Source: Shewanella sp. (GTDB lineage: Bacteria > Pseudomonadota > Gammaproteobacteria > Enterobacterales > Shewanellaceae). From it: a stretch of 64,000 nucleotides of DNA. This document shows, one piece after another, positions 1 through 64,000 of this stretch. How positions within the stretch are numbered: the stretch's first letter is position 1; the number at the start of each line of letters is the position of its first letter. Below the pieces are notes generated by a model, which saw only the letters and a program-made list of their open reading frames with translations, had not been told where the DNA came from and searched no databases. The DNA lies in NCBI RefSeq assembly GCF_013214165.1, contig NZ_JABSSM010000023.1:3609-67608 (forward strand). The letters are read 5' to 3'. The translations under genes and the position numbers were made by a program.

Positions 1-155
1 AAACCGTCTTGATTTAACTTACGTTGTAGCGCATGCATTGCCCCTAACCAAGCCGTCATTGCAGGGAAGCCTATGGTAAAAGGGCTAGATAATGCATTGG
101 CATTATGCACTTTAATATGTGGCAATATTAATAGGGTTTTGATTTCACCGCTCAT
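1..155 (-). CDS. csy2: Type I-F Csy2 (Cas5f), 5' part only; runs off the window
   Basis: Manual translation from ATG at 155-153 (ATGA overlap with csy1 stop, AAGGAGG RBS): MSGEIKTLLILPHIKVHNANALSSPFTIGFPAMTAWLGAMHALQRKL, the typical Csy2 N-terminus. Confidence 0.92.
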   Translation of the reverse strand, partial: MSGEIKTLLILPHIKVHNANALSSPFTIGFPAMTAWLGAMHALQRKLNQDG

Positions 156-1411
156 CGTAGCGCCTCCTTATGCTGAGTGATCATTCTCAAAAAATGTAAC
201 CGTTCTTCCTCACCTAGCATCACTGCCTGCTTACCCATAACCGTTTTATACGTGCTTGCAAACCAACTGGATATCTCATTGACCAAAGTATCTAGCCATT
301 CATCCGTGTTTTCACGTTCTTCGATAAACTCATGGTGTAACCATATTTTTTGCACGCGAGTCAGTTGTGATATCTCGCTGTTATATTGCAACTCAGAAAT
401 ACTGCGAATTGCCCACATTTTGGCAATGATTTTGTCCATCACTTCGTGAATACGCGCATCGCGACTATTACGTAATTTTTTATTGTTTTTATAATCAATT
501 TTAAAGATGCGGTGCAGCGCTTGAAACACATCCTTATATTCATAAGGTCGAAACGATTCGCTAAAAAAATTACTACGTGGAAAATGAATGGTGCGTTTTT
601 CTATTTGTGGTGGTAGTGATGACAACAGATGTGCTTTACCCCCATTTTGATTATTCAGCACGCTGATATTTTGTGGTTTAGTGCCGCCATAACCAATCGT
701 GGTTAAACCATATATTTCTGCAAAACCCTGCTCACTAAATTCATTCTTTTTCCTTAATTCTCTTAGTACTTTAACCTCGTCATTAAAACGTAAATTATCG
801 ATACGCTTTCGCAGCTGATATAACATGCCCGAATTGGTTAATAGGGAAAGCTGGTGATAGTCCTCTGCAACAGGAAAATACACTTGTTTTATTTTAGAGC
901 TGGTAACATTTTCACTGCCACTTTCCGCCATCGCGACAAAACCTGCTTTTAACTCCGTATAAGAGACTTCTTTTAGCGTCAATAACTGCGCGGCCAGTTG
1001 TGAATCATTTTGAATATGTGTGAGCAGTTGCTGGCCATCGGTCATTTCTAAGGTTAAAAATTTATACACATCCAGTGCCGCAGCGTTACCCAATGCATCG
1101 GTATCAACAACCACATTACCGCTGCGTAAAAAACCATCTATCGCACTGTCTGCGTTGGCGATAACCGAACTAACGTAGCCATTTTTATTTTTTCGAGCAC
1201 TCGGATGACTAAACGTACAGGGGTGCGTCGCCATTGAGATCTGACCCGCTCTTTTCGCCGCGTTGGGCAGCCAAGTTGATAACGAGAATACCGCTTCACA
1301 TTGTTGTTGTGTTTCTCGAATTTGAGCTTCATCCATCGAAGCCTTTAGATTTTTCTTTAACCACGCTTCTTTTCGTTCTTCAAAGAAACGGGTGATAGCA
1401 GGATCTAACAT
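152..1411 (-). CDS. csy1: Type I-F Csy1 (Cas8f)
   Basis: 419 aa; motifs ATHPCTFSHP, DALGNAAALDVYKFL, SSKIKQVYFPV, GGTKPQNIS; sits between cas2-3 and csy2. Confidence 0.95.
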   Translation of the reverse strand: MLDPAITRFFEERKEAWLKKNLKASMDEAQIRETQQQCEAVFSLSTWLPNAAKRAGQISMATHPCTFSHPSARKNKNGYVSSVIANADSAIDGFLRSGNVVVDTDALGNAAALDVYKFLTLEMTDGQQLLTHIQNDSQLAAQLLTLKEVSYTELKAGFVAMAESGSENVTSSKIKQVYFPVAEDYHQLSLLTNSGMLYQLRKRIDNLRFNDEVKVLRELRKKNEFSEQGFAEIYGLTTIGYGGTKPQNISVLNNQNGGKAHLLSSLPPQIEKRTIHFPRSNFFSESFRPYEYKDVFQALHRIFKIDYKNNKKLRNSRDARIHEVMDKIIAKMWAIRSISELQYNSEISQLTRVQKIWLHHEFIEERENTDEWLDTLVNEISSWFASTYKTVMGKQAVMLGEEERLHFLRMITQHKEALR

Positions 1412-4400
1412 TGCTCTCTCCCTATTTTCACTAATCCAAATTGATCACTGTACTCGTACTTCTCACCGTCTCTGACAACAAAACTTAATTCGCCATAACG
1501 CAGTGATACTTGCCGTCTTGTTGGTAGTACGTCTGCGTCAATGTGTGCATCTAATACATCAAGGTAATCGCGTACTAGCCATAAATTATTTCGTTCACTT
1601 GTCGATAAACTCACCGGCGTTATTTGCCATATGTTGTCGACATTGATTAAATTACCCGCGATATCTGTTATACGTAAACCTTGCTCGTCTTTCTCGGTAA
1701 AATAACAATCTTCATCATTGCTATTTGCCACTAAAAATATTTTACTACTGGGCTCACTTTGCCTAAACGAATGCAGCAGTTGTGGCATTGCCGTTAAAAA
1801 CCACGTTGAATCAAGGTAGCCTTGCAGTGCTTGTGGGCCGAGCTGGGTATATTGAGTCAGTAATGCACCTATAGCGCGATGTTCAATACCCGCTAAATGC
1901 TGGCCTTGTGATTGATCTAATTGAGTAATGCGAGGAATCGCATTGATGCCGTTTTCAAGCGCTGCCAGGTTGACAATTTTACTCAGATCATGGGTTGGCA
2001 TTGGCTTAGTTTCATAGCCTGGTCGGGTAAAATAAACACCGCCTTGTTTGTCGCCTGCTATATATGCTTGGTAGTTATATTGCATTAAGCCAATATTAGC
2101 TTGAGTCACTTCGCCTTCGCGATGACGACGAACCCGCCCTGCTAATTGCACAATAGAGCGATAAGACGACGGTTCAACTACTGCCCAGTCAAAGTCATGA
2201 TCTCGCCCAACTTCCTCTACTGGGGTGGCAACCAGAATAAAAATAATCTGCTTGGCGTTACTGTTATCAAGGTGACCACGAATAATGGCATTGCTGAACG
2301 CCTTTGGCGCTTCGCCGGCCTTTTCTTTGCGCTTTAACACTTGGTCAAGGTGCTGTTCTTGTTCATGACGCAGTAACAAAACCTGCTGGCTATGATATGC
2401 CATGACCTTGACTTCGGTATCCGCTGGAAATTCAGCACTCAACAAGTAGCGAGTTAACTCAACACAAGGAGAAATATTGGCAACCCGGACAACACCAAAT
2501 GACACCTGTTTATTTGTCAGTTCGTCAACGGTATGGTGGTGTTGATGTTTCACTAACACCGCGTCTTTAATATGCTGAAAATAAGTCTCTTGCTTGCTTA
2601 TTCCATCTGTCGATTTAGTGTTAACCCTGTTGACTTCGCACGCCACAATATGGCCTTTACGTTTCGCGGTTTGATTGGTTAGCAACTTGATACGTTTATC
2701 AATAAAGGCATCGTGGAACGATTTATATTGCGCTATGGCGGGTTCACTATCACTAGATTTGACAGTTTCAACCTGAGTATACGACTCGTCAATCCAAGCA
2801 CAGCCTATAATGGCCTGTGACTCGGTACGTGATAGGCAATATAACTGCCAGCCTTTTTTGTAGGCATTAAAATAGCCTTCAGCCAAGCTTGGGGGAATGG
2901 TGGCAGAAGATATCATCACCTTACGCCCCAGCATGCCAGCAAGGTGAATAAGTCGCCCGATGGCAATTAAATCTGAACCGGTAAAATCATCAATTTCATC
3001 AATCACCAGATCAGACGACATCAAGCGTAATGACGGTAAAATATAACGACCACCGCGTTTGGTTTCTGTTGCCGCCATGATGTGATCAATCGTGCAAGCT
3101 AAAACGGGGGCATAAAGAAACTGCTTATCTTTATTTTTAGTCAGCACTGTCGTTAGGCCACTTTCAGGAATATCACAGTCATAATCAATAAACTCATCCA
3201 GTAACGACTCTGCCGATTCAGAACCCACGGCTTCCGCTGTCAATTCTTCCTCTGCTGCTACACGCTTATTATGTAAATCAGCCACCGCTTTAGACCCAAT
3301 TAACACGGCCAGTTGGCTTTTATCCAATCCGATACGTTGTCGATATTCATCGCCAGTCTGCAAGGTCAATGTGCGTAACCCAAGCGCTAAAATATAGCGC
3401 AAACTTTGCTGATCTACCGATAATGCTCGCATCACTTTGGCGTTAGCGAAGGTTTTACCACAGCCCGTACTCGCCATATTGACCGCAAAAAAACCAAACG
3501 CTTGCTTGGACTGCTGTTGGCGCCACTCCGTTATACTTTCTACCGCTTTATCTTGCCAACGAAATGCTTTAGGACTTGGCTTTCTTAACGCTTGAATATC
3601 TTGGGCTAACGGTGGTTCAGACTCAAAGGCAGGTAATAGATGCGCGGTATCCAGTGCCACTTTAGCGACGCCCACCAAGTGCTCATCTAATTTCTGCTTT
3701 AACTGATTAGTGTCTCGGTCGGTATTAGCAAATAAACCTGTGGTATCTTGCCAACCTTTGGCAGCATCTTGAGATGAATAGTTATGATCACCTAACATCA
3801 AACACAAACGCGCATGATGTAATACTAAACGATAGCTGCCGTCGGCGATCGCCTCTTTAATTAGTGGTAATTGATGTTGTAATTGGGTCGCCCTGCGTTT
3901 AACTAACTTATTCCATTGTGGAGACTGGGTTAATAAACCTTTGGGGAATTCAAAGCATTGTTTAACCCGGGCTTGATATTCAACTTCATCTTGGCGATTT
4001 TCATAGCCCCATTCTTGACTAATCTCACCCAGCAAATCGTCTATTCGCGGAAAGTCTTCTCCGAGATATTTGTTTCTTACTGCTTTTTTATCCCAAGAAT
4101 ACAAGGGTAATCTATGGTGCGAGACGAGCAACCAAGCGATGAGTTTGGCAGCATCTGGCAGTCCTTGCAGTGGTTTGCTGATGTTTTCACTCGAGACGGC
4201 TTTAATTCGCTGTTCGTCCAACTCGCCCATAATAAGCACTTTGAGCCAGTCTTCATCGCCAGCATCACTCGAACGAACCAGTGCATTAAGCAATAAACAA
4301 GATATCCATTCGTGTCGGATCGGATCACCTTTACATTTACTTTTACTGTCTGGGTTGAGCTTATTTTGAAACAGTCGCGATGCCTTGCCCCAATCATGTA

Positions 4401-4764
4401 ACAGCGCGGCAAGTCCGGTGAGCGATTTTATTAATGGCAGATACTTCCAATCATTTTCTATTTCCATGTTTAACAAGTTTCGCTTGGTAGTATTCACTGG
4501 CACCACTCCTTCACCATTAAACTTACTCTTATTGCCCACCACCCATATAAACTGACTGCGAGCGCGTGAGCGGATCCAATGGCAGCTCACCGCGGTACTT
4601 TTACTGGCAGTTTGTCGCAGCATCTTTTTTACCGCCTGCAAGCCGTCTTCAGTGATAATGGTTTGCCAGGTATTGTCACCGATGCGATTGGCAAAGGCGT
4701 CTAACACCCGCCGGGTTTTCTTTAAGGCGTTTTTCTCGCACATTGACACGAATGTAACCATCAT
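1405..4764 (-). CDS. cas3: Type I-F Cas2-3 fusion (Cas2 domain + HD nuclease + SF2 helicase)
   Basis: N-terminal Cas2-like MVTFVSMCEKNALKKTRRVLD; HD motif LLHDWGK; Walker A ASTGCGKT; DEID box; ATPVEEVGRDHDFD. Confidence 0.97.
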   Translation of the reverse strand: MMVTFVSMCEKNALKKTRRVLDAFANRIGDNTWQTIITEDGLQAVKKMLRQTASKSTAVSCHWIRSRARSQFIWVVGNKSKFNGEGVVPVNTTKRNLLNMEIENDWKYLPLIKSLTGLAALLHDWGKASRLFQNKLNPDSKSKCKGDPIRHEWISCLLLNALVRSSDAGDEDWLKVLIMGELDEQRIKAVSSENISKPLQGLPDAAKLIAWLLVSHHRLPLYSWDKKAVRNKYLGEDFPRIDDLLGEISQEWGYENRQDEVEYQARVKQCFEFPKGLLTQSPQWNKLVKRRATQLQHQLPLIKEAIADGSYRLVLHHARLCLMLGDHNYSSQDAAKGWQDTTGLFANTDRDTNQLKQKLDEHLVGVAKVALDTAHLLPAFESEPPLAQDIQALRKPSPKAFRWQDKAVESITEWRQQQSKQAFGFFAVNMASTGCGKTFANAKVMRALSVDQQSLRYILALGLRTLTLQTGDEYRQRIGLDKSQLAVLIGSKAVADLHNKRVAAEEELTAEAVGSESAESLLDEFIDYDCDIPESGLTTVLTKNKDKQFLYAPVLACTIDHIMAATETKRGGRYILPSLRLMSSDLVIDEIDDFTGSDLIAIGRLIHLAGMLGRKVMISSATIPPSLAEGYFNAYKKGWQLYCLSRTESQAIIGCAWIDESYTQVETVKSSDSEPAIAQYKSFHDAFIDKRIKLLTNQTAKRKGHIVACEVNRVNTKSTDGISKQETYFQHIKDAVLVKHQHHHTVDELTNKQVSFGVVRVANISPCVELTRYLLSAEFPADTEVKVMAYHSQQVLLLRHEQEQHLDQVLKRKEKAGEAPKAFSNAIIRGHLDNSNAKQIIFILVATPVEEVGRDHDFDWAVVEPSSYRSIVQLAGRVRRHREGEVTQANIGLMQYNYQAYIAGDKQGGVYFTRPGYETKPMPTHDLSKIVNLAALENGINAIPRITQLDQSQGQHLAGIEHRAIGALLTQYTQLGPQALQGYLDSTWFLTAMPQLLHSFRQSEPSSKIFLVANSNDEDCYFTEKDEQGLRITDIAGNLINVDNIWQITPVSLSTSERNNLWLVRDYLDVLDAHIDADVLPTRRQVSLRYGELSFVVRDGEKYEYSDQFGLVKIGREQC

Positions 4765-4780
4765 CAGATTTAACCTACCT

Positions 4781-4948
4781 TCATTCGTTATCCAAAAAGT
4801 TTTTTATCGCTATGCTTAACTTAACCATGAATATTAGTAATTCCCCACTCCTATGCCAAGACATACGGCACCGACACTTATCAATACATCTTCTTATTTT
4901 TATTATTAAATTAAGCATCACCCTGTACACAGCACATACTATTTTCAT
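4781..4948 (-). CDS. Putative 55-aa small ORF upstream of cas2-3 (candidate toxin or leader ORF)
   Basis: GAGAGG (4963-4958) 9 nt before ATG at 4948; MKIVCAVYRVMLNLIIKIRRCIDKCRCRMSWHRSGELLIFMVKLSIAIKNFLDNE; its TGA abuts the cas2-3 RBS; no recognised family. Confidence 0.4.
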   Translation of the reverse strand: MKIVCAVYRVMLNLIIKIRRCIDKCRCRMSWHRSGELLIFMVKLSIAIKNFLDNE

Positions 4949-4995
4949 TATAAGAAGCCTCTCATCCATTAAAGAGAGCACAGCTTACCCTACCC

Positions 4996-5024
4996 GATCT
5001 AACCGATCAACCTATGTATGTCAA
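4996..5024 (-). promoter_or_regulatory. Candidate sigma70 promoter for small ORF + cas2-3/csy operon
   Basis: Perfect TTGACA at 5024-5019; imperfect -10 at 17-nt (TAGATC) or 16-nt (TTAGAT) spacing. Confidence 0.55.
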
Positions 5025-5033
5025 AAATAAAAC
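5011..5033 (+). promoter_or_regulatory. PAM + protospacer matched by the mini-array spacer
   Basis: CC (5011-5012) then TATGTATGTCAAAAATAAAAC versus spacer TATGTATGTCAAAAATATAAA; first 17 nt identical, 19/21 overall. Confidence 0.9.
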
Positions 5034-5051
5034 TGTGACTTATGAAAGATA

Positions 5052-5080
5052 GTGACGCTAACCTATCAATCCAATATAAT
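5052..5080 (+). promoter_or_regulatory. sigma70 promoter of the mini-array
   Basis: GTGACG (5052-5057), N17, perfect TATAAT (5075-5080); predicted TSS about 5085-5087. Confidence 0.75.
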
Positions 5081-5081
5081 G

Positions 5082-5158
5082 ACCAGCTGCCGCACAGGCA
5101 GCTTAGAAATATGTATGTCAAAAATATAAAGTACACTGCCGAGCAGGCAGCCTAACAG
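5082..5158 (+). CRISPR. Mini-array (pseudo-repeat / 21-nt spacer / pseudo-repeat), antisense to cas genes; CreA/CreR-like regulatory crRNA
   Basis: R1 accagCTGCCGCACAGGCAGCTTAGAAA (last 23 nt identical to array repeat); spacer 5110-5130; R2 GTACACTGCCGAGCAGGCAGcctaacag (5-bp stem intact), overlapping the cas1 stop. Confidence 0.9.
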
Positions 5159-6168
5159 CCAGCAACATTATTGCTGGCTGTTTTTTCATTAAGGGCAATG
5201 TTTTTTACCGTCTCAAACATAAAATCGAGCGCTTTATGATCGGTAAATGCTTGCAGTACTTGCTGCCTAAACTCTTGTTCGGTGAGCTTTTCTTTAGCGC
5301 AAATAAAAGCCCAAGGTAAGACGATGGCATCTTTAATCAAATCGGCAATATCAAACACCAAGGCTCCCCTTCTGGTCTTGCCGTGCATCACGGCAAAACC
5401 GTGGGGTATGCCTAATACCCATAGGGTGGTTGCCGCTAACCCATAAGCGAGATAATTACCATGATTGAGAAAGTCGTTGGCCTTGTCGGTAGACTGATGC
5501 TGACGGGTAAAGTCTGACGTGTTAGTCACATTGGCGGCAAATTTGTAGAGCTGCTTGGTGAGCTGCGCTTCGGTTAACAAGAGATCTGACGGCTTAGCGG
5601 CGGTGATCATGCGTTGATCAAAACGCTGTAATGCAGCTTCAATATTGCTATCGCTAGTCGTAAAACCTGCTAATTTAAGATCCCTGTCTTTACCCCAAAC
5701 ATGATGTAAAAATTCAATCCGTGCTTGTTGAAATTGTTTGGCGGCATCGAGTCGTTTATTGTCATCAAACCAAAAACCCATCCAACCTTGTAAGTATTCC
5801 GTAGGGCGATATTCACTTTGTGGGGTAAACCATTCAATGGCATTGCCCATGTATAACGGTGTGCCTCCGCCACCAGAAAAACCAATCAATACGCCGGCTT
5901 GTGCCAACATTCTTACCGCAGCTTGGGTGATCGACGTACCATTGCCCAGTAACAGAACCGTGGTATTGGCAATGGGAATATTGAAGTATTGGTTTTCTTT
6001 CTTTGCCTCTGTCAGATACAACACCCGACCGTCTTTTTGCATCACTCGGCAATATTCGAGGTAATAGATGTTGGCACGCTTAGAGTGCAGTATCGCTTTG
6101 AGATCTGATGATGAAAAGTTATCCAATTTATCGGCCCGTATTATATTGTTGGGTGAGTAAGGTGCCAC
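5152..6168 (-). CDS. cas1: Type I-F Cas1
   Basis: DLKAILHSKRANIYYLEYCRV, NIPIANTT, HGKTRRGALVFDIADLIKD motifs; true start probably TTG at 6126 (MDNFSSSDLK) by analogy with I-F Cas1 N-termini. Confidence 0.97.
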   Translation of the reverse strand: MAPYSPNNIIRADKLDNFSSSDLKAILHSKRANIYYLEYCRVMQKDGRVLYLTEAKKENQYFNIPIANTTVLLLGNGTSITQAAVRMLAQAGVLIGFSGGGGTPLYMGNAIEWFTPQSEYRPTEYLQGWMGFWFDDNKRLDAAKQFQQARIEFLHHVWGKDRDLKLAGFTTSDSNIEAALQRFDQRMITAAKPSDLLLTEAQLTKQLYKFAANVTNTSDFTRQHQSTDKANDFLNHGNYLAYGLAATTLWVLGIPHGFAVMHGKTRRGALVFDIADLIKDAIVLPWAFICAKEKLTEQEFRQQVLQAFTDHKALDFMFETVKNIALNEKTASNNVAGC

Positions 6169-6210
6169 TTTACTGGGTTCCTAAGCCTTAACAATACTGT
6201 GTAAAATCTC

Positions 6211-6229
6211 AGGTAAAGTGACTTTACCT
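6211..6229. promoter_or_regulatory. Perfect 8-bp inverted repeat between WYL gene and cas1 (candidate operator)
   Basis: AGGTAAAG-TGA-CTTTACCT; about 45 bp upstream of a candidate cas1 promoter GTGGCA-N17-TATAAT (6168-6140, minus). Confidence 0.45.
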
Positions 6230-6258
6230 CGATGGTATGATTGATGATAAAAACGAGG

Positions 6259-7086
6259 TTAATGGTTTAAAAGCCACTTTTTGATGTCATCTTGGTTGAC
6301 TAGAATTAATTGTTGGGCCTCTGGCGTGCCGTCTAACATTTTGGTATTGACCTGCAACTCCCGCAGCAAATAACTGGCCAGTGCGGCGCGGGTGTTAATA
6401 ATGAGTTGGCCGCCTTCCATTTGATAGTCATGGGCTAGTACTGCTTTTTTTGCAGGGGATAAGCGTGGATCTGGCTGTAAAATAAGTGGGATGTAGGTTT
6501 GCCAGTCACGATCTAAGCTGGCGTCTTGGTAAGGCCCATCTACAATGTCTGCCACGCCTCTGAAGCGGCTTAATACTAGGTCACGGTATTGTTGTGATTT
6601 TTCGCAATAACCTCTTACATGCCAACGTAATCCTGTATTGACGAATGTATGAGGATGAAAAATACGCCCATCACTCTCTGGATTAGACAGGGAAATATAA
6701 TTAGTTTCCATTCGTTTACGTTGCCGAATCGCTTTTACCAGTACCCTGATAACGTCGACTGAGACTCTGCGGGTGGGCAGGGCAAGATGGCTGACGTTAG
6801 CGGTAATGGGAGAGTGTTCATGAATTTGCTTTGTGTCAAACCACTGAAGATATTGATTAATGTCTGATGACATATAGTGTGCGATAAATGTTTTACTGGG
6901 CTTAAAACCATGGCTGGTTTGAATTAAGTTATCAGGAAACTGTTCATTGTAACGTTTAAAGTCTTGATAAGCCTGTTGGCGACTGATAGCAAATTGTTCA
7001 GTGAGTTGTTTATTCGTTACAGTGCCTTCCCACCATGCGACTAGTTCAATGAACAGTTTCCTCTGTTGTAAATTATTTGTAGCCAT
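6259..7086 (-). CDS. wHTH-WYL transcriptional regulator, CapW-like
   Basis: N-terminal IELVAWWEG...FAISRQQAYQDF (wHTH); WYL core FHPHTFVNTGLRWHVRGYCEKSQQYRDLVLSRF; C-terminal PDPRLS...DYQM...TRAAL dimerisation-type segment. Confidence 0.85.
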   Translation of the reverse strand: MATNNLQQRKLFIELVAWWEGTVTNKQLTEQFAISRQQAYQDFKRYNEQFPDNLIQTSHGFKPSKTFIAHYMSSDINQYLQWFDTKQIHEHSPITANVSHLALPTRRVSVDVIRVLVKAIRQRKRMETNYISLSNPESDGRIFHPHTFVNTGLRWHVRGYCEKSQQYRDLVLSRFRGVADIVDGPYQDASLDRDWQTYIPLILQPDPRLSPAKKAVLAHDYQMEGGQLIINTRAALASYLLRELQVNTKMLDGTPEAQQLILVNQDDIKKWLLNH

Positions 7087-7297
7087 ACCCTTCCTTAGGT
7101 TGTGTACACCAGAGTCAAATATCCGGACATATGATAAGCCTATGCTTTTATTAACAACTTAACGTTTAACAATATCACATTACAGGATATTTATGGCGAA
7201 CACTAGACGGTTGTTTTTTGTTGCAGTGATAGAGCAATTAGCTGAACGTAAAAGTGAGTTGATTTAAAGAGTTGGTAAGATTAGTCACAGTTGAGGA

Positions 7298-8646
7298 TTT
7301 CTAAGCTAGCTGCGCAGCAGTGAACCGGCCGGTGCTGTTATCTAATCCTCATGTGATTTTCTAAGCTGCCTGTGCGGCAGTGAACGTATAACGTTATCGG
7401 GTCCAGGTTCCTCGAGTTTTCTAATCTGCCTGTGCGGCAGTGAACCGTAGGAGGGGCTTCAGCCCCGATGCATATAGATTTCTAAGCTGCCTGTGCGGCA
7501 GTGAACGTACCAAACAAATTTACGCTAGTCGCTAGGCTTTTCTAAGCTGCCTGTGCGGCAGTGAACACCAAACTAAACCTACAACGGCCCAGCTCGCATT
7601 TCTAAGCTGCCTGTGCGGCAGTGAACTGCTTCGCGACGCGCTGTTATGAACACCGCCGTTTCTAAGCTGCCTGTGCGGCAGTGAACCGGGTAACACTAGA
7701 AACTTTAGACTCGGTGATTTTCTAAGCTGCCTGTGCGGCAGTGAACTGAATATCGATACTCAGGCCATATTTTTGGATTTTCTAAGCTGCCTGTGCGGCA
7801 GTGAACATTATTAACGTTAAGCTCTAGGTTTTCGACTCTTTCTAAGCTGCCTGTGCGGCAGTGAACGCGGACGCTTTGCAGTGCGCATATACGCTGGATT
7901 TCTAAGCTGCCTGTGCGGCAGTGAACCGGATACTGTTCTCGAGTATTACAAAATCGACTTTCTAAGCTGCCTGTGCGGCAGTGAACCCCAGAGTCGGTGA
8001 AAGCAAAATTTTCTGGATTTTCTAAGCTGCCTGTGCGGCAGTGAACCAAGGCGGCGCACTGGTTGTTGTTGTTCGGGTTTTCTAAGCTGCCTGTGCGGCA
8101 GTGAACTGCTAGCAATTCGGCGGCGCTGTTGTCTTCTGTTTCTAAGCTGCCTGTGCGGCAGTGAATGCAGAGGCTAGACGCATAGAAGACGCTCGACTTT
8201 TCTAAGCTGCCTGTGCGGCAGTGAACCCTACAGAGTTTCTAATAGAGTCGATGCGTGATTTCTAAGCTGCCTGTGCGGCAGTGAACTAATCAGCTAACGA
8301 TAACCTCACAAGTTGAAATTTCTAAGCTGCCTGTGCGGCAGTGAACGAGATCAAAGAGTTCAATATGTTTGTCGGCACTTTCTAAGCTGCCTGTGCGGCA
8401 GTGAACGCCTATCCTCAACACTCACCCACTCGCTTTGTTTTCTAAGCTGCCTGTGCGGCAGTGAACAGGGGCGGCAGGGGCGCACGATGATGTGTACATT
8501 TCTAAGCTGCCTGTGCGGCAGTGAACAGTGTGAAGAAAAATACTTAACTTATGCTGCTTTTCTAAGCTGCCTGTGCGGCAGTGAACTAGGTGTGACATCG
8601 GTTAAATCTGCTGTGAGCTTTCTAAGCTGCCTGTGCGGCAGTGAAC
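7298..8646 (-). CRISPR. Type I-F CRISPR array, 23 repeats / 22 spacers
   Basis: 28-nt repeat GTTCACTGCCGCACAGGCAGCTTAGAAA (minus); 32-nt spacers (one of 33); degenerate terminal repeat at 7298-7325 (4 mismatches) and single-base variants at 7418 and 8139; leader on the right. Confidence 0.99.
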
Positions 8647-8790
8647 ACTAGCATAGCAGCACAAAAATAAGTTACAACAAGTCTTTAGGTAAAAAATACC
8701 TATTTAACCTTCTAAAATATGACTTGTTGTAACTGATTGTTTTTCTTGTTGATTTTTAAATAGCGAAAAATAAGGGTTAAAACCAGTGTT
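8647..8790 (-). promoter_or_regulatory. CRISPR leader with IHF-like sites and inverted repeats
   Basis: AT-rich; perfect 14-bp IR AGTTACAACAAGTC (8670-8683) / GACTTGTTGTAACT (8721-8734); AAACAATCAGTTA (minus, 8742-8730) fits IHF consensus WATCAANNNNTTR at all but one position. Confidence 0.8.
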
Positions 8791-9000
8791 TTTCAAGGGA
8801 CTATGCCACTTCTGGGATGACTGAGCGGCATCTGGAATATCGCAGGCCATATAAATCAGATTCAAGAGGTGAACCTATGATAATAGACGATACCCAGGCC
8901 TTTTAATCAGCCTTATGATGGGCCGCAGGTTTGCGTAAACTGTAAACTGAAAAGTGTTAATCTTTCCTGTAGATAAACACTTCCTAGACCAGAGCGAAAA

Positions 9001-9504
9001 ATGGCACATCTATCTTCTGAAACCTTAGTGGACGCGATCAAAAGTACCCAAAATATGAACCTGAAGGAAAAAGAACTCATCTGTGATGAGCTTTTTCGAG
9101 AGCAACCCAATCTCCTAGCCTCCATATTAGTACAACAACAAATGGGCAATACCGCAGAAGAGGTAGACGTTCTGCTCAATATTCTTATCGTTCTGCACAT
9201 GGCCGTGAAGGGAGCTGGGGTAAAAATTAGCATGGTCACGGAGCTACAGCAGCAAGATCAACTGTCTAAACTGACAGCTTCCATTGCATTTTCCAGCGGA
9301 ATGGACAGCCAATCAGTAAATAGCTCGATAACTCAATATATTTCCAATCATAAAGAGTCGATATTATTGGTGTTTGTGACCGATTCGATGAAGCGTGCAG
9401 GATTTTTTGAAAAAACCAAGGAATGCTCAAAATATCTAATATTCGCTGGCGTTAATTTGGTAAATTGTCTTTCTAATGCCATTGAGTTGGCAGCTTCTGA
9501 GTAG
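9001..9504 (+). CDS. Hypothetical protein, 167 aa
   Basis: Long ORF with ATG, predicted helical; no family recognised. Confidence 0.75.
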   Translation: MAHLSSETLVDAIKSTQNMNLKEKELICDELFREQPNLLASILVQQQMGNTAEEVDVLLNILIVLHMAVKGAGVKISMVTELQQQDQLSKLTASIAFSSGMDSQSVNSSITQYISNHKESILLVFVTDSMKRAGFFEKTKECSKYLIFAGVNLVNCLSNAIELAASE

Positions 9505-9559
9505 AAAACCGTGCTAGCCTGACAGCAAGGGAGTACATAGCATCCGGAATGCACATAGT

Positions 9560-9587
9560 ATTCTAAGCTGCCTGCGCGGCGGTGAAC
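9560..9587 (-). CRISPR. Orphan type I-F repeat
   Basis: GTTCACCGCCGCGCAGGCAGCTTAGAAT, 25/28 identical to array repeat, 914 bp from the array; no second repeat at +/-60 bp. Confidence 0.85.
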
Positions 9588-9608
9588 GCGTGTGATTCAT
9601 CGCAGAAG

Positions 9609-9639
9609 AGCTATCACGCTCAAGGTGATCGTGATAGCT
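9609..9639. terminator. Hairpin downstream of pyrI
   Basis: AGCTATCACG-N11-CGTGATAGCT; weak U-tract. Confidence 0.4.
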
Positions 9640-9700
9640 ATCTTGAAAAACACCGCCTGCATCAGTTTGGCCACAGGTAATATGATTTCAGCCCAGGGTG

Positions 9701-10159
9701 TTAATGAAACTCGCGGAACACGCCGGAAATAAATGACTTTTCACAGTAATGGCACTTCAGCTTAGCCCCGGCGCCCTCTTGCTTGATATTGAAACGACTG
9801 TCGACGGGCTCATTATGGCTGATACAGTTGCTGTTAGGGCAGGTCAATACTCCTGAGATGCGCTCGGGTATGGCCACTTTGAACTTATTGACCACTTCAA
9901 AATCTTCGATCACATTGATGGTCGCCTTAGGCGCGAACAGGGCCAACTGGTTGGCCTGATTTTGATCGAATACCGTGTGCTCAATCTTGATGATATCTTT
10001 CAAGGCGCCGCTACTGGTCGGCAGATTTAAGCCTATGGTGAGACGCTGCTGTCCCTCGAAGAGCTCAAAAAACTTCAGGATCTTAATCCCTTGCCCGGGT
10101 GCGATATGGTCGATAACAGTACCATTTTCTATGGCTTCGACTTTTAGCTGCTTCTTCAT
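9701..10159 (-). CDS. pyrI: Aspartate carbamoyltransferase regulatory chain
   Basis: [28 protein letters not shown] zinc ligands. Confidence 0.97.
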
Positions 10160-11091
10160 GACTCATCTCCATACTCGTTGGTCAGCACTAAGGCAAGCAG
10201 CGCTTGGCGGGCATATACGCCATTTTCAGCCTGCTGAAAGTAATAAGCATAAGGGGTGTGATCTACATCTGTGGTGATCTCATCGACTCTGGGCAATGGG
10301 TGTAATACCTTAAGATTATCTTTCACTCCCTGCAGCATGTTAGCGCTCAAGATAAAACTGGATTTCAAATGCTGATATTCAGTTTCATCGAAGCGTTCCT
10401 TCTGCACCCGAGTCATATATAAGATATCTAAGTTATCGACTACGCCATCTAAGGTGTCATGCAGGGTGAACTTACAGCCTTGGGCTTTGAGATCGTCGAT
10501 AATGTAATCGGGCATAGACAGTGCTGGGGGGGCAATAAAGTGGAACTCACAATCAAACAGAGACAATGCCTGGGTCAGAGAATGCACTGTACGACCATAT
10601 TTAAGATCACCCACGAAGGCCACCTGCAGCTTATCTAAGGTGCCTTGGGTCTCATAGATGCTGAACAGGTCGAGTAAGGTTTGCGTCGGATGCTGATTCG
10701 AGCCATCGCCGCCATTGATCACCGGCACCGAAGAGAACTCACTGGCAAGACGGGCCGCGCCCTCTTGATTGTGACGCATGAAGAAAGCGTCGCAATAGGA
10801 GGAGATCACCTTTACCGAATCGGCCAAGGTTTCACCTTTCTTGCCCAAAGACGTGTTACCACTATCGGGGAAACCAATAATACTTCCCCCTAGCCTATGT
10901 ACCGCGGTCTCGAAGGACAGGCGAGTTCGCGTCGAGGCTTCGAAGAAACAGCTGGCGATGACACAGTTTTTCAACAGTTCTGGATTAGGAGTTTGCTTCA
11001 GTGTATTGGCGGTAGAGACAATAAGTTCTAGTTCTGAACGTGAGAGGTCGGAGATAGAGATTATATGTTTATGATATAAGGGGTTACTCAT
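10156..11091 (-). CDS. pyrB: Aspartate carbamoyltransferase catalytic chain
   Basis: [25 protein letters not shown] motifs. Confidence 0.98.
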
Positions 11092-11242
11092 TCTTGCAGT
11101 GTCCTGTTCCGATGATGAAATCGGGTGGGAATTGTACTCCTTTTCGGTCGATGAGTATATAGGCAGACACGCATTGAGCCCTGATGGTTAGCCACTGGCT
11201 TCCTGCCATAGACGCAAGCGATTATTTGAGCAAAAATACAAC

Positions 11243-11265
11243 AAAAAAACCTGCTAGCAAGCAGG
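11243..11265 (-). terminator. Intrinsic terminator in pyrB leader (possible attenuator)
   Basis: CCTGCT-TGCT-AGCAGG followed by T7 on minus strand, about 150 nt upstream of pyrB, preceded by pyrimidine runs. Confidence 0.6.
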
Positions 11266-11627
11266 CCTATCTGGTCATGGGGGAAATAGGTGAAAAGCGC
11301 GTCGGGGGCTAGCTCATACTTACATATTCACATATGTAATCACACACAAACAGGGTTGTGCTACATCCCTCGCTAACCGCACTGTAAGCCCAGAAACTAA
11401 CACGGTTGCTACTCATAGACGTGACATCAAAACTCACAAAACCAATCACTACCTAATGATACGCTCTTCACTATTTAGTATAGTCAATATTTAGCCAGTG
11501 TTACGTTTAAGAGACTAAATATTTCTATTAATGCCTAATTCAGAATACAGGAGCCGGCTCCCCTCGTTTCAATCCCCGCAGCAACGACTAAGCCTTAGCA
11601 GTTTAAGGCATCATAACAATGGGAGAT

Positions 11628-12017
11628 TTAGCCATCGATGCGCTTTTCATTCTTCGATGAGTGACCGGCTAACACCAACAAACCGGCAAGAATAGCCAGA
11701 TTTTTGATGAAGTTCTGCATCTCATGCGCCGCCTCGATACCGCTATAGTTCCAGAAGTCGTGAAGGCTGAAATTAATCAGAACCACGAGTCCAGCCAGCA
11801 TCAGTGACACAGGCACTGTGTATCTATTAGCCATTAATGCCAGGGCTGCGAGTATCTCTAATGCCCCGGCCGTCGCCAGTAATACCGGGATCATCAGCAT
11901 ATTATGTTTAGCCATCAATGCCACATGCATGTCCCAGCTGACAAATTTCATGATCCCGGGTAACAAGAAATAGAGGGCTAACAATACTCTGCCACTGGTG
12001 ATTAATGCTAGCTCCAT
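11628..12017 (-). CDS. DoxX family membrane protein
   Basis: GRVLLALYF, HDFWN, FIKNLAILAGLL. Confidence 0.85.
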   Translation of the reverse strand: MELALITSGRVLLALYFLLPGIMKFVSWDMHVALMAKHNMLMIPVLLATAGALEILAALALMANRYTVPVSLMLAGLVVLINFSLHDFWNYSGIEAAHEMQNFIKNLAILAGLLVLAGHSSKNEKRIDG

Positions 12018-12054
12018 GACCTTATCCTCTGCTGCTAATGATAGCTTGGCTTAA

Positions 12055-12093
12055 TAGGCTAATCTGCTGACTCACACTCATCAGATTAGCCTA
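12055..12093. terminator. 12-bp hairpin downstream of ohr
   Basis: TAGGCTAATCTG ... CAGATTAGCCTA. Confidence 0.45.
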
Positions 12094-12108
12094 ATGCCTT
12101 AATCGCGG

Positions 12109-12531
12109 TTATATCGAGCGCTCATTGACCGTCAGAGCCACATCGATATTACCTCTAACGGCATTCGAATATGGACATACCTGATGCGCTGTCTTGACTA
12201 ATTGCTCTGCCTGCTCTTGTGGGAGGTCAAGCGTCACAGATAATGCCACTGTGAGTCCAAAGCCGCCCTCTTCTCTCACTCCAATCGCTACAGTCGCCGT
12301 CACGGGTGCCTGGCTTAGTGTGAGTTTGGTTTCCCCTGCGACATGTAAAATAGCATTGGAGAAACAGGCACTATAACCTGCCGCAAACAGTTGCTCTGGA
12401 TTGGTCGACTCTCCACTGCCACCCATCTCTTTGGGATAACTGAGTGATAGGCGCAACTTACCATCGTCTGTTGCCACAGTACCGTTACGGCCCGCATTCG
12501 CTGTTGCTTGTGTTTGATACATTGCTTGCAT
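12109..12531 (-). CDS. ohr: Organic hydroperoxide resistance protein Ohr
   Basis: NPEQLFAAGYSACF and AHQVCPYSNAVRGN catalytic Cys motifs. Confidence 0.95.
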   Translation of the reverse strand: MQAMYQTQATANAGRNGTVATDDGKLRLSLSYPKEMGGSGESTNPEQLFAAGYSACFSNAILHVAGETKLTLSQAPVTATVAIGVREEGGFGLTVALSVTLDLPQEQAEQLVKTAHQVCPYSNAVRGNIDVALTVNERSI

Positions 12532-12608
12532 AATTGGGTCTCTCTTCCTCTGCGCGTTCTCTGCTATGAGAGCGCTCTGATTTACATGCTAATTCTTGCG
12601 CTCAAATT

Positions 12609-12682
12609 AAATTGCACACAATTTAAGTTAAGATAACTCTAGCAGCATTCACCCTCCCTTACAACTAAATTGCGCACAACTT
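12609..12682. promoter_or_regulatory. Two OhrR-type operator palindromes
   Basis: AAATTG-CACA-CAATTT (12609-12624) and AAATTG-CGCA-CAACTT (12667-12682) upstream of ohr. Confidence 0.6.
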
Positions 12683-12895
12683 AAATTGCAATTAGGCTAA
12701 TTGCCAAGTTAAGGTCAGCTGTAATGTTTATTAAGCGAATCGATTCAGCCATAGTTAAGCAATCGTTAAGCCTAATGACGCTAATATACTCTGGCACCGA
12801 CTCATTGAAGCGGTTTAACGCCACGGTGAACGAGGTCATAGTCTCAATCCTTTAATCACAATCGCAGCTGATGCGGACAAGATAAACATTGGCTA

Positions 12896-13933
12896 ATGAA
12901 AACTTTCAATCAGGAGTATAATTTGCCCCCTCTATATTCTCGTTCCCAAGTATTCGCTTCCGGTTTAGCTGCCAGTTTAGCCCTGGCCAGTCCAATCGCC
13001 CATGCAGGCCAATGGCATATCCAAGTCGATAATGACATCATCTTTGGTGATGATGGCAACTATACCAATGCCATCATTCTGGGCTGGGAAAGCCAAGCTG
13101 AGGCTGATTTGTCTTTTGCTCCCATGCCGGCTCAATGGCTTGGGGCACTCACCTTCTCACAAGCCGATGCTGAGCACGCTTGGGGCTGGAAAGTCAGCCA
13201 ACAGATGTGGACACCAGGCATGATCGAAGTCGATGCACCTCAAGCTGAAGATAGACCTTACGCTGGCTATCTGGCATTTGAAGGTCATACGGCAACCTAT
13301 TCAGCTAGATTAGCGCAAAAAAACTGGCTCTCATTGGGAGTTGTTGGTCCAGCATCTGCCAATGAGCAAGTTCAATCCTTTGTGCATAAGATCACGGGCT
13401 CCTCCGCTCCTCAAGGTTGGCAATATCAGGTCGAAAACCAACTGACGCTTCAAGCCGCCTATGAAATCGACAGCTTGTTCATGCGTGGAGCGGCATTTAA
13501 TAATGACTTTCTCGGAGAGACCCAATGGGACATTGGCGGCTTTAGTCATACGCAATTAGGTAACTTTCGCAGCCAAGCAGATCTGGGCTTAAGCTTGAGA
13601 TGGGGAAACGAACTGGCTAATTCATTCGGTCGACTGAGTCAACATGCTGGCCAGTATGGCAATCTGTCCGCCACCAGCAAAAGCAGCAGTTTCATGGTCT
13701 ATAGCCGAGTCTATCTAGGTTATCGCTTCAATGATCTCACCCTCGATGGTTCTCTCCCCTATGATTCACAAGTCGAACTAGAAAACAGACAAGCGGGCAT
13801 CAATACTGGCATTATCTGGGCCCATCCTGGCTGGTCTATTGCCTGGACGTTTAATTCCTATACCAAGGAATATAAGAGCGACACAGACAAGTGGCATGGC
13901 TATGGTTCGTTAGTGGTCAGTTGGAATTTATGA
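12896..13933 (+). CDS. Lipid A deacylase LpxR family outer-membrane protein (DUF2219)
   Basis: DND..GDDGNYTN, Q.MWTP, DRPYAGYL, LGVVGP.SA, GWQYQV.N motifs; terminal aromatic residue. Confidence 0.85.
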   Translation: MKTFNQEYNLPPLYSRSQVFASGLAASLALASPIAHAGQWHIQVDNDIIFGDDGNYTNAIILGWESQAEADLSFAPMPAQWLGALTFSQADAEHAWGWKVSQQMWTPGMIEVDAPQAEDRPYAGYLAFEGHTATYSARLAQKNWLSLGVVGPASANEQVQSFVHKITGSSAPQGWQYQVENQLTLQAAYEIDSLFMRGAAFNNDFLGETQWDIGGFSHTQLGNFRSQADLGLSLRWGNELANSFGRLSQHAGQYGNLSATSKSSSFMVYSRVYLGYRFNDLTLDGSLPYDSQVELENRQAGINTGIIWAHPGWSIAWTFNSYTKEYKSDTDKWHGYGSLVVSWNL

Positions 13934-13981
13934 TATTTACATTTTCGCTGATGATTAATCCCATCGAATAAATGAATCAGA

Positions 13982-14890
13982 CTATTTTTCGTTCAACTCC
14001 ACATACACATCTTCTGCGGCAACGACTCGATTGCGCCCCAGCGCTTTAGCCCGATAGACAGCGGCGTCAGCACGGCTAAATAGTTCGACAAATGTTTGCT
14101 CGTGTCTCATTAACTGAGCGACGCCAAAACTCGCAGTCACGCTTATCCCCATTGGGGCTAACGCTTCGATTTTTTCTCTTAATAACTCTGCCTTCTCGAC
14201 AGCGCAATGGAGGCAGCAATGTTCCAATAACATCACAAATTCCTCGCCGCCGAAACGGGCCACCACATCTTCTTTTCGATTGTCATCCTTGAGTATTTTG
14301 GCGATAGCCTTGAGTACCAGATCGCCAGCATGATGGCCGAATTGATCATTGATATGCTTGAAAAAATCGATATCAATCATCAGCATCGATAACTGACTTC
14401 CATGCCTATCGACATAAGCCAATTTATTTGCCGCGGCTTCGATTAAGAAGTGGCGGTTATACAATTGGGTCAATGGGTCATGGAGCGCCATGTTACGAAG
14501 CTTATCACTTTGGTGCTTAAGCTTTATCTGCGTAGATACCCTAGCCTTCACTATCGCGGGACGTATCGGCTTAGCGATGTAATCCACCGCACCGAGTCGC
14601 AAGCCAAATTCCTCATCTTCATCTGAGTCTCGACCTGTGACAAAAATAATCGGAATATCTTTGGTATTTGGATTCTGTTTAAGTTGACGGCAAACTTCGT
14701 AACCATTCATCTCTGGCATGATCACATCGAGTAGGATCAGATCGGGAAAGGGTGGATTTTGGGCAAGTTCGAGACAACGTTGGCCATTCATGGCGATTTT
14801 CAATCGATACTGATGCTTTAAGCATCCGGCCAACAGTTGAATATTGGTGCGAGTGTCATCGACCAATAGAATCGTTGCTTTTTCAGCCAT
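13982..14890 (-). CDS. Response regulator diguanylate cyclase (REC-GGDEF)
   Basis: REC (ILLVDD, DLILLDVIMP) + GGDEF domain (ARFGGEEF) with RKED at the I-site position. Confidence 0.93.
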   Translation of the reverse strand: MAEKATILLVDDTRTNIQLLAGCLKHQYRLKIAMNGQRCLELAQNPPFPDLILLDVIMPEMNGYEVCRQLKQNPNTKDIPIIFVTGRDSDEDEEFGLRLGAVDYIAKPIRPAIVKARVSTQIKLKHQSDKLRNMALHDPLTQLYNRHFLIEAAANKLAYVDRHGSQLSMLMIDIDFFKHINDQFGHHAGDLVLKAIAKILKDDNRKEDVVARFGGEEFVMLLEHCCLHCAVEKAELLREKIEALAPMGISVTASFGVAQLMRHEQTFVELFSRADAAVYRAKALGRNRVVAAEDVYVELNEK

Positions 14891-17800
14891 TGACTATTTC
14901 CTTAGATGGACTCGAGTCAGTATCGACAAGATAGATGGAGAGCTCAGTCAAACATGCACTCGCTTGCTCATGTTCAAAATTGGCCAGCCGTTGTAGCAGG
15001 TGATCAAACTTCTGCTGCAACTCGGGGCGCTCACTGGCTCTTTTTAGATGACCATAATCCGCTACATCTATGTAGCTGCCTTCGCTGAGTTTTGCTGAGA
15101 TATCCGCTAAGCTTTCTGCAATCAACTGCTCACTTGCACGGGTTAGCGGGATCTCTTCACCTCTAGGCTTATCATACTGTTTAACCACTGACATTAATTC
15201 GTCGTATCGGGTCTGTAACTCGGGGAGTTCTGCGCGGATTTGAGCTAGCTTGTTCTCTTGTGCAGCTTTCTCTATCCTCGCTGCACAAGCTTGCAGTTTA
15301 CTGCCGCTAAGGTTTGCCGCTACGCCTTTTATGGTGTGGGATATTTGCCGCAGTTGATCGATATCCCCTGCTGCATTGGCCTCCATCAGGGACTCGATAC
15401 GCTTAGGCATATCCTCTGAAAAAATATCCACTATGGCATTAAACAGAGACTCTTTTCCCATGGAACGCGTTAGTAGCGACTCCTTATCCCATATGGTTTT
15501 GTCGACCCAAACACTGACTTGTTCATGCTTAGGCTCCTTGATATTTATCTCAGCTATCAGGTCGGTGTGTCTCTCGGCTTTAATATCAGGTATTGCGCTG
15601 ATTACAGCAGATGTTGTGGCTGATACATCTTCATTGCAGTCGTCTTGATTGAGAATCCCATCGTCAGACTCAGCTTGGGGAAGCCAATGTATGAGTTTAT
15701 CGAGCAGTTTATCGGGATTTATGGGCTTGGGCAGATAATCATTCATCCCCGAATCGATGCACTTTTCTCTATCCCCCATCATGGCATTCGCCGTCATAGC
15801 CACTATGACGATGTCTTTATTTGCGGCTCCTGCATTGCCGGCGCGGATCACACGCGTGGCTTGATATCCATCCATCTCAGGCATCAGACAATCCATCAAG
15901 ATCAGAGCGAAAGGAGCACCGACTGCATTTTTTAGCTTATTTAATGCTTGCAAACCATTTTCGGCGACGACCACATCTAAGTTAAAATTTTCTAAAATCC
16001 CCATGGCTACTAATTGATTAACATAGTTATCCTCAACCAGGAGGACACGGGTATCATGAGACCATGTCGGTATCTTGAGTTTGTCAGCTTGATGGTGTAA
16101 CGCCTGAAGATAATGATGGGTCACCAGAGGCCGGGCATTTTGCAGTGCCTCACCGTCATCGGCGACGACGTTGAGTGCATCGAATAGATCTGAGGTGGTG
16201 GTTGGTTTAGGGAAATAGCCACTAAAACCGAGTTCCGCAAAGAAGCTGGCATCCCCCATCTGAGACATTGAGGTCATCATTACCAGCTTGATTTGAGCAA
16301 ACCTGGCATCGGCTTTTAATCTCTGTCCAAGTTCGGCGCCATCCATTGCTGCCATCTGCATGTCTAAGAAGGCAACATCAAATTTAAGACTGCCAGGCTC
16401 TTTATCTCTTTGAGCGCATATATCCAAGGCTTCTTGGCCGCTGCAGGCCTCAACCACAGTCGCCCCCCACAGTTCGAGTTGATCGCGGATCACTTCACGG
16501 TTAGTCGCATTGTCATCGACCACCAACAAGTTGAGTTGGTTAATATCGACCTTAGGGATCACTAGCGTCGACCTAGTACTCCTGCCCAGTAAAACCTTAA
16601 ATTCAAAACGACTCCCTTCGCCATAAACACTGCTCACTGACACGTCTCCGCCCATCAGACGCGATATTTTCTGCACGATGGCGAGTCCCAAGCCAGTGCC
16701 GCCATATTTTCTGGTGGTTGATGCGTCTATCTGACTAAATGATGTAAATAAACTATCGATTTTATCCGCGGGGATCCCTATTCCGGTATCCGACACGGAG
16801 CAGGTTAACCACCAATGCCCCGCATCAGCAGGTGTGAGCTTGGCTCTCACCACCACCTCACCTTGCTGAGTAAACTTAATCGCATTACCGGTTAAGTTGG
16901 TGATAGCCTGACGCAGCCGACCAGGGTCTCCGGTTACCATAGAGTGTTCGACCCCTTTGAGATCTAAAATCAGTTCCAAATTTTTATCTTGAGCTTGGTG
17001 AGCGATACCTTCGGCAAAGTCGCCAAGCATTCCCCTCAAGTTGAAATCTATCTGTTCCAGCTCTAACTTGCCGGCATCGATTTTTGAATAATCTAATATG
17101 TCGTTAATCAACGAAAGCAAGGATTGTGCACTGGACTGAGCTATGTTGACACGACGGGTTTGATACTCGGTCAACTTGGAGTTAGATAACAGACCCAACA
17201 TGCCGATAACGCCATTCATGGGGGTGCGGATCTCGTGGCTCATGCTGGCGAGAAACTCACTCTTAGCCTTAGTGGCTTGCTCGGCCTCCTCTTTCGTCTG
17301 TAACAGGGCGTTTTGGTTGGCTGTTCGCTCGGTAATATCCCTAAAGCTCCAGACTCGACCAAAATACTCACCATCGATTTCCATGGGGGATGAGGCACGC
17401 TCGAAGACGCGTCCATCGATAAACGCTATGGTATCGAATGCCTCTAGTTCCCGGTTCTGATAAATTTCTTCGACGCGTTTAAGGAAGAGCTCTGGCTCTT
17501 TTAACAAGCCCTTAATTTGCTTTAATATGACTCTGTCGTTAATCCCTTTATCGAGTAACTCTTTAGTCACTCCCCAGAGATGTGCGAACTGACTATTAGT
17601 CCTTAAAATCTCGCCATCACTACTGGTCACCAAGATACCATTATCGGTCGACTCCAGTGTGGCATTCATCAGAGTCAACGCCTCTTTAACCTCTAACTCC
17701 TTACGCTTTCTCTCGGTGATATCGGCTCGAATGGCAATATAGCTCTTAGGTAAATTCCTCGCATCTTTCAGGGCCATGATGGTGGTATCGACCCAGTAAA

Positions 17801-19358
17801 TTTCACCGTGTTTATTACGATTACAGATCTCGCCATGCCATACCTTGCCCTTAGACACGGTCCGATACATCTCAGAAAAAAATTCATTTGGATGCAAGCC
17901 CGAGTTAAGGATACGATGATTCTGGCCAACGAGTTCATTGACTCGGTAACCACTGATCTCGGCAAATTTATCATTGGCATAGGTGATGGTCCCTTTCAAA
18001 TCAGTCACTGCAACGATCGCATGCTGATCTAAGGCAAACTTATGTTCCTCCAGCGAATCCATCGCCTCCATGAGCTGGCTATTTACCTTCATAAGCGCCT
18101 CTTCATGACGCGCTTTGGCTTCGAGCATATGATTAAACGCATTGGCTAACAGGCCAATTTCATTCTTGCCTTTTACATCCACCAGAGTCAGGTCTTCTCC
18201 TGCGGCGACTTTACGACTGGCTTCGGCGAGCTTAATAATCGGCCGGGTGATCTTTCGAGCGATAAACACCGAGGCAAGTAGCACGCCCATCGCGGTTAGC
18301 AGCACTAATAAGAGGGTGATTTTTCTCAACCAGTTACTGGCTTGTAACGTCTCTTCGCTATCTATCTCACTGATCAATAGCCATTCTATGTTGGCAAGTT
18401 TAACCGTATGATATAGCCCTATCACCTCTTTGCCCGAAGGTCCGATATATTCATAAGCTATGCTCCTTTTACCTCCTGCGCTATCTATGCCAGCATTAGC
18501 CCCTCTGCCCTGCCAGGCGATAAAGGGACGCGTATTAATTTGTCTCTGTAATACCTGCTGCCAATTATCTTTTATTGGCGTCCTGAGAATGCCATCTTGA
18601 CCAATAATGTAATGCGTTAAAGAGCTAGATTCTGATATGGTCGAGTGCAGCATATTGAATATTTTGTCGAACTTTAATTCGATGACATAGACTCCGATGG
18701 AACCGCCAAATTCATCGAGAACGGGGGCTGAGATAAAGCCTGTGATTTGACCTTGGCTCAATGGGCTCCGCTCCAGACCTGAGAAGTTAGCCAAACCTGA
18801 GTCCATGGTCACGGTTAAACTTTGGGTAAACTGCGAGTCGACTAGATTGGCCGAAAAAACATTTTTGCCTTTAGCATCATTACTGATCACCGAGTAAAGA
18901 ATGTCACCATCGAGATCGATCAAAAATATATCGCTGATATAATCATATTGACGACTTAATACGATCAGATCGTTCTGCAGACCATCGACACGCTTGGTCC
19001 AGTCGTAACTCGTGACATATTCGCTAACGGGTTTACCGCTGGATTTTTTGCCCTCTGTGAGCGAACTCAAGATAAGTCCCGCATTGATAGATTCGGCTTC
19101 GACATTAAGATCTACCATACGATAATTAAACCAGCTCTCGATGGACTGTACACTCAGCAGCGAAGACTGAGTTAACTCCTCTTCGGCGGCATCGACCAGA
19201 CTCTGCTTGGCCTGCTGATAACTGAACCAAGCCACTATCGTTAGAGGCAGTAAGGATAAGAGCAAGAACCAGAGAGTCAGGTTAAAGCTCAAAGAGCTTA
19301 ACTTGTTGACCTCTTTTATCGGCGCATGTATGAACTCATCTTGCATCGGCGACTCCAC
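14883..19358 (-). CDS. Hybrid sensor histidine kinase (Cache-like, HAMP, 2 PAS, HisKA, HATPase, 2 REC, Hpt)
   Basis: [30 protein letters not shown], two receiver domains, [11 protein letters not shown] Hpt. Confidence 0.95.
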
Positions 19359-19359
19359 G

Positions 19360-20505
19360 CTAGCGATTCACTTGGGCCTGGCTCATGGCGGCTAAGTCAT
19401 GGCGGCTAAAATTCTCATCGGCAAAATCTTCAATATCGATAGCCTTGCTGATGATGCCCCCCTCTACCGCCAGATCCATGATCAATTTCAGACCCGGCTT
19501 ATCCACATTCAGGTTTTGATAATTAATCACTCTCAGATCGGGATCAAGACTCGCGATAATGGCTTCACGGGTATGAGCAGGTATATGCTTACGCACTAAC
19601 TTGACTATCTCCTCTAATGCTTCTCCCCCTTGAGTACGGGCAAGCTCGATATCCTCTCCCGCCTTATGAATATAATTCATCACTTCATGAACAGCCTGAC
19701 GCTTATGCTTAATTGCAGCATCGGTCGCCAGGGCAATACATTCCACATGACCATGCTCCCAGGGCATCACATCTTTTGAATACCAGGCTACATGGCCAAA
19801 GCCTCCTGTCTCGACCACATCGGCCCAGGGTAAAGATTGCTCGAAAGCGGCAGCTTGGGCTCTATTGCTCTTACTCTTGATGAAGCTGGGTGATTTAGGC
19901 GGCGCGACGGCTATCGCCAGCACATCAGAGCCTGAATTAGGCGTTAAACTCATGGTGAGTCCGTGCTCTTTAAGATAGCGATATAACACCACAGTATGAG
20001 TCGACAACAGATGAGGCATACCGATTTCGGTTGCGCGGCCTGTGGACTCAAATACTTGCTTCAATGCCTTGGCAACCTTGTCATCGGGCTTTCTTTCATG
20101 CCTCACAGCGGGAAGCTTGACCTGCTCATTTAGCAGATCGTTGATTGCTAATGCATTTCCATCTCTGTGCATCAAGCCTATCCATCTGAAATGCGGTTTA
20201 TCGCTGAACATATCCATCGCCAATGGGCTCATCACATAGGCCATATCGACTTCACCGGATTGAAAATATGCCCGCAATAGATCCCAGTTTTTCATCTGCT
20301 CTAGTTGATAATCGGCGTACTTCATCTCTTGGCGGTAGCGCTCATAGGCCACGATCGATGCATAATGATCTGCAAGAGGAATATACAGTGCCTTGATGAC
20401 TTTTTTATCGGCAGCACTAGCCGACACAGCCAAGACAAAAAAGAGTGTGATAACAAACGCTAAATAGGTGATGAATCGATGTGGCGAACGAACACTAGCT
20501 GGCAT
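19360..20505 (-). CDS. Periplasmic substrate-binding protein, NrtA/CmpA (NMT1-like) family
   Basis: Signal peptide; YIPLADHYA, NWDLLRAYFQSGEVDMAY.MSPLAM, PWE.HGHVEC. Confidence 0.8.
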   Translation of the reverse strand: MPASVRSPHRFITYLAFVITLFFVLAVSASAADKKVIKALYIPLADHYASIVAYERYRQEMKYADYQLEQMKNWDLLRAYFQSGEVDMAYVMSPLAMDMFSDKPHFRWIGLMHRDGNALAINDLLNEQVKLPAVRHERKPDDKVAKALKQVFESTGRATEIGMPHLLSTHTVVLYRYLKEHGLTMSLTPNSGSDVLAIAVAPPKSPSFIKSKSNRAQAAAFEQSLPWADVVETGGFGHVAWYSKDVMPWEHGHVECIALATDAAIKHKRQAVHEVMNYIHKAGEDIELARTQGGEALEEIVKLVRKHIPAHTREAIIASLDPDLRVINYQNLNVDKPGLKLIMDLAVEGGIISKAIDIEDFADENFSRHDLAAMSQAQVNR

Positions 20506-20738
20506 GCGTCTCTCCTTGACTCGTGATGATAAGTAACTGCATAGCAGTACTCACAGAGCTTAGTAGAGCATCGTCAGTTTTTCACGAAGAAAGAGGAAAA
20601 AATACGCCATGAAGCTTAAGGTAAGTCATTACATTAAGTAAGGTAATGCTTGTTTGGGAACTCACCGATGAATAACTTATGCATGAGTACGGGTAGGCTG
20701 AAATATATGCAGAGCATGCGGCGTCAACGTCGAGTTAA

Positions 20739-21302
20739 CTAACAACCGCTATCGATAATAGTAAACATGGGGTGCTCGCCAGCTGCATTTACACCTGTAT
20801 ATTCTAGCATGCAGAGACTATCCACTGACAAGCCTTTGGGAACAAATGACACATACATGTCTATGCCATGAGTCATAACCCCCCAATCACCGCGAACCAC
20901 TTCTGAACTATCGATTAAATGTGCCGCATCAATATCTAAAACACTTGTGATACTGTTAAAAATTATATTACTTTCAGTATCTATCTTTTTTGCTCCTTGA
21001 GGTACACCATTCAAGCTCGTTGGGATGTAACCATAAGCCAGAATAACCTCAGCAGCACCGAGATCGACATTAGCGACAGCTTGGGTTTCTTTTCCTTGAA
21101 TTAGCGCCTTACTGTAAGCCAATGCATTACCGCTTGAAATTGCACCTTGTAAGCCTCGCAACACAGAAAGGTGAGCATCGCTCTTCAAGTTGATGAATTT
21201 CGGTGCAGCAACCACAGACAGTATGCCAAGTATAATGATAACTACAACGAGCTCTATTAATGTAAAACCCGCATTGAGCTTGATTCGATTAGATGCATTC
21301 AT
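20739..21302 (-). CDS. Type IV pilin, MSHA-like
   Basis: G/FTLIELVVVIIILGILSVVAAPKFINLKSDA prepilin motif. Confidence 0.88.
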   Translation of the reverse strand: MNASNRIKLNAGFTLIELVVVIIILGILSVVAAPKFINLKSDAHLSVLRGLQGAISSGNALAYSKALIQGKETQAVANVDLGAAEVILAYGYIPTSLNGVPQGAKKIDTESNIIFNSITSVLDIDAAHLIDSSEVVRGDWGVMTHGIDMYVSFVPKGLSVDSLCMLEYTGVNAAGEHPMFTIIDSGC

Positions 21303-21540
21303 ACTATAACTTGCCTATCCTGTCTTTACTTTTCCACACAGTCTTCGTGAAGAGATGATTAAAGAAGATCAATACTACATAAGTATTCGGATTTTTATAA
21401 GTAAAACGAAATAATCAGAGTGATATACACGCCTTCATCTAATAGATGAAGGCGCTGTTTAACTTATGCAATTTGAATCGCAAATTGCGAACCGAAATAA
21501 CAAAAAAACACAATGCTATAAAAATCAAATAATTACATAA

Positions 21541-21556
21541 TGGCACAGCTCATGCA
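21541..21556 (+). promoter_or_regulatory. Candidate sigma54 promoter of LruC-domain gene
   Basis: TGGCAC-AGCTC-ATGCA with GG/GC at -24/-12 spacing; upstream IRs at 21430-21454 and 21468-21488. Confidence 0.55.
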
Positions 21557-21592
21557 CTTCATAGTTAAACCTGTTTCATATAGGGACAAACT

Positions 21593-23734
21593 ATGAAATA
21601 TCTCGCTCCTCTGCTTCTCCTTGCTGCCTTATCTATCTTCGCCAATGATGGCATTGCAGCCGAGTTTGAGTCATGTCCGACTCAGGCTTTCATCATACAA
21701 ACGCCTTCTTCTGTTCCCATTGCCTACGGTGTCGAACTCGCAACGGGTAGCTATGTGATACTTTCAGACAACATGAATCGCCTCGCTTCCTATAACGGAG
21801 TGGGATTTAATTATCACGATAACTATATCTATGGCTGGGACTATGAAGCCAGTACCTTAGGTAAAACGGGTGATGACTATATGATCACCCCTCTCACCAT
21901 TACTAAAGATGCCGATGCGGCGGCTGCGGGTAACTTTTTTGTCGGTGACATCGCCATCAATGAAAATGTCTGGTATGGATATAGAAAAAATAAGGGTCTG
22001 TTTAAAATCCCCTTAGATGACCCAAGCCAGTATCCAATGACACTCGTTACCGGCAGTGCAATTAACGCGACCTATAACATTACCGATTTTGCCTTCCACC
22101 CTAGTGATGGTTATATCTACGCCGTCACCAATGGCTATAATGCCAGCCTGCTTCGCATCGACCCATTTGACGCATCCGCCACCAACCTCGGTGTTGTGGT
22201 CGTCTCGACAGGGTCAAAATTCACCTTCGGTGCCCAGTTCTTCGATCCCGACGGCACGCTTTACATGAGCAATAATAGCGACGGTAAGATCTATCGCCTG
22301 GATGTTAATGATTCCCCTCCCCTTGCCGATATCTTTGCTTACGGCCCTTCATCGTCGAGTAATGACGGTGCCCGCTGCGCCTTGGCAGAAGTCCCTGTGG
22401 GAGAAAATGTTGATTTTGGTGATGCGCCCGACACCTATGGCACTTATATGCAGTCCAATGGCGCCAGGCACTCCATCATAGATGACTTCTATCTAGGTGC
22501 CACTGTCGACGGTGAGGCCAATGGCTACCCGACGCCACTGTCAGACGACTATAGTGACGGCATAGATGATGAGGATGGCATCAGTTTCCCTACCGGTTTT
22601 GAACTAGGTGAATCTGCCGTCATCCTGGCTACCGCAACCGGGAGTGGCGGTTTTCTCAACGCCTGGTTTGACTGGAATAAAGATGGTGTTTTTGACAGCG
22701 ACGAACAGGCTATCACAGGCCATGCGCTCTCCCCCGGCAATAACAGCGTCAATTTAGATGTGCCTACATGGGGAAAAACCGGCCAAACATGGGCTAGATT
22801 TCGCTTCAGTAGCCTGGCCGATATCGGTCCTACCGGGGGAGCCGGAGATGGGGAGGTCGAAGACCATCAAATCAGCATGACAGAAAGCGGCGTTACCATT
22901 AACTACTACCCTTCATCGTCAACGTTTACCTCAATAGTGTTTGAAGATCTTTACCCCACTCAAGAAGATTACGACATGAATGATGTCATTTTCCATCTAA
23001 GACTCATCGAGTACGTCAAATATGGTCAAGTCAGGCGGGTAGAGTTTTTAGCTAAGTTAGCCGCGGCTGGAGCCTTTTATCACAACGGCTTTGGCATTCA
23101 GCTGCCGGGGATCGCGATGAGCAACATCAAGGAAAATACCATCGAATGGAGTATTGATGATGTTACACAGAGTGCTTCGCCCCTGGAAAGCGAGCAAACC
23201 TATGGGGTATTTATTCTAGCCCAAGACCTGTGGGATTATATTACCCTCTCGACCGGCTGTGAGTTTCTTCGTTCGGAGTCGGGGTGCGGAGCCAGCTACC
23301 GCACCACTTGGAAGATGGTTATCCCCTTCGTCAATGCGGTACCTGAATCACAGATGCCAGACTTTCCCTATGACCCTTTTATCTTTGCTACGCCAGAAAG
23401 TGACCATGGCCGGGCAGCAAAGGCTGTTGTCGGTGAGCATCCCGGACGTAAGCTCGAGATCCACCTCAAAAATAAAGCCCCTACTGATAAATTTGATACC
23501 GCCTATTTTGGCTCTAAGGAAGATAGGTCCGTACCCAGTCAAGGACTCTATTTTCTCAATGAAGATGGTATGAGTTGGGCATTAGAGGTGCCTACCAGCT
23601 GGAAGCACCCATTAGAAAGACAACGTTTAGACGCTTGCTATCCTGAGTTTATCGACTTCGCGGCAGATAACAGCGGGAACACTAATCTCAACTGGTATCT
23701 CAACCCTATTACGGCGCTCATTTTCCAAGATTAG
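21593..23734 (+). CDS. LruC-domain (DUF4842) secreted protein with beta-propeller-like and GEVED regions
   Basis: Signal peptide; DFGDAPD, GEVEDH, FEDLYP...DYDMND, WALEVP..WKHP.E. Confidence 0.85.
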   Translation: MKYLAPLLLLAALSIFANDGIAAEFESCPTQAFIIQTPSSVPIAYGVELATGSYVILSDNMNRLASYNGVGFNYHDNYIYGWDYEASTLGKTGDDYMITPLTITKDADAAAAGNFFVGDIAINENVWYGYRKNKGLFKIPLDDPSQYPMTLVTGSAINATYNITDFAFHPSDGYIYAVTNGYNASLLRIDPFDASATNLGVVVVSTGSKFTFGAQFFDPDGTLYMSNNSDGKIYRLDVNDSPPLADIFAYGPSSSSNDGARCALAEVPVGENVDFGDAPDTYGTYMQSNGARHSIIDDFYLGATVDGEANGYPTPLSDDYSDGIDDEDGISFPTGFELGESAVILATATGSGGFLNAWFDWNKDGVFDSDEQAITGHALSPGNNSVNLDVPTWGKTGQTWARFRFSSLADIGPTGGAGDGEVEDHQISMTESGVTINYYPSSSTFTSIVFEDLYPTQEDYDMNDVIFHLRLIEYVKYGQVRRVEFLAKLAAAGAFYHNGFGIQLPGIAMSNIKENTIEWSIDDVTQSASPLESEQTYGVFILAQDLWDYITLSTGCEFLRSESGCGASYRTTWKMVIPFVNAVPESQMPDFPYDPFIFATPESDHGRAAKAVVGEHPGRKLEIHLKNKAPTDKFDTAYFGSKEDRSVPSQGLYFLNEDGMSWALEVPTSWKHPLERQRLDACYPEFIDFAADNSGNTNLNWYLNPITALIFQD

Positions 23735-23826
23735 TGCGACCTAAATTATCACCATGGCCAAATACCAGTTGCATCAAGTAACTGACCATAAATTTAATGG
23801 AATTGATATAAGTAGGGAAAGAGGAG

Positions 23827-24330
23827 ATGAATATGAAAAACTTCACAAGATTGACGCAGATAAAATGCTATTTATTACTGTTTATTTTCAGTAGCCTGTC
23901 AGCTTGTGGCGGTGGTGGCGGAGGAGGAGATGAAGGCTCTGCCACAGAAACAAGCACCCCGCCTCCAGTCACACCTCCGGTCACGACACCAGCCAAGCCG
24001 ACCTCGTTAGATGATCTCGTTATTGACCCCAATAATGTCTTGCAGAGTGTGTTTCAACTTGCCATCGATATCAATATCGATTCAAACAAACGCGCCTATT
24101 TTTCCTTGTGTGATGAATTTAATGGCAGTAATAACGCGTACTCGGTGAACTTTGATTCCTGCCAATTTCGCGGCCCACTCGATGAGGGGAGGCTCACGAC
24201 AAAAATCAAGGTGGCGAATCATCAGGATACCTTGATTGCCGTGCTATGGTTTTATGATACTAGCGAGCCACAATACCAAGTTTGGCAATATGATACCGGG
24301 CTTGAGCAACAGATGTTAAGCATAAATTAA
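23827..24330 (+). CDS. Hypothetical lipoprotein, partner of LruC gene
   Basis: Lipobox LSAC followed by Gly/Pro-Thr linker. Confidence 0.8.
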   Translation: MNMKNFTRLTQIKCYLLLFIFSSLSACGGGGGGGDEGSATETSTPPPVTPPVTTPAKPTSLDDLVIDPNNVLQSVFQLAIDINIDSNKRAYFSLCDEFNGSNNAYSVNFDSCQFRGPLDEGRLTTKIKVANHQDTLIAVLWFYDTSEPQYQVWQYDTGLEQQMLSIN

Positions 24331-24345
24331 TAAGGCGCTACCACA

Positions 24346-24375
24346 AGCAAGCGCCGCTATCTGGCGGCGCTTGCT
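24346..24375. terminator. 12-bp hairpin between convergent genes
   Basis: AGCAAGCGCCGC-TATCTG-GCGGCGCTTGCT. Confidence 0.65.
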
Positions 24376-24437
24376 ATTGCTGATAAGAGTATGCCAAAAC
24401 TGATAAAACGCTTATCTGATGGCGCTAATCCGTTAAG

Positions 24438-26072
24438 TTAACCTTGGGTTAGCCCCTCATCACTCAGGCTCCTATTCGATGCTAATGCTAGACTCTCATC
24501 TGAGTCAGTTCTGGAATTTGAATCCAAGTCATTTACAGCGGCCTGCGGTTGACTAAACAATGAGCAAGCGACCGTGACAAACAGTATCACTGTGATGGTC
24601 AAGCCTATCTGTACTCCGGCAACGGCTAGGAAACCCGCATTTAACGCCGTCACTATCTGCTCGTGGAAAAGCACCCAATCGGCGAAAATGGTGCTAAGCA
24701 AGACGCCAGCCGTGGCGATGAGTGAAATAAACAGCATTTTTCGCTTATCAGACACACACCAAGCCAGCACCAGATAGAGTGCAAGACTCGCCATAAAACT
24801 GCTCATCATCAAGTCGTCTCGCCCAGCCACGCCAAGAGGCAGTATTCGTTCAAATAAGAATGCCATAGCCGTGGCGAATATGACTCCCATGGTCGAGCCC
24901 AACGTCATGCTATTAACCAGTGCGATACTCTTAGGCGATGACAGTCTCTGTTGCAAGCGTTTCTCGACCCAGAGTAGATTGCCACTGACGATAAGCACAC
25001 ACACGCCCATGCCAAGTAGTAAATAGATCAGCTTAAGATCCGTGCCCGCATAGTCACCAAAGTGCAGCGTGGTAAGGACAATTCTCCCGGTTGTCATCGT
25101 ATTGGGAGTCTCTGGCGCCCGTGAGAACAAGGTTTCGCCACCATCTAAGGCAAAAACCTGCTCGACAGGACTGACAAATTTGCCAGCTTCACTGCCAAAA
25201 ATATGTAGCAGTGCGCTACTATCACCATAGTTATAGGCGCGAATGACTCTCGGTGACTGACCAAAATCTGCAATATGCTGAGCCACTAAGCTATCAACTT
25301 CTGCACGGGTATCGAGCGGCTTATCCAGCCACTCTGGCATCTGCTGAGTATAGCCAGCATCTTTGAGTAACGCTTGTTGATCTCCCTTATAAAGGACTAA
25401 GGCGAACGCGATTTGATAGATGATAACCAGGTTAAATATCAAGCCTGTGATGGCATACATCAAGGTAAAAGGCAGGGTCATCACCCCGATGACATTATGC
25501 ATGGTCAGCAGCTGATCTCGCCGTCCCTCCTGAGTACGATAGAGGAAGAACTGCCTGAATAGCTTGCGTGCATGGATGAAGATCCCCGCCACCAGTGCGA
25601 AAAAGAAAAATAGGGCCACAAAACCTATGATATAACCGCCATTGGGAATATTAAGATTGTAATGCAACTGGTAGATAAAATCGGCCAGATAGAAGTCATC
25701 GATATTTGCCACCACCTCACCGGACACAGGATCCATCAAGAGTGACACATAATCGATGTCCATCGTCGCATCTTGGGGCAATACTATGTCCACATAGACC
25801 TTGTAGAAGGGCATTTCGGCAGTCGGAGACACTAGCGTCAAATGCTCCTTGGCATTGAAGGGACGGTCCTTGATTGCCAATGCCATGATCTCACTGGGAG
25901 ACAAGACCTCACCTTGGGCAGGCGTATGATGTGGCAACACAGACCAGAGGTATATTTCACTGCGAAATAAGCTTATCGAGCCCATGAAAAACACGATAAA
26001 CAGCAAGCCAGAGATGATCAATCCCAGCCAACTGTGAGCCTGAGTTAAACGCTTTAAAAATTGTTTATTCAT
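24438..26072 (-). CDS. PepSY-associated TM helix domain protein (iron-uptake reductase-like)
   Basis: AHSWLGL, YQLHYNL, MHNVIGV..LPF.LMYAITG, LHFGDYAG His motifs. Confidence 0.9.
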   Translation of the reverse strand: MNKQFLKRLTQAHSWLGLIISGLLFIVFFMGSISLFRSEIYLWSVLPHHTPAQGEVLSPSEIMALAIKDRPFNAKEHLTLVSPTAEMPFYKVYVDIVLPQDATMDIDYVSLLMDPVSGEVVANIDDFYLADFIYQLHYNLNIPNGGYIIGFVALFFFFALVAGIFIHARKLFRQFFLYRTQEGRRDQLLTMHNVIGVMTLPFTLMYAITGLIFNLVIIYQIAFALVLYKGDQQALLKDAGYTQQMPEWLDKPLDTRAEVDSLVAQHIADFGQSPRVIRAYNYGDSSALLHIFGSEAGKFVSPVEQVFALDGGETLFSRAPETPNTMTTGRIVLTTLHFGDYAGTDLKLIYLLLGMGVCVLIVSGNLLWVEKRLQQRLSSPKSIALVNSMTLGSTMGVIFATAMAFLFERILPLGVAGRDDLMMSSFMASLALYLVLAWCVSDKRKMLFISLIATAGVLLSTIFADWVLFHEQIVTALNAGFLAVAGVQIGLTITVILFVTVACSLFSQPQAAVNDLDSNSRTDSDESLALASNRSLSDEGLTQG

Positions 26073-26156
26073 AATGACTTAATTTAATGGGTTAGGTTTA
26101 TTGAGTTAGGTTTAATATGCTGTTGTTCACTTGACCTGAGTTTAGCCCTGTCAAAT

Positions 26157-26408
26157 TTAACTGAAAAAAAACAGCGTATTGAAGCCGACAGACACCAAGA
26201 GTAAGCTGCCACAACGCCGCCAGGCGTGCCAGCCTGAATCACTGGCATAACACCAGATCATGGCACTCACCCAGAGTGGAAAGGCCATCAATAATCCGAG
26301 AAATAGTCGGGTGTCTACGTCCAATGGCAGCAGATGATTGAGATTGAGCATGACCGATATCGAGACAAGACAACCACCGAATATGGCGGCCAACGTTTTA
26401 GGCCACAT
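26157..26408 (-). CDS. Small membrane protein of PepSY cluster
   Basis: WPKTLAAIFGG, three TM helices; resembles 44365 ORF. Confidence 0.75.
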   Translation of the reverse strand: MWPKTLAAIFGGCLVSISVMLNLNHLLPLDVDTRLFLGLLMAFPLWVSAMIWCYASDSGWHAWRRCGSLLLVSVGFNTLFFFS

Positions 26409-26721
26409 GTTGATCTCCTAGCTGAACCACAGCTAGCCAAAAAACCAAGTTGACACAGCACAGGGGGGCCAACTTAGCCTTAACATGCCCAAGTTGTAAT
26501 ACTAAGCTCAGCCAGATAAACATGGTAAACGCCAATACCATCAGCGCCGCAGCAATCGGGTTATAGATATAGGTTAACGACCAGATACTGGCCATAAAGC
26601 AGCCGATAAAAACGGAGATGGAAAAGAACTTCATCAAAGGTTTAGCCAATAAACCTTGATGCTTACTGGACAGCAATGCGGTTAAACATCCAATCCAGAG
26701 TACGACTATGGTTACACTCAT
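26398..26721 (-). CDS. Small membrane protein of PepSY cluster
   Basis: Hydrophobic 107 aa, overlaps next gene start. Confidence 0.65.
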   Translation of the reverse strand: MSVTIVVLWIGCLTALLSSKHQGLLAKPLMKFFSISVFIGCFMASIWSLTYIYNPIAAALMVLAFTMFIWLSLVLQLGHVKAKLAPLCCVNLVFWLAVVQLGDQHVA

Positions 26722-26731
26722 CTTAATATAT

Positions 26732-26750
26732 GCAAATAGTTATCATTCAG
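26732..26750. promoter_or_regulatory. Fur box candidate
   Basis: GCAAATAGTTATCATTCAG resembles the Fur 19-mer, directly upstream of the PepSY operon. Confidence 0.6.
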
Positions 26751-26862
26751 GTAGCCGGCGAGCCTAACATCTTTCACAAACCTTTCATTAAAATTTACAT
26801 TACAGCCCGCACATCTATGGCCCGTCAATGGATACGAGGCATATTAGTGTAAATACTCTTAC

Positions 26863-27195
26863 CCTTTTCGTGAAACATCCCCCGAGTGGACGGCGAACTT
26901 AGGTTCTACCTATCGCAGTGACTCAGGCTTTTTCGCTAACGTAAACATCAACTATGCAGATGCATCATCAGCCCTAAATAACCCCGAAGCATCAGGACTT
27001 AAATACGATCCTGAGAACGATGCAAAAACCTTGGTCAATGCGCGTGTCGGCTATGAATGGGATAACTTCTCAGTCTACGCTTTAGGCACCAACCTGTTAG
27101 ACGCTGAATATGTCGCGTCAGCTGACACCGGCTATGGGATCCAGACCTTAGGTGATCCAAGACAATTGACCCTAAGAGTTGAGGCGCAGTTCTAA
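26863..27195 (+). pseudogene. C-terminal remnant of a TonB-dependent receptor
   Basis: Start-less open frame ...PEWTANLGSTY...VNARVGYEWDNFSVYALGTNLLDAEY...LGDPRQLTLRVEAQF*; in-frame TAG at 26845-26847 upstream. Confidence 0.85.
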
Positions 27196-27530
27196 CCAGG
27201 ACGAGTCAGTTTAATGATTAAACTTAGCTAAGCTAAATGAGCAGCAAGGGCTGCTCATTTTTATTTCTGAGTCAGGCTGCATTTACGAGTTTATTCCCCT
27301 AGTCATTCGATGAAACTAAGTGGAGAGATGAAAAGTTTGATCAAAGATACTGAACACTATGTCATTGAAAATCTGTGACATGGTTAACTTGATACATTAA
27401 AACTAAGTAAACCAATCCTTTTACTCACTCTATTCAATAAAAATTAACCCTAAATATAAATAATTAATATCTCAGCGCACACGTGTAAGCTAATGAAAAA
27501 TCAGAATATAACTTTCACAGTAAATGAACG

Positions 27531-27550
27531 ATTCAAACAAACGTTTAAAT
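27531..27550. promoter_or_regulatory. PsrA-type operator upstream of acyl-CoA dehydrogenase
   Basis: ATTCAAAC-AAAC-GTTTAAAT matches the CAAAC-N4-GTTTG PsrA motif (one mismatch). Confidence 0.65.
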
Positions 27551-27620
27551 TACTCGTTTGGAGTTATTGATCTACGTTTGATTTTATGTCGTAATGTGAT
27601 CTGAATTTCTGGTCGGATGA

Positions 27621-29867
27621 GTGAAGAAGATGAGCATAAGAACCCAATTAAAAAAAATAATGCCGAGTATTTCTACCACAGAGCAAGAGGCTCTCGATGC
27701 CGGCGATGTATGGTTAGAGGGCTCTATCTTCCAAGGCAAACCTGACTTCGCAGCACTGAGAGATATCCCGGTCGCTGCGTTAAGCGCCGATGAACAGGCC
27801 TTCCTCGATGGTCCTGTGACCACCTTGATAGAGATGATCGATGACTTTGCTATTCAGGGTGATAAACATATTCCGGATCACATTCTTAGCTACCTTAAAA
27901 AGAACAAATTCTTCTCTCTGATCATCCCAAAATCCTACGGTGGACTCGAATTTAGCCCTTACGCCAACTCGACCATAGTCGCCACCATATCGGCCAAGAG
28001 CTCGGCCGTAGCCGTGACTGTCATGGTGCCTAACTCTTTGGGCCCAGGCGAGCTATTGATGCATTATGGTACCAGTGAGCAAAGAGATTACTGGCTACCG
28101 CGCCTGGCTAATGGTCAGGAGATCCCGTGCTTTGCCCTAACGAGCCCGGAAGCTGGCTCCGATGCCGGTGGTATCCCGGATGTAGGCATAGTGACCATGG
28201 GTGAATTTGAAGGTAAGCAGGTTCTGGGTCTGTCGATCACCTGGGATAAGCGCTATATCACCTTAGCCCCTATCGCCACAGTGCTTGGACTGGCTTTCAA
28301 GGTTCAAGATCCACAGGGTCTGCTTGGTGGCAAGGAAAACCTGGGCATTACCTGTGCGCTGATCCCTAAGTCTCACCCAGGGGTACAACTTGGCAATCGT
28401 CACGATCCTATGGGCGTTAACTTCTATAACGGCACCACACGCGGCGAAAACGTATTTATCCCTATGGATTTCATCATAGGTGGCCAGACTAAAATTGGCC
28501 GAGGCTGGGCCATGCTAGTTGCCTGTCTTGGCGCGGGTCGTGGCATATCCTTACCTGCCCTTGGCGCTGCGGTGAGCCAGTGCTCATTTAAGTCTTCGGC
28601 AGAATATGCCGCCGTTCGTGAGCAATTTGGATTATCTATCGGCAAGTTTGAAGGTATTCAAGAGAAACTTGCAGACATTGCCGGTAAGACGTATCTGCAG
28701 GAATCCATGCGAGTGCTGACCACAGAAGGCCTTGGCTTAGGCCTTAAGCCTTCGGTGGTCACTGCAATCGCCAAATATCATATGACCGAACTTGGCCGAG
28801 ACATACTCAACTCAGCCATGGACATTCAAGCCGGTAAGGCCATTCAACGTGGTCCACAAAATACCTTAGCCTCGGCTTATGTTGCCCAGCCTATCGCCAT
28901 CACAGTCGAAGGCGCTAACATTCTTACCCGTAACCTGATGATCTTCGGCCAAGGCGTGATGCGTTGTCACCCTCATATGCAGAGCATGGTCGAGGCGATT
29001 CACAGCGAGCATAAGAATGCCGATAAGGTGTTTAACAGCATATTCCGTAAAACAATAGCTTACAGCGTCAACAACAGTTTGCGCGCATTCCGTTTGGGCC
29101 TACTGCCATTTACAGCTCCTTCGAGCTCTAAGCTAGCTGAAGTCGCGACATACGAGAAATCGGTCAACAAGCTGGCTTCGAAGCTCGCGGTTTACGCCGA
29201 CTTCTCCTTGCTGGTACTTGGCGGAAAACTCAAGCAAGCCGAGATGCTCTCGGCGCGCCTGGGTGATGTGATGAGTTACTTGTACGCTGCCATGGCGTCG
29301 ATTCGTTATTACGAACAGAAACTGCCAAGCGAGCAAAGAGCACAAGCGGCGCCTTACTTTCACTATGCGACCCGTTGGTCTCTGTGTAAGGCAGAAGCAG
29401 CACTGCTTGCCTTCCTGGAGAACTTCCCGTCGTCGCCAGTGCGTAAGCTAATGCGTGCATTAACGGTGACTTACTCGGCTAAGATGCCGAAAGTGAATGA
29501 TAACCTAGTCAGAGAGCTTGCCGAGCAGGCCCAGCTCAATACCGAGTTCAAGAAGAACCTGACTCACTTGATTAAGCCTGTTGTCGGTGATGGTAACTAC
29601 ATCAACGAGCAAGCCTATCTGGCTAAGATGGATTGCCTCGAGTTACTGGATAAGGTGAAAAAAGGGCTTAAGGCACGTGCATTCAAATCAGGCACTCGCT
29701 TGCCTATCACACTCGATAATGCCCTTGCTGCTAACGTCATCAACGCCACCGAGCACAAACAATTGCTCAGCTACAACCTCAAACGTGAGCGCGCGATCCG
29801 CGTCGATGAGTTCGATTTTAATATGAACTTAATTAGTGACAAAGCAGAGCTAAAGATAGCTAACTAG
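27621..29867 (+). CDS. fadE: Acyl-CoA dehydrogenase, FadE family (likely start ATG 27630)
   Basis: PSISTTEQEAL, MVPNSLGPGELL, FALTSPEAGSDAG, ITVEGANILTR. Confidence 0.9.
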   Translation: MKKMSIRTQLKKIMPSISTTEQEALDAGDVWLEGSIFQGKPDFAALRDIPVAALSADEQAFLDGPVTTLIEMIDDFAIQGDKHIPDHILSYLKKNKFFSLIIPKSYGGLEFSPYANSTIVATISAKSSAVAVTVMVPNSLGPGELLMHYGTSEQRDYWLPRLANGQEIPCFALTSPEAGSDAGGIPDVGIVTMGEFEGKQVLGLSITWDKRYITLAPIATVLGLAFKVQDPQGLLGGKENLGITCALIPKSHPGVQLGNRHDPMGVNFYNGTTRGENVFIPMDFIIGGQTKIGRGWAMLVACLGAGRGISLPALGAAVSQCSFKSSAEYAAVREQFGLSIGKFEGIQEKLADIAGKTYLQESMRVLTTEGLGLGLKPSVVTAIAKYHMTELGRDILNSAMDIQAGKAIQRGPQNTLASAYVAQPIAITVEGANILTRNLMIFGQGVMRCHPHMQSMVEAIHSEHKNADKVFNSIFRKTIAYSVNNSLRAFRLGLLPFTAPSSSKLAEVATYEKSVNKLASKLAVYADFSLLVLGGKLKQAEMLSARLGDVMSYLYAAMASIRYYEQKLPSEQRAQAAPYFHYATRWSLCKAEAALLAFLENFPSSPVRKLMRALTVTYSAKMPKVNDNLVRELAEQAQLNTEFKKNLTHLIKPVVGDGNYINEQAYLAKMDCLELLDKVKKGLKARAFKSGTRLPITLDNALAANVINATEHKQLLSYNLKRERAIRVDEFDFNMNLISDKAELKIAN

Positions 29868-29894
29868 GCTCATTGTTCACTATACAGCGAAGAG

Positions 29895-29919
29895 ATGCAG
29901 CCCAGTGGCTGCATTTTTT
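29895..29919 (+). terminator. Intrinsic terminator of fadE
   Basis: ATGCAGCC-CAGT-GGCTGCAT + T-tract. Confidence 0.8.
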
Positions 29920-30706
29920 ATGGACTCCCTTAAAGGAAACCTGTTTCAGCCATATATTGATGAACGGTAATTGTCATTTTCATCATGCTTAAATTTTGAT
30001 TCTGCACCAGTTCCCCATTAAATTGCCTTTAATAGGCCTATCGATATGAATTATCATCATACCAACGGAATGGCCTTCAGCGTCATATTCGACGATACGA
30101 CCTCAGTCCTCTGGTTGAAGTTTTTCTTTCCGCTATCCAGAGCAACGGTCTGCTTCTCCTCGACATTGAGATGCTGTCGGTTAATATAATCTCAAGATTT
30201 TTCTTAAAGCCCTACAGCTGAGCTTAACGGGATGCATGCAGTAATCAAGCATCGCCTGTCACGCCGATAAGAAGCTAGCGATATCACTAAAAAGTTAGTC
30301 ATGCTGGGTAACGGATTTTACCTGATACTGACATGCATTAATCTACAGTTAAGCATATTATGAAGGTTAACGGGCAAACGCTACACACTAGATATTTCGC
30401 GGCTTCGGTGACTTTTACGCCAACGGCTTCGATTGCAATGTAGAGGCTGGCTATGATCACAGAGTCAGAGCATTTACAGCCGACTATGGTTTCGACCATG
30501 GGCGTGCTTTCACCCGGGCTTACTACTCCTTAGCCGCTAAGTTACAGAAGGCCGTTACCGTGCCGTGTGGGGATGAAGGCAGTTGGGTCACAGGTGCCAC
30601 CTGGGATGTCGATGGCGATCTGATAGCTTGACGTAACGAGTCGAGTATCGAGCAATAGAAAGAGAAATAGTACTCATGAGCTTTTGGAATCAACAGGGCC
30701 TTAGAT

Positions 30707-31411
30707 ATGAATCCTTCACTAAATATAAATCTGCATATGGATTTTTCACAGCGAGTCGTTATCGACAGTAATGATATGGACTGGCTTCCCAGCCCTCTTG
30801 AGGGAGTCACCCGTAAGCCTCTGGCAAGGGAGAACCAAGAAAGCGGTCATGCCACCAGCCTAGTGCGTTATCAAGCCGGATCACATTTCAGCGCTCACAG
30901 CCACCCAATGGGTGAAGAGATATTTGTGTTAGAAGGCACCTTTTCCGATGAGACCGGTGACTATCCGGCGGGAACTTACATTCGTAATCCGCCAGGCAGC
31001 AGTCATAGCCCGTTTAGCACGAATGGCTGCACCCTTTTTGTCAAACTCAACCAGTTTAATATTCGAGATACTCAACAAGTGCGCGTCGACACCAAGAGAC
31101 AAACATGGCAACAAGGTATTGGAGGACTCGAGGTCATGTCACTGCATGATTTTGAGGGCCAGCACACGGCGCTGGTGAAATGGCCTGCCGATGAGATTTT
31201 TCAGCCCCATAGACACTTTGGCGGCGAAGAGGTGGTGGTATTATCGGGGCAATTTGAAGATGAGCATGGTCGATATCCGGCAAACACCTGGATACGTAAT
31301 CCCCATCAGAGTGAACATCATCCTTTTGTGAAACAGGAGACGGTTATTTTAGTCAAGGTGGGGCATTTACCCATTAAAAAAATTAGAGAAAAATCAACAA
31401 CCAGTAGCTAG
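30707..31411 (+). CDS. ChrR-like double cupin protein
   Basis: Two repeats H.HP.GEEI.VL.G.F.DE.G.YPAG..IRNP..S.H.PF. Confidence 0.9.
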   Translation: MNPSLNINLHMDFSQRVVIDSNDMDWLPSPLEGVTRKPLARENQESGHATSLVRYQAGSHFSAHSHPMGEEIFVLEGTFSDETGDYPAGTYIRNPPGSSHSPFSTNGCTLFVKLNQFNIRDTQQVRVDTKRQTWQQGIGGLEVMSLHDFEGQHTALVKWPADEIFQPHRHFGGEEVVVLSGQFEDEHGRYPANTWIRNPHQSEHHPFVKQETVILVKVGHLPIKKIREKSTTSS

Positions 31412-31643
31412 GACTAGCGGTTCTTGCTATTATTTAGCTCACTTTGAAGTCGAATGGCCAAGCTGGAAGTTCGACTGACTTGCATACTAACACCCAATTT
31501 AAACAGATACAGATAGGAGATTAATTGATGATTGTTACAGGTTTTAACTGGGCAACTGGCGCTTTAACTTAAGCAGTTATAGATCACTAAGCAAGTCTTG
31601 CTTAGCTCTTTAAGTAGCTGTTCCTGTAGATAAGGTTCCACTG

Positions 31644-31711
31644 CCCGGTTGTACTTATCGTTACGACTAGCGACGACTCGTTTCTCGCCTCGAGTAACGC
31701 ATAACACCGGG
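31644..31711 (+). ncRNA. Candidate structured leader RNA upstream of rsgA paralogue
   Basis: Nested stems CCCGGT/ACCGGG, CGTTAC/GTAACG, GCGA/TCGC. Confidence 0.35.
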
Positions 31712-31784
31712 ATCTCAGATATACCTCAGGTTAGTTGACGATCCCCTGATCCAATCAGTTCAGGCGCTTTGCGCTGGGATAAAA

Positions 31785-32918
31785 ATGAATAAACACAATC
31801 GATTCTCAATAATCAAATCTAAAACAAGTTCAACTGCTAGCTCGCTCTCTATTGATAGCTGTGCAGTTACACATCAAGAGACATCAAGCGACTCACTCAT
31901 TCGATTAGGCTGGCGTCCCTTTTTTGCACAACAAGTGGCAGAGGAGAATATCACTGAGATTAAGTTCGCCAAAGTGATGGCCTGTCACCGAAATCAGTTC
32001 GAACTCGAGACAAGCACAGAGCCATTGACGCTCTCAATCACCAACCAGATGCCTGATATCACAGTGGGTGACTGGCTGGTACTTAATGGTGATGACAGCT
32101 TTCGCCATCGTCTGGACCGTACCTCACTATTTAGCCGTAAAGCCCCGGGAAGCAAGGTACAGATTCAGCTCATTGCGGCCAATATCGACACGGTATTTAT
32201 CGTGTCATCCTTAAACAAGGACTTTAATTTAAGCCGTATAGAACGCTACCTTGCCTTAGCCAATGAAGCTGGAGTAACCCCGGTATTCGTACTCACTAAA
32301 GCCGATCTTTGCCATGATACTCAAGTCTTCATTAAACAGATATTGAGCATTTTCCCGCTGGCTATGATAGAGACAGTTAACGCGCTAGCACGCGAGAGCG
32401 TACAAGCTTTGCACGCTTATTGCGCTGCGGGACAGACCGTGGCGGTAATGGGCTCATCCGGTGTCGGAAAATCAACACTCATCAATAGTTTGTTAGGCGC
32501 TGAGGCACAATTAACCTCAGATATTCGCCAAGATGATAGCAAAGGACGTCACACCACAACAGGGCGAACTTTACATCAACTGAGCTCTGGCGGTTTACTC
32601 TTAGATACACCGGGTATGCGGGAATTACAACTTAGCGATTGTGAGCAAGGCGTGGCTGACACCTTCGAAGAGATCACCGCCTTAGCACGGCAATGTCGAT
32701 TTGGTGATTGCCATCATCAGGCTGAACCAGGATGCGCGGTGCAAAAGGCGTTAACCAGAGGAGAGCTAGAATCCAGACGTTTAATTAGTTATCAGAAGTT
32801 ACTCCGAGAACAGGCATTAAACACGGCGAGTTTAGCCCAGAAGCGCGCTAAAGATCGCAACCTAAGCAAGTTCCACCGCTCGGTACAAGATGGGGCAAGA
32901 AGGCTTAAGGGGAAATAA
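31785..32918 (+). CDS. rsgA: Ribosome small subunit-dependent GTPase A (RsgA-like paralogue)
   Basis: AANID, LTKADL, GSSGVGKSTLIN, GRHTTT, DTPGMRE, CRFGDCHHQAEPGC. Confidence 0.92.
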   Translation: MNKHNRFSIIKSKTSSTASSLSIDSCAVTHQETSSDSLIRLGWRPFFAQQVAEENITEIKFAKVMACHRNQFELETSTEPLTLSITNQMPDITVGDWLVLNGDDSFRHRLDRTSLFSRKAPGSKVQIQLIAANIDTVFIVSSLNKDFNLSRIERYLALANEAGVTPVFVLTKADLCHDTQVFIKQILSIFPLAMIETVNALARESVQALHAYCAAGQTVAVMGSSGVGKSTLINSLLGAEAQLTSDIRQDDSKGRHTTTGRTLHQLSSGGLLLDTPGMRELQLSDCEQGVADTFEEITALARQCRFGDCHHQAEPGCAVQKALTRGELESRRLISYQKLLREQALNTASLAQKRAKDRNLSKFHRSVQDGARRLKGK

Positions 32919-33448
32919 TACCAACCCACGAAATAATGGGTGAACACAAACTACAAGGGCGCTTTCTACAAGCGTCCTTTCATAGAACAATCAAGAACAA
33001 AAAATAAACCTTACCTATTAAGATCACCGCTTGCGTGCACAATCACTTGAGTTCCCCCCATAGACTCAGGCTAGTTATACCATTCCATAGGCTGGTTCCC
33101 CCTGGCGATAATGCGCTCGACTATCACGGCGATCTTGAACAAGATTGTCCACTTCAGCGAACATTTACGCTAAGCAAGTGTCATGCAGGCCTTAATTTTT
33201 CAGATCATTTTCTCGCCATATTTTGCCCTTTTTTAGTCAGATTAAAAGCAAAAAACTCACAGGCCCCTTTCATTGTAGATAAAGAGGTACAGTATTTATT
33301 ATCATAATTTTTCAATAAATGATCATTAGTGGTCACTATAATGAATTAAGCCTGTATTCGATTGAAATAGAGAGTCGATTTCAATAACCTTGCCCCCATC
33401 GATGGCGACAATACTTAGGTATTTGACCATTCCAGTTAAAGGTGAAAT

Positions 33449-33853
33449 ATGAAATCAATCCGATATATCTTCAGGCTGCTCGCGTTTGTGATTATAACCA
33501 GCTCAACGGCAGTGGCCGCGTCTCAAGTCGGCGTCATGCTTGGCAGCGATTCTGGGATCAATGCTAAATTGGGTGATATTAAGATAGGAGTAGGCTTAGA
33601 TAATTTTTCAATCACACTAGACAAGGTGATTAATTTTAATAACACACCGTATTTTTACTATGGCTTTGGTGGCAAAATTGCCGAAATAAATTCCAGTCAT
33701 CATGACGTTAAATTGGGTGCCAGGGCCATATTTGGTGCGCAAACATCCGTAGAGAAGTTCACTTTCTTCGTCGAGGCTCAGCCTATTCTTTATATTATTG
33801 ATGATGTAAAAGTCGAGTTAGAAGCCATAGCGGGATTTCGCTATCAGTTCTAA
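33449..33853 (+). CDS. Small outer-membrane beta-barrel-like protein
   Basis: Signal peptide, alternating strands, C-terminal GFRYQF. Confidence 0.7.
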   Translation: MKSIRYIFRLLAFVIITSSTAVAASQVGVMLGSDSGINAKLGDIKIGVGLDNFSITLDKVINFNNTPYFYYGFGGKIAEINSSHHDVKLGARAIFGAQTSVEKFTFFVEAQPILYIIDDVKVELEAIAGFRYQF

Positions 33854-33900
33854 CAGTCACTCAACTGAGGCAAAAAGGCGTTAAAACAAACCAATGGGGA

Positions 33901-34113
33901 CTAGCCTGCGAGTTTACCTTGTTTAGACATAAGATCGGCTTTGACTATCTCGATGGCCGCTAACGCGACTTCGACTTCTATCTTGCTACTTTCGAAGAGG
34001 TAGATAAGGTCCACGGCCAGTTTAACTTCATCAGCAGCGTCATCCAGAGAAGAAGCTGGTGCGGCCGTGTTTGTGGGGACTTTCTGTGATCCAGGTTTGT
34101 TTAGCTTGGGCAT
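33901..34113 (-). CDS. YbaM (DUF2496) family protein
   Basis: SLDDAADEVKLAVDLIYLFE. Confidence 0.8.
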   Translation of the reverse strand: MPKLNKPGSQKVPTNTAAPASSLDDAADEVKLAVDLIYLFESSKIEVEVALAAIEIVKADLMSKQGKLAG

Positions 34114-34432
34114 CTTGTCATCTGTGAATTATCGTATATAGGTTAACTGACATTGTAGATATTTCTTATCTTAGCCACAAGCTTGCTAGACTCGTTATTT
34201 CTGGCCACTTAATTGCCCTCATCAATGTGATCTTGGCTGATAAATGAAGATTACCCACTAATTTCTCAACGTAGAGACATCAATAATCTACCGCTTGAAC
34301 TCACATTAACTTTACCTCGTAGAACATTAACCACAGAGAAGCTCTTATCGTGCGATTAAGCCTTTAGTGTTTGCTCAAGCAAAGATATACTCGAGCCTAG
34401 ATAACCAAGATAACTAACTTAGATGGCGAATA

Positions 34433-34684
34433 ATGAGCGAAACTAGCCCAGGAAAGACACAGAAACTCGATTTCTCAGTAATTAATAAGACCACTGCAAA
34501 ATCGTTTAACGCACAGAAAAACTTGATTAAGCGCCTCTTCAAAGGCAACACAGTCTTGTGTGAAACCTGTAAGCAACCTCTCAAGCTCATCGTGCCGACA
34601 GGCAAGCAACAGACCGGAAAATATGGTGTTTTCTGTAAGAAAGGCTGTACCGATATTGAGTTAGAACTGGAAGTAGTGCTTTAA
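34433..34684 (+). CDS. Small zinc-ribbon-like hypothetical protein
   Basis: CETC and CKKGC motifs. Confidence 0.7.
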   Translation: MSETSPGKTQKLDFSVINKTTAKSFNAQKNLIKRLFKGNTVLCETCKQPLKLIVPTGKQQTGKYGVFCKKGCTDIELELEVVL

Positions 34685-34785
34685 GCCCTGCCAAAACCTC
34701 TTGCTAAAGCCTTCTTAAAGAAGGCATTAAGGCACAAAGCTCACTCACCCCATGCTTACCTCCTCTAAGTTTTCATTTCTAGAAG

Positions 34786-35322
34786 ATGCCATTTCGCGAG
34801 AACATCATGCGCCATTTAAGAACCACGACTCACCCTGAACTGAGTTCACTCGAAGGGAAGGTTTTCCATCGTAAAGCCGCCCGTGGCATCATTCTAGATG
34901 GTGAGAATATTCTCATGCTCTATACGGAGCGATATCATGATTACAGTATCCCAGGCGGGGGAATTGATGCAGGAGAGGCCATCGAAACAGGCCTGCTAAG
35001 AGAACTCGAAGAGGAAACCGGCGCTCAACATATCGACATCATCGGCGAGTTTGGTCTATACGAAGAGTTCAGACCTTGGTACAAGGCAGATTTTGACATA
35101 ATGCACATGCAGTCATACTGCTATGTATGCAATATTCACCCAGAACTCGGTGAAACAAAACTTGAAGCACATGAGATTCAAAATGGCATGACACCAATTT
35201 GGATCAATATTCATCAGGCAATAAAACACAACGAGCACACCATAGCGAGCAGCCCCAAGAAAGGCATGTCTATCGAACGAGAAACCTACCTGCTCAAGCT
35301 TATCGTCGAAGAACTTTTATAA
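34786..35322 (+). CDS. NUDIX hydrolase
   Basis: PGGGIDAGEAIETGLLRELEEETG Nudix box. Confidence 0.92.
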   Translation: MPFRENIMRHLRTTTHPELSSLEGKVFHRKAARGIILDGENILMLYTERYHDYSIPGGGIDAGEAIETGLLRELEEETGAQHIDIIGEFGLYEEFRPWYKADFDIMHMQSYCYVCNIHPELGETKLEAHEIQNGMTPIWINIHQAIKHNEHTIASSPKKGMSIERETYLLKLIVEELL

Positions 35323-35349
35323 GCATTTTTACAAATACACTCAAACAAT

Positions 35350-35375
35350 AAAAAAGGAGCCTAAGCTCCTTTTTT
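35350..35375. terminator. Bidirectional intrinsic terminator
   Basis: AAAAAAGGAGC-CTAA-GCTCCTTTTTT. Confidence 0.85.
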
Positions 35376-35407
35376 ATCATCGGTTAACTGTCTCGTCCCG
35401 AACGTAT

Positions 35408-36637
35408 TTAGAAATTAACAAACAGGTTAATGATCATCGCGTTGACGATATCGATAAAGAAGCCACACACCAGTGGCACTATGATAAAGGCTCTATGGGC
35501 CGCACCATATTGCTGAGATACCGCCGTCATATTCACAATCGCCGTGGCTGTCGAGCCCAAGGTGACCCCGCCGAAGCCGGAACATATGACCGCCGCCTCA
35601 TAGTCTTTGCCCATCATCCTAAACACGATAAACACGGTGAATAGAATCGACAACAACACCTGCAAGGTCATCACCACTGAGATATAAGCCAGGCTTCCTT
35701 CGAGTTCCCATACTTTCAGACTCATCAAGGCCATGGTTAAAAACATGCCTAGACAGATATCTTGAATGAGTGACAGGCCTCTGGAAGCTTCCTCTATATA
35801 ACTTCTGTCTTTCTCTTTGTCACGATTTAGATACGCTCTGCCTAGATTACCTATGATAATACCCGCTAGCAGACAAGCAACGAACATAGGCAGCTTAAGC
35901 CCGGATTCTTGCAGTCCCAGATCGATAAAGTAACCCATAATAAGGGTCACGTTTAACCATAACCAGGCGCGTAACACACCAAAATAATCGACTTTAATCT
36001 GCTGGCTACCGTTTTTATGGCTAGCACCAATATCTAAATTAGTATCCAGATTAGGCTTCACATCATGGCGTTTCATCAGGTAAGCGGCAATCGGACCACC
36101 GATAACACAAGCTGCAATAAGGCCTAATGTATTGGATGCAATGCCTAATTCACTGGCATTGGGAATACCTAACTCCTCTACGAAGGTCGGTGTCCAAGCC
36201 ATGGCTGTGCCGACACCACCTATGAGGGAGATAGAACCAGACATCAAACCTGCTTTGGGGTCTAAACCAAACAGAGTCGCGACACTGACCCCCATAAAGT
36301 TTTGCAAGAAGATAAATACGGTCGAAAGCACTAACAAGATCAATAGCGGTTTGCCGCCTTTTAACAGGGTGACAATATCGGCCTTAAGCCCGATACCGGC
36401 AAAGAAATAGAGCAGGAGGATATCTCTAACATCCAGATTAAATTCAATCTGGATGTCGAAAGCATAATAGAGGATCCCAACAATCGTCGCACAAGCAAAA
36501 CCTCCGACCACGGGCTCTGGAATGCTGTATTTTCGCAATAACTCATAGCGAGAGATGATCGTTTTACCTATAAACAGCGCAATAATGGCTAAGGTAAACG
36601 AGACAAAATCTTTAATTTCAACTATATGGGGTTCCAT
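35408..36637 (-). CDS. gltS: Sodium/glutamate symporter
   Basis: YSIPEPVVGG, GGVGTAMAW, GVTLGSTATAIVNM. Confidence 0.88.
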   Translation of the reverse strand: MEPHIVEIKDFVSFTLAIIALFIGKTIISRYELLRKYSIPEPVVGGFACATIVGILYYAFDIQIEFNLDVRDILLLYFFAGIGLKADIVTLLKGGKPLLILLVLSTVFIFLQNFMGVSVATLFGLDPKAGLMSGSISLIGGVGTAMAWTPTFVEELGIPNASELGIASNTLGLIAACVIGGPIAAYLMKRHDVKPNLDTNLDIGASHKNGSQQIKVDYFGVLRAWLWLNVTLIMGYFIDLGLQESGLKLPMFVACLLAGIIIGNLGRAYLNRDKEKDRSYIEEASRGLSLIQDICLGMFLTMALMSLKVWELEGSLAYISVVMTLQVLLSILFTVFIVFRMMGKDYEAAVICSGFGGVTLGSTATAIVNMTAVSQQYGAAHRAFIIVPLVCGFFIDIVNAMIINLFVNF

Positions 36638-36838
36638 CTATTTCTCTTCCTCAAAAAACTGTCAACACTTCACATCGCATCACATTAGCACTTAATGAAA
36701 AAAGCATCATAAAATACGAACATAAATATAGAGAAAAAATGCTGAATTAGAATTGAATCAAAGAGATAAAAAAAGCTGACCACTCAGCTTTTCAGCGCCT
36801 AAAAATAATATTATGGTTCTAATAAATGCAGACTAGCT

Positions 36839-37075
36839 TTATTGGCGGGTATAAATCTGTAGAATGAGGGTCTTGTTATTGCCTTTAAGCCACTAAGCCT
36901 TTAAAAACTGTAAAAGCCATGACAAATCAGCATAAGCATTATTGGCGGGTATAGATCTGTAGAATGAAGGTCTTGTTATTGCCACTAAGCCTTTAAAAAC
37001 TGTAAAAGCCATGACAAATCAGCATAAGCATTATTGGCGGGTATAGATCTGTAGGATAGGTGTCTTGTTATTGCC
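36839..37075 (-). repeat. Three diverged copies of the last 45 nt of the 37031 gene with a shared 47-nt linker
   Basis: Copies at 36839-36883, 36939-36983, 37031-37075; periods 100 and 92 bp. Confidence 0.95.
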
Positions 37076-37462
37076 AAATGAGAGTGTCATTGAGATGCTT
37101 TCTCCTCGTTTAAACTTCTGCTTATAGGTAAGGGGAGAGAGACGTCCGCCATCTCCCATGAGTGCCATAAGCTGATCACTTTTAAAAATTCGGCTACCCG
37201 ATGATTGATTTTCCAGGGTCACCACGGCGCGACGATCGCCTTTTTCATTACTCATCAAGATGTAATTGACCACAATAAAGTCACTAATTTTCGGCTGTAT
37301 ATCACCATCATTGGTGAAATTAAGCTCAACATCATTAGAGACGATTCTGTCGACACTAAAAACATCACTCAGCTCGTTTTCGTCTGGCTTGTTAGCGGAA
37401 AAACTACTAAAACTGATCAAGGAGGTGACCAATAATAGGCTTGTGGTTAATTGACGGTTCAA
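37031..37462 (-). CDS. Secreted hypothetical protein, 143 aa
   Basis: Signal peptide; no family recognised. Confidence 0.8.
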   Translation of the reverse strand: MNRQLTTSLLLVTSLISFSSFSANKPDENELSDVFSVDRIVSNDVELNFTNDGDIQPKISDFIVVNYILMSNEKGDRRAVVTLENQSSGSRIFKSDQLMALMGDGGRLSPLTYKQKFKRGESISMTLSFGNNKTPILQIYTRQ

Positions 37463-37564
37463 AAGAACCTCCTGTTTTGAATAATTTCTTGTTCAGGTGC
37501 TAGCCATCGCCAAGTTTCTCTTAACCCTAGGATGACAAACACAGGCACTAACACTTACTTAAGG

Positions 37565-38854
37565 TTAATCATTGTCAGGTTCTGCTCTCTCATGGTCTTG
37601 CTCAGGAGAGAGCACCCAAGATTCTCCCTCGGTTCGCGCAATGATCACGGTGCCGCAGGCGTCGCTATACACATTGACCGCGGTTCGCATCATATCCAAG
37701 ACCCTATCGGTAACCAAGAGTAAGCCTATTGCCTCTAGTGGCAGGCCTATGGCGGTTAAAATCACGGTTATGGCCACTAAGCTTGCCGCTGGGATCCCAG
37801 CGACTCCAATAGACGTTAATAGCGCCACTAGGACTATGGTGAACTGGGTGACGAATCCCAATTCCAGACCATAGGCCTGAGCAATAAACATGGCTGCGAC
37901 GCACTCATACAAAGCGGTACCATCCATATTCACGGTTGCCCCTAAGGGCAGCACGAAACTGGCAGTCTTATGTGATACTCCGGCGCGCTTTTTCACGCAC
38001 TCCATAGTCAGAGGCAGGGTGGCAGATGATGAAGCGGTAGAAAATGCCATCAAGATGGCTGGCGACATCACAGATAATTGCTTGAGCGGACTCACGCCCC
38101 CTACGAATTTAAGCAAGAGTGGTAAAGCCACAAATGCATGTAACGCTAATGCCGTTATCACAGTCAACAGAAAAACTAACATAGGAGCGAAGGCATCGAA
38201 GCCTGTGCCACTCACGGTTTTAGCGATTAATGCAAAAATACCGATAGGGGCAAACTTGAGGACAAATTGAGTGATAAGTACCATGGTCTTAGACACGCCC
38301 TTGAAAAAGTCTCGTAGCACCTCTCCCCTGCGCCCTTCCACACGCCCCATGAAGAAGCCAAACAGCAAGCTAAAGAATATCAGTCCCAACATCTGCCCTT
38401 CTGCCGCCGCAGCAACTATGTTGGTCGGGATCATGCGGATAAAAATCTCAATCAGATCTTTACTGCCTCGGCCTTCGACCTTCATCATGGTCGACTCGAG
38501 TTCGGCGCTATCGGCGTGCAGGTTTAATAACTCGCCCGCCGGCGCACCATGAATAATGCCAGGGCTAGTGATATTCACCACCGTGAGTCCAATCAAGATG
38601 GCAATGAGGCTCGTGGTGGCGTAATAGCCCAAGGTCTTAAGCCCTAAACGGCCCAAGTTGTCTCCCTGATTAAGGCTAGCCATGCTGGAGATAATCGATG
38701 CCACGATTAGCGGCACTATCACCATCTTCAGCGCATTAAGAAACAGGGTGCCGAAAAAGACATAGACTTGGTAAATATGACTATTGGGGGGCGTGATCAA
38801 GCCGACAAAAATGGCTACAACAATCGCTATCATTATCTGCCAATGAAGTTTCAT
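37565..38854 (-). CDS. Dicarboxylate/amino acid:cation symporter (DAACS, GltP-like)
   Basis: AFSTASSSATLP, GATVNMDGTALY, DMMRTAVNV. Confidence 0.93.
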   Translation of the reverse strand: MKLHWQIMIAIVVAIFVGLITPPNSHIYQVYVFFGTLFLNALKMVIVPLIVASIISSMASLNQGDNLGRLGLKTLGYYATTSLIAILIGLTVVNITSPGIIHGAPAGELLNLHADSAELESTMMKVEGRGSKDLIEIFIRMIPTNIVAAAAEGQMLGLIFFSLLFGFFMGRVEGRRGEVLRDFFKGVSKTMVLITQFVLKFAPIGIFALIAKTVSGTGFDAFAPMLVFLLTVITALALHAFVALPLLLKFVGGVSPLKQLSVMSPAILMAFSTASSSATLPLTMECVKKRAGVSHKTASFVLPLGATVNMDGTALYECVAAMFIAQAYGLELGFVTQFTIVLVALLTSIGVAGIPAASLVAITVILTAIGLPLEAIGLLLVTDRVLDMMRTAVNVYSDACGTVIIARTEGESWVLSPEQDHERAEPDND

Positions 38855-39193
38855 CAGTCACACCTCAACAAATAAACAGGTAATTCCACTACAAATACTA
38901 GTAAAATATAGAGAAACTATCTTAATAACGCGGTAAATAAGTGTCCAAACCTGACAACCAGTCACTTTGTTTCTGAAAAGTTAATTTACCCCACCCCGTG
39001 TACGAGTCTCGTGCTCAAGACGTTATTACCAGTGGCTCACTGAGTTATAGCCTTAAGTAAAACAGGTTAAAGTTCACCCTAATCACCATGATAGGGCTTG
39101 TTAGCACCTTGTATATGACGGAGTATTTTCAGTACTAATAAAGGACTAATGCTCTATGGAAGGAGTTATCATTATTAATTAAGGTGCAGACTC

Positions 39194-40447
39194 ATGTTCA
39201 AATCTCTATCATCCCGCATATTTGTCGGCTTATTTGCCGGTCTAATATTAGGTACAATCATTCAATATGGCTTTGCTAGCACTAGCTTTGCCAATACCAC
39301 TCTGGTCGATATCGCATCAGGTGCCGGCAGCATGTTCGTCCAGCTCATCATGATGCTGGTTGTCCCACTGGTGTTTTTCAGTATCGTTACCGGTATTGCC
39401 GAACTTCGCGATCTCAAATCATTCGGCCGTTTGGGCAGTAAAACTTTCGCCCTATATCTTGCCAATACCGCAGTCGCCATCATAGTCGCTATTGGTCTAT
39501 CCATGTGGATCGCACCGGGTACAGGCATGCAACTGGTAGGCGATCAAAATGCCAGCCTGACCTCGACTGAGCTTCCGGGCTTTATCGACATGATAGTGAA
39601 CATCATCCCCAGCAATCCAATCCATGCCTTCGCTACGGGTAACATGCTGCAGATCATCTTTATGGCGTTACTCACTGGCGGTATCATCAAGGCCCTAGGT
39701 GAAGATGTTAAGCCTGTGGTTGCCTTCTTCCAACTAGGCAACAAGATCATGCTTAAGATGATCACCGTGGTGATGAGCATAGCGCCAATCGGTGTATTCG
39801 CCCTCATGGTTAAACTCGGTGCGACCTTCGAGCCAGAAGCCTTCCTGAGCGTATTGAGCTATATGGCTGTTATTGTCGGTCTACTGGCATTTTGGGCTCT
39901 CGTGGTATACCCGGTGGTTATCGGCATGACCACAGATATATCAGCATCTGATTTTCGCCGTAAGACGCGTGAGCAGTTCCTGTTCGCACTCTCTACTGCC
40001 AGCTCAAATGCGACCATCCCGGTCACCATGCGTACCCTGACAGATAAACTGGGTGTGAAGCGTAGCGTGGCAGGTTTTGGTGTACCTATGGGCGCAACCA
40101 TGAACATGAGTGGTGCGGCCATCTATATCACAGTCGCAGCCTTCTTCGTCGGTAACGCCTTCGGTACCCCCATCACCATGGAACAAATCCCCGTATTAGC
40201 CTTCAGTGTGTTCCTGCTTTCTGTCGGTGCTGGTGGCGTTCCTGGTGGCGGTATTGTGATGATTGGCGTGCTCATTCACCAGATGGGTCTGCCAGTTGAA
40301 GCGATCGCTCTGGTTGCAGCCCTTGACCGTGTTATCGACATGTTCTGTACCAGTACTAACGTAGTGGGTGACTCGGCGGTAGTGACTATGGTCGATCACA
40401 GTGAAAAATTAGAAGAAGCTAAGTTAAACGAGTCTGTTAAGACTTAA
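39194..40447 (+). CDS. Dicarboxylate/amino acid:cation symporter (DAACS)
   Basis: LSTASSNATIP, GATMNMSGAAIY, DMFCTSTNV. Confidence 0.93.
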   Translation: MFKSLSSRIFVGLFAGLILGTIIQYGFASTSFANTTLVDIASGAGSMFVQLIMMLVVPLVFFSIVTGIAELRDLKSFGRLGSKTFALYLANTAVAIIVAIGLSMWIAPGTGMQLVGDQNASLTSTELPGFIDMIVNIIPSNPIHAFATGNMLQIIFMALLTGGIIKALGEDVKPVVAFFQLGNKIMLKMITVVMSIAPIGVFALMVKLGATFEPEAFLSVLSYMAVIVGLLAFWALVVYPVVIGMTTDISASDFRRKTREQFLFALSTASSNATIPVTMRTLTDKLGVKRSVAGFGVPMGATMNMSGAAIYITVAAFFVGNAFGTPITMEQIPVLAFSVFLLSVGAGGVPGGGIVMIGVLIHQMGLPVEAIALVAALDRVIDMFCTSTNVVGDSAVVTMVDHSEKLEEAKLNESVKT

Positions 40448-40466
40448 GCGATAAGCTAAGAATAAC

Positions 40467-40492
40467 AAAGGCGCCATTTGGCGCCTTTTTTT
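40467..40492 (+). terminator. Intrinsic terminator
   Basis: AAAGGCGCCA-TT-TGGCGCCTTT + T-tract. Confidence 0.85.
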
Positions 40493-40554
40493 ATGCCCAG
40501 TCTGTTACAAGGGCGTCCCAGAGTTAGGGGGTAATCACACTGTTAGCCATCGCA

Positions 40555-41010
40555 CTAAGCGGGTTTATGATACTTGGTGATAAACCTATCGAGTTGATTG
40601 GCAAATGCCTGGCGATCGCTCTGACCCAAGGCTGCCGGCCCGCCGGTTTGTACACCACTGGCTCGCATGGTATCCATAAAGTCTCGCATATTAAGAATAG
40701 CCTTAATATTTTGCTCGGTATAAAGCTCACCACGCGGGTTAAGCGCCACGCCGCCTTTATCGATCACCTCTGAGGCCAAGGGTATATCGGCGGTGATGAC
40801 TAAATCGCCGGCATCGAGACGCTTTACTATCTCATCATCGGCCACATCGAAACCCGAAGACACGATCACCATCTTAATAAAACGCGACGGCGGAACACGC
40901 ATCGAATGATTCGCCACTAAGGTCACGTCCACCTTAGCCCTATCGGCCGCCCTAAACAGTGTCTCTTTTATCACGCCGGGACAAGCATCGGCATCAACCC
41001 AAATTTTCAT
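40555..41010 (-). CDS. yaiI: YaiI/YqxD family protein (DUF188)
   Basis: [29 protein letters not shown]. Confidence 0.92.
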
Positions 41011-41208
41011 ATTTTCCCAATTACTGTTATCAAACCCATCGAGTCTAGCGATTTAATATTAACGCACTATCTGCATACCAAGATACAAGCAAATATTATA
41101 TAGCCGAAATTGAGTGAACATTTACCATAAAGATGAGATGAGTCGAATGATTAAAATAGATCTGCGATCTGGTTTTGGCTTCACAGGCGCATAGGCTAAA
41201 AATTGACT

Positions 41209-41261
41209 GCACACAATAAAGCCGCCGTTATCTTGTCGATAAAGGCGGCTTTATTGTGTGC
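41209..41261. terminator. 18-bp inverted repeat downstream of phnA
   Basis: GCACACAATAAAGCCGCC-N17-GGCGGCTTTATTGTGTGC. Confidence 0.7.
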
Positions 41262-41284
41262 CAAACACTGGCTAAACAGTAGAA

Positions 41285-41863
41285 TTACTCTTCGCTTAGC
41301 GGTACTTTCTTAACGAAGCAAGTCAGGATAACGATACGAGTACCGTTAACGCGGCCTTCGATGTGCTCTGGATTATTTGTCAGCGAGATGCCACGCACCG
41401 TGGTACCACGTTTAGCGGTAAAGGTGGTGCCTTTCACGTTAAGATCTTTAATGATCACCACGTTATCACCGGCTTCGATAATGGCGCCGTTGCTGTCTCT
41501 ATGAGGGACAAAATCGTCATCAACCTCTTCGATGCCAGCGTCACCCCATGCCTGCATGTCATCATCAAGATAGAGCATGTCCAGTAGATCGCGTGCCCAT
41601 GCTTCTTGGCTAATTTTCTTAAGCATACGATAAGCCATCACCTGAACGGCTGGAACCTGGCTCCACATGCTGTCATTGAGACAACGCCAGTGGTTCATGT
41701 CTATGGTGCTAGGATCTTGAATTTGACCAGTACAAGTATCACAGATCATGATACGCGCATCGCCATATCCTTTTGAGTCTGGAAGCTCATAGGAGGCTAA
41801 CTCTGATCCGCTACCACACAGTTCACACTTGCTGTCGCAACGCTTTAATAGTTCTCTCGTCAT
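41285..41863 (-). CDS. phnA: PhnA domain / zinc-ribbon protein
   Basis: CELC...CDTC; C-terminal DSNG..I..GD.V..IKDL.VKG....AKRGT. Confidence 0.85.
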   Translation of the reverse strand: MTRELLKRCDSKCELCGSGSELASYELPDSKGYGDARIMICDTCTGQIQDPSTIDMNHWRCLNDSMWSQVPAVQVMAYRMLKKISQEAWARDLLDMLYLDDDMQAWGDAGIEEVDDDFVPHRDSNGAIIEAGDNVVIIKDLNVKGTTFTAKRGTTVRGISLTNNPEHIEGRVNGTRIVILTCFVKKVPLSEE

Positions 41864-42077
41864 CTCGATCTCTTCAATCTAACATCTACACAATATTTGG
41901 CGGCACTATAGCACAGAGTCCTAAAGTGAAACAGCGAGTGAGGCCTAAGCTAAGAGCTAGCTCATGTGTCAGTGTTAAGATCCATGACCTATCGACACTC
42001 CCCCTAGGTGATAAGATCGAAAACGCAGCCAGTTGGCTGCGTAGATAAAAGGATGAGCAGATATTGTTGGTGTCAGG

Positions 42078-42512
<435 letters not shown>

Positions 42513-43216
42513 TTATGTGGGGGCATTTTCGGCAGGATGTTAGACAAGAGGTTTAGATAGTGGTTTAGATAGTGGCGTAGACAAGCGCTTATTCATCCAG
42601 GCTAATTAAGCTAAACGGGTTCCGCTTATCCAAAACAGGGGGAGAAACAGGCCTAACTCATTCCCCTAGCTCCAAGAGCTCGCTGCGATAAATATCAACC
42701 GAACCATAGGTAGCTATGCCAATGCGATGTTCAGCATAAACATCAATCTCAATATCTTCAAGTCGCTGGCCATTTGCATCATAGATATAGGTGATCGTGA
42801 TGAATTAGGCTTTCTGGTGAGCATGAACATAGCACCTCCTTGTCTGGATATCGCTCCCTGAGCGCGATACCCATTAGGTTTAGCAATGAAGTGAACTTTT
42901 AGCAAACTAACCCAAAGACAGTGATACGACTAGCCCCAACGCTTGTACCTAGGCTAGTCATCTAAGGGGCGGGTTAAGCATGTGCCGCTAATCTTACTTT
43001 CATTGCACTGCGATATACGATGAGTCTAGACAGGAAAAAACCACTAAAACAGCCGTAAACCAAAGAGACACAGGTAATAAATGCGACTTGTTCTACCACC
43101 TCTTGATGGGTCGCTAACAACACATTCAGCACATTCGCTTAGACTCGATTATACGATAAGATCTGCCCTGCTTTCTCAGGTACCTGCAACCTGTTGAAAC
43201 TTGATAGCCTAAAAGC

Positions 43217-43248
43217 AAAAAAGCCATCAGTATGATGGCTTTCTTTTT
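43217..43248. terminator. Intrinsic terminator downstream of hpf and its duplicated tail
   Basis: AAAGCCATCA-GTA-TGATGGCTTT with A/T tracts on both sides. Confidence 0.8.
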
Positions 43249-43268
43249 ACCTACTGTCTTAGAGTGAG

Positions 43269-43336
43269 CCTTAAACCAGCTTCATCTGTTGAACTATTTC
43301 CTGGGCGATTTCTGCAGTATTGTTGCTCACCGCCTT
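43269..43336 (-). repeat. Diverged in-frame duplicate of the hpf 3' end
   Basis: Encodes KAVSNNTAEIAQEIVQQMKLV* versus gene KPVSTTPEIAHEIVQEMKLV*; stops 81 nt apart. Confidence 0.92.
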
Positions 43337-43351
43337 GCGCCAAAATAGTCC

Positions 43352-43708
43352 TTAAACCAGCTTCATCTCTTGAACTATTTCGTGGGCGATTTCTGGCGTA
43401 GTGCTCACCGGCTTCTCATGCTTATCCGCTTTTAGCTGCCCCTTACGGTGCTTGAGCGCTGCCTCGAGCTTCTTCTTGGCAATCGCAATAGCCGGATACA
43501 TGACATCGTTTGACCCAGATGCAGAGATTCGACTACCTTCATAATTAGTGCGCAACTCAACCTGATACTCGCCATGATCTTTAGAGATGGTGACATCTAA
43601 CGAGATGAGTGTCGGGAAATGAGTGGCTATCTTGGAAAACTTTTCGTTCAAATGCTCTTTGATTGAATCTTTAACATCTACGTGGTGACCTGAAAGATTT
43701 ATTTTCAT
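43352..43708 (-). CDS. hpf: Ribosome hibernation promoting factor (HPF/RaiA family)
   Basis: MKINLSGHHVDV, DVMYPAI...KKLEAAL. Confidence 0.88.
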   Translation of the reverse strand: MKINLSGHHVDVKDSIKEHLNEKFSKIATHFPTLISLDVTISKDHGEYQVELRTNYEGSRISASGSNDVMYPAIAIAKKKLEAALKHRKGQLKADKHEKPVSTTPEIAHEIVQEMKLV

Positions 43709-44364
43709 AGGTTTTCCTTTTAAGAATTACTTCTAATAATAGAACTGGGGTCTGAGCTTGAAAATCTCAAGGGCTAACATAAAATTAATTTATTTTTTTA
43801 CGCTAGCAAGTCATTACAACCTAGATTAATAGAGTATTTTCATACTCATACAGAACTAACAGTCCTATATCCATCCTAACTATTACCATTGCAGAAAGTG
43901 AACGTTTAAAGATGAAAGTGCCAATGGGCAGATATGACAACGCACCTTTGATGCATTCTTGTCACACATAATCAATCACCAAAACAGTTCCAAACCCGCT
44001 GCCTTAATATTTACTCCTGATGCGAAACAAATGCAAGCCTAGGTTATATTCAATGTCTAAAATAAACACAAAACTAAGATAAACGTCATAAAACCGGACA
44101 AAATGTTGATATTTCCGCCACCGAAAGACTGATAATTAACCAGCTAAAATTAAGCATAAACCATACTCGCTCTATCTGATGATTAATTTTTATTCACACC
44201 GAATCTTTTCTCATCTTACTGCAAAATGAGAAGCCGTTGTCACTCTGTAAATTTACATGTAAATGAGAATGAAAACAGTTACCAGATTTACACTCCTGAT
44301 GTAAAATCGTGCCCACCATTTTGCTCTACCTGTTTTATAGCAGGTTAAAACGGATAGCCAAACA

Positions 44365-44682
44365 GTGACTCACTCTCACGTTACCAAGTTAACCTTCATA
44401 GAAAAAGTTAGTTTATATCGCCCCAAACATGGCGCACTTATGACCAGAATATCGGCAGCGATATTTGGCGGTTATCTGGTTGCAGCCAATGTATGTGGAT
44501 TTATTGCAGCCTTACTGCCACTTCCAGCTGTCGATGCTACCTTAGTGGCGACCATGCTTTCATTCGCCATCTACGCTGTCAGTGCGATTCGTAGCTTTAG
44601 TTTACAGTCGCCAATGCGTGCCTGGTCAGAGATTTTAATCGTGAGTGCCTGCCTATACGCAGCCACTCAAATGATGACCTAA
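44365..44682 (+). CDS. DUF3649-like small membrane protein (start probably at MTRISAAIFGGY)
   Basis: RISAAIFGGY, TMLSFAIY; precedes PepSY gene. Confidence 0.75.
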   Translation: MTHSHVTKLTFIEKVSLYRPKHGALMTRISAAIFGGYLVAANVCGFIAALLPLPAVDATLVATMLSFAIYAVSAIRSFSLQSPMRAWSEILIVSACLYAATQMMT

Positions 44683-44720
44683 CAGCTGTAACAGGCTTAT
44701 TTCCGTTTTTAGGTAACCTA

Positions 44721-46382
44721 ATGAAAGATTCTTTTTTTCGCTCAATGACCTGGCTCCATACCTGGGTCGGCCTACTCGTTTGCTGGATACTGCTCGTCGT
44801 CTTTTTTGCTGGCAGCATGAGTTATTTCCGTCACGAGATATCATTGTGGACCAAACCTGAATTACATTCTGGTACATTCCAACATTATCAAGCTAATGAG
44901 CTTGGCAAACAGTTAGCGTCGGCACAGACATTCTTACACGAACAGACCGATAATGCTCAGGACTGGCGTATCTACCTGCCAACTGAGCGCAGACCTTATC
45001 TTAGCTATGGCTGGCAAGATCAACCTGAAGCCGGACAGCGCCGCGGTAAGTTTCATAAAATGGTCGTTAAAGCAGATAGTGGCGAGATGCTCAGTGAAGT
45101 ACGGGAATCTAAAGGCGGTAATTTTTTCTACCGATTACACTTCGACCTGCATTATATACCGGCCCATTTTGCCCGTTGGATAGTGGGATTTTGCACCATG
45201 TTTATGTTGGTCGCCTTAATCAGCGGTATAGTGATCCACAAACGAATATTTAAAGACTTCTTCAGTTTCAGACCTAATAAGGGCAGCCGCTCCTGGCTTG
45301 ATGCCCACAATGTCAGCTCTGTGATGGCACTGCCCTACCACCTGATGATCACCTATACGGGCCTCATCACCTTGATGTTTATGTACATGCCTTGGGCGGT
45401 AGTCACTAATTACGACGGTGATAACCGGGCCTTTCGCGCTGAGTTAGCCCCATCTAAGGTACAAACAAAGCCCAGTGGCCAAGATGCTAATCTTATTTCT
45501 GCGGCTAGCTTATTGCCACAAGTAACGCGTCATTGGGGAGACGCCCCGATTAAACGAGTGATCATTGCTGCGCCACATGACAGCAATAGCCGTATCAGCT
45601 TCTATCGCAACAGTGAACAAGAGGTCACCGACAAACCTACTCAAATTGTATTTAGCGGCGTGACAGGTGAGCTAATAACCATGTCACCTTCGGAAGAGTC
45701 TGCGACTCATGCGACTTACGACACCTTAATGTCATTGCATACGGCGCGTTTTGCAGGCGCTATTTTACGTGGGTTCTTCTTTATCTGCGGTCTGATGGGC
45801 TGCGTCATGATAGCTAGCGGCGCACTGCTTTGGGCGGTAAAGATACGCCAGAAGCAACAGAAGCAGCTAAGTAAGGGCAAGACTGCGAGTCTTGGTCTGC
45901 GATTGGTAGAAGGGCTGAATCTGACGTTTATTGCAGGCTTGCCCTTAGCGACATCGGTTTTTTTCTACGCCAATCGTATGCTGCCGCTCGAGTTACAAGG
46001 TAGGGCACAATGGGAAGCCGATTGCTTCTTTATCACCTTAGGCTTAGTCGGGTTATTAGCCTGCCTTAATCGCAGCCTAAGCACTTGGCGACTGGTTTTG
46101 AGCCTTGGGGGACTAGGGTTAATTTCTCTACCTCTAGTCAACGCCTTAACTTCTCCGAGCCATATTATCGATAATATTGTCAGTGGACAGTGGGCCTTGG
46201 TGGGTTTCGATCTCTTATCTAGCTTGTTAGGCTTAGGTTTATTATTAACAGTCAAAAAGCTCAGTGCTTCGAGTCAACCTAAGTCTGCAGTCATCAATAA
46301 AAATACGGCGACCGGGTCTCGGCGACAAAACTTAGCGGGTGAAAATCCCCTTACGGCTAAAATGAAGGAAGAAGCCCTATGA
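44721..46382 (+). CDS. PepSY-associated TM helix domain protein
   Basis: SMTWLHTWVGL, FYRLHFDLHY, WLDAHNV, LHTARFA. Confidence 0.92.
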   Translation: MKDSFFRSMTWLHTWVGLLVCWILLVVFFAGSMSYFRHEISLWTKPELHSGTFQHYQANELGKQLASAQTFLHEQTDNAQDWRIYLPTERRPYLSYGWQDQPEAGQRRGKFHKMVVKADSGEMLSEVRESKGGNFFYRLHFDLHYIPAHFARWIVGFCTMFMLVALISGIVIHKRIFKDFFSFRPNKGSRSWLDAHNVSSVMALPYHLMITYTGLITLMFMYMPWAVVTNYDGDNRAFRAELAPSKVQTKPSGQDANLISAASLLPQVTRHWGDAPIKRVIIAAPHDSNSRISFYRNSEQEVTDKPTQIVFSGVTGELITMSPSEESATHATYDTLMSLHTARFAGAILRGFFFICGLMGCVMIASGALLWAVKIRQKQQKQLSKGKTASLGLRLVEGLNLTFIAGLPLATSVFFYANRMLPLELQGRAQWEADCFFITLGLVGLLACLNRSLSTWRLVLSLGGLGLISLPLVNALTSPSHIIDNIVSGQWALVGFDLLSSLLGLGLLLTVKKLSASSQPKSAVINKNTATGSRRQNLAGENPLTAKMKEEAL

Positions 46383-46717
46383 TCTCCAATCTAATGGTAT
46401 TGAGTATCTTGTGGATCAGCTATATCGCATTTGGCTGTTTAGCATTGGCCATGTTTTCAAATTTCAGAAGTACCTTCAAAAAAGCCCCGACGCCACTGCA
46501 GACTAGGGGCTTATACTGGTCCGGTTGGTCGATGCTTGCCTTAAGCTATTATTTGAGTGTGGCTAAACAAGGTATGCTTTATGGCAGTATATTCTTTACC
46601 GGTATGCTTGCTGTCGCTGGACTATTAGTGATTCTCACGCTGAGTTACCGCGCTAAGTCTTTACCGGTTTTTATGCTGTTTGGTTTAATCCCGAGCATGG
46701 GCTATTTGATCACTTAA
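46379..46717 (+). CDS. DUF3325-like membrane protein
   Basis: AFGCLALAM, GWSMLALS; follows PepSY gene. Confidence 0.75.
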   Translation: MISNLMVLSILWISYIAFGCLALAMFSNFRSTFKKAPTPLQTRGLYWSGWSMLALSYYLSVAKQGMLYGSIFFTGMLAVAGLLVILTLSYRAKSLPVFMLFGLIPSMGYLIT

Positions 46718-46806
46718 AAACTGAATGAAGAGATCAGACTTTATTCAGCCTAGGTACAGTTTTATTATTTTACTATTGGAGCTCATTAAAAATTGATGAG
46801 GTTGAT

Positions 46807-47274
46807 ATGCAAATTAATACGACGATCCAAGATGCCAGCAGCGTTGTAAAGCCAGTTGCTAATCAGGCAGCTGAGTCGACAAATAAAAACCAAGCCACGG
46901 CGACTCAACCTCAGGCCGAGTCTGAAAGCTCAGTCAAAATTTCAACACAGGCGATGGCACTTTCTCAGCAATCTCAAATGCACTCTACTGACACCATGAC
47001 TTCGGCAGGCACGCTACCCTCAGCTCCCGTTCAGGGTGATGTGACTGAGCAATATGTCGATTATCGCAAGGCTAAGGCGCAATATCAGATATATTCAGAT
47101 ATGGCTGGGGCAATGACGGGCAATAGCTCAGGTTTATCTCCGGTGACAGCACACTATGCCTCAAATAATGATGAGGCTCGTGAGGCCTTAGTCAACTCCA
47201 AGGCTCAGCAACATCAGATCTCGACCATGCAAATTTATGCCGAGACGACCCAGGGATTATACACCCAAGCCTAG
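46807..47274 (+). CDS. Hypothetical protein
   Basis: GAGG RBS, Gln/Ser/Thr-rich 155 aa. Confidence 0.7.
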   Translation: MQINTTIQDASSVVKPVANQAAESTNKNQATATQPQAESESSVKISTQAMALSQQSQMHSTDTMTSAGTLPSAPVQGDVTEQYVDYRKAKAQYQIYSDMAGAMTGNSSGLSPVTAHYASNNDEAREALVNSKAQQHQISTMQIYAETTQGLYTQA

Positions 47275-47449
47275 CTATCTCTGACTCTAGCCCTTACTTA
47301 AGGCCTAGGATTGGGCTCATTCAGGGTCAGTCTCTTGTGCAGCGGAACATCTTTACTTTCCCTTATGTCCTCCTCCCAGCTTTTACTCTTATGTTTTTCT
47401 TAATTTACTCCAGGCTTTTACTAAACAAAAAAATTTACTCACTGGACGA

Positions 47450-47995
47450 TCAAAACTCGTAGGATAGCGTTAGCACAGGCCCATGGAAACCATAATAAAT
47501 ACTTGTCGTCGAAGAATCACCTTCGATATCGATAACGCCACAATCCTCATTCAGGCATGCACCGACCTCCCCCTCGAAGCCTAGCTCTATCCACATCACG
47601 TGTAGGCCGACCGTAAGGATCAGATCCCATTGGTCATCTTTATAGAAGTCATAGCCATACCCAAGGCGGGCAATATCGACATTAAAGGTCGTGGTGATCT
47701 CGGCGCCAAATTGAATCGAATAAGTCTCGTCAATATCCGGATCGGGATGAGTAAACTCATAGGGCACTGTGATATTGGTATTGGTTGCATCACGATGCAG
47801 TGGTTTCCAATCAAAATAGATAACATGCCGAGCATTAAACCAATATGCAATTTCAATAAAAGGCAAAAACTCACTCTCTACCAGCTCTAGAACGGTCTCT
47901 AAATCCAGCTAAAATGTTTTGCCTGTTAATGGATTATTCACATCCATACCTGTGTCAGAATTGGAGTAAAAAACACCTGCTGCTATCTTGAAACG
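47450..47995 (-). pseudogene. Decayed outer-membrane beta-barrel gene
   Basis: Frame ...FKIAAGVFYSNSDTG...TF*LDLE...LPFIEIAYWF with in-frame TAG at 47911-47909; ends GPVLTLSYEF; appears internally shortened. Confidence 0.7.
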
Positions 47996-48334
47996 GCTAT
48001 CATCGGCTATGGCTAATAAATTATAGAAAATAATCATCAGTAAGCCACTTAAATCAAGGGTTTTGAGTAAAATCACGCTAGGAGCTAGCTGTCAGGAAAC
48101 ACACCCAGATTGGGAGAGACAAAAGAAAAACGGAAGCTATCAGCCTGGGAACTGCTTGGCTGATAGCTTCCTAAAAATTTCGGCCTTGGTGAGAGAGCCG
48201 AAACAGACATAGGGTATGCCTGACACAAACAAAAACTCTTGGATAAGCATTAATATGCATTACCAATATATCTTTAACCAGTTAATTTTATTTAATAAAT
48301 CCTTATTCATTTTAACTCTTAGTGACTGACTTAG

Positions 48335-51300
48335 CTACTTACTGTTTATGTCGCCAGCCCTGGATTGCCCGGCAAGCGGCAACGCCTTGAGTGGCTTTAT
48401 CGGCTTCTGCACCAGCTCATCTTTAAGGTAAGAAATCGCCTTTTCAAGCTGAGCGTCATGCCCGGTAAAGGTGGCGTAAGGTAAGTTATCCACCTCAATA
48501 TCCGGACTCACTCCCCGGCCCTCGAGGATCCAGCGACCGTCCATGGCATATTGAGGATATTCGGCGACGCGCGCCATGCCCTTGTCTGTCAGGGAATTAC
48601 GTCCCGACAGCCAGACACCGGCCCCCGCAGTTTGTTTACCGATAAGTGGTGCTATGCCTAGGGCCTTGATGCCGGCAGCGAAGGTCTCACCATCTGAATA
48701 GGTGAGTTCATCGGTCAAGACAACCAAATGCCCGCGAAAGGTCTGCTGCATGTTCGCATTTGGCGTGCCACGAGTCGGTTGCCAGAATGCCCAGGTACGG
48801 CGCAGTAACTTTTCGATGATCCAGCTGTCGATATTACCGCCGCGATTACGACGCACATCTATGATCAGACCTTCTTTCTCATAGTTAGCGTAAAACTCAC
48901 GGGCGAAGCTGGCAATGTCACCGCTGCCCATGGCATAGAGGTGTAAGTAACCAATTTTACCTTCACTGGTGTCACTCACCTTAGTGCCGTTATGGTTAAC
49001 CCAGTCTAAGTATCTGAGCTTGGCATTCCTACGGATATCGACGGGCTTGACTATGGTTTTATGCTGTTTATTGCCGCGTTTAAGCTGGAGTAACACCTGC
49101 TTCTTCGCCTGATTTCTCAGGAAACGGGTCACATCGGCAACATTAGTCACCTTCTTGCCGTTAATGGCGATGATGATATCCCCCACCTCGGCATCGACGC
49201 TCACCTTAGCAAGAGGCGCGGCTTGAGCGGGTAACTCGGGGTCACTCTGGTAGATATGAGTGATCTTAACGCCAGCTTTCGTCTGCTCGAGGCGCGCACC
49301 TAAACTGGCGGCTTTGGCCATCTGCTTATCTTTGTCCAGATCGCCACCGCGAACCTGGGAGTGGAGAGAGTCCAGCTCTCCCATCATCTGTTTAAACAGA
49401 TCGTTGAGTTCGTGTCTGTCCGTGAGCCTATCTACCAGAGGCTGGTATTTAGCCTTGGTCGCCTGCCAATCCAGGCCGCGCATCTTCTTATCGTAGAAAG
49501 AGTCTCGGTGCATCAACCAGGCATCTTCAAACATCTGCTGCCACTCGAGTCTTGGCTCTATGGCAAGCTGCCATTGCTGTATCTGCACCTTGGCGTTGGT
49601 CAGTTCTTTAGGCAATTTATCACCGGCATCGACAATGAGCATATTTTTTCCGCCCTGATTAGACTTGCGAATAAACAGCTTGTCACCATCCGCCGATAAG
49701 CTGTAACTGGCGACGCCTTTAGCGTATGTTTCCACTTTAGGGCTGAGAGGATCGAACTTCACCCGTTTCAGGCTCGGCTTACTGCCACGAGCGGCGACGC
49801 GATCGAGAAAGTAGAGGCCGCCCTTGTTCGCCGTCAATGCTGAATAGTTACCGGACGCCACCGGAACCTGCCATAGTCTCTGACTCAAGCCATCCCAGTC
49901 GACAGTCACCTCATTCGATGATGTCTTATCTTTGTCATCGGCTTCAGGCTTAAGCAACTCATTGGGTCGCTGAAAGGCAAATCTGGCATTTTTATCTAAT
50001 GCCAAGGCAAAAATTTGGCTACGTTTGTCGAACATGGGCCCTAAGTTACGATCGCCCCAGGGCGAGGTAGGTGTAGAGTTAAATTGCCTGTCGGAGAGGA
50101 AATAGAGCCAATGACCATCTGTGCTAAACGCGGGTGAGTAAGATTCATACTTATCACTGGTCAATGCCTCAGCACGCTGTTTAGCTAATGAATAAAGCAC
50201 GATTTGAGGTCTGGGTTTGCCCATCTCTGACTTAGTGACGGCAATAAACTGACTGTCACCCGACCAGACGATATCGGCATAGGGGCCCAGACCCTCGCCT
50301 TGGGTGATGATCTTCTTGTGTCTATGCCTCTTAAGGTCAAGTAGCCACACGTTACCGTCATAATCATCACTGGCAATGTATCTTCCATCCGGCGAAACAC
50401 TGAGCGACATGCGTAAGGTGTGACCATTATCGGTTAACTGTTTAGCGCCATTGCCGCCATCGGCTGGGAAGCGCCAGATCTCTTGCTCACCGGAGGCGTC
50501 GCTGATGCCGTAGACCCATTTTCCATCTGGACTCATCACCGCATTACGAATACGACTATTGCCGGGCAAGGCAAGTTCAACCAGACGAGAACCATCCGTG
50601 GCCGCCACGGCCACATGGCTTCTTGCCGTTATCACCACCTTGCTCGCAGAAGGTGAGAGACGAGTAGACGTGGCGTACTTCATCGGGTCATTGACCCAAT
50701 GCTCACGACGCTGTGGAAAATCAGACACTAGGTTAATATTTAATGTGCGGCTACTATTGGCTGCGATATCGTAGAGCTTGATATCGGCGCCCTGCTGGAA
50801 CACGATGCGTCCATTATTGATGCCTGCGCCGCGAACCTGCCAATCGGTAAACTGGGTATGCTGCTTAAACGCTTTGCCATCTAATGTCATGGACCAGATG
50901 TTATCGTTACCATCACTGTCGCTAACGAAATAGAGGCGGTCATCCCAGAGCATGGGTTGACGCACAGAGCCGATATGATCAGATGTTAAGCGCTGGGCTT
51001 CAGTCTTGGAGCCCAACTTGAAACGCCAAAGCTCACCCTTGGCTCCACCGCGATATACCTTGACGTTGTCACCGGTAGTCTGTAATCCAAAACGAGTGAA
51101 ATACAGATACTCACCTTTATCATCGATTGTCCCTTCGATGGCATCGGCAAGCGGTAAGTCTTGAGTCTCTAAGGTGTCAGGATTGACACTTCTGAGCACC
51201 CAATAGTTGGCGGGACCGAAGGCATTATCTGTGGCATACAAGATCTGGCCATCGGCCGTCCAGCCCTGTACTCGCACTCGGCTATTTTCGAAGCTTATCC

Positions 51301-51748
51301 GCTTCGCCTCACCACCTTTGATAGGGATGACATACACTTCGCTGCTGCCTTCGTAATTAGCCACATAGGCTAGCCACTCGCCATCTTTCGATATGCTTGC
51401 CCCTATCTCTTCTGCCGGCAAACTGGTCAGCCTCTGGGCCTGGCTCTGACCTAGCTTCTTGGTCCAGAGATCGCCCTCAGCGGTAAACACTAAAGTATTG
51501 TCACTCAGTGCAGGAGCGCGAAAGTAACCGGGATGAATAGTCTCTGCTGAAAAAGCCGACGAAGAACTTAGGCTGCCGAGCGCTAACAAGGTGCAGGCAA
51601 CAGAAAGGCGAAGTTTCATGAGTATCTCGTTATTTATTATTGATATTATTCTTTCGAGGCCAACAAGGTAGCAAACTTTTATTAAACAGCCAGCAATAAT
51701 TAGCATATAAATCATTAGCAAATGTGTACAAACGAATAAACAAAACAT
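48335..51748 (-). CDS. Tricorn-like S41 family protease (likely start MKLRLS at 51619)
   Basis: Signal peptide, PD40-like propellers, PDZ, LIIDVRRNRGG, YSDGETF, GKQTAGAG. Confidence 0.92.
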   Translation of the reverse strand: MFCLFVCTHLLMIYMLIIAGCLIKVCYLVGLERIISIINNEILMKLRLSVACTLLALGSLSSSSAFSAETIHPGYFRAPALSDNTLVFTAEGDLWTKKLGQSQAQRLTSLPAEEIGASISKDGEWLAYVANYEGSSEVYVIPIKGGEAKRISFENSRVRVQGWTADGQILYATDNAFGPANYWVLRSVNPDTLETQDLPLADAIEGTIDDKGEYLYFTRFGLQTTGDNVKVYRGGAKGELWRFKLGSKTEAQRLTSDHIGSVRQPMLWDDRLYFVSDSDGNDNIWSMTLDGKAFKQHTQFTDWQVRGAGINNGRIVFQQGADIKLYDIAANSSRTLNINLVSDFPQRREHWVNDPMKYATSTRLSPSASKVVITARSHVAVAATDGSRLVELALPGNSRIRNAVMSPDGKWVYGISDASGEQEIWRFPADGGNGAKQLTDNGHTLRMSLSVSPDGRYIASDDYDGNVWLLDLKRHRHKKIITQGEGLGPYADIVWSGDSQFIAVTKSEMGKPRPQIVLYSLAKQRAEALTSDKYESYSPAFSTDGHWLYFLSDRQFNSTPTSPWGDRNLGPMFDKRSQIFALALDKNARFAFQRPNELLKPEADDKDKTSSNEVTVDWDGLSQRLWQVPVASGNYSALTANKGGLYFLDRVAARGSKPSLKRVKFDPLSPKVETYAKGVASYSLSADGDKLFIRKSNQGGKNMLIVDAGDKLPKELTNAKVQIQQWQLAIEPRLEWQQMFEDAWLMHRDSFYDKKMRGLDWQATKAKYQPLVDRLTDRHELNDLFKQMMGELDSLHSQVRGGDLDKDKQMAKAASLGARLEQTKAGVKITHIYQSDPELPAQAAPLAKVSVDAEVGDIIIAINGKKVTNVADVTRFLRNQAKKQVLLQLKRGNKQHKTIVKPVDIRRNAKLRYLDWVNHNGTKVSDTSEGKIGYLHLYAMGSGDIASFAREFYANYEKEGLIIDVRRNRGGNIDSWIIEKLLRRTWAFWQPTRGTPNANMQQTFRGHLVVLTDELTYSDGETFAAGIKALGIAPLIGKQTAGAGVWLSGRNSLTDKGMARVAEYPQYAMDGRWILEGRGVSPDIEVDNLPYATFTGHDAQLEKAISYLKDELVQKPIKPLKALPLAGQSRAGDINSK

Positions 51749-51876
51749 CCCTTATCCTCTGAATTAACAGTGGATGGAATATGGGTAGCAACTAAAAAGG
51801 CAACTATCATACCGATAACTGCCTTTTTCCTGTTAAATTACAGAGGAATAGAATTTAGTAAACAGAAATCAACCAA

Positions 51877-52698
51877 CTAGTGTTCTGTTATTTCTGCCTG
51901 CAAGTCACTCCACCTTTGATGCTGAGGATGCTCTGACTGTTCGAGGTTTGGATACTGCTTGGCAATCTTGCTCGCTAGCTTCTCTGCCTCATCCCACAGC
52001 TTTGAATCGATTACATTTTGCAGATGATTCAATGCTTGCTTGGCACTCACCACAGCCTCACGTTGTGGCACACTCTTGTTCGGTGAAGCATGATTCGATA
52101 AAGACTTGCTCGATAGCGTCAGGTTACTCGGAGCCTCGGCCCCTAGCTTAGCTTTGTCCTCATGTCGCTTAGCCGTCGGTTTCATTTTCGGCGCGGCAGC
52201 CCCAGCAAACTGCGGCTCCGATGCCGGCATTGCGCTCGGCGCCCTGTGTGCTTGCCTGGACTCACTCTTCACATCGACAGCATCTGCCGGTAAGGATTCA
52301 AGCTGTTCATCGAGCGGCTGGCTCATCTGCATCATCATGGGCATGGCATCATCGGATAGGATCTCTTCAGGGCTCTGAGGATTTAACATGATCACGGTCA
52401 CCACCAGCATCACGGAGGCGGCCGACGATATTGCCCATCTATTGTGTCGCCAAAAACTATTCTCGACCCGGACCACATTGTCAGTGCTCTTGTCGCCAGC
52501 TAATGGGGCTTGATGCAGACGCTTATCAGTTAAGGCTTGCTTGCTCACGGTGCTCGCCTCAGTGGCCATTTTTATGATGGCATCATCGAGCTCACGACTC
52601 GGTTTCTCTTGGGCCTGCAGTTTATACCAGATCTGCAGCTCACTATCGAATGCCTCAGCTCGCTCAGTCGCAGGCTTGTTGTTTTGATCATCTTTCAT
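51877..52698 (-). CDS. Putative anti-sigma factor (single TM)
   Basis: PSRELDDAII, WAISSAASVMLVVTV; translationally coupled to ECF sigma. Confidence 0.7.
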   Translation of the reverse strand: MKDDQNNKPATERAEAFDSELQIWYKLQAQEKPSRELDDAIIKMATEASTVSKQALTDKRLHQAPLAGDKSTDNVVRVENSFWRHNRWAISSAASVMLVVTVIMLNPQSPEEILSDDAMPMMMQMSQPLDEQLESLPADAVDVKSESRQAHRAPSAMPASEPQFAGAAAPKMKPTAKRHEDKAKLGAEAPSNLTLSSKSLSNHASPNKSVPQREAVVSAKQALNHLQNVIDSKLWDEAEKLASKIAKQYPNLEQSEHPQHQRWSDLQAEITEH

Positions 52699-53377
52699 TT
52701 TGAACCTCCTGCCACTTATTCATCACACAGGCTTTCAGACCTTGGTTGGCATAGCGAATTCGACTCTTGGTCGCTTCGAGTGTTACGCCGACGATATCTG
52801 CGATGGCACTGGCGGTAAAGCCCGCCTCCATATTCAATAACAAGGCTTCTTTCTGCACACTTGGCAATAATGCGATGCAACGTTTAAGCAGGCTGGCCTT
52901 GGCGCTGTCTTCCATCGCCCTGTCCGGTGACATCTCATCACTGGGCAGCAAGGCTTCGGCGTCTTGCTCTTCGCTAAAGGTCTCGCTAAACAGGTCGACA
53001 GGTTTCACCGCCCTGACGTGGTCGATAAGCAAGTTATGGGCAATTTTATAGATCCAGGTAGTAAATTTGGCATTGGCCTGGTAACTGGATGCAGACTTGA
53101 TGACTCGCCCCCATGTCTCCTGATAGAGGTCTTCCGCCAACTGCGTATCCCCTATCTGGCGGACAAAATAACGATACAAGCCACCCTTATGTTTTAGATA
53201 CAGAGTTTCAAATGCCGAGGTGTCTCCACTGGCATAGTTCAGCATTAAGCGCTGATCTATCTCCGCCTCTGTCGATTTATCTTGCCCTAACGCTTGTGCC
53301 ACACACCTCTCCTGCTGAAACGCCTCTCCCTTAGGCCGTAAACCCCTCGAGGGAAAGACAATAGATAGACTAGTCAT
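52688..53377 (-). CDS. ECF RNA polymerase sigma factor
   Basis: LAEDLYQETW, FTTWIYKIAHNLLID, EATKSRIRYA. Confidence 0.92.
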   Translation of the reverse strand: MTSLSIVFPSRGLRPKGEAFQQERCVAQALGQDKSTEAEIDQRLMLNYASGDTSAFETLYLKHKGGLYRYFVRQIGDTQLAEDLYQETWGRVIKSASSYQANAKFTTWIYKIAHNLLIDHVRAVKPVDLFSETFSEEQDAEALLPSDEMSPDRAMEDSAKASLLKRCIALLPSVQKEALLLNMEAGFTASAIADIVGVTLEATKSRIRYANQGLKACVMNKWQEVQNER

Positions 53378-55475
53378 GCAAAGTTTGCACGCCCTGAACC
53401 CCTTTGTCTATCTCGAGCTGGTATTGAGAAGATTTTATATGTGGGGCTATGTATTTAGCTTGAATCTCCAGCTCAGGTCTAGGTATAGGTTCGATGGGAA
53501 CAATGACACTCGACATATTTTCTCCTTTAATAACAGCCTCCTGCCCTGCCAATAGGCGAGCCGTCTTAGCTAACTGCACAAACTCATGACGATAGCCAAA
53601 CGCGTCTTGCCCCATTGCAGAATTAGCCAGATCGATCACCTTAGAATAGCTCAAATCATGGGTATATAGGCTCTGATTAATCAATTGCCCCAGTCCGGCA
53701 ACCGCGGCGGAGAATCTATAGTCATCGCTAGCCTGGGCTAATGTCTTCACTCCAGAATCTCTGCGAATCGCATATGAGATCAAACGGCTGGTATCTTGCC
53801 CTATAGGCTTGTATCGCAACTTGAGGAAGGCTATCTCATCCCGACTATATTTCTCCGTGCCGGTGGCATTATCATAGCCATATCTGAGTTTGTCGTTAGC
53901 CTGATTGGGACTATCTACATAGCTTATCTCATAGAGCGCTGTGACCCTGTGACCCGCACCTATCTCGCCGGCATCCACCTTGTCATTATTGAAGTCTTCA
54001 CGATTGAGGGCCCGGTTCTCATAGCCTATTAAACGGTATTCGGAGACGATTGCCGGATTAAACTCTACTTGAATCTTCACATCTTTGGCTATGGTCAACA
54101 GGGTCGAACTCAGCTCATCCACCAGCACCTTACGTGCCTCATTGAGCGTGTCTATGTAGGCATAATGACCATTGCCCTTATCGGCAAGCTGCTCCATCAG
54201 GTGATCGTTATAATTTCCTTGACCGAAACCTAAGGTCGTTAGGGCTATGCCTTGGTCACGTTTGCTTGCTATCAGGTCCATCAAGGCCTGATGATCTGTG
54301 GTGCCGACATTAAAGTCACCGTCGGTGGCCAAGATCACCCGATTGACACCACCTTGGATGAAGTGTTTCTGCGCGAGTCGATAGGCCTGCTGGATCCCGG
54401 CGCCTCCATTGGTCGAGCCCCCCGCCTTGAGGCTATTCAATGCCTGATTAATCGCCTGAATGTCATTGCCTTTTACCCCGTCGAGCACCACACCCGAAGC
54501 CCCAGCATAAACCACGATAGACACATGGTCTTGCTCACTCAGTTGTTGGGACAACATCTTCAATGATGTCTTTAGCAGCGGCAGTTTATCTTGCGAGTTC
54601 ATCGAGCCAGAGACATCAAGCAAGAAGACTAGGTTACTCGCCCCTAGCTGGGACTTATCGACCTCAAATCCCTGGAGGCCAATCCTGAGCAACATCTTAT
54701 GGTCATTGTAGGGAGACGGTGCCAGCTCGGTATTGACACTGAATGCCTGCTCGAGTCTAGAGGGGATTGAATATTGATAATTAAAATAATTGATCATCTC
54801 CTCGACTCTAACCGTCCCCTTCTCTGGCAGGCGTCCCTGATTGATCCAACGCCTCAGGGTCGTATAACTGCCGGTATCGGTATCGATTGAGAACGTGGAT
54901 ACCGGGATTTCCCCCGCCACCATGATGCCATTGGCAACCTGTCGTTCAAAATTATCCCTGTTGCCTGCACCCCTATACACTGGCACACTGGGGCCGCTCA
55001 TCTGCCCCGAGGTTTGATGCCGGCTTAAGGATTTCATCTTAATTATACGCTCACTGGCTTGCCTATCGGCCCTGTAGATGCCACTCGATACAGAGAGTGA
55101 CATATCGGCAGATTTATCATCTGAGATGGCTTGATCGGCCAATGTTCGATGCTCAATTATGGCATCCTTGGCTTGCACTCTTATGGGCTGGCTCTGAGGA
55201 TTAATTCCATCGGGCGTATTCGGGTCAGCTTCGGCCACCTCTTGCTTTGACACTGGCAGTTGCTGCTCCTTTACCTCTTCTTGCTGCTGATAAACAGCTG
55301 CTGCATTGGTTTTTTCTGCATCACTGTGCTGCCCGCCACAGGCAGTCAAGGCCAATAGTAGCGAAACCGAGATGAGTGATAATCCAAACCCTTGCACACT
55401 TTTCATCGTTGTGAATTGATCAGCTGCGAAATGAGCTGTTGAATCTTGCGCCTGATCTGCTTTTGAATAAGCCAT
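53370..55475 (-). CDS. VWA-domain lipoprotein, YfbK-like
   Basis: Lipobox LTAC; STFSIDTDTGSY, DVSGSM MIDAS, ATDGDFNVG, IGYENRAL, DAGEIGAGH. Confidence 0.92.
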   Translation of the reverse strand: MAYSKADQAQDSTAHFAADQFTTMKSVQGFGLSLISVSLLLALTACGGQHSDAEKTNAAAVYQQQEEVKEQQLPVSKQEVAEADPNTPDGINPQSQPIRVQAKDAIIEHRTLADQAISDDKSADMSLSVSSGIYRADRQASERIIKMKSLSRHQTSGQMSGPSVPVYRGAGNRDNFERQVANGIMVAGEIPVSTFSIDTDTGSYTTLRRWINQGRLPEKGTVRVEEMINYFNYQYSIPSRLEQAFSVNTELAPSPYNDHKMLLRIGLQGFEVDKSQLGASNLVFLLDVSGSMNSQDKLPLLKTSLKMLSQQLSEQDHVSIVVYAGASGVVLDGVKGNDIQAINQALNSLKAGGSTNGGAGIQQAYRLAQKHFIQGGVNRVILATDGDFNVGTTDHQALMDLIASKRDQGIALTTLGFGQGNYNDHLMEQLADKGNGHYAYIDTLNEARKVLVDELSSTLLTIAKDVKIQVEFNPAIVSEYRLIGYENRALNREDFNNDKVDAGEIGAGHRVTALYEISYVDSPNQANDKLRYGYDNATGTEKYSRDEIAFLKLRYKPIGQDTSRLISYAIRRDSGVKTLAQASDDYRFSAAVAGLGQLINQSLYTHDLSYSKVIDLANSAMGQDAFGYRHEFVQLAKTARLLAGQEAVIKGENMSSVIVPIEPIPRPELEIQAKYIAPHIKSSQYQLEIDKGVQGVQTLHD

Positions 55476-55700
55476 GAGCCTGTCCTCGCGTCTGTTGATA
55501 AGCTTATAAACGCAGACAAAAGCGAAAAGGGTTATTTAACTACTCGTTCCATTAAATAAGTGGTCATTGAGCGAGTCGCTCCCCTTGTAGACAAAGATAT
55601 GATGCACGCAAAATCGACATAAAAAAACGTCACTCAACCTTAAGGCTAAGTGACGTTTCGTCAAACGATACAGATAAGCGCCTAGCGCTTTAGGGCAAGC

Positions 55701-56210
55701 TTATGCGTTAGCCAACTTTAGTTGCAGCTTAGCATCTTTAGCTTCGACAGCAGCGGCAGATCTGGCACGCTCCTCTCTTACCGCGACAGCCATGGCGTCA
55801 TCACCCACGGCTAACATTTGCGCGGCTAAGTAACCCGCATTCTTAGCACCGGCGCTACCGATAGCCACAGTGGCCACAGGGACACCGCCAGGCATCATCA
55901 CGGTAGATAACAAGGCATCATGACCCTGAAGTGGGCCGCAATCGATTGGGACGCCAATCACTGGACGGGTAGTGATACCGGCAACCGCACCCGCTAAGTG
56001 GGCCGCTAGACCGGCGGCACAGATGAAGACCTTACAACCGCGCTCTTCTGCATCAAGCACATAGGCGTGAGTAGCTGCTGGAGTACGGTGAGCCGAGGTC
56101 ACCTTAGCTTCGAATCGAATACCAAAGCCCTTAAGCACATCTAGGGTGGCTTGCATGGTGGGTAAATCAGAATCAGATCCCATCAAGACGGCAACGAATG
56201 GTTTGCTCAT
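55701..56210 (-). CDS. purE: N5-carboxyaminoimidazole ribonucleotide mutase
   Basis: [31 protein letters not shown]. Confidence 0.97.
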
Positions 56211-56418
56211 TTTAAATCCTTATGTAGGGTATAGCTTAGCGTTAATTATAATTTGTGGGGTATTATAATGTAATAATGCACCGATTGCTTGATCCCAGCA
56301 ACGGCTCCCCAAGCCAGGGCCTAATTATCACCTAGCTTGATCCCCACTGCAAATAACCCATGCCGATAGACTAATAACAAAAGCACCTTTAAGTGTAGCG
56401 AACGATGTTGTGGTTATC

Positions 56419-56625
56419 TATTCGGGTCTAGTCCAACCGGACACCTCACGTTGTCATTTTTAATCGCTGATAAGTGTTATATACCCGAGCCTAGTATGCA
56501 GCCGTTCGTGGTTGTAATACCGGATATATCTTCAACATCTAGCTTCATTGATTCTCGTGTTAAATGGACCACTTTTAACAGCCATTCATGCTTCAAGCTT
56601 CCAAAGAAACGTTCAACAACAGCCT
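56419..56625 (-). mobile_element. IS3-family remnant (OrfB C-terminus + right IR)
   Basis: AVVERFFGSLKHEWL...; after a frameshift YYNHERLHT; degenerate end GTGTCCGGTTGGACTAGACCCGAATA. Confidence 0.85.
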
Positions 56626-56825
56626 TGATGCGTCCTTAAATAGATCACAATTACTAATAGTTTAATCAATTTAATATCAGTGGGTTGCATTTAATCCTCT
56701 TCAGTATTTGTGACAATATTGCCCTCTATTTTTGCATACTAGGTTCCAGCGCTAGGCTGTGATGATTAATCTTGCCGATAGCAGTTTCACTTTGCTCACT
56801 GACGAAAGACTGGGTAGGTAATTGA

Positions 56826-57740
56826 TTAACCTTGGATGGCTGCGCGTTTTAATAAACCATCAATACTGCTTCTTACATCCCCAAACACTCGATCATCTTC
56901 GTTAAACGGGGTGAGCATTGGTGCCGTACCGCACAGAAACAACTTATCATTTTCGAGCAAGGCAGCGGCCACCGACTCTTGTTCATTAGTTTTCCAAGTA
57001 CCGTCTTGATAAAACACCGTATAGGCATCGTTAAATTTCCCCGCAAGTTCGATACCGCCAGCCAGAGTAAAAGCACGAGTGAATAGGTGTACGGAAAATT
57101 TCATATCAGCTAACTCCAAGGCCATCAAGGCTAAACACCAAATGGGCGTTTGATCACCTGGGAGCAATATGACGCTAAGAGGCTGTTTTTTATGTTTAAC
57201 TTTCGAATTTAAACGCATTAAGGTATAGCGGATAAGTTCATTCTCTGCGAAACCTAATGTGGCACCATTATCGTTAATCTGCGCTAACGCTGCAAAAACG
57301 GGCTCCATCAAGCGTTCCCAGCAAATTGGAGCGGGGTAATGTGCAAAAAAATGTTGTAATAGGTACTCGACTTTAGTCACTGAAAAGGACTCGATCGCCA
57401 CAAGCAGTTCTGCAATTGAACTCTGCCAGTTTTCAGATTCATACCCTTCTGATAAAGCAGAAATATCAGTATCAAGTAGTGGCTTTAGCTTACCTAATGG
57501 CACCCCCCGAGCAACCAGAGACAAAATTTTCTCGATGGTAGCGACATCTTGATCTGAATATAGTCGATGTCCTTTGGCGCTTCTCTGTGGTTTAAGCAGT
57601 CCATAACGACGCTCCCATGCTCTCAATGTTACGGTATTGACTTGCGTACGAGCACTCAATTCACGGATAGGAAACGGGTTACTGTTATCATGTTTTTCCT
57701 TGATCATTACTATCTCCACTCTAGCGTTTACCACCTCCAA
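56826..57740 (-). CDS. MerR-family regulator, LitR/CarH-like
   Basis: IRELS..T.VN.VTLRAWERRYGLLKPQRSAKGHRLY; divergent from photolyase operon. Confidence 0.85.
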   Translation of the reverse strand: MEVVNARVEIVMIKEKHDNSNPFPIRELSARTQVNTVTLRAWERRYGLLKPQRSAKGHRLYSDQDVATIEKILSLVARGVPLGKLKPLLDTDISALSEGYESENWQSSIAELLVAIESFSVTKVEYLLQHFFAHYPAPICWERLMEPVFAALAQINDNGATLGFAENELIRYTLMRLNSKVKHKKQPLSVILLPGDQTPIWCLALMALELADMKFSVHLFTRAFTLAGGIELAGKFNDAYTVFYQDGTWKTNEQESVAAALLENDKLFLCGTAPMLTPFNEDDRVFGDVRSSIDGLLKRAAIQG

Positions 57741-57759
57741 TAGTTATACAGAAAAAAAT

Positions 57760-57785
57760 AATGTACAAGAATAAAGTTGTACATT
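57760..57785. promoter_or_regulatory. Palindromic operator between MerR gene and photolyase operon
   Basis: AATGTACAA-N8-TTGTACATT. Confidence 0.7.
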
Positions 57786-57949
57786 ATTATTTAGCGTATA
57801 GGTATTTGAAGTGCAATGTCTCCGGTTATTGTTGGAATAGCCACCATTGGAGCAGGTGTCTCTGGTTGTTTTTTTCCAGTCTGCTTCATGAACCGCTTTT
57901 GTTGTGCCTTGATTGCGACAATTATACATACATGAAGTGAGGGGTAGAT

Positions 57950-58966
57950 ATGGGAAATAAAAATATTATTTGCACCGATAAGCTTGGAGCTTATGTAGAA
58001 GAACAGACCAAAGAGAACACATCGATTCAGGTCGGCCTGAGTGCTTGCTTAGCTGGCCACGAGGTACGTTATAATAGCGGCCACACCCAATCTCGCTTGT
58101 GTCTTGACGTATTAGGTAAGTACTTTAACTTCAAGACATTTTGCCCTGAAGTGGCTGCAGGGTTTGGCACACCTAGGCCAACAATGCGACTCATCGGCGA
58201 CCCCAGCGCGCCGACACTGGCTTTCAGTGATGGTAGCGGAGATTTAACTGCTCAGCTAGTTAACGGTTTTGAACATAAATTATCTGAGATGAGCAACCTA
58301 GACGGTTATATCTTAATGAAAAACTCTCCCAGTTGTGGGCTAGAGAGAGTGAAAGTGTATCAAGCTAACGGACATCCGCACCAAACCAGGAGTATGGGTT
58401 TATTCGCCAAAGCTCTGAAGTGCCAATACCCGCTTATGCCCATCGAAGAAGAGGGACGTTTAAATGATGACACCCTATACGATAACTTTGTGATGCGTGT
58501 TTACGCCTATCACCATTTTCGTCACGAAGTCTTGCATCAGCCTAGCGTACGCAAACTCATAGAATTCCACGCGAGTTACAAATATGTATTGATGGCACAC
58601 AGCCAAACACAATATAAGCATTTGGGCCAACTCGTGGCGTCCCACAAGCGCGGGCCTTTAGACCAACTCATAAATGACTACTTTAAGCGCTTTATGCAGA
58701 CACTGAGTAAGCCCGCTAATAGAAGGGGACACACTAACACTCTGCTGCATATTTTAGGCTACTTAAAAAAGTCGCTTTCTTCGGCCGCACGACAAGATAT
58801 CGTTGACGTCATTTATAAATACAAAGACGGAATAACCCCTCTGGCAACACCGCTGACCCTATTAACACATTACTTGGGTCAATACGGTTCAAACTATATC
58901 AATGGGCAACGTTACTTACAGCCTTACCCTGAAAACATTAATCCGGTGGGAAAATATTGCCGCTAA
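57950..58966 (+). CDS. ybgA: DUF523/DUF1722 (YbgA family) protein
   Basis: SACLAGHEVRYNSGH, CPEV, KNSPSCG, EEEGRL, HILGY. Confidence 0.9.
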   Translation: MGNKNIICTDKLGAYVEEQTKENTSIQVGLSACLAGHEVRYNSGHTQSRLCLDVLGKYFNFKTFCPEVAAGFGTPRPTMRLIGDPSAPTLAFSDGSGDLTAQLVNGFEHKLSEMSNLDGYILMKNSPSCGLERVKVYQANGHPHQTRSMGLFAKALKCQYPLMPIEEEGRLNDDTLYDNFVMRVYAYHHFRHEVLHQPSVRKLIEFHASYKYVLMAHSQTQYKHLGQLVASHKRGPLDQLINDYFKRFMQTLSKPANRRGHTNTLLHILGYLKKSLSSAARQDIVDVIYKYKDGITPLATPLTLLTHYLGQYGSNYINGQRYLQPYPENINPVGKYCR

Positions 58967-58994
58967 ATATTTAGCTTAAAAACAGAGGACAGAA

Positions 58995-60422
58995 ATGAAG
59001 ACAGAGATAAATATTGTATGGTTTGAGCAGGACTTGCGCCTAAGTAATAACCCTGCACTTGCCGCGTCGATAAACCAAGCGAGTATTTTACCTATCTACA
59101 TACTCGATAATGAGAATGCAGGAGAATACCAGCTTGGAGGCGCGAGCCGTTGGTGGTTGCACCATTCGTTAACAGCTCTTAACAGCGCCTTGAACGGCAA
59201 GATGAATTTTTATGAGGGAGACCCAGCCTCCATAATTGCAGATTTATGTCGCCGATTTACTGTGACCGGAATTTATTGGAATCGGCGTTATGAACCTTGG
59301 CGAGTGTCTCGAGATAAAAAAATAAAACAACAATTATTGGCTCAAAGTATTCATGCACAAAGCTTTAACGGCTCATTACTGAACGAACCTTGGACAATAC
59401 TGAAACAAGACAACACGCCATATAAAGTGTTCACACCTTACTACCGTCAGGCGAATAAGATGGGCTGTGATACTGCTATTTTACCTGAGCCTCAGTTACC
59501 TGGATCATTTCACACAGATAACCAGGCTATCACCTTAGATGCATTGTCATTACTGTCCCCAAAAGCCTGGGACGCTAACGTTGACGATTGCTGGACTCCT
59601 GGCGAATTGGGCGCGCAATCATCACTGCATAAATTCTTAAATAATGGATTAGAAAACTACCGCGAGGGCCGTGACTTTCCAGCCCTAAAAGCCGTATCAA
59701 GCCTATCCCCGCACCTGCATTTTGGTGAGATTTCACCGAGTCAGATAAACAAGGCCCTACTAACGGCCCCAGATGATAACAACCGAGAACACTTTAAACG
59801 GGAATTGTGTTGGCGAGAGTTTTCGTATTATTTATTATTTCATCGGCCAGAGTTACCCACTGAAAATTTGAAAGCTAATTTTAATCATTTCCCTTGGGAT
59901 GACAATCCGGATAGGTTGGCACGTTGGCAACAAGGCCTCACAGGATATCCTATCGTTGACGCGGGCATGCGTGAACTATTGCAAACGGGATTTATGCATA
60001 ACCGTGTTCGCATGATCACAGCATCATTTCTGGTCAAAAATTTACTTATAGATTGGCGTTTGGGAGCCCGCTGGTTTTGGGACTGCCTCGTAGATGCCGA
60101 CCTAGCGAGCAACAGTGTGAGTTGGCAATGGATCGCAGGTTGTGGCACTGACGCAGCACCTTACTTCAGAATTTTTAATCCCATCACCCAGGGTGAAAAA
60201 TTTGATGCTAAAGGCCGGTATACCAAAGCTTATCTTCCAGAGCTACATGGCTTGCCGACTCAATACTTATTTCGGCCTTGGGAAGCGCCTCCAGCAATAT
60301 TAAAAAAAGCTAATATCACATTGGGTCAAACCTACCCGTTCCCCATCGTCGATATTAAACAGAGCCGAGCAAAAGCATTAAGCGCCTATGATCGGACAAA
60401 ACACGTACACGACAATCACTAA
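58995..60422 (+). CDS. phrB: Deoxyribodipyrimidine photolyase
   Basis: DLRLSNNPAL, SLSPHLHFGEIS, TGYPIVDAGMREL, MHNRVRM, PYFRIFNP. Confidence 0.96.
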   Translation: MKTEINIVWFEQDLRLSNNPALAASINQASILPIYILDNENAGEYQLGGASRWWLHHSLTALNSALNGKMNFYEGDPASIIADLCRRFTVTGIYWNRRYEPWRVSRDKKIKQQLLAQSIHAQSFNGSLLNEPWTILKQDNTPYKVFTPYYRQANKMGCDTAILPEPQLPGSFHTDNQAITLDALSLLSPKAWDANVDDCWTPGELGAQSSLHKFLNNGLENYREGRDFPALKAVSSLSPHLHFGEISPSQINKALLTAPDDNNREHFKRELCWREFSYYLLFHRPELPTENLKANFNHFPWDDNPDRLARWQQGLTGYPIVDAGMRELLQTGFMHNRVRMITASFLVKNLLIDWRLGARWFWDCLVDADLASNSVSWQWIAGCGTDAAPYFRIFNPITQGEKFDAKGRYTKAYLPELHGLPTQYLFRPWEAPPAILKKANITLGQTYPFPIVDIKQSRAKALSAYDRTKHVHDNH

Positions 60423-60454
60423 AACGAAATATAGCCACAACGAAATATAGCCAC
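60423..60454. repeat. 16-bp tandem duplication at downstream end of Y1 transposase element
   Basis: AACGAAATATAGCCAC x2, running into GCCACCCAT. Confidence 0.85.
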
Positions 60455-60655
60455 CCATTGCTAATCAATAACATATCAAGTCTAGAGCATAAACAATCAA
60501 TAATATTTACCCAAAAACCCATTCGCATAGGGGAATGACATATTCAAAGTCATCATTGCTGTAAAAAGAGGATTTAATGGGGGAAATGAGGAAATTTAAA
60601 CGGCACTATTTAACCCAATTTATATTGAGCTCGTTATCAAAAGAAATGATTGGAA

Positions 60656-61636
60656 CTATTCGCCAGCTTGAAAATACTGACAACAGCTAGAGAAATGCCG
60701 TCGTCGTTTCTCTAAATGATCACAGTAGCTGGTGAGTTCTTGCAGTGTCCCCACTGGCCCATGAAATAACTTGCCAAATTCTGAGATGATTCTGATCCAT
60801 ATATCACTGGGAATATTTAATCTGGTTAATATCTTAGCCGTATTCGAAGAGATAGCACCTCGTTTATCATTACGAATTATTCGGCCAGTTTCATCGACTA
60901 ATTCAAGGTACTCTTTTAGTGAGAAGTTGATGCCTTTAGGTTGGTTTAGGCATTCATTGCCAATAAAAGGCAGCAGTCTTTTTGGTTGTTTGCCTTTTAA
61001 AGCCGCTTTTACTCGTAATTTAAGACTGGTGTAATCTGACTGTTCTGGCGTATCAGCCATTTTGGCTCGAATAGGATTAAGGTCTACATAGGCCATACAG
61101 GCCAGCACTGCCGCTTCATCGAGCAGGGCTTGTGACTTGAACCTACCCTCCCAGAAGTGACCCGTACAATTATCCTCGATATTGGCTTTTCTAGCTATGG
61201 GCTCGTTTAATGCCCGCATAAACCAACTTATGTCACTTAATCGACTGCGATACTGGGCTATTGAATGTTTGAGGGCGGTGATTTCATCGCTTTCTATTAT
61301 TTCACCTTGCACAAATTTTTGAGTGATTTCAGTCCCTTTAAACAGTTGATGCCAATGCTCAATAACCTCTCTGTCAGTCCAACGATTAGACTGATAAATA
61401 TCAACATTCAACACAAGGTGTAAATGGTTAGACATCACTGCATAGGCTGCAACATCGATGGCAAAAGCACTGGTTAATGTCAGCAGTTGTGATTCAACCC
61501 AGGCACGTCGATGGTCGTAGTTTTTTCCTGTAAGATTATCATCTCCCATCAACAATGCACGCCGGCAAACACGTGAGCAGCAATGGTACCAGGAAGTGTC
61601 TTCAATACTGATTTGAGTTCTTCTGGGACGCGGCAT
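60656..61636 (-). mobile_element. HUH/Y1 transposase (IS200/IS605 superfamily, RAYT-like long form)
   Basis: YHCCSRVCRR, YAVMSNHLHLVL (HUH), FWEGRFKSQAL, CMAYVDLNPIRA. Confidence 0.9.
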
Positions 61637-61670
61637 AACGGCTCTCCTACTATAACCAATAATTAAAGCT

Positions 61671-61803
61671 TAGTAGGAGAACAAATTTTTAGCCATTGAC
61701 TATGGCTGGCACCATTAATACTCATAGTAGGAGAACAAATTTTTAGCCATTGACTATGGCTGGCACCATTAATACTCCTCGCTGGCACCATTAATACTCC
61801 CTC
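61671..61803. repeat. Nested tandem duplications at upstream end of Y1 transposase element
   Basis: 53-bp unit at 61671-61723 and 61725-61777 (contains hairpin AGCCAT-TGACT-ATGGCT), plus 22-23-bp GCTGGCACCATTAATACTCC(C)TC duplicated at 61759-61803. Confidence 0.92.
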
Positions 61804-62430
61804 GTGAACGAAGTCAAACCGCTGATTGCAGACTTTTTAGAAAAAAGGGGGTTAACACTGTCTGAAGAGAAAACGCAGGTCACTCATATTAATGATGGAT
61901 TTGACTTTTTAGGGTTCAACCTCAGAAAGTACAACGGAAAGTTACTCATTAAGCCGAGTAAATCCAACGTTCTATTATTTTTGAGTCACATGCGAACGCT
62001 CATCAAGAAACACGCAACCCTACCAGTCAATGACCTCATCAAATTGGTGAATCCTAAACTGCGAGGTTGGGCGAACTACTATCGCCATTGTGTTGCCAAA
62101 CAAACTTTCAACTATATAGGTCACAAACTATTCCAGACGCTATGGCATTGGGCAGTAAGGCGTCACCCCACGAAAGCGAGAAGGTGGGTCGCCCTAAAAT
62201 ATTTCATCAACCGTAAAGGCCAATGGCAGTTTCACGGATGGAAGAAAATAGCGAACATGGATTGTCAGTTCAATCTTGTTCAAATTGCTCAAACACCAAT
62301 TAAAAGACATGTAAAAATCCGAAGTGCAGCAACCCCTTATGATCCTGAATTTGCGGGCTATCTTAGTCAGCGGAAACAGCCAGAAGCATGCCGTAACTCG
62401 TGGTCAGAACCTGTCCAAACTGCTTTTTAA
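61804..62430 (+). pseudogene. Group II intron reverse transcriptase/maturase, C-terminal fragment
   Basis: FLEKRGLTLSEEKT, GFDFLGFN, NPKLRGWANYY; YADD and RT0-4 absent. Confidence 0.92.
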
Positions 62431-62466
62431 GTTGCTGGGTATCTAACGGTGCTTTAGCGGAGGCTT

Positions 62467-62541
62467 GAGCCTAGTGCAGTGAAAGTTGCACGCTGGGTTC
62501 TTAGGAGGGCGGCACTTGGTAACAAGTGTCGTCTATCCGAC
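62467..62541 (+). ncRNA. Group II intron domains V and VI, 3' splice site
   Basis: DV GAGCCTAGTGCAGTGAAAGTTGCACGCTGGGTTC; DVI hairpin GGCACTTG-GTAA-CAAGTGTC ending CTATCCGAC. Confidence 0.92.
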
Positions 62542-62640
62542 ATTACTTTGATCAATATTGAGGGGAATGAGGATAAATAAAATGGCTTCTGTAACCGAAT
62601 TACACAAGCCATTTTGATGCCAAACTATGAGTTAAATTTG

Positions 62641-62698
62641 TCAGGCTATCTATTTATCAGACTATCTATTTATCAGACTATCTATTTATCAGACTATC
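62641..62698. repeat. 16-bp tandem repeat, about 3.6 copies
   Basis: TCAG(A/G)CTATCTATTTA units. Confidence 0.9.
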
Positions 62699-62752
62699 GC
62701 TGCATCAAAGGCTGCGGCGACATGATGCCAATGTATGGGTTGGGTACTCTAC

Positions 62753-63427
62753 TTAAGCGAAGAAGAGGCGCCATAACCAGGATGAGTCGAGATCTTCCTT
62801 ACAGGTCCGGTATTGTGCGGCATAGCGCTTAGATCTGGCATCGACCTTGCCGGCCACTTTTACCAGCCAGGCTTTCTGGTTATAAGATTTTCGCTTATAA
62901 CCGCCCCAGCCTTCGTGGTAATTTAGATACTGATTCCTGGCATCCCACTTAGAGACGCCATTTATTTTATGAGTCTTGTAGATAAACCAGCCCATAAAGT
63001 CCATGGCATCATCGAAATTGCTGCGGCTGGACCAGGTATTACCCGTCTCCTTAACATAGTCATCCCAGGTCATGGTCTTAGCCTGAGCATAACCATAGGC
63101 ATCACTGGCACGTCCAATGGGAATGAAGCCGAGAAAGTACTCCATAGGGGGCGCTGCATTGTGCTTAAAAGAGCTCTCCTGATACATCATAGCCAGGGGG
63201 ATATGGACTGGCACACCCCACTTCTCTTGGGTTTTCTGTGCCGCGCTATACCAGGAGCGATTTTCTTGATAGATGGAGCATAAGTTCTCAGGGTTTTGTG
63301 GCGGGGCCGTGGCGCAACCTGAGAGTAATAATGCCAAAAAGGCTGCTGTTAAAGCCGAAAATCCTTTCATCATTGCGGATACCATGTGTAATACTAACTG
63401 GAATAAGTAAGTCGTGAACTTAATCAA
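62753..63427 (-). CDS. Conserved lipoprotein, transglycosylase SLT-like (start probably MMKGFS)
   Basis: Lipobox LSGC; YQESSF, AYGYAQA, YLNYHEGWGGY. Confidence 0.8.
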   Translation of the reverse strand: MIKFTTYLFQLVLHMVSAMMKGFSALTAAFLALLLSGCATAPPQNPENLCSIYQENRSWYSAAQKTQEKWGVPVHIPLAMMYQESSFKHNAAPPMEYFLGFIPIGRASDAYGYAQAKTMTWDDYVKETGNTWSSRSNFDDAMDFMGWFIYKTHKINGVSKWDARNQYLNYHEGWGGYKRKSYNQKAWLVKVAGKVDARSKRYAAQYRTCKEDLDSSWLWRLFFA

Positions 63428-63506
63428 AACGTTAGTGTCACACCCTTAGGTTAAAGAAGCAAACAAGCTGGCTTAAAAGTATCGAACATTCACTCTATAT
63501 CGCCAG

Positions 63507-63929
63507 CTAATTGACGGGTAATGTACACTCATGCGCTTCTTCAAGCCAGATCACCGGCTGCCAAAAACCTGAGTCATTGCCGCGGTAGCGCTTGTCGGTA
63601 TTAAATTTAGCCGCAAAATGATATCTGCGATTGGACTCGACTCTGATCACTAAATCTTTAGGCGTTCTGGCGGCTAGCTTCACCTTCAGAGATGGCGCAC
63701 TGATCAACTCGGCAAAGGTAAAGGTATGTTCGCCGGGTGAGAGCCGGTAATTGGGTTTAGAGATGACAGGCTTGCCGTCTAGGTGAGTCACGACGGTTCG
63801 ATAGAGATCTTGACTCAAATCGGGGTCGAGATAACCCGAGACCACACCACATCTAAGACTATCATCTGGCGGTGAGGCACAGCCAAAAAGCAAGATAAGC
63901 ATGGAACATAGCACCAGTAATGGTTTCAA
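63507..63929 (-). CDS. Hypothetical lipoprotein
   Basis: Lipobox LFGC; 140 aa. Confidence 0.75.
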   Translation of the reverse strand: MKPLLVLCSMLILLFGCASPPDDSLRCGVVSGYLDPDLSQDLYRTVVTHLDGKPVISKPNYRLSPGEHTFTFAELISAPSLKVKLAARTPKDLVIRVESNRRYHFAAKFNTDKRYRGNDSGFWQPVIWLEEAHECTLPVN

Positions 63930-64000
63930 ATCTTCACTCTCAACGGAAAAGGTTTATCTAAGCCATCATTAAAATATCGGCTGATAGATCTAACCACAGG

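Follow-up and report, generated by a model that had tools for sequence, protein, structure and literature searches.

The window, which is the whole stretch of 64,000 nucleotides of Shewanella sp. DNA that was analysed, contained cas1, cas2-3 and csy1 of a type I-F CRISPR system and an accessory cassette located between cas1 and cas2-3. The cassette contained a small open reading frame (ORF) and a degenerate mini-array on opposite strands. Since cas2-3 overlaps csy1, both genes lie in one operon downstream of the ORF. The features of the cas locus were as follows.

152–1411: csy1 (Pfam Cas_Csy1), overlapping cas2-3
1405–4764, minus strand: cas2-3, 1119 amino acids (Pfam Cas3_I-F_Cas2)
4765–5195, no strand: accessory cassette of ~430 bp, with approximate limits set against cassette-free relatives
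4774–4780, minus strand: Shine-Dalgarno (SD) sequence of cas2-3, AGGTAGG, adjoining the ORF stop and 9 nt 5′ of the cas2-3 ATG at 4764
4781–4948, minus strand: small ORF, 55 codons and stop, translation MKIVCAVYRVMLNLIIKIRRCIDKCRCRMSWHRSGELLIFMVKLSIAIKNFLDNE
4812–4918, no strand: imperfect inverted repeat in the ORF (arms 4812–4837 and 4893–4918; 26 nt, 77% complementary)
4958–4963, minus strand: SD-like GAGAGG, 9 nt 5′ of the ORF ATG
5152–6168, minus strand: cas1, 338 amino acids, the last ~14 codons of which come from the inserted cassette

The cassette is an insertion at a junction where cas1 normally overlaps cas2-3 by 4 nucleotides; this overlap was found in 52 of the 78 genome relatives. 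At the junction in S. benthica, homology stopped after ...VKNIAL and restarted at the cas2-3 ATG. In the sediment metagenome run X5, near-identical loci were found both with and without the cassette, and position 4740 was joined to 5213 in the cassette-less allele; these alleles offer a natural comparison. The gap between the PAM and the cas gene was 247 nt and was filled by the ORF, whereas, within the same repeat family, simple CreR-like mini-arrays usually leave only 64–105 nt. Pattern scans of the DNA of 185,579 species genomes gave no match to the PsiS pattern and no match to the conserved 3′ block of the ORF.

The mini-array, its target and the promoter beside the target contained the following features.

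4982–5010, minus strand: inferred promoter of the ORF and cas2-3, −35 TTGATC (5010–5005), 17-nt spacer, −10 TAAGCT (4987–4982); weak, 7/12 to consensus
5011–5033, plus strand: CC PAM (5011–5012) and 21-nt partial protospacer (5013–5033), repeat family D2
5052–5080, plus strand: mini-array promoter GTGACG-17-TATAAT, 10/12 to consensus
5082–5109, plus strand: PsiR1, 23/28 identity to the array repeat GTTCACTGCCGCACAGGCAGCTTAGAAA, with an intact stem-loop and an intact 8-nt handle, CTTAGAAA
5110–5130, plus strand: PsiS, a pseudo-spacer of 21 nt, TATGTATGTCAAAAATATAAA
5131–5158, plus strand: PsiR2, 21/28 identity to the array repeat, stem retained
5154–5190, plus strand: mini-array terminator, a hairpin with T-run, overlapping the final cas1 codons

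The spacers of the main array were 32 nt long whereas PsiS was 21 nt. PsiS matched the protospacer at 19 of the 21 nucleotides (positions 1–17, 19 and 20), with mismatches at positions 18 and 21. Its target was unique in the window, and two matches arose in 0 of 100 shuffles. The first-pass annotation, made from the sequence alone, had placed the ORF under a guide-targeted promoter, and the CC PAM, the 19/21 match and the uniqueness of the site in the window agree with this placement. The −35 element of the ORF/cas2-3 promoter abutted the PAM of the target. A consensus promoter scan of the window did not flag this promoter, which was inferred from conservation: in the metagenome locus L088, GGTTGATC was conserved beside the PAM and was followed, with the same 17-nt spacing, by TATTGT, and a like geometry (TTGAAA-17-TAATAT) was found in L169, a third cassette at the cas1/cas2-3 junction. 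The layout of the cassette is recognisably the known CreA/CreR geometry, and repression of the ORF/cas2-3 promoter by guide-loaded Csy is probable. A phage-borne mimic of PsiS (Cracr) was also considered; six viral contigs matched the seed pattern, none of them with nearby repeat-like cores, and these matches were attributed to chance.

The signals proposed for the ORF were all found in place, namely GAGAGG, the ATG at 4948–4946 and the TGA stop at 4783–4781 adjoining the SD of cas2-3. A stem had been proposed between GAGAGG and an upstream CTCTC; in the minimum-energy fold CUCUC (4978–4974) does pair with GAGAG, but the stem spans the predicted start of transcription, and a match of 5 bp is trivial. 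Folding of the leader gave z-scores of −0.41 and +0.45, i.e., no significant RNA structure, and a conserved leader structure was rejected on these values and on a consensus fold of just −5.75 kcal/mol. No stabilising hairpin was found after the ORF. The inverted repeat within the ORF, one arm of which includes the ATA/AAA/AGA run, had no counterpart in L088 and folded no better than shuffles. Two further candidates were set aside. An internal promoter in the ORF (TTGGCA-17-TAATAT, 4859–4831), which would free cas2-3 from control by the targeted promoter, was a consensus match only and was absent from L088. Derivation of the 3′ end of the ORF from a decayed cas1 3′ end (LIFMVKLSIAIKNFLDNE against LDFMFE---TVKNIALNE) was visually suggestive but not significant, with P = 0.2–0.6 against shuffles. 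The ORF was passed over by gene callers (long contigs). Three metatranscriptomes of the same study contained no reads matching the region, which was found in DNA metagenome runs only.

The peptides encoded by the ORF and by its counterpart in L088 carried a charge of +6/+7, were 56–59% hydrophobic and were strongly amphipathic. The AlphaFold model contained two helices (pLDDT 78). The highest Kyte-Doolittle mean over 19 residues was 1.34 in the window and 1.47 in L088, the helices being amphipathic and broken by K/R; no transmembrane-grade hydrophobic segment was present in the peptide, and the single strongly hydrophobic transmembrane helix of Hok/TisB-like type I toxins was not found. Among 5.8 billion proteins, a word-indexed search recovered the query ORFs alone, and among 1.84 billion representatives a profile search recovered the two ORFs and two spurious repeat proteins only. 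No match came from back-translated patterns scanned across the genome and viral collections, from phages (tblastn) or from plasmids (blastn), and the fold search of the PDB gave 0 matches. The suggestion of a CreP-like protein found no backing in Pfam, PHROGs or PADLOC, where permissive E-values gave no match.

L088 was the only diverged homologous cassette found; its Cas1 was 86% identical and its cassette had the same order. The L088 ORF contained 56 codons, was co-linear, shared the M-K start, aligned without gaps over 50 codons and ended just 5′ of cas2-3. GAGAG was present 7 nt before its GTG start, and the cas1 stop of L088 carried a hairpin analogous to the mini-array terminator. Lack of conservation in homologous loci had been named by the first-pass annotation as an outcome that would count against its proposal; a co-linear ORF was kept in this sole homologous cassette. 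The two ORFs were 47% identical in nucleotide sequence and 29% in peptide sequence, and the length of the L088 ORF had P = 0.002 against dinucleotide shuffles. Differing codon pairs that encode the same residue numbered 7 in the ORF frame and 1–5 in the five other frames (null 3.2 ± 1.7, P = 0.037), all comparative statistics being those of one pair, the window and L088; the residues concerned were K2, R9, V10, L14, R19, L44 and N50. When stop-containing codons were ignored, the amino-acid similarity of the ORF frame was no better than that of frame +1. Overall, the comparison suggests that the ORF is probably a selected, translated frame. The leader ORF of L169 was rejected as a third member of the family (E = 6.1), despite an in-frame VCAV in common.

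The ORF had been described as loaded with rare codons, and the counts given for it were correct. ATA encoded 7 of the 8 Ile residues (ATT 1), five of the six Arg codons were AGA, AGG or CGG (AGA 2, AGG 2, CGG 1, CGT 1), and codons 15–20 were ATA ATA AAA ATA AGA AGA. The rarity of these codons did not hold up: ATA made up 24–26% of Ile codons and AGA 11–16% of Arg codons in the window genes and in cas1/cas2-3/csy1, the baseline being 24 long ORFs with 12,665 codons of the 64-kb window only. Given the base composition of the ORF (A 36%, C 8%), the share of ATA among Ile codons had P = 0.025, whereas the share of the Arg codons (P = 0.63) was wholly accounted for by composition. The accompanying caveat had been that AT-rich non-coding DNA yields such codons by chance; the ATA share exceeded composition only weakly. 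ATA, AGA, AGG and CGG occurred 12 times in frame, compared with 5.2 times in shuffled sequence (P = 0.0025), and five such codons within six had P = 0.002 in mononucleotide shuffles, both values being optimistic as the codon set was picked post hoc. The codon bias of the ORF is mostly a by-product of C-poor DNA with 33% GC. Runs of 'rare codons' in AT-rich intergenic DNA are weak evidence for a CreT-like toxin unless they are checked against the codon usage of the host and for conservation in relatives.

As a CreT-type RNA toxin, the ORF, once derepressed and highly translated, would stall ribosomes on the run ATA ATA AAA ATA AGA AGA, which would sequester tRNA-Ile(CAU) and tRNA-Arg(UCU) and arrest growth. 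Precedents are the CreT RNAs of H. hispanica (AGA AGA) and H. hubeiense (AUA), short RNAs that sequester a rare tRNA once translation starts. The cassette resembles these haloarchaeal modules in that a CreA-like guide appears to be directed at the promoter of an SD-led ORF, starting with ATG, which contains AGA AGA and ATA ATA, and the in-frame cluster (5 of 6 codons, P = 0.002) speaks in the same direction. In the haloarchaeal CreT (Haloarcula hispanica and Halobacterium hubeiense, type I-B), however, the tandem rare codons directly follow the start codon, whereas here the run started at codon 15 and its ATA and AGA codons were not rare in the window genes. The L088 ORF contained only six ATA/AGA/AGG/CGG codons and lacked the run. 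The ORF is also long, with 55 codons against the 15-nt mini-ORF of P. aeruginosa, and has no hairpin or terminator (z-scores as given above), and its SD is merely moderate. On these points the proposed CreT-like mechanism fared poorly, and we regard it as highly improbable. A chance ORF in AT-rich spacer DNA that arrived with the cassette, of which only the mini-array, the target and the promoter would be functional, is unlikely. The codon shares, with Arg equal to composition and ATA weakly above it, agree with such an origin, as does the length: an open frame of 66 codons from any start had P = 0.03 when the 387-nt intergenic region was dinucleotide-shuffled, and the ORF was chosen for being long. 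A 72-codon ORF was also present on the opposite strand, the antisense frame being open in both the window and L088, and the ORF was an orphan in the searches of 5.8 and 1.84 billion proteins. L088, however, keeps the length (P = 0.002), the start context and the frame of the ORF despite ~53% nucleotide differences, and the excess of synonymous pairs also argues against chance.

The ORF may instead belong to a pure CreR-like autoregulation of cas, as a cis-acting leader that is selected solely for being translated and whose peptide has no function in trans, a reading that we consider somewhat unlikely. The cassette would have broken the ATGA coupling of cas1 and cas2-3, the ORF would bring ribosomes to cas2-3 and keep Rho and RNases off the AT-rich leader of 210 nt, and slow codons would at most tune the translation of cas2-3. 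The 4-nt overlap in the majority of relatives is consistent with this, and so is the extent of the ORF, which spans nearly the entire leader and ends a short way ahead of the cas2-3 ATG (16 nt in the window, 31 nt in L088); in L169 the leader ORF even overlaps cas2-3 by ATGA. Moreover, the peptide diverges fast (29% identity against 86% for Cas1), its similarity is not frame-specific once stops are excluded, and no terminator-like site was found between the ORF and cas2-3. On the other hand, cas2-3 has an acceptable SD of its own in both the window and L088, and the synonymous excess at conserved residues suggests some constraint on the peptide. Simple CreR cassettes need 64–105 nt and no ORF, so 55 codons would not be needed for regulation alone. 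A translational cis effect on cas2-3, which the first-pass annotation had given as its alternative, is a serious rival.

Our preferred reading, held tentatively, is that the ORF is the small-protein cargo of a CreA/CreR-type cassette and is repressed by CRISPR, with the logic of CreP and without homology to it. By analogy with the published I-F CreA systems, the mini-array transcript would be processed by Csy4, and Csy with the mini-array RNA would block the promoter by binding the partial target, with no recruitment of Cas2-3. With the promoter blocked by guide-loaded Csy, the ORF and cas2-3/csy would be repressed jointly, and they would be released jointly upon the loss or titration of Csy or its inhibition by anti-CRISPRs. 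Translation from the ATG at 4948 would then yield a 55-amino-acid cationic (+7) amphipathic peptide of two helices, and the comparison with L088 suggests that the frame is under selection and the peptide weakly so, but not the ATA/AGA codons. The peptide may be a guard or a growth inhibitor made when Csy fails, as in the logic of CreP. Toxicity of the product is possible but doubtful. As no terminator separates the ORF from cas2-3, a potent toxin would be produced at every expression of the cas operon, a point against this reading. It is unlikely that the ORF encodes the founder of a new CRISPR-repressed family of small toxin proteins with no relation to KilAC/CreP. In that case, a compact mobile cassette of ~430 bp, composed of terminator, antisense creA, target/promoter and toxin, would insert at the cas1/cas2-3 junction, put the toxin and the cas2-3-csy operon under self-repression by Csy and so combine an addiction module and Cas autoregulation on one transcript.

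If the peptide is toxic, it would represent a second, unrelated class of protein toxins guarded by type I-F effectors. It would further be the first module of this kind located between cas1 and cas2-3, the toxin and the cas operon sharing one Csy-repressed transcript, and would be relevant to the resistance of CRISPR loci to anti-CRISPRs and to being lost. Should the ORF be a translated leader only, it would show how an inserted regulatory cassette makes up for the broken translational coupling of cas1 and cas2-3.

Among the known systems, a CreA-type guide that also regulates cas genes is found in H. hispanica, where CreA represses the cas8 promoter as well. As in CreTA modules, the cassette contained a degenerate creA with intact stems and its own promoter and terminator, and a PAM-flanked partial match at the putative promoter; codons rare in the host (judged on the window genes), a run near the start and a mini-ORF with a hairpin were not found. 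In P. aeruginosa, CreT lies between cas2-3 and csy1 and consists of a 15-nt mini-ORF, which contains two consecutive Pro codons, and a stable GC-rich hairpin that it requires (bioRxiv 10.64898/2026.06.02.729485). The cassette resembles CreTA1 and CreTA2 (type I-F) of this species in the CC PAM and in the short pseudo-spacer (20–26 nt in their CreA), in the tolerance of mismatches at each sixth position and in the location in a long cas intergenic region, the module being missing in model strains, whereas the ORF has no Pro codon and no GC-rich hairpin. With CreR and other regulatory mini-arrays it shares a degenerate mini-array opposite to cas3 and a seed beside the better-conserved repeat (bioRxiv 10.1101/2023.03.10.532045; Shmakov et al., PMC10120712), as well as a target located in the promoter that drives the downstream cas operon and sporadic presence or absence among near-identical loci. 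A partial PAM-flanked guide match was found at the cas2-3-csy1 promoter, with no terminator between. CreR modules by definition have no accompanying toxin gene (bioRxiv 10.1101/2023.03.10.532045; Shmakov et al., PMC10120712), whereas here a conserved ORF of 55 codons separates cas2-3 from the promoter. The I-F examples of CreR that have been characterised lie between cas3 and cas8f/csy1, and the present cassette lies between cas1 and cas2-3. CreP of Acinetobacter baylyi ADP1 is a protein toxin of 103 amino acids with a KilAC domain, located between cas2-3 and csy1 of a type I-F system (bioRxiv 10.1101/2024.01.05.574328). The ORF differs from CreP in its length of 55 amino acids, in having neither KilAC nor any other domain and in its position between cas1 and cas2-3. 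The arrangement of the cassette is nevertheless like that of CrePA in ADP1, with a type I-F system, a degenerate creA of two repeats, a partial match of ~19 nt to a CC-flanked target, a −35 element directly downstream of the target and an SD-led protein ORF followed by cas genes.

The minus strand carried every cas gene in this portion of the window, and the region between cas1 and cas2-3 contained a short ORF, for which a CreT/CreP-like role (an RNA or protein toxin) had been proposed. The features of the locus are as follows.

~7365 to 8641, CRISPR array of 22 repeat cores (repeat GTTCACTGCCGCACAGGCAGCTTAGAAA on the minus strand) with 32-nt spacers
6259-7086, minus strand, WYL-domain regulator with a weak HTH match, directly upstream of cas1
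5152-6168, minus strand, cas1
4765-5151, cas1/cas2-3 intergenic region of 387 nt, holding the ORF
4963-4958, minus strand, SD-like GAGAGG of the ORF
ATG 4948 to TGA 4783-4781, minus strand, ORF of 55 sense codons
1405-4764, minus strand, cas2-3, with its ATG at 4764
152-1411, minus strand, csy1, overlapping cas2-3

The first-pass annotation had described the GAGAGG, the ATG at 4948, a stop adjoining the cas2-3 SD, the codon counts and an ATA/AGA run, and all of these were present in the sequence. The cas2-3 SD AGGTAGG lay directly 3' of the ORF stop, followed by the cas2-3 ATG. ATA accounted for 7 of the 8 Ile codons, the Arg codons were AGA (2), AGG (2), CGG (1) and CGT (1), and codons 15-20 read ATA ATA AAA ATA AGA AGA. 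Elsewhere in the window, a tandem-repeat scan found two duplications, one of 92 nt (36889-37076, 2 copies, 95% matches) and one of 54 nt (61671-61777, 2 copies, 100%).

The plus strand of the junction contained a mini-array, in which two repeat-like units (PsiR1 and PsiR2) flank a pseudo-spacer, together with a partial target of that pseudo-spacer.

5052-5080, plus strand, mini-array promoter GTGACG-17-TATAAT, a good sigma-70-like match
5082-5109, plus strand, PsiR1, 23/28 identical to the array repeat, with the stem-loop and CTTAGAAA handle intact
5110-5130, plus strand, pseudo-spacer TATGTATGTCAAAAATATAAA of 21 nt
5131-5158, plus strand, PsiR2, 21/28 identical to the array repeat
5154-5190, plus strand, terminator (hairpin and T-run) overlapping the cas1 end
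5013-5033, plus strand, target of the pseudo-spacer, with the I-F PAM CC at 5011-5012
5010-5005 (-35 TTGATC) and 4987-4982 (-10 TAAGCT), 17 nt apart, minus strand, putative ORF/cas2-3 promoter, its -35 directly abutted by the PAM

The pseudo-spacer matched the target at positions 1-17, 19 and 20, with mismatches at 18 and 21; mismatches at every sixth position are reported to be typical of I-F guides, and position 18 is one such. Across the 64 kb of the window the PAM with the 17-nt string occurred once, and none of the shuffles contained two matches. The TTGATC/TAAGCT hexamers were weak (7/12), and the pair was missed by a consensus promoter scan. We infer a promoter here because GGTTGATC, the 17-nt spacer and TAnnnT were kept in the sole homologous cassette (metagenome contig L088), because a third cassette, in the MAG OX638335.1 (L169), had a clear TTGAAA-17-TAATAT at the same position adjoining its PAM, and because in A. 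baylyi ADP1 the -35 likewise lies immediately downstream of the target of CreA, a crRNA-like guide (bioRxiv 10.1101/2024.01.05.574328). A transcript starting near 4975 would have a leader of ~210 nt, almost filled by the ORF. No terminator-like site separated the ORF from cas2-3, so transcription from the targeted promoter should cover the ORF as well as the cas2-3-csy operon. Two promoter-like consensus matches were also located inside the ORF: TTATCA-17-TATTAT (4878-4906, plus strand), whose RNA would be antisense to the ORF start and SD and run into the mini-array, and TTGGCA-17-TAATAT (4831-4859, minus strand), which could supply cas2-3 with its own start. Neither was kept in L088.

A 4-nt overlap (ATGA) of cas1 with cas2-3 was seen in 52 of the 78 related genome loci, and only 22 of 75 related metagenome loci had more than 40 nt between them. 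At the S. benthica KT99 junction (Cas1 95% identical) homology ended after Cas1 ...VKNIAL (~5195) and resumed at the cas2-3 ATG. Near-identical loci exist with and without the 387-nt region, as a natural presence/absence polymorphism, because a sediment metagenome run of another study (X5) contained both forms: a 78x contig with near-identical cas1/cas2-3 flanks joined window 4740 to 5213, with 78 other letters replacing 472 nt, and the region-bearing form was present at only 3.6x. The region thus reads as an inserted accessory cassette, and its distribution matches the sporadic one described for I-F regulatory mini-arrays among near-identical loci (bioRxiv 10.1101/2023.03.10.532045; PMC10120712). 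Three metagenome contigs from this same organism (L081-L083) carried it unchanged, and no further copies were found among 185,579 species genomes. The WYL regulator is a clade feature with no relation to the cassette, since 87 of the 163 related I-F loci had a homologue of it.

Just one diverged cassette was found, that of L088 (Cas1 86% identical), and its parts and their order are those of the window cassette. A hairpin where cas1 stops is followed by a mini-array in antisense orientation, whose pseudo-spacer is 20 nt long, and by the promoter of that mini-array. Next come a target flanked by CC, which agrees with the pseudo-spacer at 17 of the first 18 positions (position 12 differs), GGTTGATC, a GAGAG resembling an SD, and a 56-codon ORF that starts from GTG, begins M-K and ends 31 nt before cas2-3. 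Conservation of the ORF, on which its annotation had been made to depend, was thus borne out in that cassette. A gapless alignment of the two ORFs extended over 50 codons, with identities of 29% in amino acids and 47% in nucleotides, and when the L088 intergenic region was dinucleotide-shuffled, 99.8% of the shuffles fell short of the length of its ORF. Seven aligned codon pairs differed yet encoded the same residue (K2, R9, V10, L14, R19, L44, N50), against 1-5 in the other five frames and 3.2 +/- 1.7 in column-shuffled alignments (P=0.037). Two results weigh against coding: with stop-containing codons ignored, the mean substitution score in the ORF frame was not above that of frame +1, and the antisense frame was open in both loci, although it scored lower. 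The window alone made a modest case, with P=0.03 for ORF length (dinucleotide shuffles), 0.025 for the ATA share of Ile given composition, 0.63 for the Arg codon share, and ~0.002 for the in-frame ATA/AGA/AGG/CGG cluster, a codon set picked after the fact. The comparative evidence, from the single pair of window and L088, is decisive but thin; the frame has probably been kept by selection, and a chance ORF appears unlikely.

The predicted peptides of the pair contained 55-56 aa with a net charge of +7/+6, 56-59% hydrophobic residues and strong amphipathic segments in both (hydrophobic moment 0.57-0.67). Conserved positions were found at both ends (M1 K2, R9 V10 M11, L14 I15, R19; M41 V42 K43 L44, I48 K49 N50 F51), with a variable linker between them, and AlphaFold, with an alignment of two sequences as input, gave two helices and a short joining loop at pLDDT 78. 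This cationic amphipathic profile is suggestive only, because AT-rich DNA alone tends to encode K/I/L/F/N-rich peptides.

CreT-type sequestration requires tandem rare-tRNA codons near the start, a short highly translated RNA and a stabilising hairpin. The codons called rare by the first-pass annotation are common in the window genes (ATA 24-26% of Ile, AGA 11-16% of Arg), the run begins only at codon 15 of a 55-codon ORF, the L088 ORF lacked such a run and contained four ATA, four ATT and one AGA, and no hairpin or terminator was found after the ORF; an RNA toxin of this type is therefore very improbable. The regulatory context and the conservation of the earlier interpretation stand, and its rare-codon mechanism falls. 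The leaders of the window and L088 folded no better than shuffles and shared no conserved structure. CreT of P. aeruginosa is a proline-codon toxin (bioRxiv 10.64898/2026.06.02.729485), and the ORF was without any proline codon. CreP of A. baylyi is a 103-aa KilAC-domain protein (bioRxiv 10.1101/2024.01.05.574328), whereas the 55-codon ORF had no match in Pfam, PHROGs or PADLOC, no fold match and no relative in two protein searches, so CreP-like homology was not upheld. A Hok/TisB-like membrane toxin was also rejected (top 19-residue hydropathy mean 1.3-1.5).

The best-supported part of the proposed mechanism is Csy-guided repression, which is highly probable because the anatomy here agrees with what experiments have established for I-F CreA and mini-array RNAs. 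Csy with the mini-array RNA would bind the partial target adjoining the -35 and repress the ORF/cas2-3/csy transcript, which would be released when Csy is lost, titrated or inhibited. What the ORF does within this circuit is more doubtful. The preferred reading, a tentative one, is that it may encode a small protein repressed by CRISPR and following the logic of CreP. In its favour, the cassette spends ~170 nt on a frame kept in a very diverged relative, and in simple autoregulatory mini-arrays belonging to the repeat family of this one, PAM and cas gene are usually only 64-105 nt apart, with no ORF. A cis-acting translated leader, replacing the lost cas1/cas2-3 coupling, is a somewhat less likely rival; it would explain the retention of the frame despite the divergence of the sequence, the position of the ORF end next to the SD of cas2-3, and the ATGA overlap with cas2-3 at the end of the L169 leader ORF, which is unrelated.

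Other cargo was observed in related loci. Judged by eye, some cas1/cas2-3 junctions appear to carry classical toxin-antitoxin pairs: in L013 (5978-6606) and L017 (5978-6602) the toxin resembles the RelE/ParE type and the antitoxin a ribbon-helix-helix protein, and in L022 (5972-6666) and L045 (5996-7170) the pair, on the opposite strand, resembles VapBC. This junction looks like a hotspot for cargo of the addiction type. Another conserved ORF, of ~80 aa (…IYADLWIDSKTAIVPLNEIVRIRLMDECDP…), was found there in Thalassotalea and Colwellia (L002 6090-6330, L003 3717-3969 and the L021 intergenic region), with no mini-array beside it, and probably also in L093, L107 and L110 (368-421-nt intergenic regions). 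REP-like palindromic repeats (TGTAGGTCG…GCCCGACAA units) filled the junction in L006, L014, L068 and L078. L169 (reverse-complemented copy) contained two antisense mini-arrays, one at cas1/cas2-3 (1509-1561), whose CC-flanked target abuts the TTGAAA-17-TAATAT, and one at cas2-3/csy1 (5198-5290), followed by a 58-aa ORF (MAKRYVRKETLTV…; 5370-5546). In Pseudoalteromonas (L164 4857-4934, L180 7008-7097; cas2-3/csy1), a conserved short hydrophobic ORF, MVLIFCFVLVRMVKNRA(T/A)ESNSLYG, begins at the mini-array target and leaves a leader of ~210 nt before csy1; it is possibly another CRISPR-regulated cargo candidate.

Published work already covers mini-arrays close to cas3 in I-F loci, toxins repressed by CreA, and the autorepression of Cas. 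Distinct here are the position at the cas1/cas2-3 junction, the ORF family of two members, and the single transcript on which the cas operon would be joined with an ORF that is conserved but orphan.

Follow-up and report, generated by a model that had tools for sequence, protein, structure and literature searches.

A type I-F1 CRISPR-Cas locus of Shewanella sp. carries, in the gap between cas1 and cas2-3, two repeat-like elements around a spacer of only 21 nt, and a near copy of this spacer lies a short distance away in the same gap. Is this element a guide gene by which the CRISPR-Cas system controls its own expression, an antitoxin that makes the system indispensable to the cell, a spacer directed by accident against its own locus, or the leftover of an array? 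We addressed this question with a computational analysis of the window, i.e. the whole 64-kb stretch of DNA in which the locus is found, together with related loci, genomes and metagenomes.

Anatomy of the mini-array

The left end of the window is occupied by a type I-F1 CRISPR-Cas locus, encoded on the - strand and arranged in the order array, regulator, cas1f, gap, cas2-3 and csy1 (Table 1). Cas1f and Cas3f (Cas2-3) exceed the NCBIfam cut-offs and Csy1 is also encoded in the window. On an identical metagenomic scaffold (L181), the operon goes on with csy2, csy3 and csy4/cas6f, followed by a second array, and the type I-F1 system is therefore complete. Because cas2-3 and csy1 overlap, both appear to form one operon. 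The gap between cas1 and cas2-3 is 387 nt long. The gene order cas1, cas2-3, csy1-4 is that of I-F1; this order and the presence of Cas1f and Cas3f rule out a homing guide of an I-F3 CAST, which lacks cas1 and cas2-3 and is linked to tniQ and tnsABC.

Table 1. Features of the cas locus and of the cas1/cas2-3 gap, in coordinates of the window
Feature	Position	Strand	Remarks
csy1	152-1411	-	overlapped by cas2-3
cas2-3 (Cas3f, 1119 aa)	1405-4764	-	first gene 3' of the targeted predicted promoter
Strain-variable block, 472 nt	4741-5212		replaced by a 78-nt compact cas1/cas2-3 junction in near-identical strains
AT-rich leader	4765-4981	-	separates the predicted promoter from the start of cas2-3; two further promoter-like sites
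66-aa ORF	4781-4981	-	unconserved
Predicted cas-sense promoter TTGATC-17-TAAGCT	4982-5010	-	-35 at 5010-5005 abuts the PAM; -10 at 4987-4982
CC PAM and protospacer TATGTATGTCAAAAATAAAAC	PAM 5011-5012, protospacer 5013-5033	+	guide would pair with the - strand
Mini-array promoter-like site GTGACG-17 nt-TATAAT	5052-5080	+	10/12 to consensus; -10 ends 2 nt 5' of ΨR1
ΨR1 ACCAGCTGCCGCACAGGCAGCTTAGAAA	5082-5109	+	23/28 to the array repeat GTTCACTGCCGCACAGGCAGCTTAGAAA; positions 6-28 identical, first 5 nt degenerate
Predicted mature crRNA-like RNA, 49 nt	5102-5150	+	8-nt handle, 21-nt guide and 20-nt 3' hairpin
ΨS, spacer-like guide TATGTATGTCAAAAATATAAA, 21 nt	5110-5130	+	between ΨR1 and ΨR2
ΨR2 GTACACTGCCGAGCAGGCAGCCTAACAG	5131-5158	+	21/28 to consensus; 5' part and 5-bp stem kept
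cas1f	5152-6168	-	upstream of the module; last codons shared with the terminator and ΨR2
Predicted intrinsic terminator	5154-5188	+	12-bp stem, then T run; inside opposite-strand codons of the Cas1 C-terminal tail
WYL/BrxR-like regulator gene	6259-7086	-	between the array and cas1f
Main I-F CRISPR array	7358-8646	-	22 repeats, 32-nt spacers; source of the repeat consensus

The original prediction had described two pseudo-repeats (ΨR1 and ΨR2) in this gap, oriented antisense to the cas genes and separated by a 21-nt spacer (ΨS). Coordinates and sequences proved exact when re-checked, and the Rfam model CRISPR-DR4 independently matches both pseudo-repeats on the + strand (E 2.9e-5 for ΨR1 and E 0.11 for ΨR2). 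As the main array, cas1, cas2-3 and csy1 all lie on the - strand, the mini-array is antisense to them. Spacers of 19-25 nt are found in other standalone I-F1 mini-arrays, and the length of ΨS lies within this range.

The hairpin of ΨR1 and its 8-nt 5' handle CUUAGAAA are the same as in the array repeat. Decay of ΨR2 consists of one change at position 3, an altered loop and degenerate bases in the eight positions past the Cas6f cut site. In both pseudo-repeats, the segments that a mature crRNA would retain show the highest conservation relative to the array repeat, and those that would be discarded are the most degenerate. Cas6f cuts at the 3' base of the repeat hairpin, and on the basis of this known cut site we predict a 49-nt mature RNA. 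For I-F CreA, Csy4-type processing has been shown, and the handles of the mature RNA measure 8 nt (5') and 20 nt (3') (PMC10097628).

The mini-array has no leader and stands alone inside the cas locus, with its own predicted transcription signals. The 111-nt unit folds into the two repeat hairpins and the terminator hairpin (z -5.0), the ΨR1 hairpin being found in both the MFE and the centroid folds. A canonical adaptive CRISPR array is ruled out by the 21-nt spacer matching its own locus, the degenerate outer repeat ends and the orientation antisense to the arrays. We also rejected the idea that the C-terminal extension of Cas1 is an artefact of insertion, since variable tails of similar length are found in all relatives. 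In three metatranscriptomes from the same study, all too shallow and available as contigs only, two small contigs correspond to cas1 and to sequence near the regulator gene, and neither covers the mini-array.

A CC-flanked target and an architecture common to I-F1 modules

The spacer had been proposed to match a site in its own gap directly after CC. This match was confirmed, with 17 contiguous matches and 19/21 overall, and goes beyond all 200 shuffles of the window: its effective seed is 19 compared to at most 12 for the best site across the shuffles, and no other CC-flanked site in the 64 kb exceeds an effective seed of 8. The only mismatches are at positions 18 and 21, and position 18 is a non-pairing position in Csy. 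The distance to the mini-array, originally put at about 50 bp, is corrected to 48 nt between the end of the target and ΨR1; the target starts 97 nt upstream of the start of the spacer. Similarity between spacer and target begins exactly at spacer position 1 and the flanks are dissimilar, so the pair is not a segmental duplication taking in repeat sequence.

The cas-sense promoter predicted beside the PAM is weak (7/12 to consensus) and lies below the threshold of a generic promoter scan. The same scan called two other promoter-like sites on the - strand further downstream (4929-4902 and 4859-4830). If one of these drives cas2-3, repression at the target would be confined to read-through or to another product.

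To place this element among similar ones, we searched genomes and metagenomes with a pattern consisting of the repeat 3' end, 17-25 N and the repeat 5' end. About 25 distinct standalone short-spacer mini-arrays were found, and a cognate target could be assigned for 16 of them, including that of the window. These 16 modules belong to I-F1 loci, have spacers of 19-25 nt and follow a common plan. Nearly all of the analogous mini-arrays are found between cas2-3 and csy1, with an orientation opposite to that of the cas genes. In the 16 modules, the best match flanked by CC lies on the strand of the spacer, 67-205 nt upstream of it, and 13/16 are at 67-110 nt; with its target at -97, the window module falls together with seven others whose targets cluster at -95 to -105. 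Cognate spacer-target pairs have a median of 11 matches compared to a maximum of 8 for non-cognate pairs.

Spacer and target were found to co-vary in these modules: different spacers each have their own CC-flanked target, with mismatches concentrated at guide positions 6, 12 and 18. This comparison was made across analogous modules, no diverged homologues of the window module having been found. Mismatches occur at 36/48 of the positions 6, 12 and 18 compared to 18/240 elsewhere (Fisher p 3e-22); the target search skipped sixth positions when extending matches, and the sites are nevertheless unambiguous. The mismatch rate at these three positions is about that expected of unconstrained bases, and this near-random rate provides an independent evolutionary signature that such guides work through Csy. 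Unlike in most modules, guide positions 6 and 12 match the target in the window. This hints that the spacer/target pair is young here, perhaps very young and little tested by selection.

The promoter arrangement is also shared. In 12/16 modules, the best -35-like hexamer on the cas-sense strand starts 0-2 nt from the PAM (TTGAnn in most); 11/12 of these have a promoter spacer of 17 nt, and the -10 is mostly TAnnnT. Most other modules also have a -10-like hexamer a few nucleotides 5' of ΨR1, as judged by eye and unscored. A module in a gammaproteobacterial MAG (L085) also occupies a cas1/cas2-3 gap, and its target CC-TATAAAGAGT has 10 contiguous matches to its spacer. The spacer/target pair of L085 differs from that of the window and CC is kept; apart from the repeats and the ends of the cas genes, no homology between the two gaps was found. 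Taken together, the anatomy, the target and the shared module architecture argue for a crRNA-like guide gene.

Strain-level distribution of the module

We surveyed 80 loci around relatives of Cas1, the best match being that of S. benthica KT99 (95%). In none of these loci does the cas1/cas2-3 gap contain a hairpin or handle resembling the repeat. Most have a compact cas1/cas2-3 junction, and some have expanded gaps with small ORFs on the sense strand. In S. benthica KT99, the closest relative, cas1 abuts cas2-3 and the element is missing, as it is in near-identical environmental strains. The element is therefore not a conserved feature of a 'Shewanella-type' locus, as it had been labelled.

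Public sediment metagenomes contain both forms of the locus. The module form is dominant in one run (depth 64) and was found in a second, independent assembly. In two other runs, the dominant contigs (depths 78 and 34) carry 78 letters instead of 4741-5212. This alternative haplotype, recovered as scaffold L185, combines flanks essentially identical to the window with a compact KT99-like junction.

Within the 472-nt block, the 3' codons of cas1 and the 5' codons of cas2-3 are diverged versions specific to the block. Judging from these sequences, it was apparently acquired by homologous recombination from a diverged I-F1 locus in which this gap already contained a module. A blastn search with the block gave no phage match, and the 17-mer made up of the handle and seed of this guide gave chance matches only in the viral_contigs and genome_contigs sets; the pattern with the CTAAGAAA handle returned only two irrelevant matches. 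As the genomes searched were limited to one per species, the lineage that donated the block may simply be absent from the collection. Such cassette behaviour at the strain level is one of the two unusual points of this locus. The other is the position of the module upstream of cas2-3, for which L085 is the one other case in our scans of genomes and metagenomes.

Proposed autoregulation and the competing explanations

We conclude that the element is probably a crRNA-like regulatory mini-array (CreR or crlRNA) of the I-F1 system that exerts negative feedback on cas2-3-csy1-4. The promoter that it would repress is most likely that of cas2-3-csy1-4. Transcription of the mini-array on the + strand would start at its own promoter (5052-5080) and stop at its own terminator (5154-5188), and Cas6f would cut 3' of the ΨR1 and ΨR2 hairpins, releasing the 49-nt RNA, in which a 21-nt guide follows a normal 5' handle. 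This RNA would assemble a shortened Csy complex able to bind the CC-flanked site at 5011-5033, which abuts the -35 of the cas-sense promoter (5010-4982). Once bound, Csy would occlude this promoter and roadblock read-through from cas1, at the non-template strand of the cas transcript, placing cas2-3, csy1, csy2, csy3 and cas6f under negative feedback by their own product. The short guide would be expected to prevent recruitment of Cas2-3 and self-cleavage. We infer each of these steps, from transcription and processing to Csy binding, repression and the absence of cleavage. The target, the two divergent promoters, the mini-array and the terminator would together form a portable cassette that appears to have entered this strain by homologous recombination from the diverged I-F1 locus.

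At the level of sequence, the reading of the element as a crRNA-like, self-regulating guide is well supported by its anatomy and by 15 analogous modules; the parts of the original prediction concerning novelty, a Shewanella type and addiction are not supported. Antisense short-spacer I-F1 mini-arrays with CC-flanked targets have been published and validated in P. aeruginosa YL84 (PMC10120712), and I-F CreA and CreTA have been characterised; with the class already described by Shmakov et al. 2023 and by the work on CreR and CreA, the claim of novelty falls. The I-F1 mini-arrays of Shmakov et al. 2023 (PMC10120712) share with the window module a pair of repeat-like elements with conserved spacer-proximal parts and a degraded distal repeat, the orientation opposite to the cas genes, the short spacer, the CC PAM and the tolerance of mismatches at every sixth position. 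They likewise target a downstream cas promoter and are patchy among near-identical loci. In YL84, the mini-array represses its promoter with Cascade alone, in a Csy-dependent manner, and shows no plasmid interference (PMC10120712).

The window module differs from these published cases in position. They lie in the cas2-3/csy1 gap and control the csy (Cascade) operon (PMC10120712), and a survey of P. aeruginosa found such genes 'almost always' between cas2-3 and csy1 (10.64898/2026.06.02.729485), whereas here the module lies in the cas1/cas2-3 gap, and the cas1 stop region shares sequence with its terminator and with part of ΨR2. As cas2-3 overlaps csy1 in this locus, the nuclease-helicase would share the same feedback, unlike in the cases of PMC10120712.

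A degenerate mini-CRISPR and a site beside the -35 of the effector promoter are also found in CreR of types I-B, I-E and V-A (Liu et al. 2023, 10.1101/2023.03.10.532045). CreR is proven experimentally for these three types only, the I-F examples of that study being predictions. There, limited complementarity of the guide leads to autorepression that senses free effector; a CreR guide is long and partially complementary, whereas the window guide is short and nearly completely complementary (10.1101/2023.03.10.532045). Phage Cracr and regulatory mini-arrays likewise provide crRNA-like guides with short spacers against I-F cas or creT promoters (10.1101/2024.10.29.618823; PMC10120712). Both are borne by phages or plasmids and act as anti-CRISPRs, whereas the window module is chromosomal and inside a cas operon, and no phage copy of its guide was found in the viral contig and phage searches.

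Two sorts of I-F module are known: autoregulators, and modules in which CreA acts as an antitoxin by silencing a small toxin located between the target and csy1. Could the window module be of the second sort? In such a CreTA-type addiction or anti-anti-CRISPR device, CreA would silence a toxic RNA or peptide in the leader, cas2-3 would be transcribed from a separate downstream promoter and loss or inhibition of Csy would unleash the toxin. The characterised I-F CreTA and CrePA of Acinetobacter WCHA45 (PMC10097628), A. baylyi ADP1 (10.1101/2024.01.05.574328) and P. aeruginosa (CreTA1/2, 10.64898/2026.06.02.729485) likewise combine ΨR1-ΨS-ΨR2 with a CC PAM and place the target at or beside a promoter, that of the toxin, within the I-F cas operon; in ADP1 the -35 is immediately beside the CreA target (10.1101/2024.01.05.574328). 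The distance from the PAM to the next cas gene falls into a short class of 61-76 nt, that of the simplest autoregulatory modules, and a long class of 159-283 nt. The 246 nt between the PAM and the cas2-3 ATG belong to the long class and thereby leave room for a separate small gene. Two extra promoter-like sites on the - strand are available between the target and cas2-3, an SD-like GAGAGG 9 nt 5' of an ATG opens a 55-codon ORF (56 including the stop) with the run ATA ATA AAA ATA AGA AGA, and at the predicted 5' end the first AUG lies within a hairpin of 5 bp. Nonetheless, those systems occupy the cas3-csy1 gap and have a recognisable toxin (SD, mini-ORF and hairpin, or a KilAC protein), and no recognisable toxin, as the 'addictive' alternative would have it, was found in the leader of the window module. 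The 246-nt leader does not contain the known CreT RNA signature of SD, mini-ORF and GC-rich hairpin, and scanning it between the target and cas2-3 gave no intrinsic terminator or GC-rich hairpin. It folds no better than its shuffles (z -0.58), and the 66-aa ORF has no Pfam match and no homologue among 5.8 billion proteins. A tRNA-sequestering role of the ATA/AGA run is unsupported, as neither codon is rare in the codon table of the window, a crude table that may take in shadow ORFs; the L085 gap, which is not homologous, has no comparable ORF. On this evidence, we regard an addiction module as unlikely.

The lack of the module in the closest species and in co-occurring, near-identical strains would also suit a non-functional relic, an array fragment and a local duplication carried along by recombination and having no regulatory role. 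The near identity of spacer and target, even at positions 6 and 12, is as after a recent duplication, and no contig of the three shallow metatranscriptomes covers the mini-array. A relic would nevertheless have to account for the pattern of conservation and decay in ΨR1 and ΨR2, which fits a processed RNA, and for a match that starts exactly at guide position 1, right after CC. The module has its own promoter-like site and terminator, its target is at a distance typical of the family and, as in independent modules, directly adjoins a -35-like hexamer, and the module is dominant in at least one sample (depth 64) as well as present in a second independent assembly. We consider a relic quite improbable. 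A genuine self-targeting spacer, causing autoimmunity or primed adaptation against its own cas locus instead of regulation, would likewise have a canonical CC PAM, a perfect seed and a match of 19/21, but the guide has 21 nt rather than 32 and no leader is present. Moreover, the equivalent short guide of YL84 repressed its target without restricting plasmids (PMC10120712), and the locus occurs intact and in abundance in situ, with uninterrupted cas genes, so that we give this explanation hardly any credence.

Counted against autoregulation itself were the 7/12 promoter and the two other - strand promoter-like sites called downstream of it, the 246-nt distance between PAM and ATG, the matching guide positions 6 and 12, the shallow metatranscriptomes in which no contig covers the mini-array, and the near-identical strains that lack the module.

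The regulatory mini-array that we favour reveals no new mechanism. Self-regulation of CRISPR-Cas by degenerate mini-CRISPR elements is a recent and active topic, with relevance for how the systems limit their cost, avoid autoimmunity, sense anti-CRISPRs and are hijacked by phages. Guide feedback on Cas2-3 as well as on Csy is not known to have been characterised by experiment in type I-F. We tentatively raise the further possibility that the module is a self-contained, autoregulated promoter cassette portable between I-F1 loci by homologous recombination, which, on arriving between cas1 and cas2-3, uncouples adaptation (cas1) from interference and brings Cas2-3, in addition to Csy, under guide feedback, and whose leader might hide a CreT-like RNA toxin. 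The co-occurring environmental strains provide evidence that strains gain or lose such modules in the form of discrete cassettes. If the regulatory reading is true, the interference nuclease would be co-regulated with the effector, and cas1 would remain outside the loop.

The cas1/cas2-3 junction in related loci

Around one in five of the related I-F1 loci has an expanded junction of roughly 130-2340 nt between cas1 and cas2-3, and none of these junctions contains a repeat. Sense-strand ORFs of 113-139 aa lie inside these expanded junctions in the two loci inspected, and the junction seems to be an insertion hotspot. Three independent assemblies that share the same csy1 (L182, L183 and L184) end within the 5′ part of cas2-3, at their contig starts. 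These breaks fit an assembly collapse at a polymorphic cas1/cas2-3 junction.

Features of the window and of comparison loci
Feature	Sequence	Position	Strand	Remarks
Expanded junction	L002	3911-4330
Expanded junction	L051	3975-4316
Expanded junction	L003, L013, L017, L021, L022, L033, L045, L050, L078
WYL-domain protein gene, 275 aa	window	6259-7086	-	between upstream array and cas1
Metatranscriptome contig match	window	5804-6009		inside cas1
Metatranscriptome contig match	window	7037-7230		WYL gene 5′ end
Solitary degenerate repeat GTTCACCGCCGCGCAGGCAGCTTAGAAT	window	9555-9582	-	25/28 to consensus
Second CRISPR array	L181	10560-10840	cas orientation	downstream of csy4/cas6f, beyond window
Tandem duplication	window	36889-37076		92-nt unit, 2 copies, 95% matches
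Tandem duplication	window	61671-61777		54-nt unit, 2 copies, 100% matches

Arrays and solitary repeat

In the region of the main array (window positions 7500-8760), many alternative joints with differing spacer sets occur within the array among the contigs of run X1, and these contigs carry the leader-side sequence (8652-8751) as two alleles of equal depth. Together, the alternative joints and the two alleles indicate that co-occurring strains differ in their array.

About 900 nt upstream of the main array, just past pyrI, lies a solitary degenerate repeat whose stem has one mismatch. Within the window we found neither a second repeat near it nor a CC-flanked target for the sequence adjoining it. 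On L181, the metagenomic scaffold identical to the window, a second array carries the same repeat as the main one. The two tandem duplications in the window are listed in the table.

Small ORFs and a putative regulator

In two unrelated I-F1 loci with analogous mini-arrays (L081 and L110), the stretch from the mini-array target to csy1 includes a long leader downstream of the targeted promoter, and each leader encodes a small ORF of some 56-70 aa. The products start with MDKRYVITE... and MNSKYVMTK.... They may be one small protein common to both loci and controlled by the guide, which would act as a toxin or belong to an accessory gene.

From the sample holding the window's strain, two small metatranscriptome contigs map to cas1 and to the WYL gene, which may reflect transcription in situ or DNA carry-over. 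Based on precomputed Pfam annotation, the WYL protein combines a BrxR-type winged helix with a BrxR C-terminal domain. It is likely a transcriptional regulator of the CRISPR-Cas locus, and likely provides a second layer of control alongside the mini-array.

Follow-up and report, generated by a model that had tools for sequence, protein, structure and literature searches.

A candidate type I-F regulatory mini-CRISPR in the cas1–cas2-3 gap of a Shewanella sp., with its target beside a predicted promoter facing the interference genes

The gap between cas1 and cas2-3 of a Shewanella type I-F CRISPR-Cas locus carries an antisense mini-array, whose spacer matches a CC-flanked target located upstream of the interference genes. 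The favored reading, to which a probability of roughly 0.7 is given, is that this cassette is a regulatory mini-CRISPR of the CreR/CreA type, in which the Csy complex loaded with a mini-crRNA represses its own operon. The cassette lies in a stretch of 64,000 nucleotides (the window) and, as judged from its sequence, belongs to the I-F regulatory mini-array class, its target being placed by a promoter at consensus level. The comparison with a homologous cassette and with other I-F mini-arrays indicates that the principal -35 element is probably TTGATC, a hexamer adjoining the target and not contained in it.

Results

Organization of the locus

The genes of the locus, which are all encoded on the minus strand, are the following:

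7357-8650, minus strand: type I-F CRISPR array of about 22 repeats (GTTCACTGCCGCACAGGCAGCTTAGAAA) with a 60-nt period
6259-7086, minus strand: WYL-domain gene
5152-6168, minus strand: cas1, whose last codons and stop are inside the terminator hairpin of the cassette
4781-4948, minus strand: 55-codon ORF (MKIVCAVYRV...FLDNE) with a net charge of +7, whose ATG is 64 nt after the PAM
1405-4764, minus strand: cas2-3, whose ATG is 16 nt past the stop of the 55-codon ORF
152-1411, minus strand: csy1, whose ATG overlaps the cas2-3 stop
1-154, minus strand: 5’ end of csy2, whose ATG overlaps the csy1 stop

The gap between cas1 and cas2-3 measures 387 bp and contains the mini-array on the plus strand and the 55-codon ORF on the minus strand. 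The first-pass annotation had described a promoter facing a small ORF and cas2-3-csy1-csy2, with the antisense mini-array parting these genes from cas1, and the gene coordinates agree with this layout. The stop-start overlaps of cas2-3 with csy1 and of csy1 with csy2 leave no space for a separate csy promoter. A terminator scan called no minus-strand terminator between the 55-codon ORF and cas2-3, and this result, together with the 16-nt spacing, points to ORF55-cas2-3-csy as the controlled unit. On the minus strand the large hairpin of the cassette has no T-run behind it, so transcripts of cas1 probably read into the cassette. Three small metatranscriptomes of the same samples gave two contigs of the locus, one in cas1 (5804-6009) and one in the WYL region (7037-7230), and none on the cassette, while none of the indexed RNA runs contains the locus.

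Anatomy of the mini-array

The elements of the mini-array, which are all read from the plus strand, are the following:

5052-5080, plus strand: predicted promoter of the mini-array, GTGACG-17-TATAAT, the top-scoring plus-strand candidate in the consensus and position weight matrix (PWM) scans
5082-5109, plus strand: first repeat-like unit, PsiR1, ACCAGCTGCCGCACAGGCAGCTTAGAAA, with 23 of 28 positions identical to the array repeat
5110-5130, plus strand: spacer-like unit, PsiS, TATGTATGTCAAAAATATAAA, of 21 nt
5131-5158, plus strand: second repeat-like unit, PsiR2, GTACACTGCCGAGCAGGCAGCCTAACAG, with the Cas6f hairpin kept and a degenerate 3’ part (the would-be next handle)
5154-5193, plus strand: intrinsic terminator for the mini-array transcript, with a T-run behind a 12-bp stem (5154-5182), called in the plus direction only

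[quoted passage not shown] The hairpin of PsiR1 and its 8-nt 5’ handle, CTTAGAAA, are the same as in the array repeat, and its first 5 nt are degenerate. The CTGCC/GGCAG stems are unbroken in PsiR1 and PsiR2, and both units have plus-strand matches to the Rfam model CRISPR-DR4. In the predicted fold of the transcript, two repeat hairpins and the terminator are formed (z = -5). The mini-array thereby keeps exactly the parts that one mature guide would need, which are Cas6f hairpins in both units and the handle of PsiR1. Spacers of bacterial CreA and CreR units are typically of 23-27 nt, so the 21 nt of the window are at the short end of the reported range, and this length counts against a loop of the CreR/CreA type.

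Target, PAM and covariation of spacer and target

The elements around the target of the spacer are the following:

5011-5012 and 5013-5033, plus strand: PAM (CC) and protospacer, which together span about -37 to -58 relative to the conserved promoter
5005-5010, minus strand: putative -35 element TTGATC, which directly abuts the PAM, is conserved in L153, fits the family pattern and includes a GATC site
4982-4987, minus strand: putative -10 element TAAGCT, 17 nt after TTGATC
4996-5024, minus strand: the promoter candidate of the first-pass annotation, TTGACA-17-TAGATC, with a poor -10 and not conserved
4958-4963, minus strand: Shine-Dalgarno-like GAGAGG, 9 nt before the ATG at 4948

The spacer (5110-5130) matches the protospacer at 19 of 21 positions (1-17, 19 and 20), with mismatches at position 18, which is a ‘sixth’ position, and at position 21; it matches even at positions 6 and 12. 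The strand to which the predicted guide would pair, the minus strand, is the non-template one when the cas genes are transcribed. Within the 64-kb window, the PAM plus 17 nt is found at the target and the spacer only, with a chance expectation of 0.03 at three or fewer mismatches. A further guide target considered at 37533-37545 has seed mismatches and is at chance level. A guide mimic carried by phages was also considered and set aside, since the single match in a viral contig (L201) is a chance 19-mer within a coding region and has no hairpin.

A cassette with the same architecture, L153, is located downstream of a cas1 gene whose protein is 74% identical to that of the window, and is the only homologous cassette among the matches listed. 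The two cassettes have in common the flank GATCAAC(A)CC/TATGTAT, and beyond position 7 both the spacer and the target have changed. Nine positions differ between the two spacers, of which seven remain once the multiples of 6 are left aside, and all seven are compensated in the target (7/7); the mismatches in this comparison are at position 12 in L153 and at position 18 in the window. Covariation at seven of seven informative positions indicates, from a single homologous cassette, that the pairing is under selection. This is the strongest in silico evidence for a functional pairing, with one homologue behind it.

Geometry of I-F mini-arrays and assignment of the promoter

A pattern scan of metagenome contigs for I-F mini-arrays with short spacers recovered at least 120 loci, most of them between cas2-3 and csy1. 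The matches listed comprise 105 unique spacers, of which 46 have a nearby CC-flanked partial match, and 34 of these 46 are divergent. A hexamer TTGnnn, with at least four of six matches to TTGACA and anchored on the PAM on the opposite strand, begins 0-3 nt after the PAM in 20 of the 34 divergent mini-arrays listed, 12 of them at offset 0. Against a background of 0.016 per offset per locus, the binomial probability of 20/34 is 7e-16, for loci that are not phylogenetically independent. All but one of these 20 loci (19) have TAnnnT at 16-18 nt from the hexamer. The sequence GG/TTGATC-17-TAAGCT of the window fits this geometry. The A+T content of the surveyed protospacers is about 80%, and their expected place, about -38 to -58, is the UP-element zone. 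Mismatches are frequent at positions 6, 12 and 18 (0.70-0.78), and none of the remaining positions from 1 to 17 exceeds a frequency of 0.22; this pattern agrees with the bases known to be flipped in I-F guides. In standard modules the ATG of csy1 is located 63-79 nt after the PAM, and the ATG of the 55-codon ORF in the window is at +64.

The first-pass annotation had proposed that the target is the -35 box of the promoter facing cas2-3 and csy. Its reading of the letters is accurate: the protospacer contains a minus-strand TTGACA (5024-5019), with TAGATC (5001-4996) 17 nt and TTAGAT (5002-4997) 16 nt downstream. The idea that the interference genes have a promoter of their own also holds to the extent that sequence and comparison place the target against a promoter-like site facing the ORF and cas2-3-csy; the exact -35 did not hold, and its assignment is probably 14 bp off. 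A sigma-70 -10 element has near-invariant A2 and T6 and lies 16-18 nt from the -35, while TAGATC lacks T6 and TTAGAT lacks A2; their PWM scores are 0.0 and -0.6 bits, and the pair TTGACA/TAGATC was not called by the consensus promoter scan. This pair is also absent from L153, which has TTTATA in the place of TTGACA and no -10 there, and its offset of -14 is found in the window only among the 34 comparators listed. The best cas-sense candidate of L153 is TTGATC-17-TAAACT, 2 nt after the PAM.

A functional -35 at TTGACA, with TAGATC as the -10, a TSS near 4990 and repression by melting or occlusion of the -35, is accordingly unlikely, although some observations favor it. TTGACA matches the consensus at six of six positions, for which a chance of about 0.005 in a 21-nt AT-rich protospacer is estimated from base composition, and the whole TTGACA promoter scores 9.6 bits, slightly above the 9.1 of TTGATC-17-TAAGCT. 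A -35 within the protospacer is also found in a minority of the other mini-arrays, with three loci at offset -8 among the matches listed. Against it stand the -10, which violates either T6 or A2 and which the consensus scan passed over, the divergence of L153 at the equivalent place and the offset of -14, seen once among 34 loci in which offsets of 0-3 are found in 20 (among the matches listed). With the conserved element TTGATC-17-TAAGCT the TSS is expected near 4975 and not at 4990. The TTGACA of the protospacer may be a secondary, overlapping promoter, and binding of Csy would block either of the two.

All promoter calls in the region are of consensus level, and none of them exceeds the 95th percentile of shuffled sequence (11.5; the median best score is 8.7). 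The top PWM score, 11.4 or about the 95th percentile of the shuffles, belongs to a third candidate, TTGGCA (4859)-17-TAATAT, inside the 55-codon ORF. This candidate could be a Csy-independent source of cas2-3 mRNA, and it counts against the loop.

The 55-codon ORF

The longest open frame of the small ORF starts at a GTG at 4981 and encodes 66 aa. In L153 an ATG at +61, after AAGGAG, likewise opens a 55-codon ORF. The two ORFs have a single in-frame stop, vs 5-11 stops in the other frames, and each has a charge of +7 and is rich in Ile, with an identity of only about 20% between them. In protein sets of 5.8 billion and 1.8 billion sequences the two ORFs matched themselves only, and Pfam and PADLOC gave no match; the one further match, an 842-aa protein with 24% identity in four matched stretches, is probably spurious or due to repeats and was not counted. 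AUA-AUA is found in frame in both ORFs, and the window ORF has also AGA-AGA, its two codon pairs lying within codons 15-20. ATA is not rare in the genes of the window (15.7 per 1000). The 5’ region and the small ORF have no excess of folding (z = -0.4), and the only Rfam matches are CRISPR repeats. The window ORF does not resemble a known CreT or CreP: it has no KilAC domain, nor is it a mini-ORF only a few codons long whose tandem rare codons precede a stable stem-loop. Other I-F loci have unrelated ORFs of 41-70 aa at the same spot, some of them with a hydrophobic stretch, and the cas1-cas2-3 gaps of relatives carry ParE, PIN and KilA-N genes.

Distribution and origin of the cassette

A scan based on Cas1, with one genome per species, gave 80 related loci. 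The closest of them, in Shewanella benthica KT99 (Cas1 with 95% identity), has contiguous cas1, cas2-3 and csy1 genes and no mini-array. An allele of about 98% identity from another sediment metagenome (run X5) lacks positions 4741-5212 of the window. The lack of the cassette in KT99 and in run X5 indicates an insertion/deletion polymorphism. Close relatives without it also suggest that the cassette is dispensable, which counts against the loop. No repeat-like hairpin was found in the cas1-cas2-3 gap of the 80 related loci, and six of them have antisense mini-arrays at the classical site between cas2-3 and csy1. Long cas1-cas2-3 gaps in 17 related genomes have no mini-array, and the 12 gaps that were read contain other cargo or repeated sequence. 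The placement between cas1 and cas2-3 has one other case among the 105 unique mini-arrays listed and none among the 80 related genomes. As to where the cassette came from, its repeat units were the only parts matched in blastn searches of plasmids, phages and the 80 related loci.

Discussion

Proposed mechanism

The sequence anatomy of the cassette, the covariation with L153 and the family geometry are results of the present analysis. From other I-F, I-E and V-A systems we infer the steps of RNA processing, binding without cleavage, repression and relief. The plus-strand unit of promoter, PsiR1, 21-nt PsiS, PsiR2 and terminator would be transcribed antisense to the cas genes, and Cas6f would cut both hairpins to give a 49-nt guide, formed by the 8-nt handle, the 21-nt spacer and a 20-nt hairpin. 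The guide-loaded Csy complex would recognize the CC at 5011-5012 and pair over about 20 nt (5013-5032). An R-loop of this size would be too short to license Cas2-3, and the complex would remain bound. Bound Csy would cover the UP-element zone, abut the -35 TTGATC (5010-5005) and melt the overlapping TTGACA, and it would also be a roadblock on the non-template strand to read-through from cas1. More free Csy would then mean less output of ORF55-cas2-3-csy1-csy2. The canonical array at 7357-8650 would supply the competing normal crRNAs, and titration of Csy by these crRNAs, or its disabling by anti-CRISPR proteins, would raise the output. This logic of feedback and relief by anti-CRISPRs, which the first-pass annotation had put forward, is that of the published CreR/CreA model and is not new.

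Alternative explanations

An alternative is that the cassette is a guard of the CreTA or CrePA type, in which the 55-codon ORF is a toxin, either a protein or a codon-rich RNA, that is repressed by Csy and unleashed when Csy is lost or blocked by an anti-CRISPR. This reading, which is possible but doubtful, is compatible with the regulatory loop and differs from it only in the purpose of the circuit, the control of cas2-3-csy being then a by-product or a second function. The architecture of the Acinetobacter I-F CreTA and CrePA modules argues for it, as they have an insert of about 400 bp and a creA divergent from an SD-bearing ORF past a CC-flanked target, and mini-arrays of P. aeruginosa I-F systems are reported to control CreT toxins. 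The ORF has the same place and the same +7 charge in the window and in L153, the AUA-AUA of both ORFs and the AGA-AGA of the window are codon pairs of archaeal CreT toxins, and the spot is occupied elsewhere by unrelated ORFs of 41-70 aa and the gaps of relatives by ParE, PIN and KilA-N. The ORF, however, has no homologue or domain match in the protein sets, Pfam or PADLOC, and it is poorly conserved between the two cassettes (about 20%). Its rare-codon run is located 15-20 codons in instead of opening a mini-ORF, ATA is not locally rare, the downstream RNA structure is not significant (z = -0.4), and without a terminator before cas2-3 the ORF resembles the first cistron of the cas operon. A tentative extension, which is rather improbable, is a new guard of this type heading the whole interference operon. 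The basic, Ile-rich ORF with its in-frame AUA-AUA and AGA-AGA would then encode a toxin under repression by Csy, effective either as a protein or through tRNA sequestration, and co-transcribed with cas2-3-csy. If this is true, inhibition of Csy would fire a toxin and a burst of nuclease and Cascade from one promoter.

It is also conceivable, but improbable, that the cassette has no promoter toward the cas genes and that Csy acts as a roadblock only, halting at 5033-5011 the RNA polymerase that transcribes cas2-3-csy from cas1. The type I-E repression literature reports that Cascade makes an effective roadblock when paired with the non-template strand, and the predicted guide has this orientation; the large hairpin without a minus-strand T-run makes read-through from cas1 probable, and in KT99 the cas1-cas2-3-csy operon is contiguous. 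The spacing of PAM, -35, -10, SD and ATG, however, is conserved across the family, with the start codon at +64 in the window, which argues for a real promoter, and the antisense PsiR2 hairpin with its T-rich tract is terminator-like on the minus strand. Very improbable is a functionless fragment of a decayed array that matches a chance or duplicated 20-mer. The closely related strains without the cassette and the match of spacer and target at positions 6 and 12, as expected after a recent duplication, are in its favor. The correct PAM, the retention of exactly the parts of one mature crRNA, the predicted promoter and terminator of the unit, the 7/7 covariation with L153 and a geometry equal to the family-wide pattern speak against it.

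Comparison with known circuits

The regulatory mini-CRISPR proposed here has several known counterparts. In the I-F1 mini-array of Pseudomonas aeruginosa YL84, Cascade and the guide repress the target promoter without cleavage and need neither Cas3 nor Cas1 (Shmakov et al. 2023, PMC10120712). The cassette of the window is like that of YL84 in its two repeat-like units, shortened spacer, CC PAM, target at a cas promoter (a predicted one in the window) and transcription opposite to cas, and both are patchy, the YL84 mini-array being present in some closely related strains only. The YL84 mini-array, in the gap from cas2-3 to cas8f/csy1, has the Cascade operon alone under its control, whereas in the window the location between cas1 and cas2-3 would put cas2-3 inside the controlled unit. 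The YL84 spacer has mismatches at positions 6 and 12, both of which match in the window, and the window has an intervening 55-codon ORF, unlike YL84.

The divergence of creA from a protein ORF and the CC PAM are shared with CrePA of the Acinetobacter baylyi ADP1 I-F system (Shu et al. 2024, bioRxiv 10.1101/2024.01.05.574328). In A. baylyi the -35 is immediately downstream of the CreA target, and anti-CRISPRs derepress CrePA (bioRxiv 10.1101/2024.01.05.574328). CreP of ADP1 is a 103-aa KilAC protein encoded about 120 bp past the target in the cas3-csy1 gap, whereas the product of the window ORF has 55 aa and no recognized domain and is encoded in the cas1-cas2-3 gap. CreTA of the Acinetobacter sp. 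WCHA45 I-F system is likewise an insert of about 400 bp missing in close relatives, with an SD-bearing mini-ORF divergent from creA (Wang et al. 2023, PMC10097628), and its 20-nt PsiS pairs at 17 positions, the exceptions being the 6th, 11th and 18th (PMC10097628). In WCHA45 the target is downstream of PcreT, and CreT is a small RNA whose ORF measures 33 bp, whereas the window has an ORF of 55 codons and a target upstream of, and abutting, the putative -35.

CreR units have been described in I-B systems, in I-E (Salmonella) and in V-A (Moraxella bovoculi); in these, the effector is directed by a degenerate mini-CRISPR to a site beside the -35 of its own promoter (Liu et al. 2023, bioRxiv 10.1101/2023.03.10.532045). 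Abundant crRNA and anti-CRISPR proteins lift this repression, as shown in I-E and V-A (bioRxiv 10.1101/2023.03.10.532045). The validated CreR cases are of other subtypes, I-F candidates being only listed in that work, and they have no small ORF, unlike the window.

Significance

The principle that crRNA-like RNAs make effectors repress their own promoter or that of a toxin is already experimental in I-B, I-E, I-F, II-A and V-A systems, and it is known that such circuits sense the crRNA load and anti-CRISPRs, so the locus of the window adds no new concept in this respect. As read from the sequence, it differs from the known circuits in its position between cas1 and cas2-3, in the orphan 55-codon first cistron and in the full match at positions 6 and 12. 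The position is new in that a guide RNA would control, along with Cascade, the nuclease-helicase Cas2-3, a protein that also belongs to the adaptation complex. The orphan first cistron is also new, and may be a candidate CRISPR-repressed toxin similar to CreT or CreP. For divergent I-F mini-arrays, the family geometry suggests an annotation rule in which the PAM abuts the -35 (GG/TTGAnn-17-TAnnnT) and the start codon is about 64 nt further on. With this rule the promoters and TSSs of such circuits would be predictable from sequence.

Cassette insertion and the cas1 terminus

The 3' end of cas1 at 5152-5185, comprising the stop codon and approximately the last nine codons before it, is encoded by the terminator hairpin of the antisense mini-array cassette that lies between cas1 and cas2-3. 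In KT99, a Shewanella benthica relative that lacks the cassette, the native Cas1 C-terminus reads ...QGHDETEGQSQ; in the window, this native C-terminus has been replaced through the insertion of the cassette. A contig of high depth (78) from the sediment metagenome run X5, which is ~98% identical in cas1 and cas2-3, carries 78 other bases instead of the 472 bp at 4741-5212, while the cassette is also present in the same run on a low-depth contig, so both alleles coexist in sediment populations.

The cas1/cas2-3 junction is a hot spot for cargo in related type I-F loci, as listed here by comparison locus (L-numbers).

Cargo in the gap between cas1 and cas2-3
L002, L003 and L021: uncharacterised ORF of 122-140 aa, MT(S/T)W..., common to the three
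L051: ORF at a similar place, beginning MTSY
L013 and L017: RHH and ParE
L022: PIN toxin with its partner
L033: KilA-N protein
L007: Cys-rich ORF of 87 aa
L006, L068 and L078: recurring repeated motif of the TGTAGGTCG type

Target promoter and distant sites

The target promoter, on the minus strand, has two GATC (Dam) sites. The site at 5005-5008 is within the -35 element TTGATC, and the one at 4996-4999 is within the TAGATC that the first-pass annotation had taken as the -10 element. The -35 element is likewise TTGATC in L153, which has a homologous cassette, and in L124, and it is conceivable that the activity of the target promoter is sensitive to methylation.

Far from the CRISPR locus, the window contains these tandem repeats:
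36889-37076: 92 bp, 2 copies, 95% matches
61671-61800: 54 bp / 22 bp, 100% matches

At 37533-37545 on the minus strand, CCTGTGTTTGTCA is similar to the PAM plus seed that the mini-array targets but differs in the second seed position, and this likeness is at chance level.

WYL gene and transcript contigs

The following gene is located between the CRISPR array and cas1:
6259-7086, minus strand: WYL-domain protein, matching Pfam WYL

Its product is also matched by the PADLOC "CAS associated_signaling" WYL models, and it is possibly a protein regulator of the CRISPR-cas locus, in parallel with the RNA loop. Over the first 9 kb, the only metatranscriptome contigs are 5804-6009, inside cas1, and 7037-7230, at the 5' end of the WYL gene and upstream of it; both come from run X15 and, given their very low depth, are uninformative about regulation.

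Small ORFs behind mini-array targets

The 55-codon ORF between the target promoter and cas2-3 (4781-4948, minus strand) contains an imperfect inverted repeat of 26 nt with 77% complementarity (4812-4837 / 4893-4918), and the overall fold of this region is no better than that of its shuffles. Elsewhere, in L102/L158, L128, L116 and L053/L080, the interval from a mini-array-controlled promoter to csy1 contains unrelated ORFs of 41-70 aa. All of these have a Shine-Dalgarno sequence, and a hydrophobic stretch of 17 residues is present in the ORFs from L102/L158 and L128. The small ORFs of all these loci are candidates for additional CRISPR-repressed small proteins.

Follow-up and report, generated by a model that had tools for sequence, protein, structure and literature searches.

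A degenerate type I-F mini-CRISPR between cas1 and cas2/3 of a Shewanella sp. is probably a crRNA-like regulator of the resident cas genes

We analysed a stretch of 64,000 nt from Shewanella sp. (GCF_013214165.1 NZ_JABSSM010000023.1:3609-67608), referred to as the window, and identified a degenerate mini-CRISPR in the gap between cas1 and cas2/3. It is probably a crRNA-like regulatory RNA gene of the CreR/CreA kind ('crlRNA'), through which the resident type I-F1 system would throttle its own cas genes. This reading is carried by what was observed at the locus and in its relatives, namely the sequence anatomy of the element, a self-target with its PAM, the surrounding cas genes, an architecture that recurs class-wide and an indel polymorphism. 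The class has already been described for I-F1 systems; what is unusual here is the position between cas1 and cas2/3 (1 of the 44 placeable relatives and 0 of 80 Cas1-related loci), together with a regulated unit that presumably takes in cas2/3 and a presence/absence polymorphism among natural populations in sediment.

The locus is laid out as follows.
152-1411, minus strand: csy1, overlapped by cas2/3
1405-4764, minus strand: cas2/3 fusion, first gene of the cas2/3-csy1-csy2-csy3-csy4 operon, overlapping csy1
387 nt between cas2/3 and cas1: gap with the mini-array inside it, on the plus strand
4741-5212: presence/absence module of 472 nt, with 78 other letters in its place in near-identical strains
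5152-6168, minus strand: cas1 (type I-F Cas1f, 338 aa; TIGR03637, 477 bits)
6259-7086, minus strand: WYL/BrxR-like gene (275 aa), between the CRISPR array and cas1
7298-8647, minus strand: cognate type I-F CRISPR array with 23 repeats of GTTCACTGCCGCACAGGCAGCTTAGAAA, to which both pseudo-repeats are compared

The context of the mini-array is chromosomal, with cas1 and cas2/3 at its flanks and pyrBI nearby. An ENA scaffold (L205) with the exact module carries csy1, csy2, csy3 (TIGR02566) and csy4/cas6f (TIGR02563, 160 bits); on this scaffold the ORFs of cas2/3, csy1 and csy2 overlap while csy3 and csy4 follow within 16 nt, so that cas2/3-csy1-4 reads as a single operon.

The WYL protein encoded at 6259-7086 (minus strand), for which precomputed Pfam annotation gives BrxR winged-helix, WYL and BrxR C-terminal domains, is likely a transcription regulator of the locus, and homologues of its gene occupy the equivalent position in two other loci (L131 and L160). 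Within the array, one repeat period of 61 nt (33-nt spacer) lies in 7407-7478, the repeat at 7418-7445 has a G to T change in the 5′ handle region and the terminal repeat (7298-7325) is strongly degenerate; a leader at the 8647 end is consistent with the 61-nt period, the variant repeat and the degenerate terminal repeat. About 0.9 kb past the array leader and next to pyrI, a solitary degenerate repeat with one stem mismatch (GTTCACCGCCGCGCAGGCAGCTTAGAAT, 9560-9587, minus strand) was detected, possibly left over from an old array end or arisen by duplication. It is followed by 11 nt (ACTATGTGCAT) similar to those with which the array spacer starts at 7468-7478 (TCTATATGCAT).

The mini-array consists of the following parts.
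5052-5080, plus strand: predicted sigma-70 promoter (-35 GTGACG 5052-5057, 17-nt spacer, -10 TATAAT 5075-5080; predicted +1 at 5085-5087)
5087-5109, plus strand: psiR1, CTGCCGCACAGGCAGCTTAGAAA, with hairpin CTGCC-GCACA-GGCAG (5087-5101) and the 8-nt 5′ handle CTTAGAAA (5102-5109)
5110-5130, plus strand: psiS, spacer-like guide of 21 nt, TATGTATGTCAAAAATATAAA (the array spacers have 32 nt)
5131-5158, plus strand: psiR2, GTACACTGCCGAGCAGGCAG then CCTAACAG; positions 1-20 (5131-5150) form the 3′ handle and the last 8 nt (5151-5158) are degenerate
5154-5188, plus strand: intrinsic terminator predicted for the mini-array transcript by terminator scan and fold (12-bp stem, 5-nt loop, T-run)

A preliminary description of this DNA had proposed the promoter GTGACG-N17-TATAAT and, from its position, a start at about 5085-5087. 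The promoter is present where it was placed; with 10/12 consensus positions it is the best sigma-70-like site in 4600-5400 by promoter scan, and its TATAAT ends 6 nt before the psiR1 hairpin. The repeat identities given there were also reproduced. From 5087 onward psiR1 is identical to the array repeat at 23/23 positions (repeat positions 6-28), whereas the five bases preceding it, ACCAG against GTTCA of the repeat, match at 0/5 (Fisher test, p=1e-5); these five bases look replaced by promoter sequence rather than decayed. The first 20 nt of psiR2 match the repeat at 17/20, the changes being at position 3 and, in the loop, at positions 12 and 13; its stem CTGCC/GGCAG (5136-5140/5146-5150) is intact. 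The last 8 nt of psiR2, which match at 4/8, take in the stop codon of cas1 (TAG, minus strand, 5152-5154), the overlap that had been described; taken alone, the contrast of 17/20 versus 4/8 is not significant (p=0.077). Cas6f cuts are predicted after 5101 in psiR1 and after 5150 in psiR2. That psiR1 keeps the 5′ handle and psiR2 does not, with the palindrome in both, has already been published for this class (bioRxiv 10.64898/2026.06.02.729485).

Rfam CRISPR-DR4 matches both units on the plus strand, psiR1 with 32.4 bits (model positions 6-28) and psiR2 with 20.8 bits. The predicted fold of the RNA from 5085 to 5192 has exactly three hairpins, those of psiR1, psiR2 and the terminator (z=-5.1), and the psiR1 hairpin is present in both the MFE and the centroid structures. 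The mini-array is 2.1 kb from the main array and on the opposite strand, with cas1 and the WYL gene in between. An ordinary array or a decayed array end was rejected on these grounds: the spacer has 21 nt, psiR1 is without positions 1-5, the strand is opposite and the element is detached from the array.

Read on the minus strand, the psiR2 hairpin (5135-5151) followed by a T-rich tract to about 5120, GTACTTTATATTTTT, gives a terminator-like score just past the cas1 stop. The cassette might thus, in addition, terminate transcripts of cas1 and shield cas2/3-csy from the promoter of cas1. Three metatranscriptomes of the same samples gave contigs on cas1, on 7037-7230 and on pyrB, and none over 4765-5200. 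In the small metatranscriptome of the sample with the highest DNA depth, the contigs lie at 5804-6009 (cas1), 7037-7230 and 10210-10676 (pyrB), the second of which covers the 5′ end of the WYL gene and its upstream sequence, before the last repeat of the array. These contigs are hints of in situ expression of the locus, DNA carry-over being possible.

Upstream of the mini-array, toward cas2/3, we detected the following features.
5011-5032, plus strand: self-target, with CC PAM (5011-5012) and protospacer TATGTATGTCAAAAATAAAA (5013-5032)
4982-5010, minus strand: predicted divergent promoter toward cas2/3 (-35 TTGATC 5010-5005, 17-nt spacer, -10 TAAGCT 4987-4982; TSS at about 4975)
4765-4981, minus strand: leader from the predicted divergent promoter to the cas2/3 ATG, with an orphan 66-aa ORF and extra promoter-like sites

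The guide psiS pairs with the protospacer at 19/20 positions, the single mismatch being at position 18. In type I-F systems, each sixth guide position is unpaired with the target. Only two matches to psiS occur in the 64-kb window, 5013-5032 being the sole other copy (0.01 expected by chance). The self-target lies 97 nt upstream of the spacer, has 20 seed-contiguous positions and stands at an offset of -69 from psiR1, inside the range of the class described below. The element shows, of the features that define crlRNAs, two repeat-like units with one spacer, a 5′ handle, both hairpins, partial complementarity beside a CC PAM, and cognate csy1-3 and cas6f. As for a target next to a promoter, TTGATC begins directly after the PAM complement GG and TAAGCT follows 17 nt on, a promoter that is weak by consensus (4/6 and 3/6, 7/12 in total) and uncalled by a generic promoter scan. 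The terminator scan called no minus-strand terminator between this predicted promoter and cas2/3. Two further promoter-like sites lie on the minus strand of the leader, TATAAT at 4952-4947 and TTGGCA-17-TAATAT at 4859-4831, and they could express cas2/3 beyond the control of the mini-array. The hexamer TTGACA within the protospacer (5024-5019, minus strand) was considered as the regulated -35 as well; it is a perfect hexamer, but the sequences 16-18 nt on (TTAGAT, TAGATC, AGATCG) are unacceptable as a -10, and it was rejected because of this and because the class pattern favours the PAM-adjacent hexamer.

Transcription, processing, binding and repression by the mini-array RNA are what we infer from this arrangement. 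Its own promoter (5052-5080) would drive transcription from the base of the psiR1 hairpin, at about 5085-5087, and the transcript would end at the terminator (5154-5188). Cas6f (Csy4) would cut after 5101 and 5150 and release an RNA of 49 nt, composed of the 8-nt handle CUUAGAAA, the 21-nt guide and the 20-nt hairpin handle. A Csy complex loaded with this RNA would bind the CC-flanked sequence at 5013-5032; as the guide would be too short for a full R-loop, Cas2/3 would not be licensed to cut and the complex would act as a repressor. Bound just upstream of the -35, it would occlude the divergent promoter (5010-4982) reading into cas2/3-csy1-4, the transcript of which would start at about 4975 and, with no terminator called before 4764, enter cas2/3-csy1-4. 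The effector level would in this way feed back negatively on its own synthesis, with relief when crRNAs or anti-CRISPRs deplete the free Csy complex. Elements of such a circuit have been reported elsewhere. In the absence of Cas3, a reporter is repressed by Cascade and the RNA of an I-F1 mini-array (validated with P. aeruginosa YL84; Shmakov et al. 2023, PMC10120712). The mature I-F CreA measured in Acinetobacter consists of 8 + 20 + 20 nt (PMC10097628), which the predicted 8 + 21 + 20 nt match, and CreR targets adjoin cas promoters, where CreR is proposed to act in autorepression in response to crRNA load and anti-CRISPRs, as shown in other subtypes (Liu et al. 2023, bioRxiv 10.1101/2023.03.10.532045).

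A pattern scan for short-spaced I-F repeat pairs recovered more than 119 loci, including about 70 isolated two-repeat mini-arrays from many genera. Because a locus had to contain the psiR2 stem and the 3′ portion of psiR1 to be matched by the scan, decayed copies are under-sampled and only the unconstrained positions are informative; at these positions, identity to the I-F consensus was computed for 60 non-redundant mini-arrays. Positions 1-5 of psiR1 are random-like (identity 0.33) and the 5′ stem half that follows (positions 6-10) reaches 0.87. For psiR2, identity is 0.63 at positions 1-5; past the cut, position 21 reaches 0.82, with about 0.5 for positions 22-24 and about 0.3 for 25-28. In 38 of the 60, the psiR1 stem is preceded by a TANNNT hexamer whose end lies 5-8 nt away (background 2.1 per offset, window 6 nt). 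Spacers have 13-28 nt, commonly 19-20, and most members have a CC-flanked, seed-contiguous target on the same strand, 36-102 nt upstream of psiR1. On the opposite strand, TTG occurs 1-4 nt after the PAM complement GG in 16 of 25 members (control mean 1.9), and the full -35/-10 arrangement next to the PAM in 15 of 25 (control 0.6). It is this layout, common to 60 independent I-F mini-arrays, that probably places the Shewanella element in the CreR/CreA class of crRNA-like regulatory RNAs.

The position of the Shewanella element is rare within the class. When 44 mini-arrays could be placed, 41 were in the cas2/3-csy1 gap opposite to the cas strand, 2 were there on the same strand, and one (L108) was in the cas1-cas2/3 gap. 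In L108 a tool-called promoter, TTGAAA-17-TAATAT, lies 2 nt from the PAM and points toward cas2/3. The L108 leader (6186-6260) holds a second copy of the cas2/3 start (ATGATGGTT...), which opens an upstream ORF of 24 codons across an 8-bp GC hairpin, and the stop of this ORF overlaps the true cas2/3 ATG. The duplicated start is possibly the footprint of a cassette insertion. Homologues of cas1, cas2/3 and csy1 are lacking from the 8-kb loci of eleven isolated I-F-type mini-arrays (L081, L090, L105, L107, L115, L124, L132, L146, L169, L172 and L177), which are candidates for orphan or mobile-element-borne crRNA mimics.

In public sediment metagenomes, runs X1-X4 carry the element unchanged, and in runs X5-X8 flanks with 0-3 differences skip 4741-5212 and have the 78 letters instead; X5 has a low-depth contig with the module in addition. 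With these two forms in near-identical strains, the element is a compact polymorphic cassette. The module is young, a recent indel, and since it is an indel among near-identical strains, the pattern of its repeats reflects the construction of a cassette and not decay in place. All recoverable copies of the module, from the public runs and the scaffold, are 100% identical, which leaves no variation at the locus with which selection could be tested. The preliminary description had taken the limits of repeat conservation, exactly at the predicted TSS and Cas6f cut sites, as a signature of selection on the mature guide. The boundary pattern recurs in the 60 mini-arrays (0.33 against 0.87 at the psiR1 border, and the -10 in 38/60), and this part of the claim holds at the level of the class; at the locus itself selection is not shown, with identical copies of an indel module, and class-wide the identity of psiR2 fades gradually past the cut rather than ending at it.

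The module was also searched for in more distant relatives. No repeat-like sequence was found in the cas1-cas2/3 gap of 80 species-representative loci (Cas1 75-95% identical), most of which have cas1 and cas2/3 overlapping or at most 60 nt apart. The closest of the 80 is that of Shewanella benthica KT99, where an ATGA combines the start codon of cas2/3 with the overlapping stop of cas1, the ancestral cas1/cas2-3 junction. A relaxed search for hairpin and handle in 15 long cas1-cas2/3 gaps gave nothing, an exact search with the psiR1 end and the guide seed gave no match in genome contigs, and in metagenome contigs the same search matched nothing but an unrelated sequence, in two copies, and one ordinary array. 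That array, on an unrelated metagenome contig (L202, about 3515-3553), is of type I-F and has a 32-nt spacer starting with TATGTATGATCAAAAA, like the guide TATGTATGTCAAAAA except for one indel; its first 8 nt were imposed by the search, so that the likeness in the remainder is probably due to chance. Across these exact searches of genome and metagenome contigs and the 80 related loci, no diverged orthologue of the module was found. The module supplies a new SD for cas2/3 and has rewritten the last approximately 12 codons of cas1, so that the terminator hairpin encodes the new Cas1 tail (...KTASNNVAGC and the stop). No phage, plasmid or acr-like gene is recognisable in its 472 nt, and its sizeable ORFs have no Pfam match or homologue.

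Two long overlapping antisense ORFs lie in the AT-rich leader, one of 66 aa (4781-4981, minus strand) and one of 72 aa (4812-5030, plus strand). The former raises the question of a toxin. In an addiction module of the CreTA/CrePA type, the guide RNA would be an antitoxin (CreA) that silences a toxin in the 4765-5012 leader, whether the 66-aa ORF or a small RNA containing a mini-ORF. Loss or inhibition of Csy would then arrest the cell, and cas2/3 would be repressed either incidentally or as an additional function. We regard this as unlikely. The known I-F mini-arrays of Acinetobacter and P. aeruginosa are indeed CreTA/CrePA, in which a toxin is encoded downstream of the target site (PMC10097628; bioRxiv 10.64898/2026.06.02.729485; bioRxiv 10.1101/2024.01.05.574328), and here 248 nt between the target and cas2/3 hold the ORF 4981-4781, with an SD-like AGGG 6 nt ahead of its GTG, a run of ATA ATA AAA ATA AGA AGA and a stop 17 nt short of the cas2/3 ATG. 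However, this ORF has no homologue but itself among 5.8 billion proteins and no Pfam match, and its GTG falls inside the predicted -10 of the divergent promoter. A unit like the published CreT, with SD, mini-ORF and GC hairpin, was not found in the 4765-5012 leader, and no minus-strand terminator defines a separate small RNA. The idea of a rare-codon toxin is weakened by local codon usage, as AGA and ATA, at 7.6 and 16 per 1000 codons in the window, are not especially rare.

It is very improbable that the element is a non-functional remnant, that is, an array fragment (partial repeat, truncated spacer and repeat) moved into the cas1-cas2/3 junction by a recombination accident. Such an origin would agree with the recent date of the indel, which most related strains and species lack, with the missing variation that could demonstrate constraint and with the insignificant psiR2 contrast, but it leaves unexplained a 19/20 self-match behind a correct PAM within 100 nt, a 10/12 promoter positioned for transcription from the hairpin base onward, a terminator of 12 bp immediately behind psiR2, and an architecture that matches about 60 independent mini-arrays point by point. 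The preliminary description had likewise preferred function over a decayed array remnant, and this is well supported, mainly by evidence that it did not cite, namely the PAM-flanked self-target, the divergent promoter, the terminator and the cognate csy1-csy4. Hardly probable at all is a counter-defence cassette of a mobile element (Cracr/Racr-like), with a crRNA mimic that would shut down cas2/3-csy or titrate Cas6f/Csy for an invader. The 21-nt psiS is within the 17-21 nt of viral I-F Cracr RNAs, most bacterial ones having 23-27 nt (bioRxiv 10.1101/2024.10.29.618823), the module behaves as a mobile indel, and the 11 similar mini-arrays without a cas gene within 8 kb fit the same idea. On the other hand, a psiS of 20 nt is likewise present in chromosomal CreA of Acinetobacter and in CreA1 of P. 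aeruginosa (PMC10097628; bioRxiv 10.64898/2026.06.02.729485), the 472-nt module has no recognisable phage or plasmid gene, and the cassette brings its own target and adjacent promoter and is therefore self-contained, without hijacking a pre-existing host promoter. A homing guide of a CRISPR-associated transposon was rejected, as cas1 and cas2/3 are present in a standard I-F1 operon layout (judged at the cas locus).

Returning to the crRNA-like self-regulator, perhaps the cassette does more than repress. We put forward tentatively, as a rather doubtful extension, that it is a portable 'operon splitter' at the translationally coupled cas1/cas2-3 junction, which would end cas1 transcripts at the minus-strand psiR2 hairpin and T-rich tract, provide a new promoter and SD for cas2/3-csy1-4 and impose Csy-guided feedback on this promoter. 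If true, adaptation would be uncoupled from interference and the Cas2/3 nuclease would come under crRNA-load sensing. In the same tentative spirit, the 211-nt leader might also hide a toxin of a new kind, repressed by CRISPR. More generally, the locus would be a natural example of CRISPR-derived regulatory guides as modular cassettes that land at different cas-operon junctions and come and go between wild strains that are nearly identical, and its position upstream of cas2/3 suggests that the nuclease-helicase, beyond the surveillance complex, can fall under self-guided feedback. The class-wide layout also gives a sequence rule for finding such regulators: a -10 box from which transcription would start at the first hairpin, replacement of repeat bases 1-5, a second-repeat tail free to vary, and a PAM that abuts the -35 of the regulated promoter.

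Compared with known systems, the element resembles viral Racr/Cracr RNAs (PMC10651486; bioRxiv 10.1101/2024.10.29.618823), small RNAs that derive from repeats, have a short spacer or none and engage Cas6f and Csy, but those are on phages or plasmids, often by acr genes, whereas here the context is a chromosomal cas operon and the target is the element's own. With I-F CreTA/CrePA (Acinetobacter WCHA45, PMC10097628; A. baylyi ADP1, bioRxiv 10.1101/2024.01.05.574328; P. aeruginosa CreTA1/2, bioRxiv 10.64898/2026.06.02.729485) it has in common the order psiR1-psiS-psiR2 with a psiS of 20-26 nt, a mature RNA (predicted here) of 8-nt 5′ handle, psiS and 20-nt 3′ handle, the retained psiR1 handle CTNAGAAA, the palindrome in both pseudo-repeats, the CC PAM and the divergent orientation to the regulated promoter (likewise predicted here). 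Those systems differ in lying in the cas2-3/csy1 gap and in having a recognisable toxin downstream of the target (SD, mini-ORF and hairpin, or a KilAC protein), while none is recognisable here. The element resembles CreR (bioRxiv 10.1101/2023.03.10.532045) as a stand-alone degenerate mini-CRISPR with no identified toxin and a target by a predicted effector cas promoter; CreR has been shown experimentally for I-B, I-E and V-A and is only predicted for I-F. The I-F1 regulatory mini-arrays (PMC10120712) also have two repeat-like units around a short spacer, antisense to the cas genes, tolerate a mismatch at each sixth position and are patchy among closely related loci. They are, however, typically in the cas3-cas8f (csy1) gap, with other sites 'sporadic', and here the mini-array is in the cas1-cas2/3 gap, so that the regulated unit would include the Cas2/3 nuclease-helicase in addition to csy1-4.

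Follow-up and report, generated by a model that had tools for sequence, protein, structure and literature searches.

The two-repeat mini-array at positions 5082-5158 (+ strand) of the window, by which we mean the whole 64-kb stretch of marine sediment metagenome DNA analysed here, is probably a gene for a crRNA-like regulatory RNA of the CreR/CreA class, encoded by a degenerate mini-CRISPR within a type I-F1 cas locus; we would place the probability of this reading at about 60%. The most likely output of such a gene is CreR-type autorepression of the cas2-3-csy operon. Two repeat-like units enclose one spacer-like sequence, inside the cas locus and apart from its array, and the enclosed guide has a PAM-flanked match nearby, located at a promoter-like site (the activity of which is predicted) and covering a stretch too short for cleavage to be expected.

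[quoted passage not shown] Its main array (7298..8646, reading from 8646 to 7298, with an Rfam match) comprises 23 copies of the repeat GTTCACTGCCGCACAGGCAGCTTAGAAA and 22 spacers. The effector and adaptation genes recognised with Pfam are cas1 (5152..6168, - strand; Cas_Cas1, 95% identity to the Cas1 of Shewanella benthica KT99), cas2-3 (1405-4764, - strand) and csy1/cas8f (152-1411, - strand), and csy2 and csy3 come next, past the window's left end, where these genes were read on an identical metagenome contig (L081). The csy1 and cas2-3 genes share a 7-nt overlap, which argues for a single operon downstream of the guide's target, such that cas2-3 and csy1-4 can all be served by one promoter ahead of cas2-3. 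The mini-array itself lies in the 387-bp gap between cas1 and cas2-3, 2.1 kb from the main array and on the opposite strand.

The anatomy of the mini-array can be read directly. A promoter-like site at 5052..5080 (+ strand; GTGACG-17 nt-TATAAT, 10/12 in a consensus scan and a prediction only) would place the start of transcription near 5086-5088, at the base of the first hairpin. The first repeat-like unit, psiR1 (ACCAGCTGCCGCACAGGCAGCTTAGAAA, 5082-5109, + strand), differs from the array repeat in its first 5 nt and scores 32.4 bits (E 1.9e-4) against CRISPR-DR4, the Rfam model of the I-F repeat, and the second, psiR2 (GTACACTGCCGAGCAGGCAGCCTAACAG, 5131-5158, + strand), scores 20.8 bits (E 0.73); both fall below the model's gathering score of 35 bits, and both are degenerate repeats. 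Each has kept the Cas6f hairpin (CTGCC-GCACA-GGCAG in psiR1, with the stem extended to 7 bp, and CTGCC-GAGCA-GGCAG in psiR2), and both CTGCC/GGCAG stems, of the kind recognised by Cas6f/Csy4, are present in the predicted minimum-energy fold. The lengthened stem of psiR1 could affect cleavage by Cas6f. The 8-nt 5' handle of psiR1, CTTAGAAA (5102-5109), is identical to that of the array repeat, whereas the same part of psiR2, past the cleavage point, has decayed to CCTAACAG, and as such no guide would be made downstream of it. In type I-F systems Cas6f cleaves after repeat position 20, and the predicted mature RNA extends from 5102 to 5150, a total of 49 nt made up of the 8-nt handle, the 21-nt guide psiS (TATGTATGTCAAAAATATAAA, 5110-5130, + strand) and a 20-nt hairpin. 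An intrinsic terminator (5154..5188, + strand; a 12-bp stem and then a T run) follows, and the stretch from 5078 to 5195 folds as three hairpins with a z-score of -5.05 relative to shuffles. Equipped with a promoter and a terminator of its own, both of them consensus matches only, the mini-array has the appearance of a stand-alone small RNA gene.

The target of the guide lies 97 nt upstream of psiS at 5011..5033 (+ strand), and consists of a CC PAM (5011-5012) and the protospacer 5013-5033 (TATGTATGTCAAAAATAAAAC), just as the original prediction had placed it. Guide and protospacer are matched at 19/21 positions, with mismatches at positions 18 and 21, and the crRNA-like RNA would pair with the - strand of the target. 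[quoted passage not shown] The 17-mer common to guide and target has no third copy in the 64 kb (0.02 expected by chance), and two copies were found in none of 100 shuffles. A search of the window for other targets of the guide returned one seed-only match, at 37543 and 9/21 overall, which we take as chance.

A candidate promoter directed toward cas2-3 was read from the sequence immediately beside this target (4982..5010, - strand), with a -35 box TTGATC (5010->5005), a 17-nt spacing and a -10 box TAAGCT (4987->4982). On the - strand the -35 box comes straight after the complement of the PAM, and an alternative -35 box that is a perfect hexamer, TTGACA (5024->5019), falls within the protospacer itself. 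Some features of this region count against simple autorepression. The candidate promoter is weak, falling under the cut-off of our promoter scan, and is separated from the cas2-3 start by a leader of about 210 nt (4765..4981, - strand), in which a second promoter-like site of better match (TTGGCA-17-TAATAT, 4859->4831) is situated past the target, 150 nt downstream and beyond the reach of a target-bound complex.

The length of the guide is the feature on which the original prediction was built, and its premise is exact, as psiS measures 21 nt and the spacers of the main array 32 nt (21/22) or 33 nt (1/22). In I-F1 systems spacer length relates to the number of Cas7f subunits by L = 6N-4, with spacers of 20-21 nt giving four Cas7f (Tuminauskaite et al. 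2020, PMC7296934), and when normal spacers are cut by 6, 12 or 18 nt the complexes bind the target and form R-loops, yet never trigger Cas2/3 in vitro and provide no interference in vivo (PMC7296934). The truncated-spacer Cascade of Aggregatibacter actinomycetemcomitans offers a likeness to the window's unit, in that its 20-nt (-12) spacer yields four Cas7f and a complex that binds without triggering Cas2/3 (PMC7296934); unlike that laboratory construct, the gene in the window and its self-target are both natural. By cryo-EM, guides of 32, 26 and 21 nt correspond to six, five and four Csy3, respectively (bioRxiv 10.1101/2024.10.29.618823). The suggestion that a complex two Cas7f subunits shorter would bind without recruiting Cas2-3 is supported, insofar as it matches experiments on homologous I-F1 systems. 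The broader statement that shortened type I guides bind DNA and support cleavage poorly holds for I-F1 (PMC7296934) and is too broad for type I as a whole, given that interference and priming persist in I-E with spacers above 20 nt (PMC5159557), and the safety conferred by length is therefore specific to I-F. Furthermore, a short guide as a block on self-cleavage is not new, and has already been published for related systems: the I-F1 mini-arrays described by Shmakov et al. (2023, bioRxiv 10.1101/2023.03.03.530964) have spacers under the normal length that pair fully over a shorter stretch, and those authors read such short-spacer features as adaptations against self-cleavage.

These same data bear on whether psiS might be an active self-targeting spacer that leads to autoimmunity or to primed spacer uptake. 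A near-perfect match beside a correct PAM is what such a spacer would have, and in I-E it would be long enough to function (PMC5159557); in I-F1, however, a truncation of 6 nt already abolishes Cas2/3 cleavage and interference (PMC7296934). The locus is moreover intact, and none of the 22 array spacers matches the window with up to 6 mismatches allowed, so that there is no trace of priming from the self-target. We consider active self-targeting to be extremely improbable. The fully paired short guide is, in any case, a good natural substrate for testing the R-loop length checkpoint of I-F1.

Related loci provide context for the regulatory reading. A Cas1-based scan, taking one genome per species, yielded 80 I-F loci with Cas1 identities of 75-95%, the closest being that of Shewanella benthica KT99. 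A repeat unit in the cas1/cas2-3 gap was found in 0/80 of these loci, which have small genes or REP-like repeats there instead, and mini-arrays were found in the cas2-3/csy1 gap of 8/80. The layout of these eight is held in common with the window. All eight point away from csy1 and have a terminator at the end, and the CC-flanked target of each lies upstream of psiS at a distance of 76-107 nt, against 97 nt in the window. A -35-like hexamer (mostly TTGAxx) begins 0-2 nt past the PAM complement in six of the relatives according to the scan; in one further locus (L044) and at the window's own site the hexamer fits by eye and is below the scan cut-off, and in the last (L043) it is unclear.

The eight relatives' guides are 20, 20, 25, 19, 27, 20, 15 and 19 nt in length, and short psiS elements are usual in I-F CreA, CreR and Cracr RNAs. 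As such, the proposal that the window displays a distinct and unrecognised short-guide design does not survive the comparison. All nine guide lengths (window and relatives) fall within 1 nt of 14, 20 or 26, the values given by 6N-4, a fit that evenly spread lengths would show half the time each and that has a probability of about 0.002 in this small sample; a published 30-nt case from A. baylyi is off the pattern. At 21 nt, the window's guide is 1 nt longer than the 20 nt that N = 4 gives, the spacer length of a four-Cas7f Csy complex. Pairing follows a pattern as well. Positions 6 and 12 are mismatched in 13/16 cases among the relatives, compared with about 5% at the other positions from 1 to 17, and position 18 is also mismatched; this is the periodicity of the bases flipped out by Cas7f, a sign that Csy-mediated pairing is under selection. 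The two relatives whose guides measure 25 and 27 nt pair regularly up to about position 17 and only sparsely beyond it; what these loci have in common is therefore a short R-loop, which can result either from a short guide or from mismatches at the distal end. The contrast originally drawn between a short guide and partial complementarity thus loses its force. The window differs from its relatives in that positions 6 and 12 are still matched, which suggests that the guide-target pair is young and would fit a recent duplication that selection has yet to test.

The gaps of these loci hold other contents that deserve mention in their own right. An ORF of 63-74 aa lies between the target promoter and csy1 in Pseudoalteromonas byunsanensis (L053, 10631-10843), Pseudoalteromonas sp. 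MSK9-3 (L080, 10664-10888) and Endozoicomonas sp. G2_1 (L065, 10721-10912); two of the three start MDKRYVITET and the third starts MMNKKYVKEETFT, no Pfam or PHROG match was obtained for any of them, and all three are candidates for CRISPR-repressed proteins, be they toxins or regulators. In an Oceanospirillum MAG the cas2-3/csy1 gap is occupied by a 133-aa ORF without a Pfam match (L027, 10376-10777), with no mini-array there. The cas1/cas2-3 junction is a cargo hot spot in other marine I-F loci, as judged from gap sequences by eye (L013/L017, L022, L045, L033 and L050), and its cargo includes toxin-antitoxin-like small gene pairs, among them a PIN/VapC-like pair in L022 and L045, as well as other ORFs of 200-330 aa and clusters of REP-like repeats (L006, L014, L068 and L078).

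We infer the following course of events for the regulatory RNA. Transcription would proceed rightward from the mini-array's own promoter and be ended by its own terminator, and Cas6f would cleave both hairpins to release a 49-nt RNA consisting of CUUAGAAA, the 21-nt guide and the 20-nt hairpin. This RNA would assemble a shortened Csy complex with four Cas7f rather than six, which in turn would bind the CC-flanked sequence at 5013-5033 and form an R-loop of about 20 bp adjoining the -35 box of the leftward promoter. Since the fused cas2-3-csy1-4 operon is most likely transcribed from that promoter, the effector would repress production of both itself and its nuclease, in a manner comparable to the autorepression described for CreR. 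I-F1 Cascade is expected to trigger Cas2/3 at the normal 32-bp R-loop only, and the self-target would hence be bound and left uncut.

A precedent for such behavior is the mini-array of P. aeruginosa YL84, for which promoter repression requires Cascade and does not require Cas3, and for which no plasmid interference is observed (bioRxiv 10.1101/2023.03.03.530964). The window's unit is like this mini-array and the CreR RNAs (bioRxiv 10.1101/2023.03.03.530964; concept in 10.1101/2023.03.10.532045) in having two degenerate repeats, a short spacer and transcription away from the regulated cas genes, in the position of its CC-PAM target at an effector-gene promoter, and in a spacer-type pairing over a shorter stretch. 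Known I-F cases are found in the cas2-3/csy1 gap and regulate csy only, whereas the window's unit is found in the cas1/cas2-3 gap, upstream of the fused cas2-3-csy operon and about 250 nt from the start codon; the matched positions 6 and 12 set it apart from CreR and YL84 as well. With a regulator upstream of cas2-3, the nuclease gene itself would fall under the autoregulatory loop. Particular to this locus are a module sited ahead of cas2-3, the polymorphic presence of that module in the population and the recent-looking guide-target pair. Neither the placement at cas2-3 nor the full pairing of the short guide is more than a minor variation, and both leave the current understanding of these RNAs unchanged. 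A more distant likeness exists to the I-B CreA of Haloarcula hispanica, where a crRNA-like RNA likewise makes the effector a repressor of a nearby promoter; that RNA reportedly depends on a short seed-proximal match, whereas nearly the whole of the short guide pairs in the window's unit.

It could also be argued that the module is a CreTA rather than a CreR, with the RNA serving as an antitoxin (CreA) that silences a toxin gene within 4765-4981, such that the loss or inhibition of Csy would kill or arrest the cell. The unit certainly shares much with the I-F CreA RNAs of CreTA and CrePA, for which our comparison set comprised Acinetobacter WCHA45 (PMC10097628), A. baylyi ADP1 (10.1101/2024.01.05.574328) and P. 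aeruginosa (10.64898/2026.06.02.729485): the order psiR1-psiS-psiR2, a CUAAGAAA-type psiR1 handle and both hairpins, along with the general properties of CreA modules, namely a target just upstream of a divergent promoter and a presence in some strains only. The divergent layout, in which a promoter directly follows the target, is specifically that of the P. aeruginosa CreTA, and the P. aeruginosa psiS elements measure 20 nt in CreA1 and 26 nt in CreA2 (bioRxiv 10.64898/2026.06.02.729485). The 387-bp gap exceeds the 221-255 bp of those relatives without an ORF between target and csy1, and approaches the roughly 400 bp of the Acinetobacter CreTA regions (PMC10097628), for which reason a toxin was sought in the leader of about 210 nt. 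A 55-aa ORF is present there with a GAGG motif 9 nt ahead of its ATG, and L053, L065 and L080 also have an ORF (63-74 aa) between the regulated promoter and csy1.

The contents of the leader do not bear this out. Among 5.8 billion proteins the 55/66-aa ORF has no homologue, and it has no Pfam or PHROG match; its codon-usage score of -0.275, compared with 0.235 +/- 0.107 for the genes of the window, is unlike that of any 55-codon window of local genes, and the ORF is probably non-coding. A small protein toxin was rejected on these three grounds (homologues, family match and codon usage), and a structured leader RNA was rejected because the fold of the leader (z -0.57) is not above that of shuffles. 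A rare-codon CreT, which would sequester tRNA by means of the run AUA AUA AAA AUA AGA AGA in the leader ORF, was rejected since AGA accounts for 16% of Arg codons and ATA for 24% of Ile codons, neither being rare in this genome. Unlike CreTA and CrePA, the leader has no recognisable toxin, in that it contains no conserved protein and no unit of Shine-Dalgarno, mini-ORF and hairpin like those of known CreT RNAs; nor were paired proline codons seen. No toxin gene was thus found within the leader, downstream of the target, and we regard a CreTA as rather unlikely.

The module varies within the population from which the window derives. The only runs found to contain the window's sequence are DNA runs from marine sediment metagenomes. 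The variable segment, 4741..5212, takes in the whole module together with 8 codons at the start of cas2-3 and 20 at the end of cas1. In two other runs, X5 (78x) and X6 (34x), the dominant contigs have 78 other bases in place of 4741-5212, and the module-bearing allele is a minority in at least one sample (3.6x vs 78x). The Cas1 allele that goes with these contigs (P0002) agrees fully with that of the window as far as ...DFMFE, after which it terminates in QVKKVALQGNDKTEGQSQ, and its stop overlaps the start of cas2-3; cas1 and cas2-3 are likewise without a gap in S. benthica KT99. In the allele carried by the window, the final 12 codons of cas1 (5152-5188) are read from the strand opposite the mini-array terminator and psiR2, and the insertion has consequently replaced the Cas1 C-terminus QGNDKTEGQSQ with a new tail, NEKTASNNVAGC. 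As the variable segment spans the ends of both genes, the module was gained or lost by segment replacement. With module-plus and module-minus alleles in one sediment population, and cas1 otherwise identical, the cost and benefit of the circuit could be studied.

Searches for homologues of the module by blastn gave repeat-hairpin matches only in plasmids and no match in phages; one metagenome scan with the handle and seed gave 22 matches and 0 repeat units, and two viral scans gave nothing. The donor lineage was not found by way of Cas1 proteins with the same ETVKNIAL tail. Of the contigs that carry them, Motilimonas sp. E26 has a 108-aa ORF at the corresponding place, and the other (L108) stops at the cas1 stop.

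It is conceivable, in light of these observations, that the module is a functionless by-product of recent recombination, in which the pair of repeats and the duplicated 17-mer came with an imported segment and have no selected role (yet). The presence/absence polymorphism between otherwise identical cas1 genes would agree with this, as would the failure to find a homologue in the related loci or the metagenome scan and the lack of drift at the free positions 6 and 12. Against it stand too many independent and intact parts (promoter, terminator, exact handle, both hairpins, PAM, and a target beside a -35-like box), and a distance and orientation that agree with eight independent loci. We judge a by-product to be quite unlikely.

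The arrival of the module by replacement of a DNA segment could, alternatively, indicate the capture of an anti-CRISPR RNA, that is, a Cracr (Cas-repressing RNA) of a mobile element that shuts down the host's cas2-3 and csy genes and is not a host-adapted regulator. The median length of I-F psiS elements is 25 nt for bacterial and 19 nt for viral ones, and at 21 nt the window's guide is within the viral range (17-21 nt) and below the typical bacterial one (23-27 nt) (bioRxiv 10.1101/2024.10.29.618823). The guide length and the predicted 49-nt mature RNA are furthermore those of CracrIF2, in which a 21-nt psiS gives a 49-nt RNA and, by cryo-EM in P. aeruginosa, a complex with mainly four Csy3 that is resistant to AcrIF24 (bioRxiv 10.1101/2024.10.29.618823). 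CracrIF2 is encoded by a phage beside acrIF24, whereas the window's unit is within a chromosomal cas locus, has no copy among the phage records and viral contigs searched, and has cas and chromosomal housekeeping genes as neighbours, with mobile-element genes absent nearby. The host mini-arrays of the relatives are mostly 19-20 nt too, as is the CreA1 of P. aeruginosa (20 nt), which means that guide length cannot separate host from virus in this clade. A captured viral RNA is accordingly a very doubtful account of this locus.

The regulatory RNA could have a wider reach than a single locus if the module were a portable cassette that spreads between I-F loci, or it could differ in kind if the 210-nt leader held a new sort of CreT RNA toxin; we regard this pair of possibilities as rather unlikely. 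Were the cassette real, its parts would be the cas1 3' end, the short-guide regulator, the promoter targeted by it and the cas2-3 5' end, and it would be moved by homologous replacement, putting cas2-3, and not just csy, under autorepression by the effector. Its four-Cas7f complex would keep the circuit running even when AcrIF24 or another Acr protein that attaches to the Cas7f backbone is present.

Last, several features elsewhere in the window were noted. Directly upstream of cas1, with the array on its other side, is a gene for a WYL/BrxR-like transcription regulator (6259-7086, - strand; WHD_BrxR, WYL and BrxR_CTD domains), and the same pairing with cas1 is seen again in Motilimonas sp. 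E26 (L107, 4125-4997) and on a gut-metagenome contig (L108, 508-1359); the gene may provide a second, protein-based regulatory layer for the I-F locus. A solitary repeat-like unit, GTTCACCGCCGCGCAGGCAGCTTAGAAT, is found at 9560-9587 (- strand), about 910 bp past the leader end of the array and adjoining pyrI. It scores 34.5 bits against CRISPR-DR4, just under the threshold, has one mispaired stem position, and may be followed some 23 nt on by a very degenerate second unit; no convincing PAM-flanked target for it was found within the window, where the best match is 14/23 at 45080. It could be what is left of an earlier array boundary, or else another unit with a regulatory function. Two intergenic tandem duplications of two copies each lie far from the CRISPR locus, at 36889-37076 (92 bp, 95%) and 61671-61800 (54 bp, 100%).
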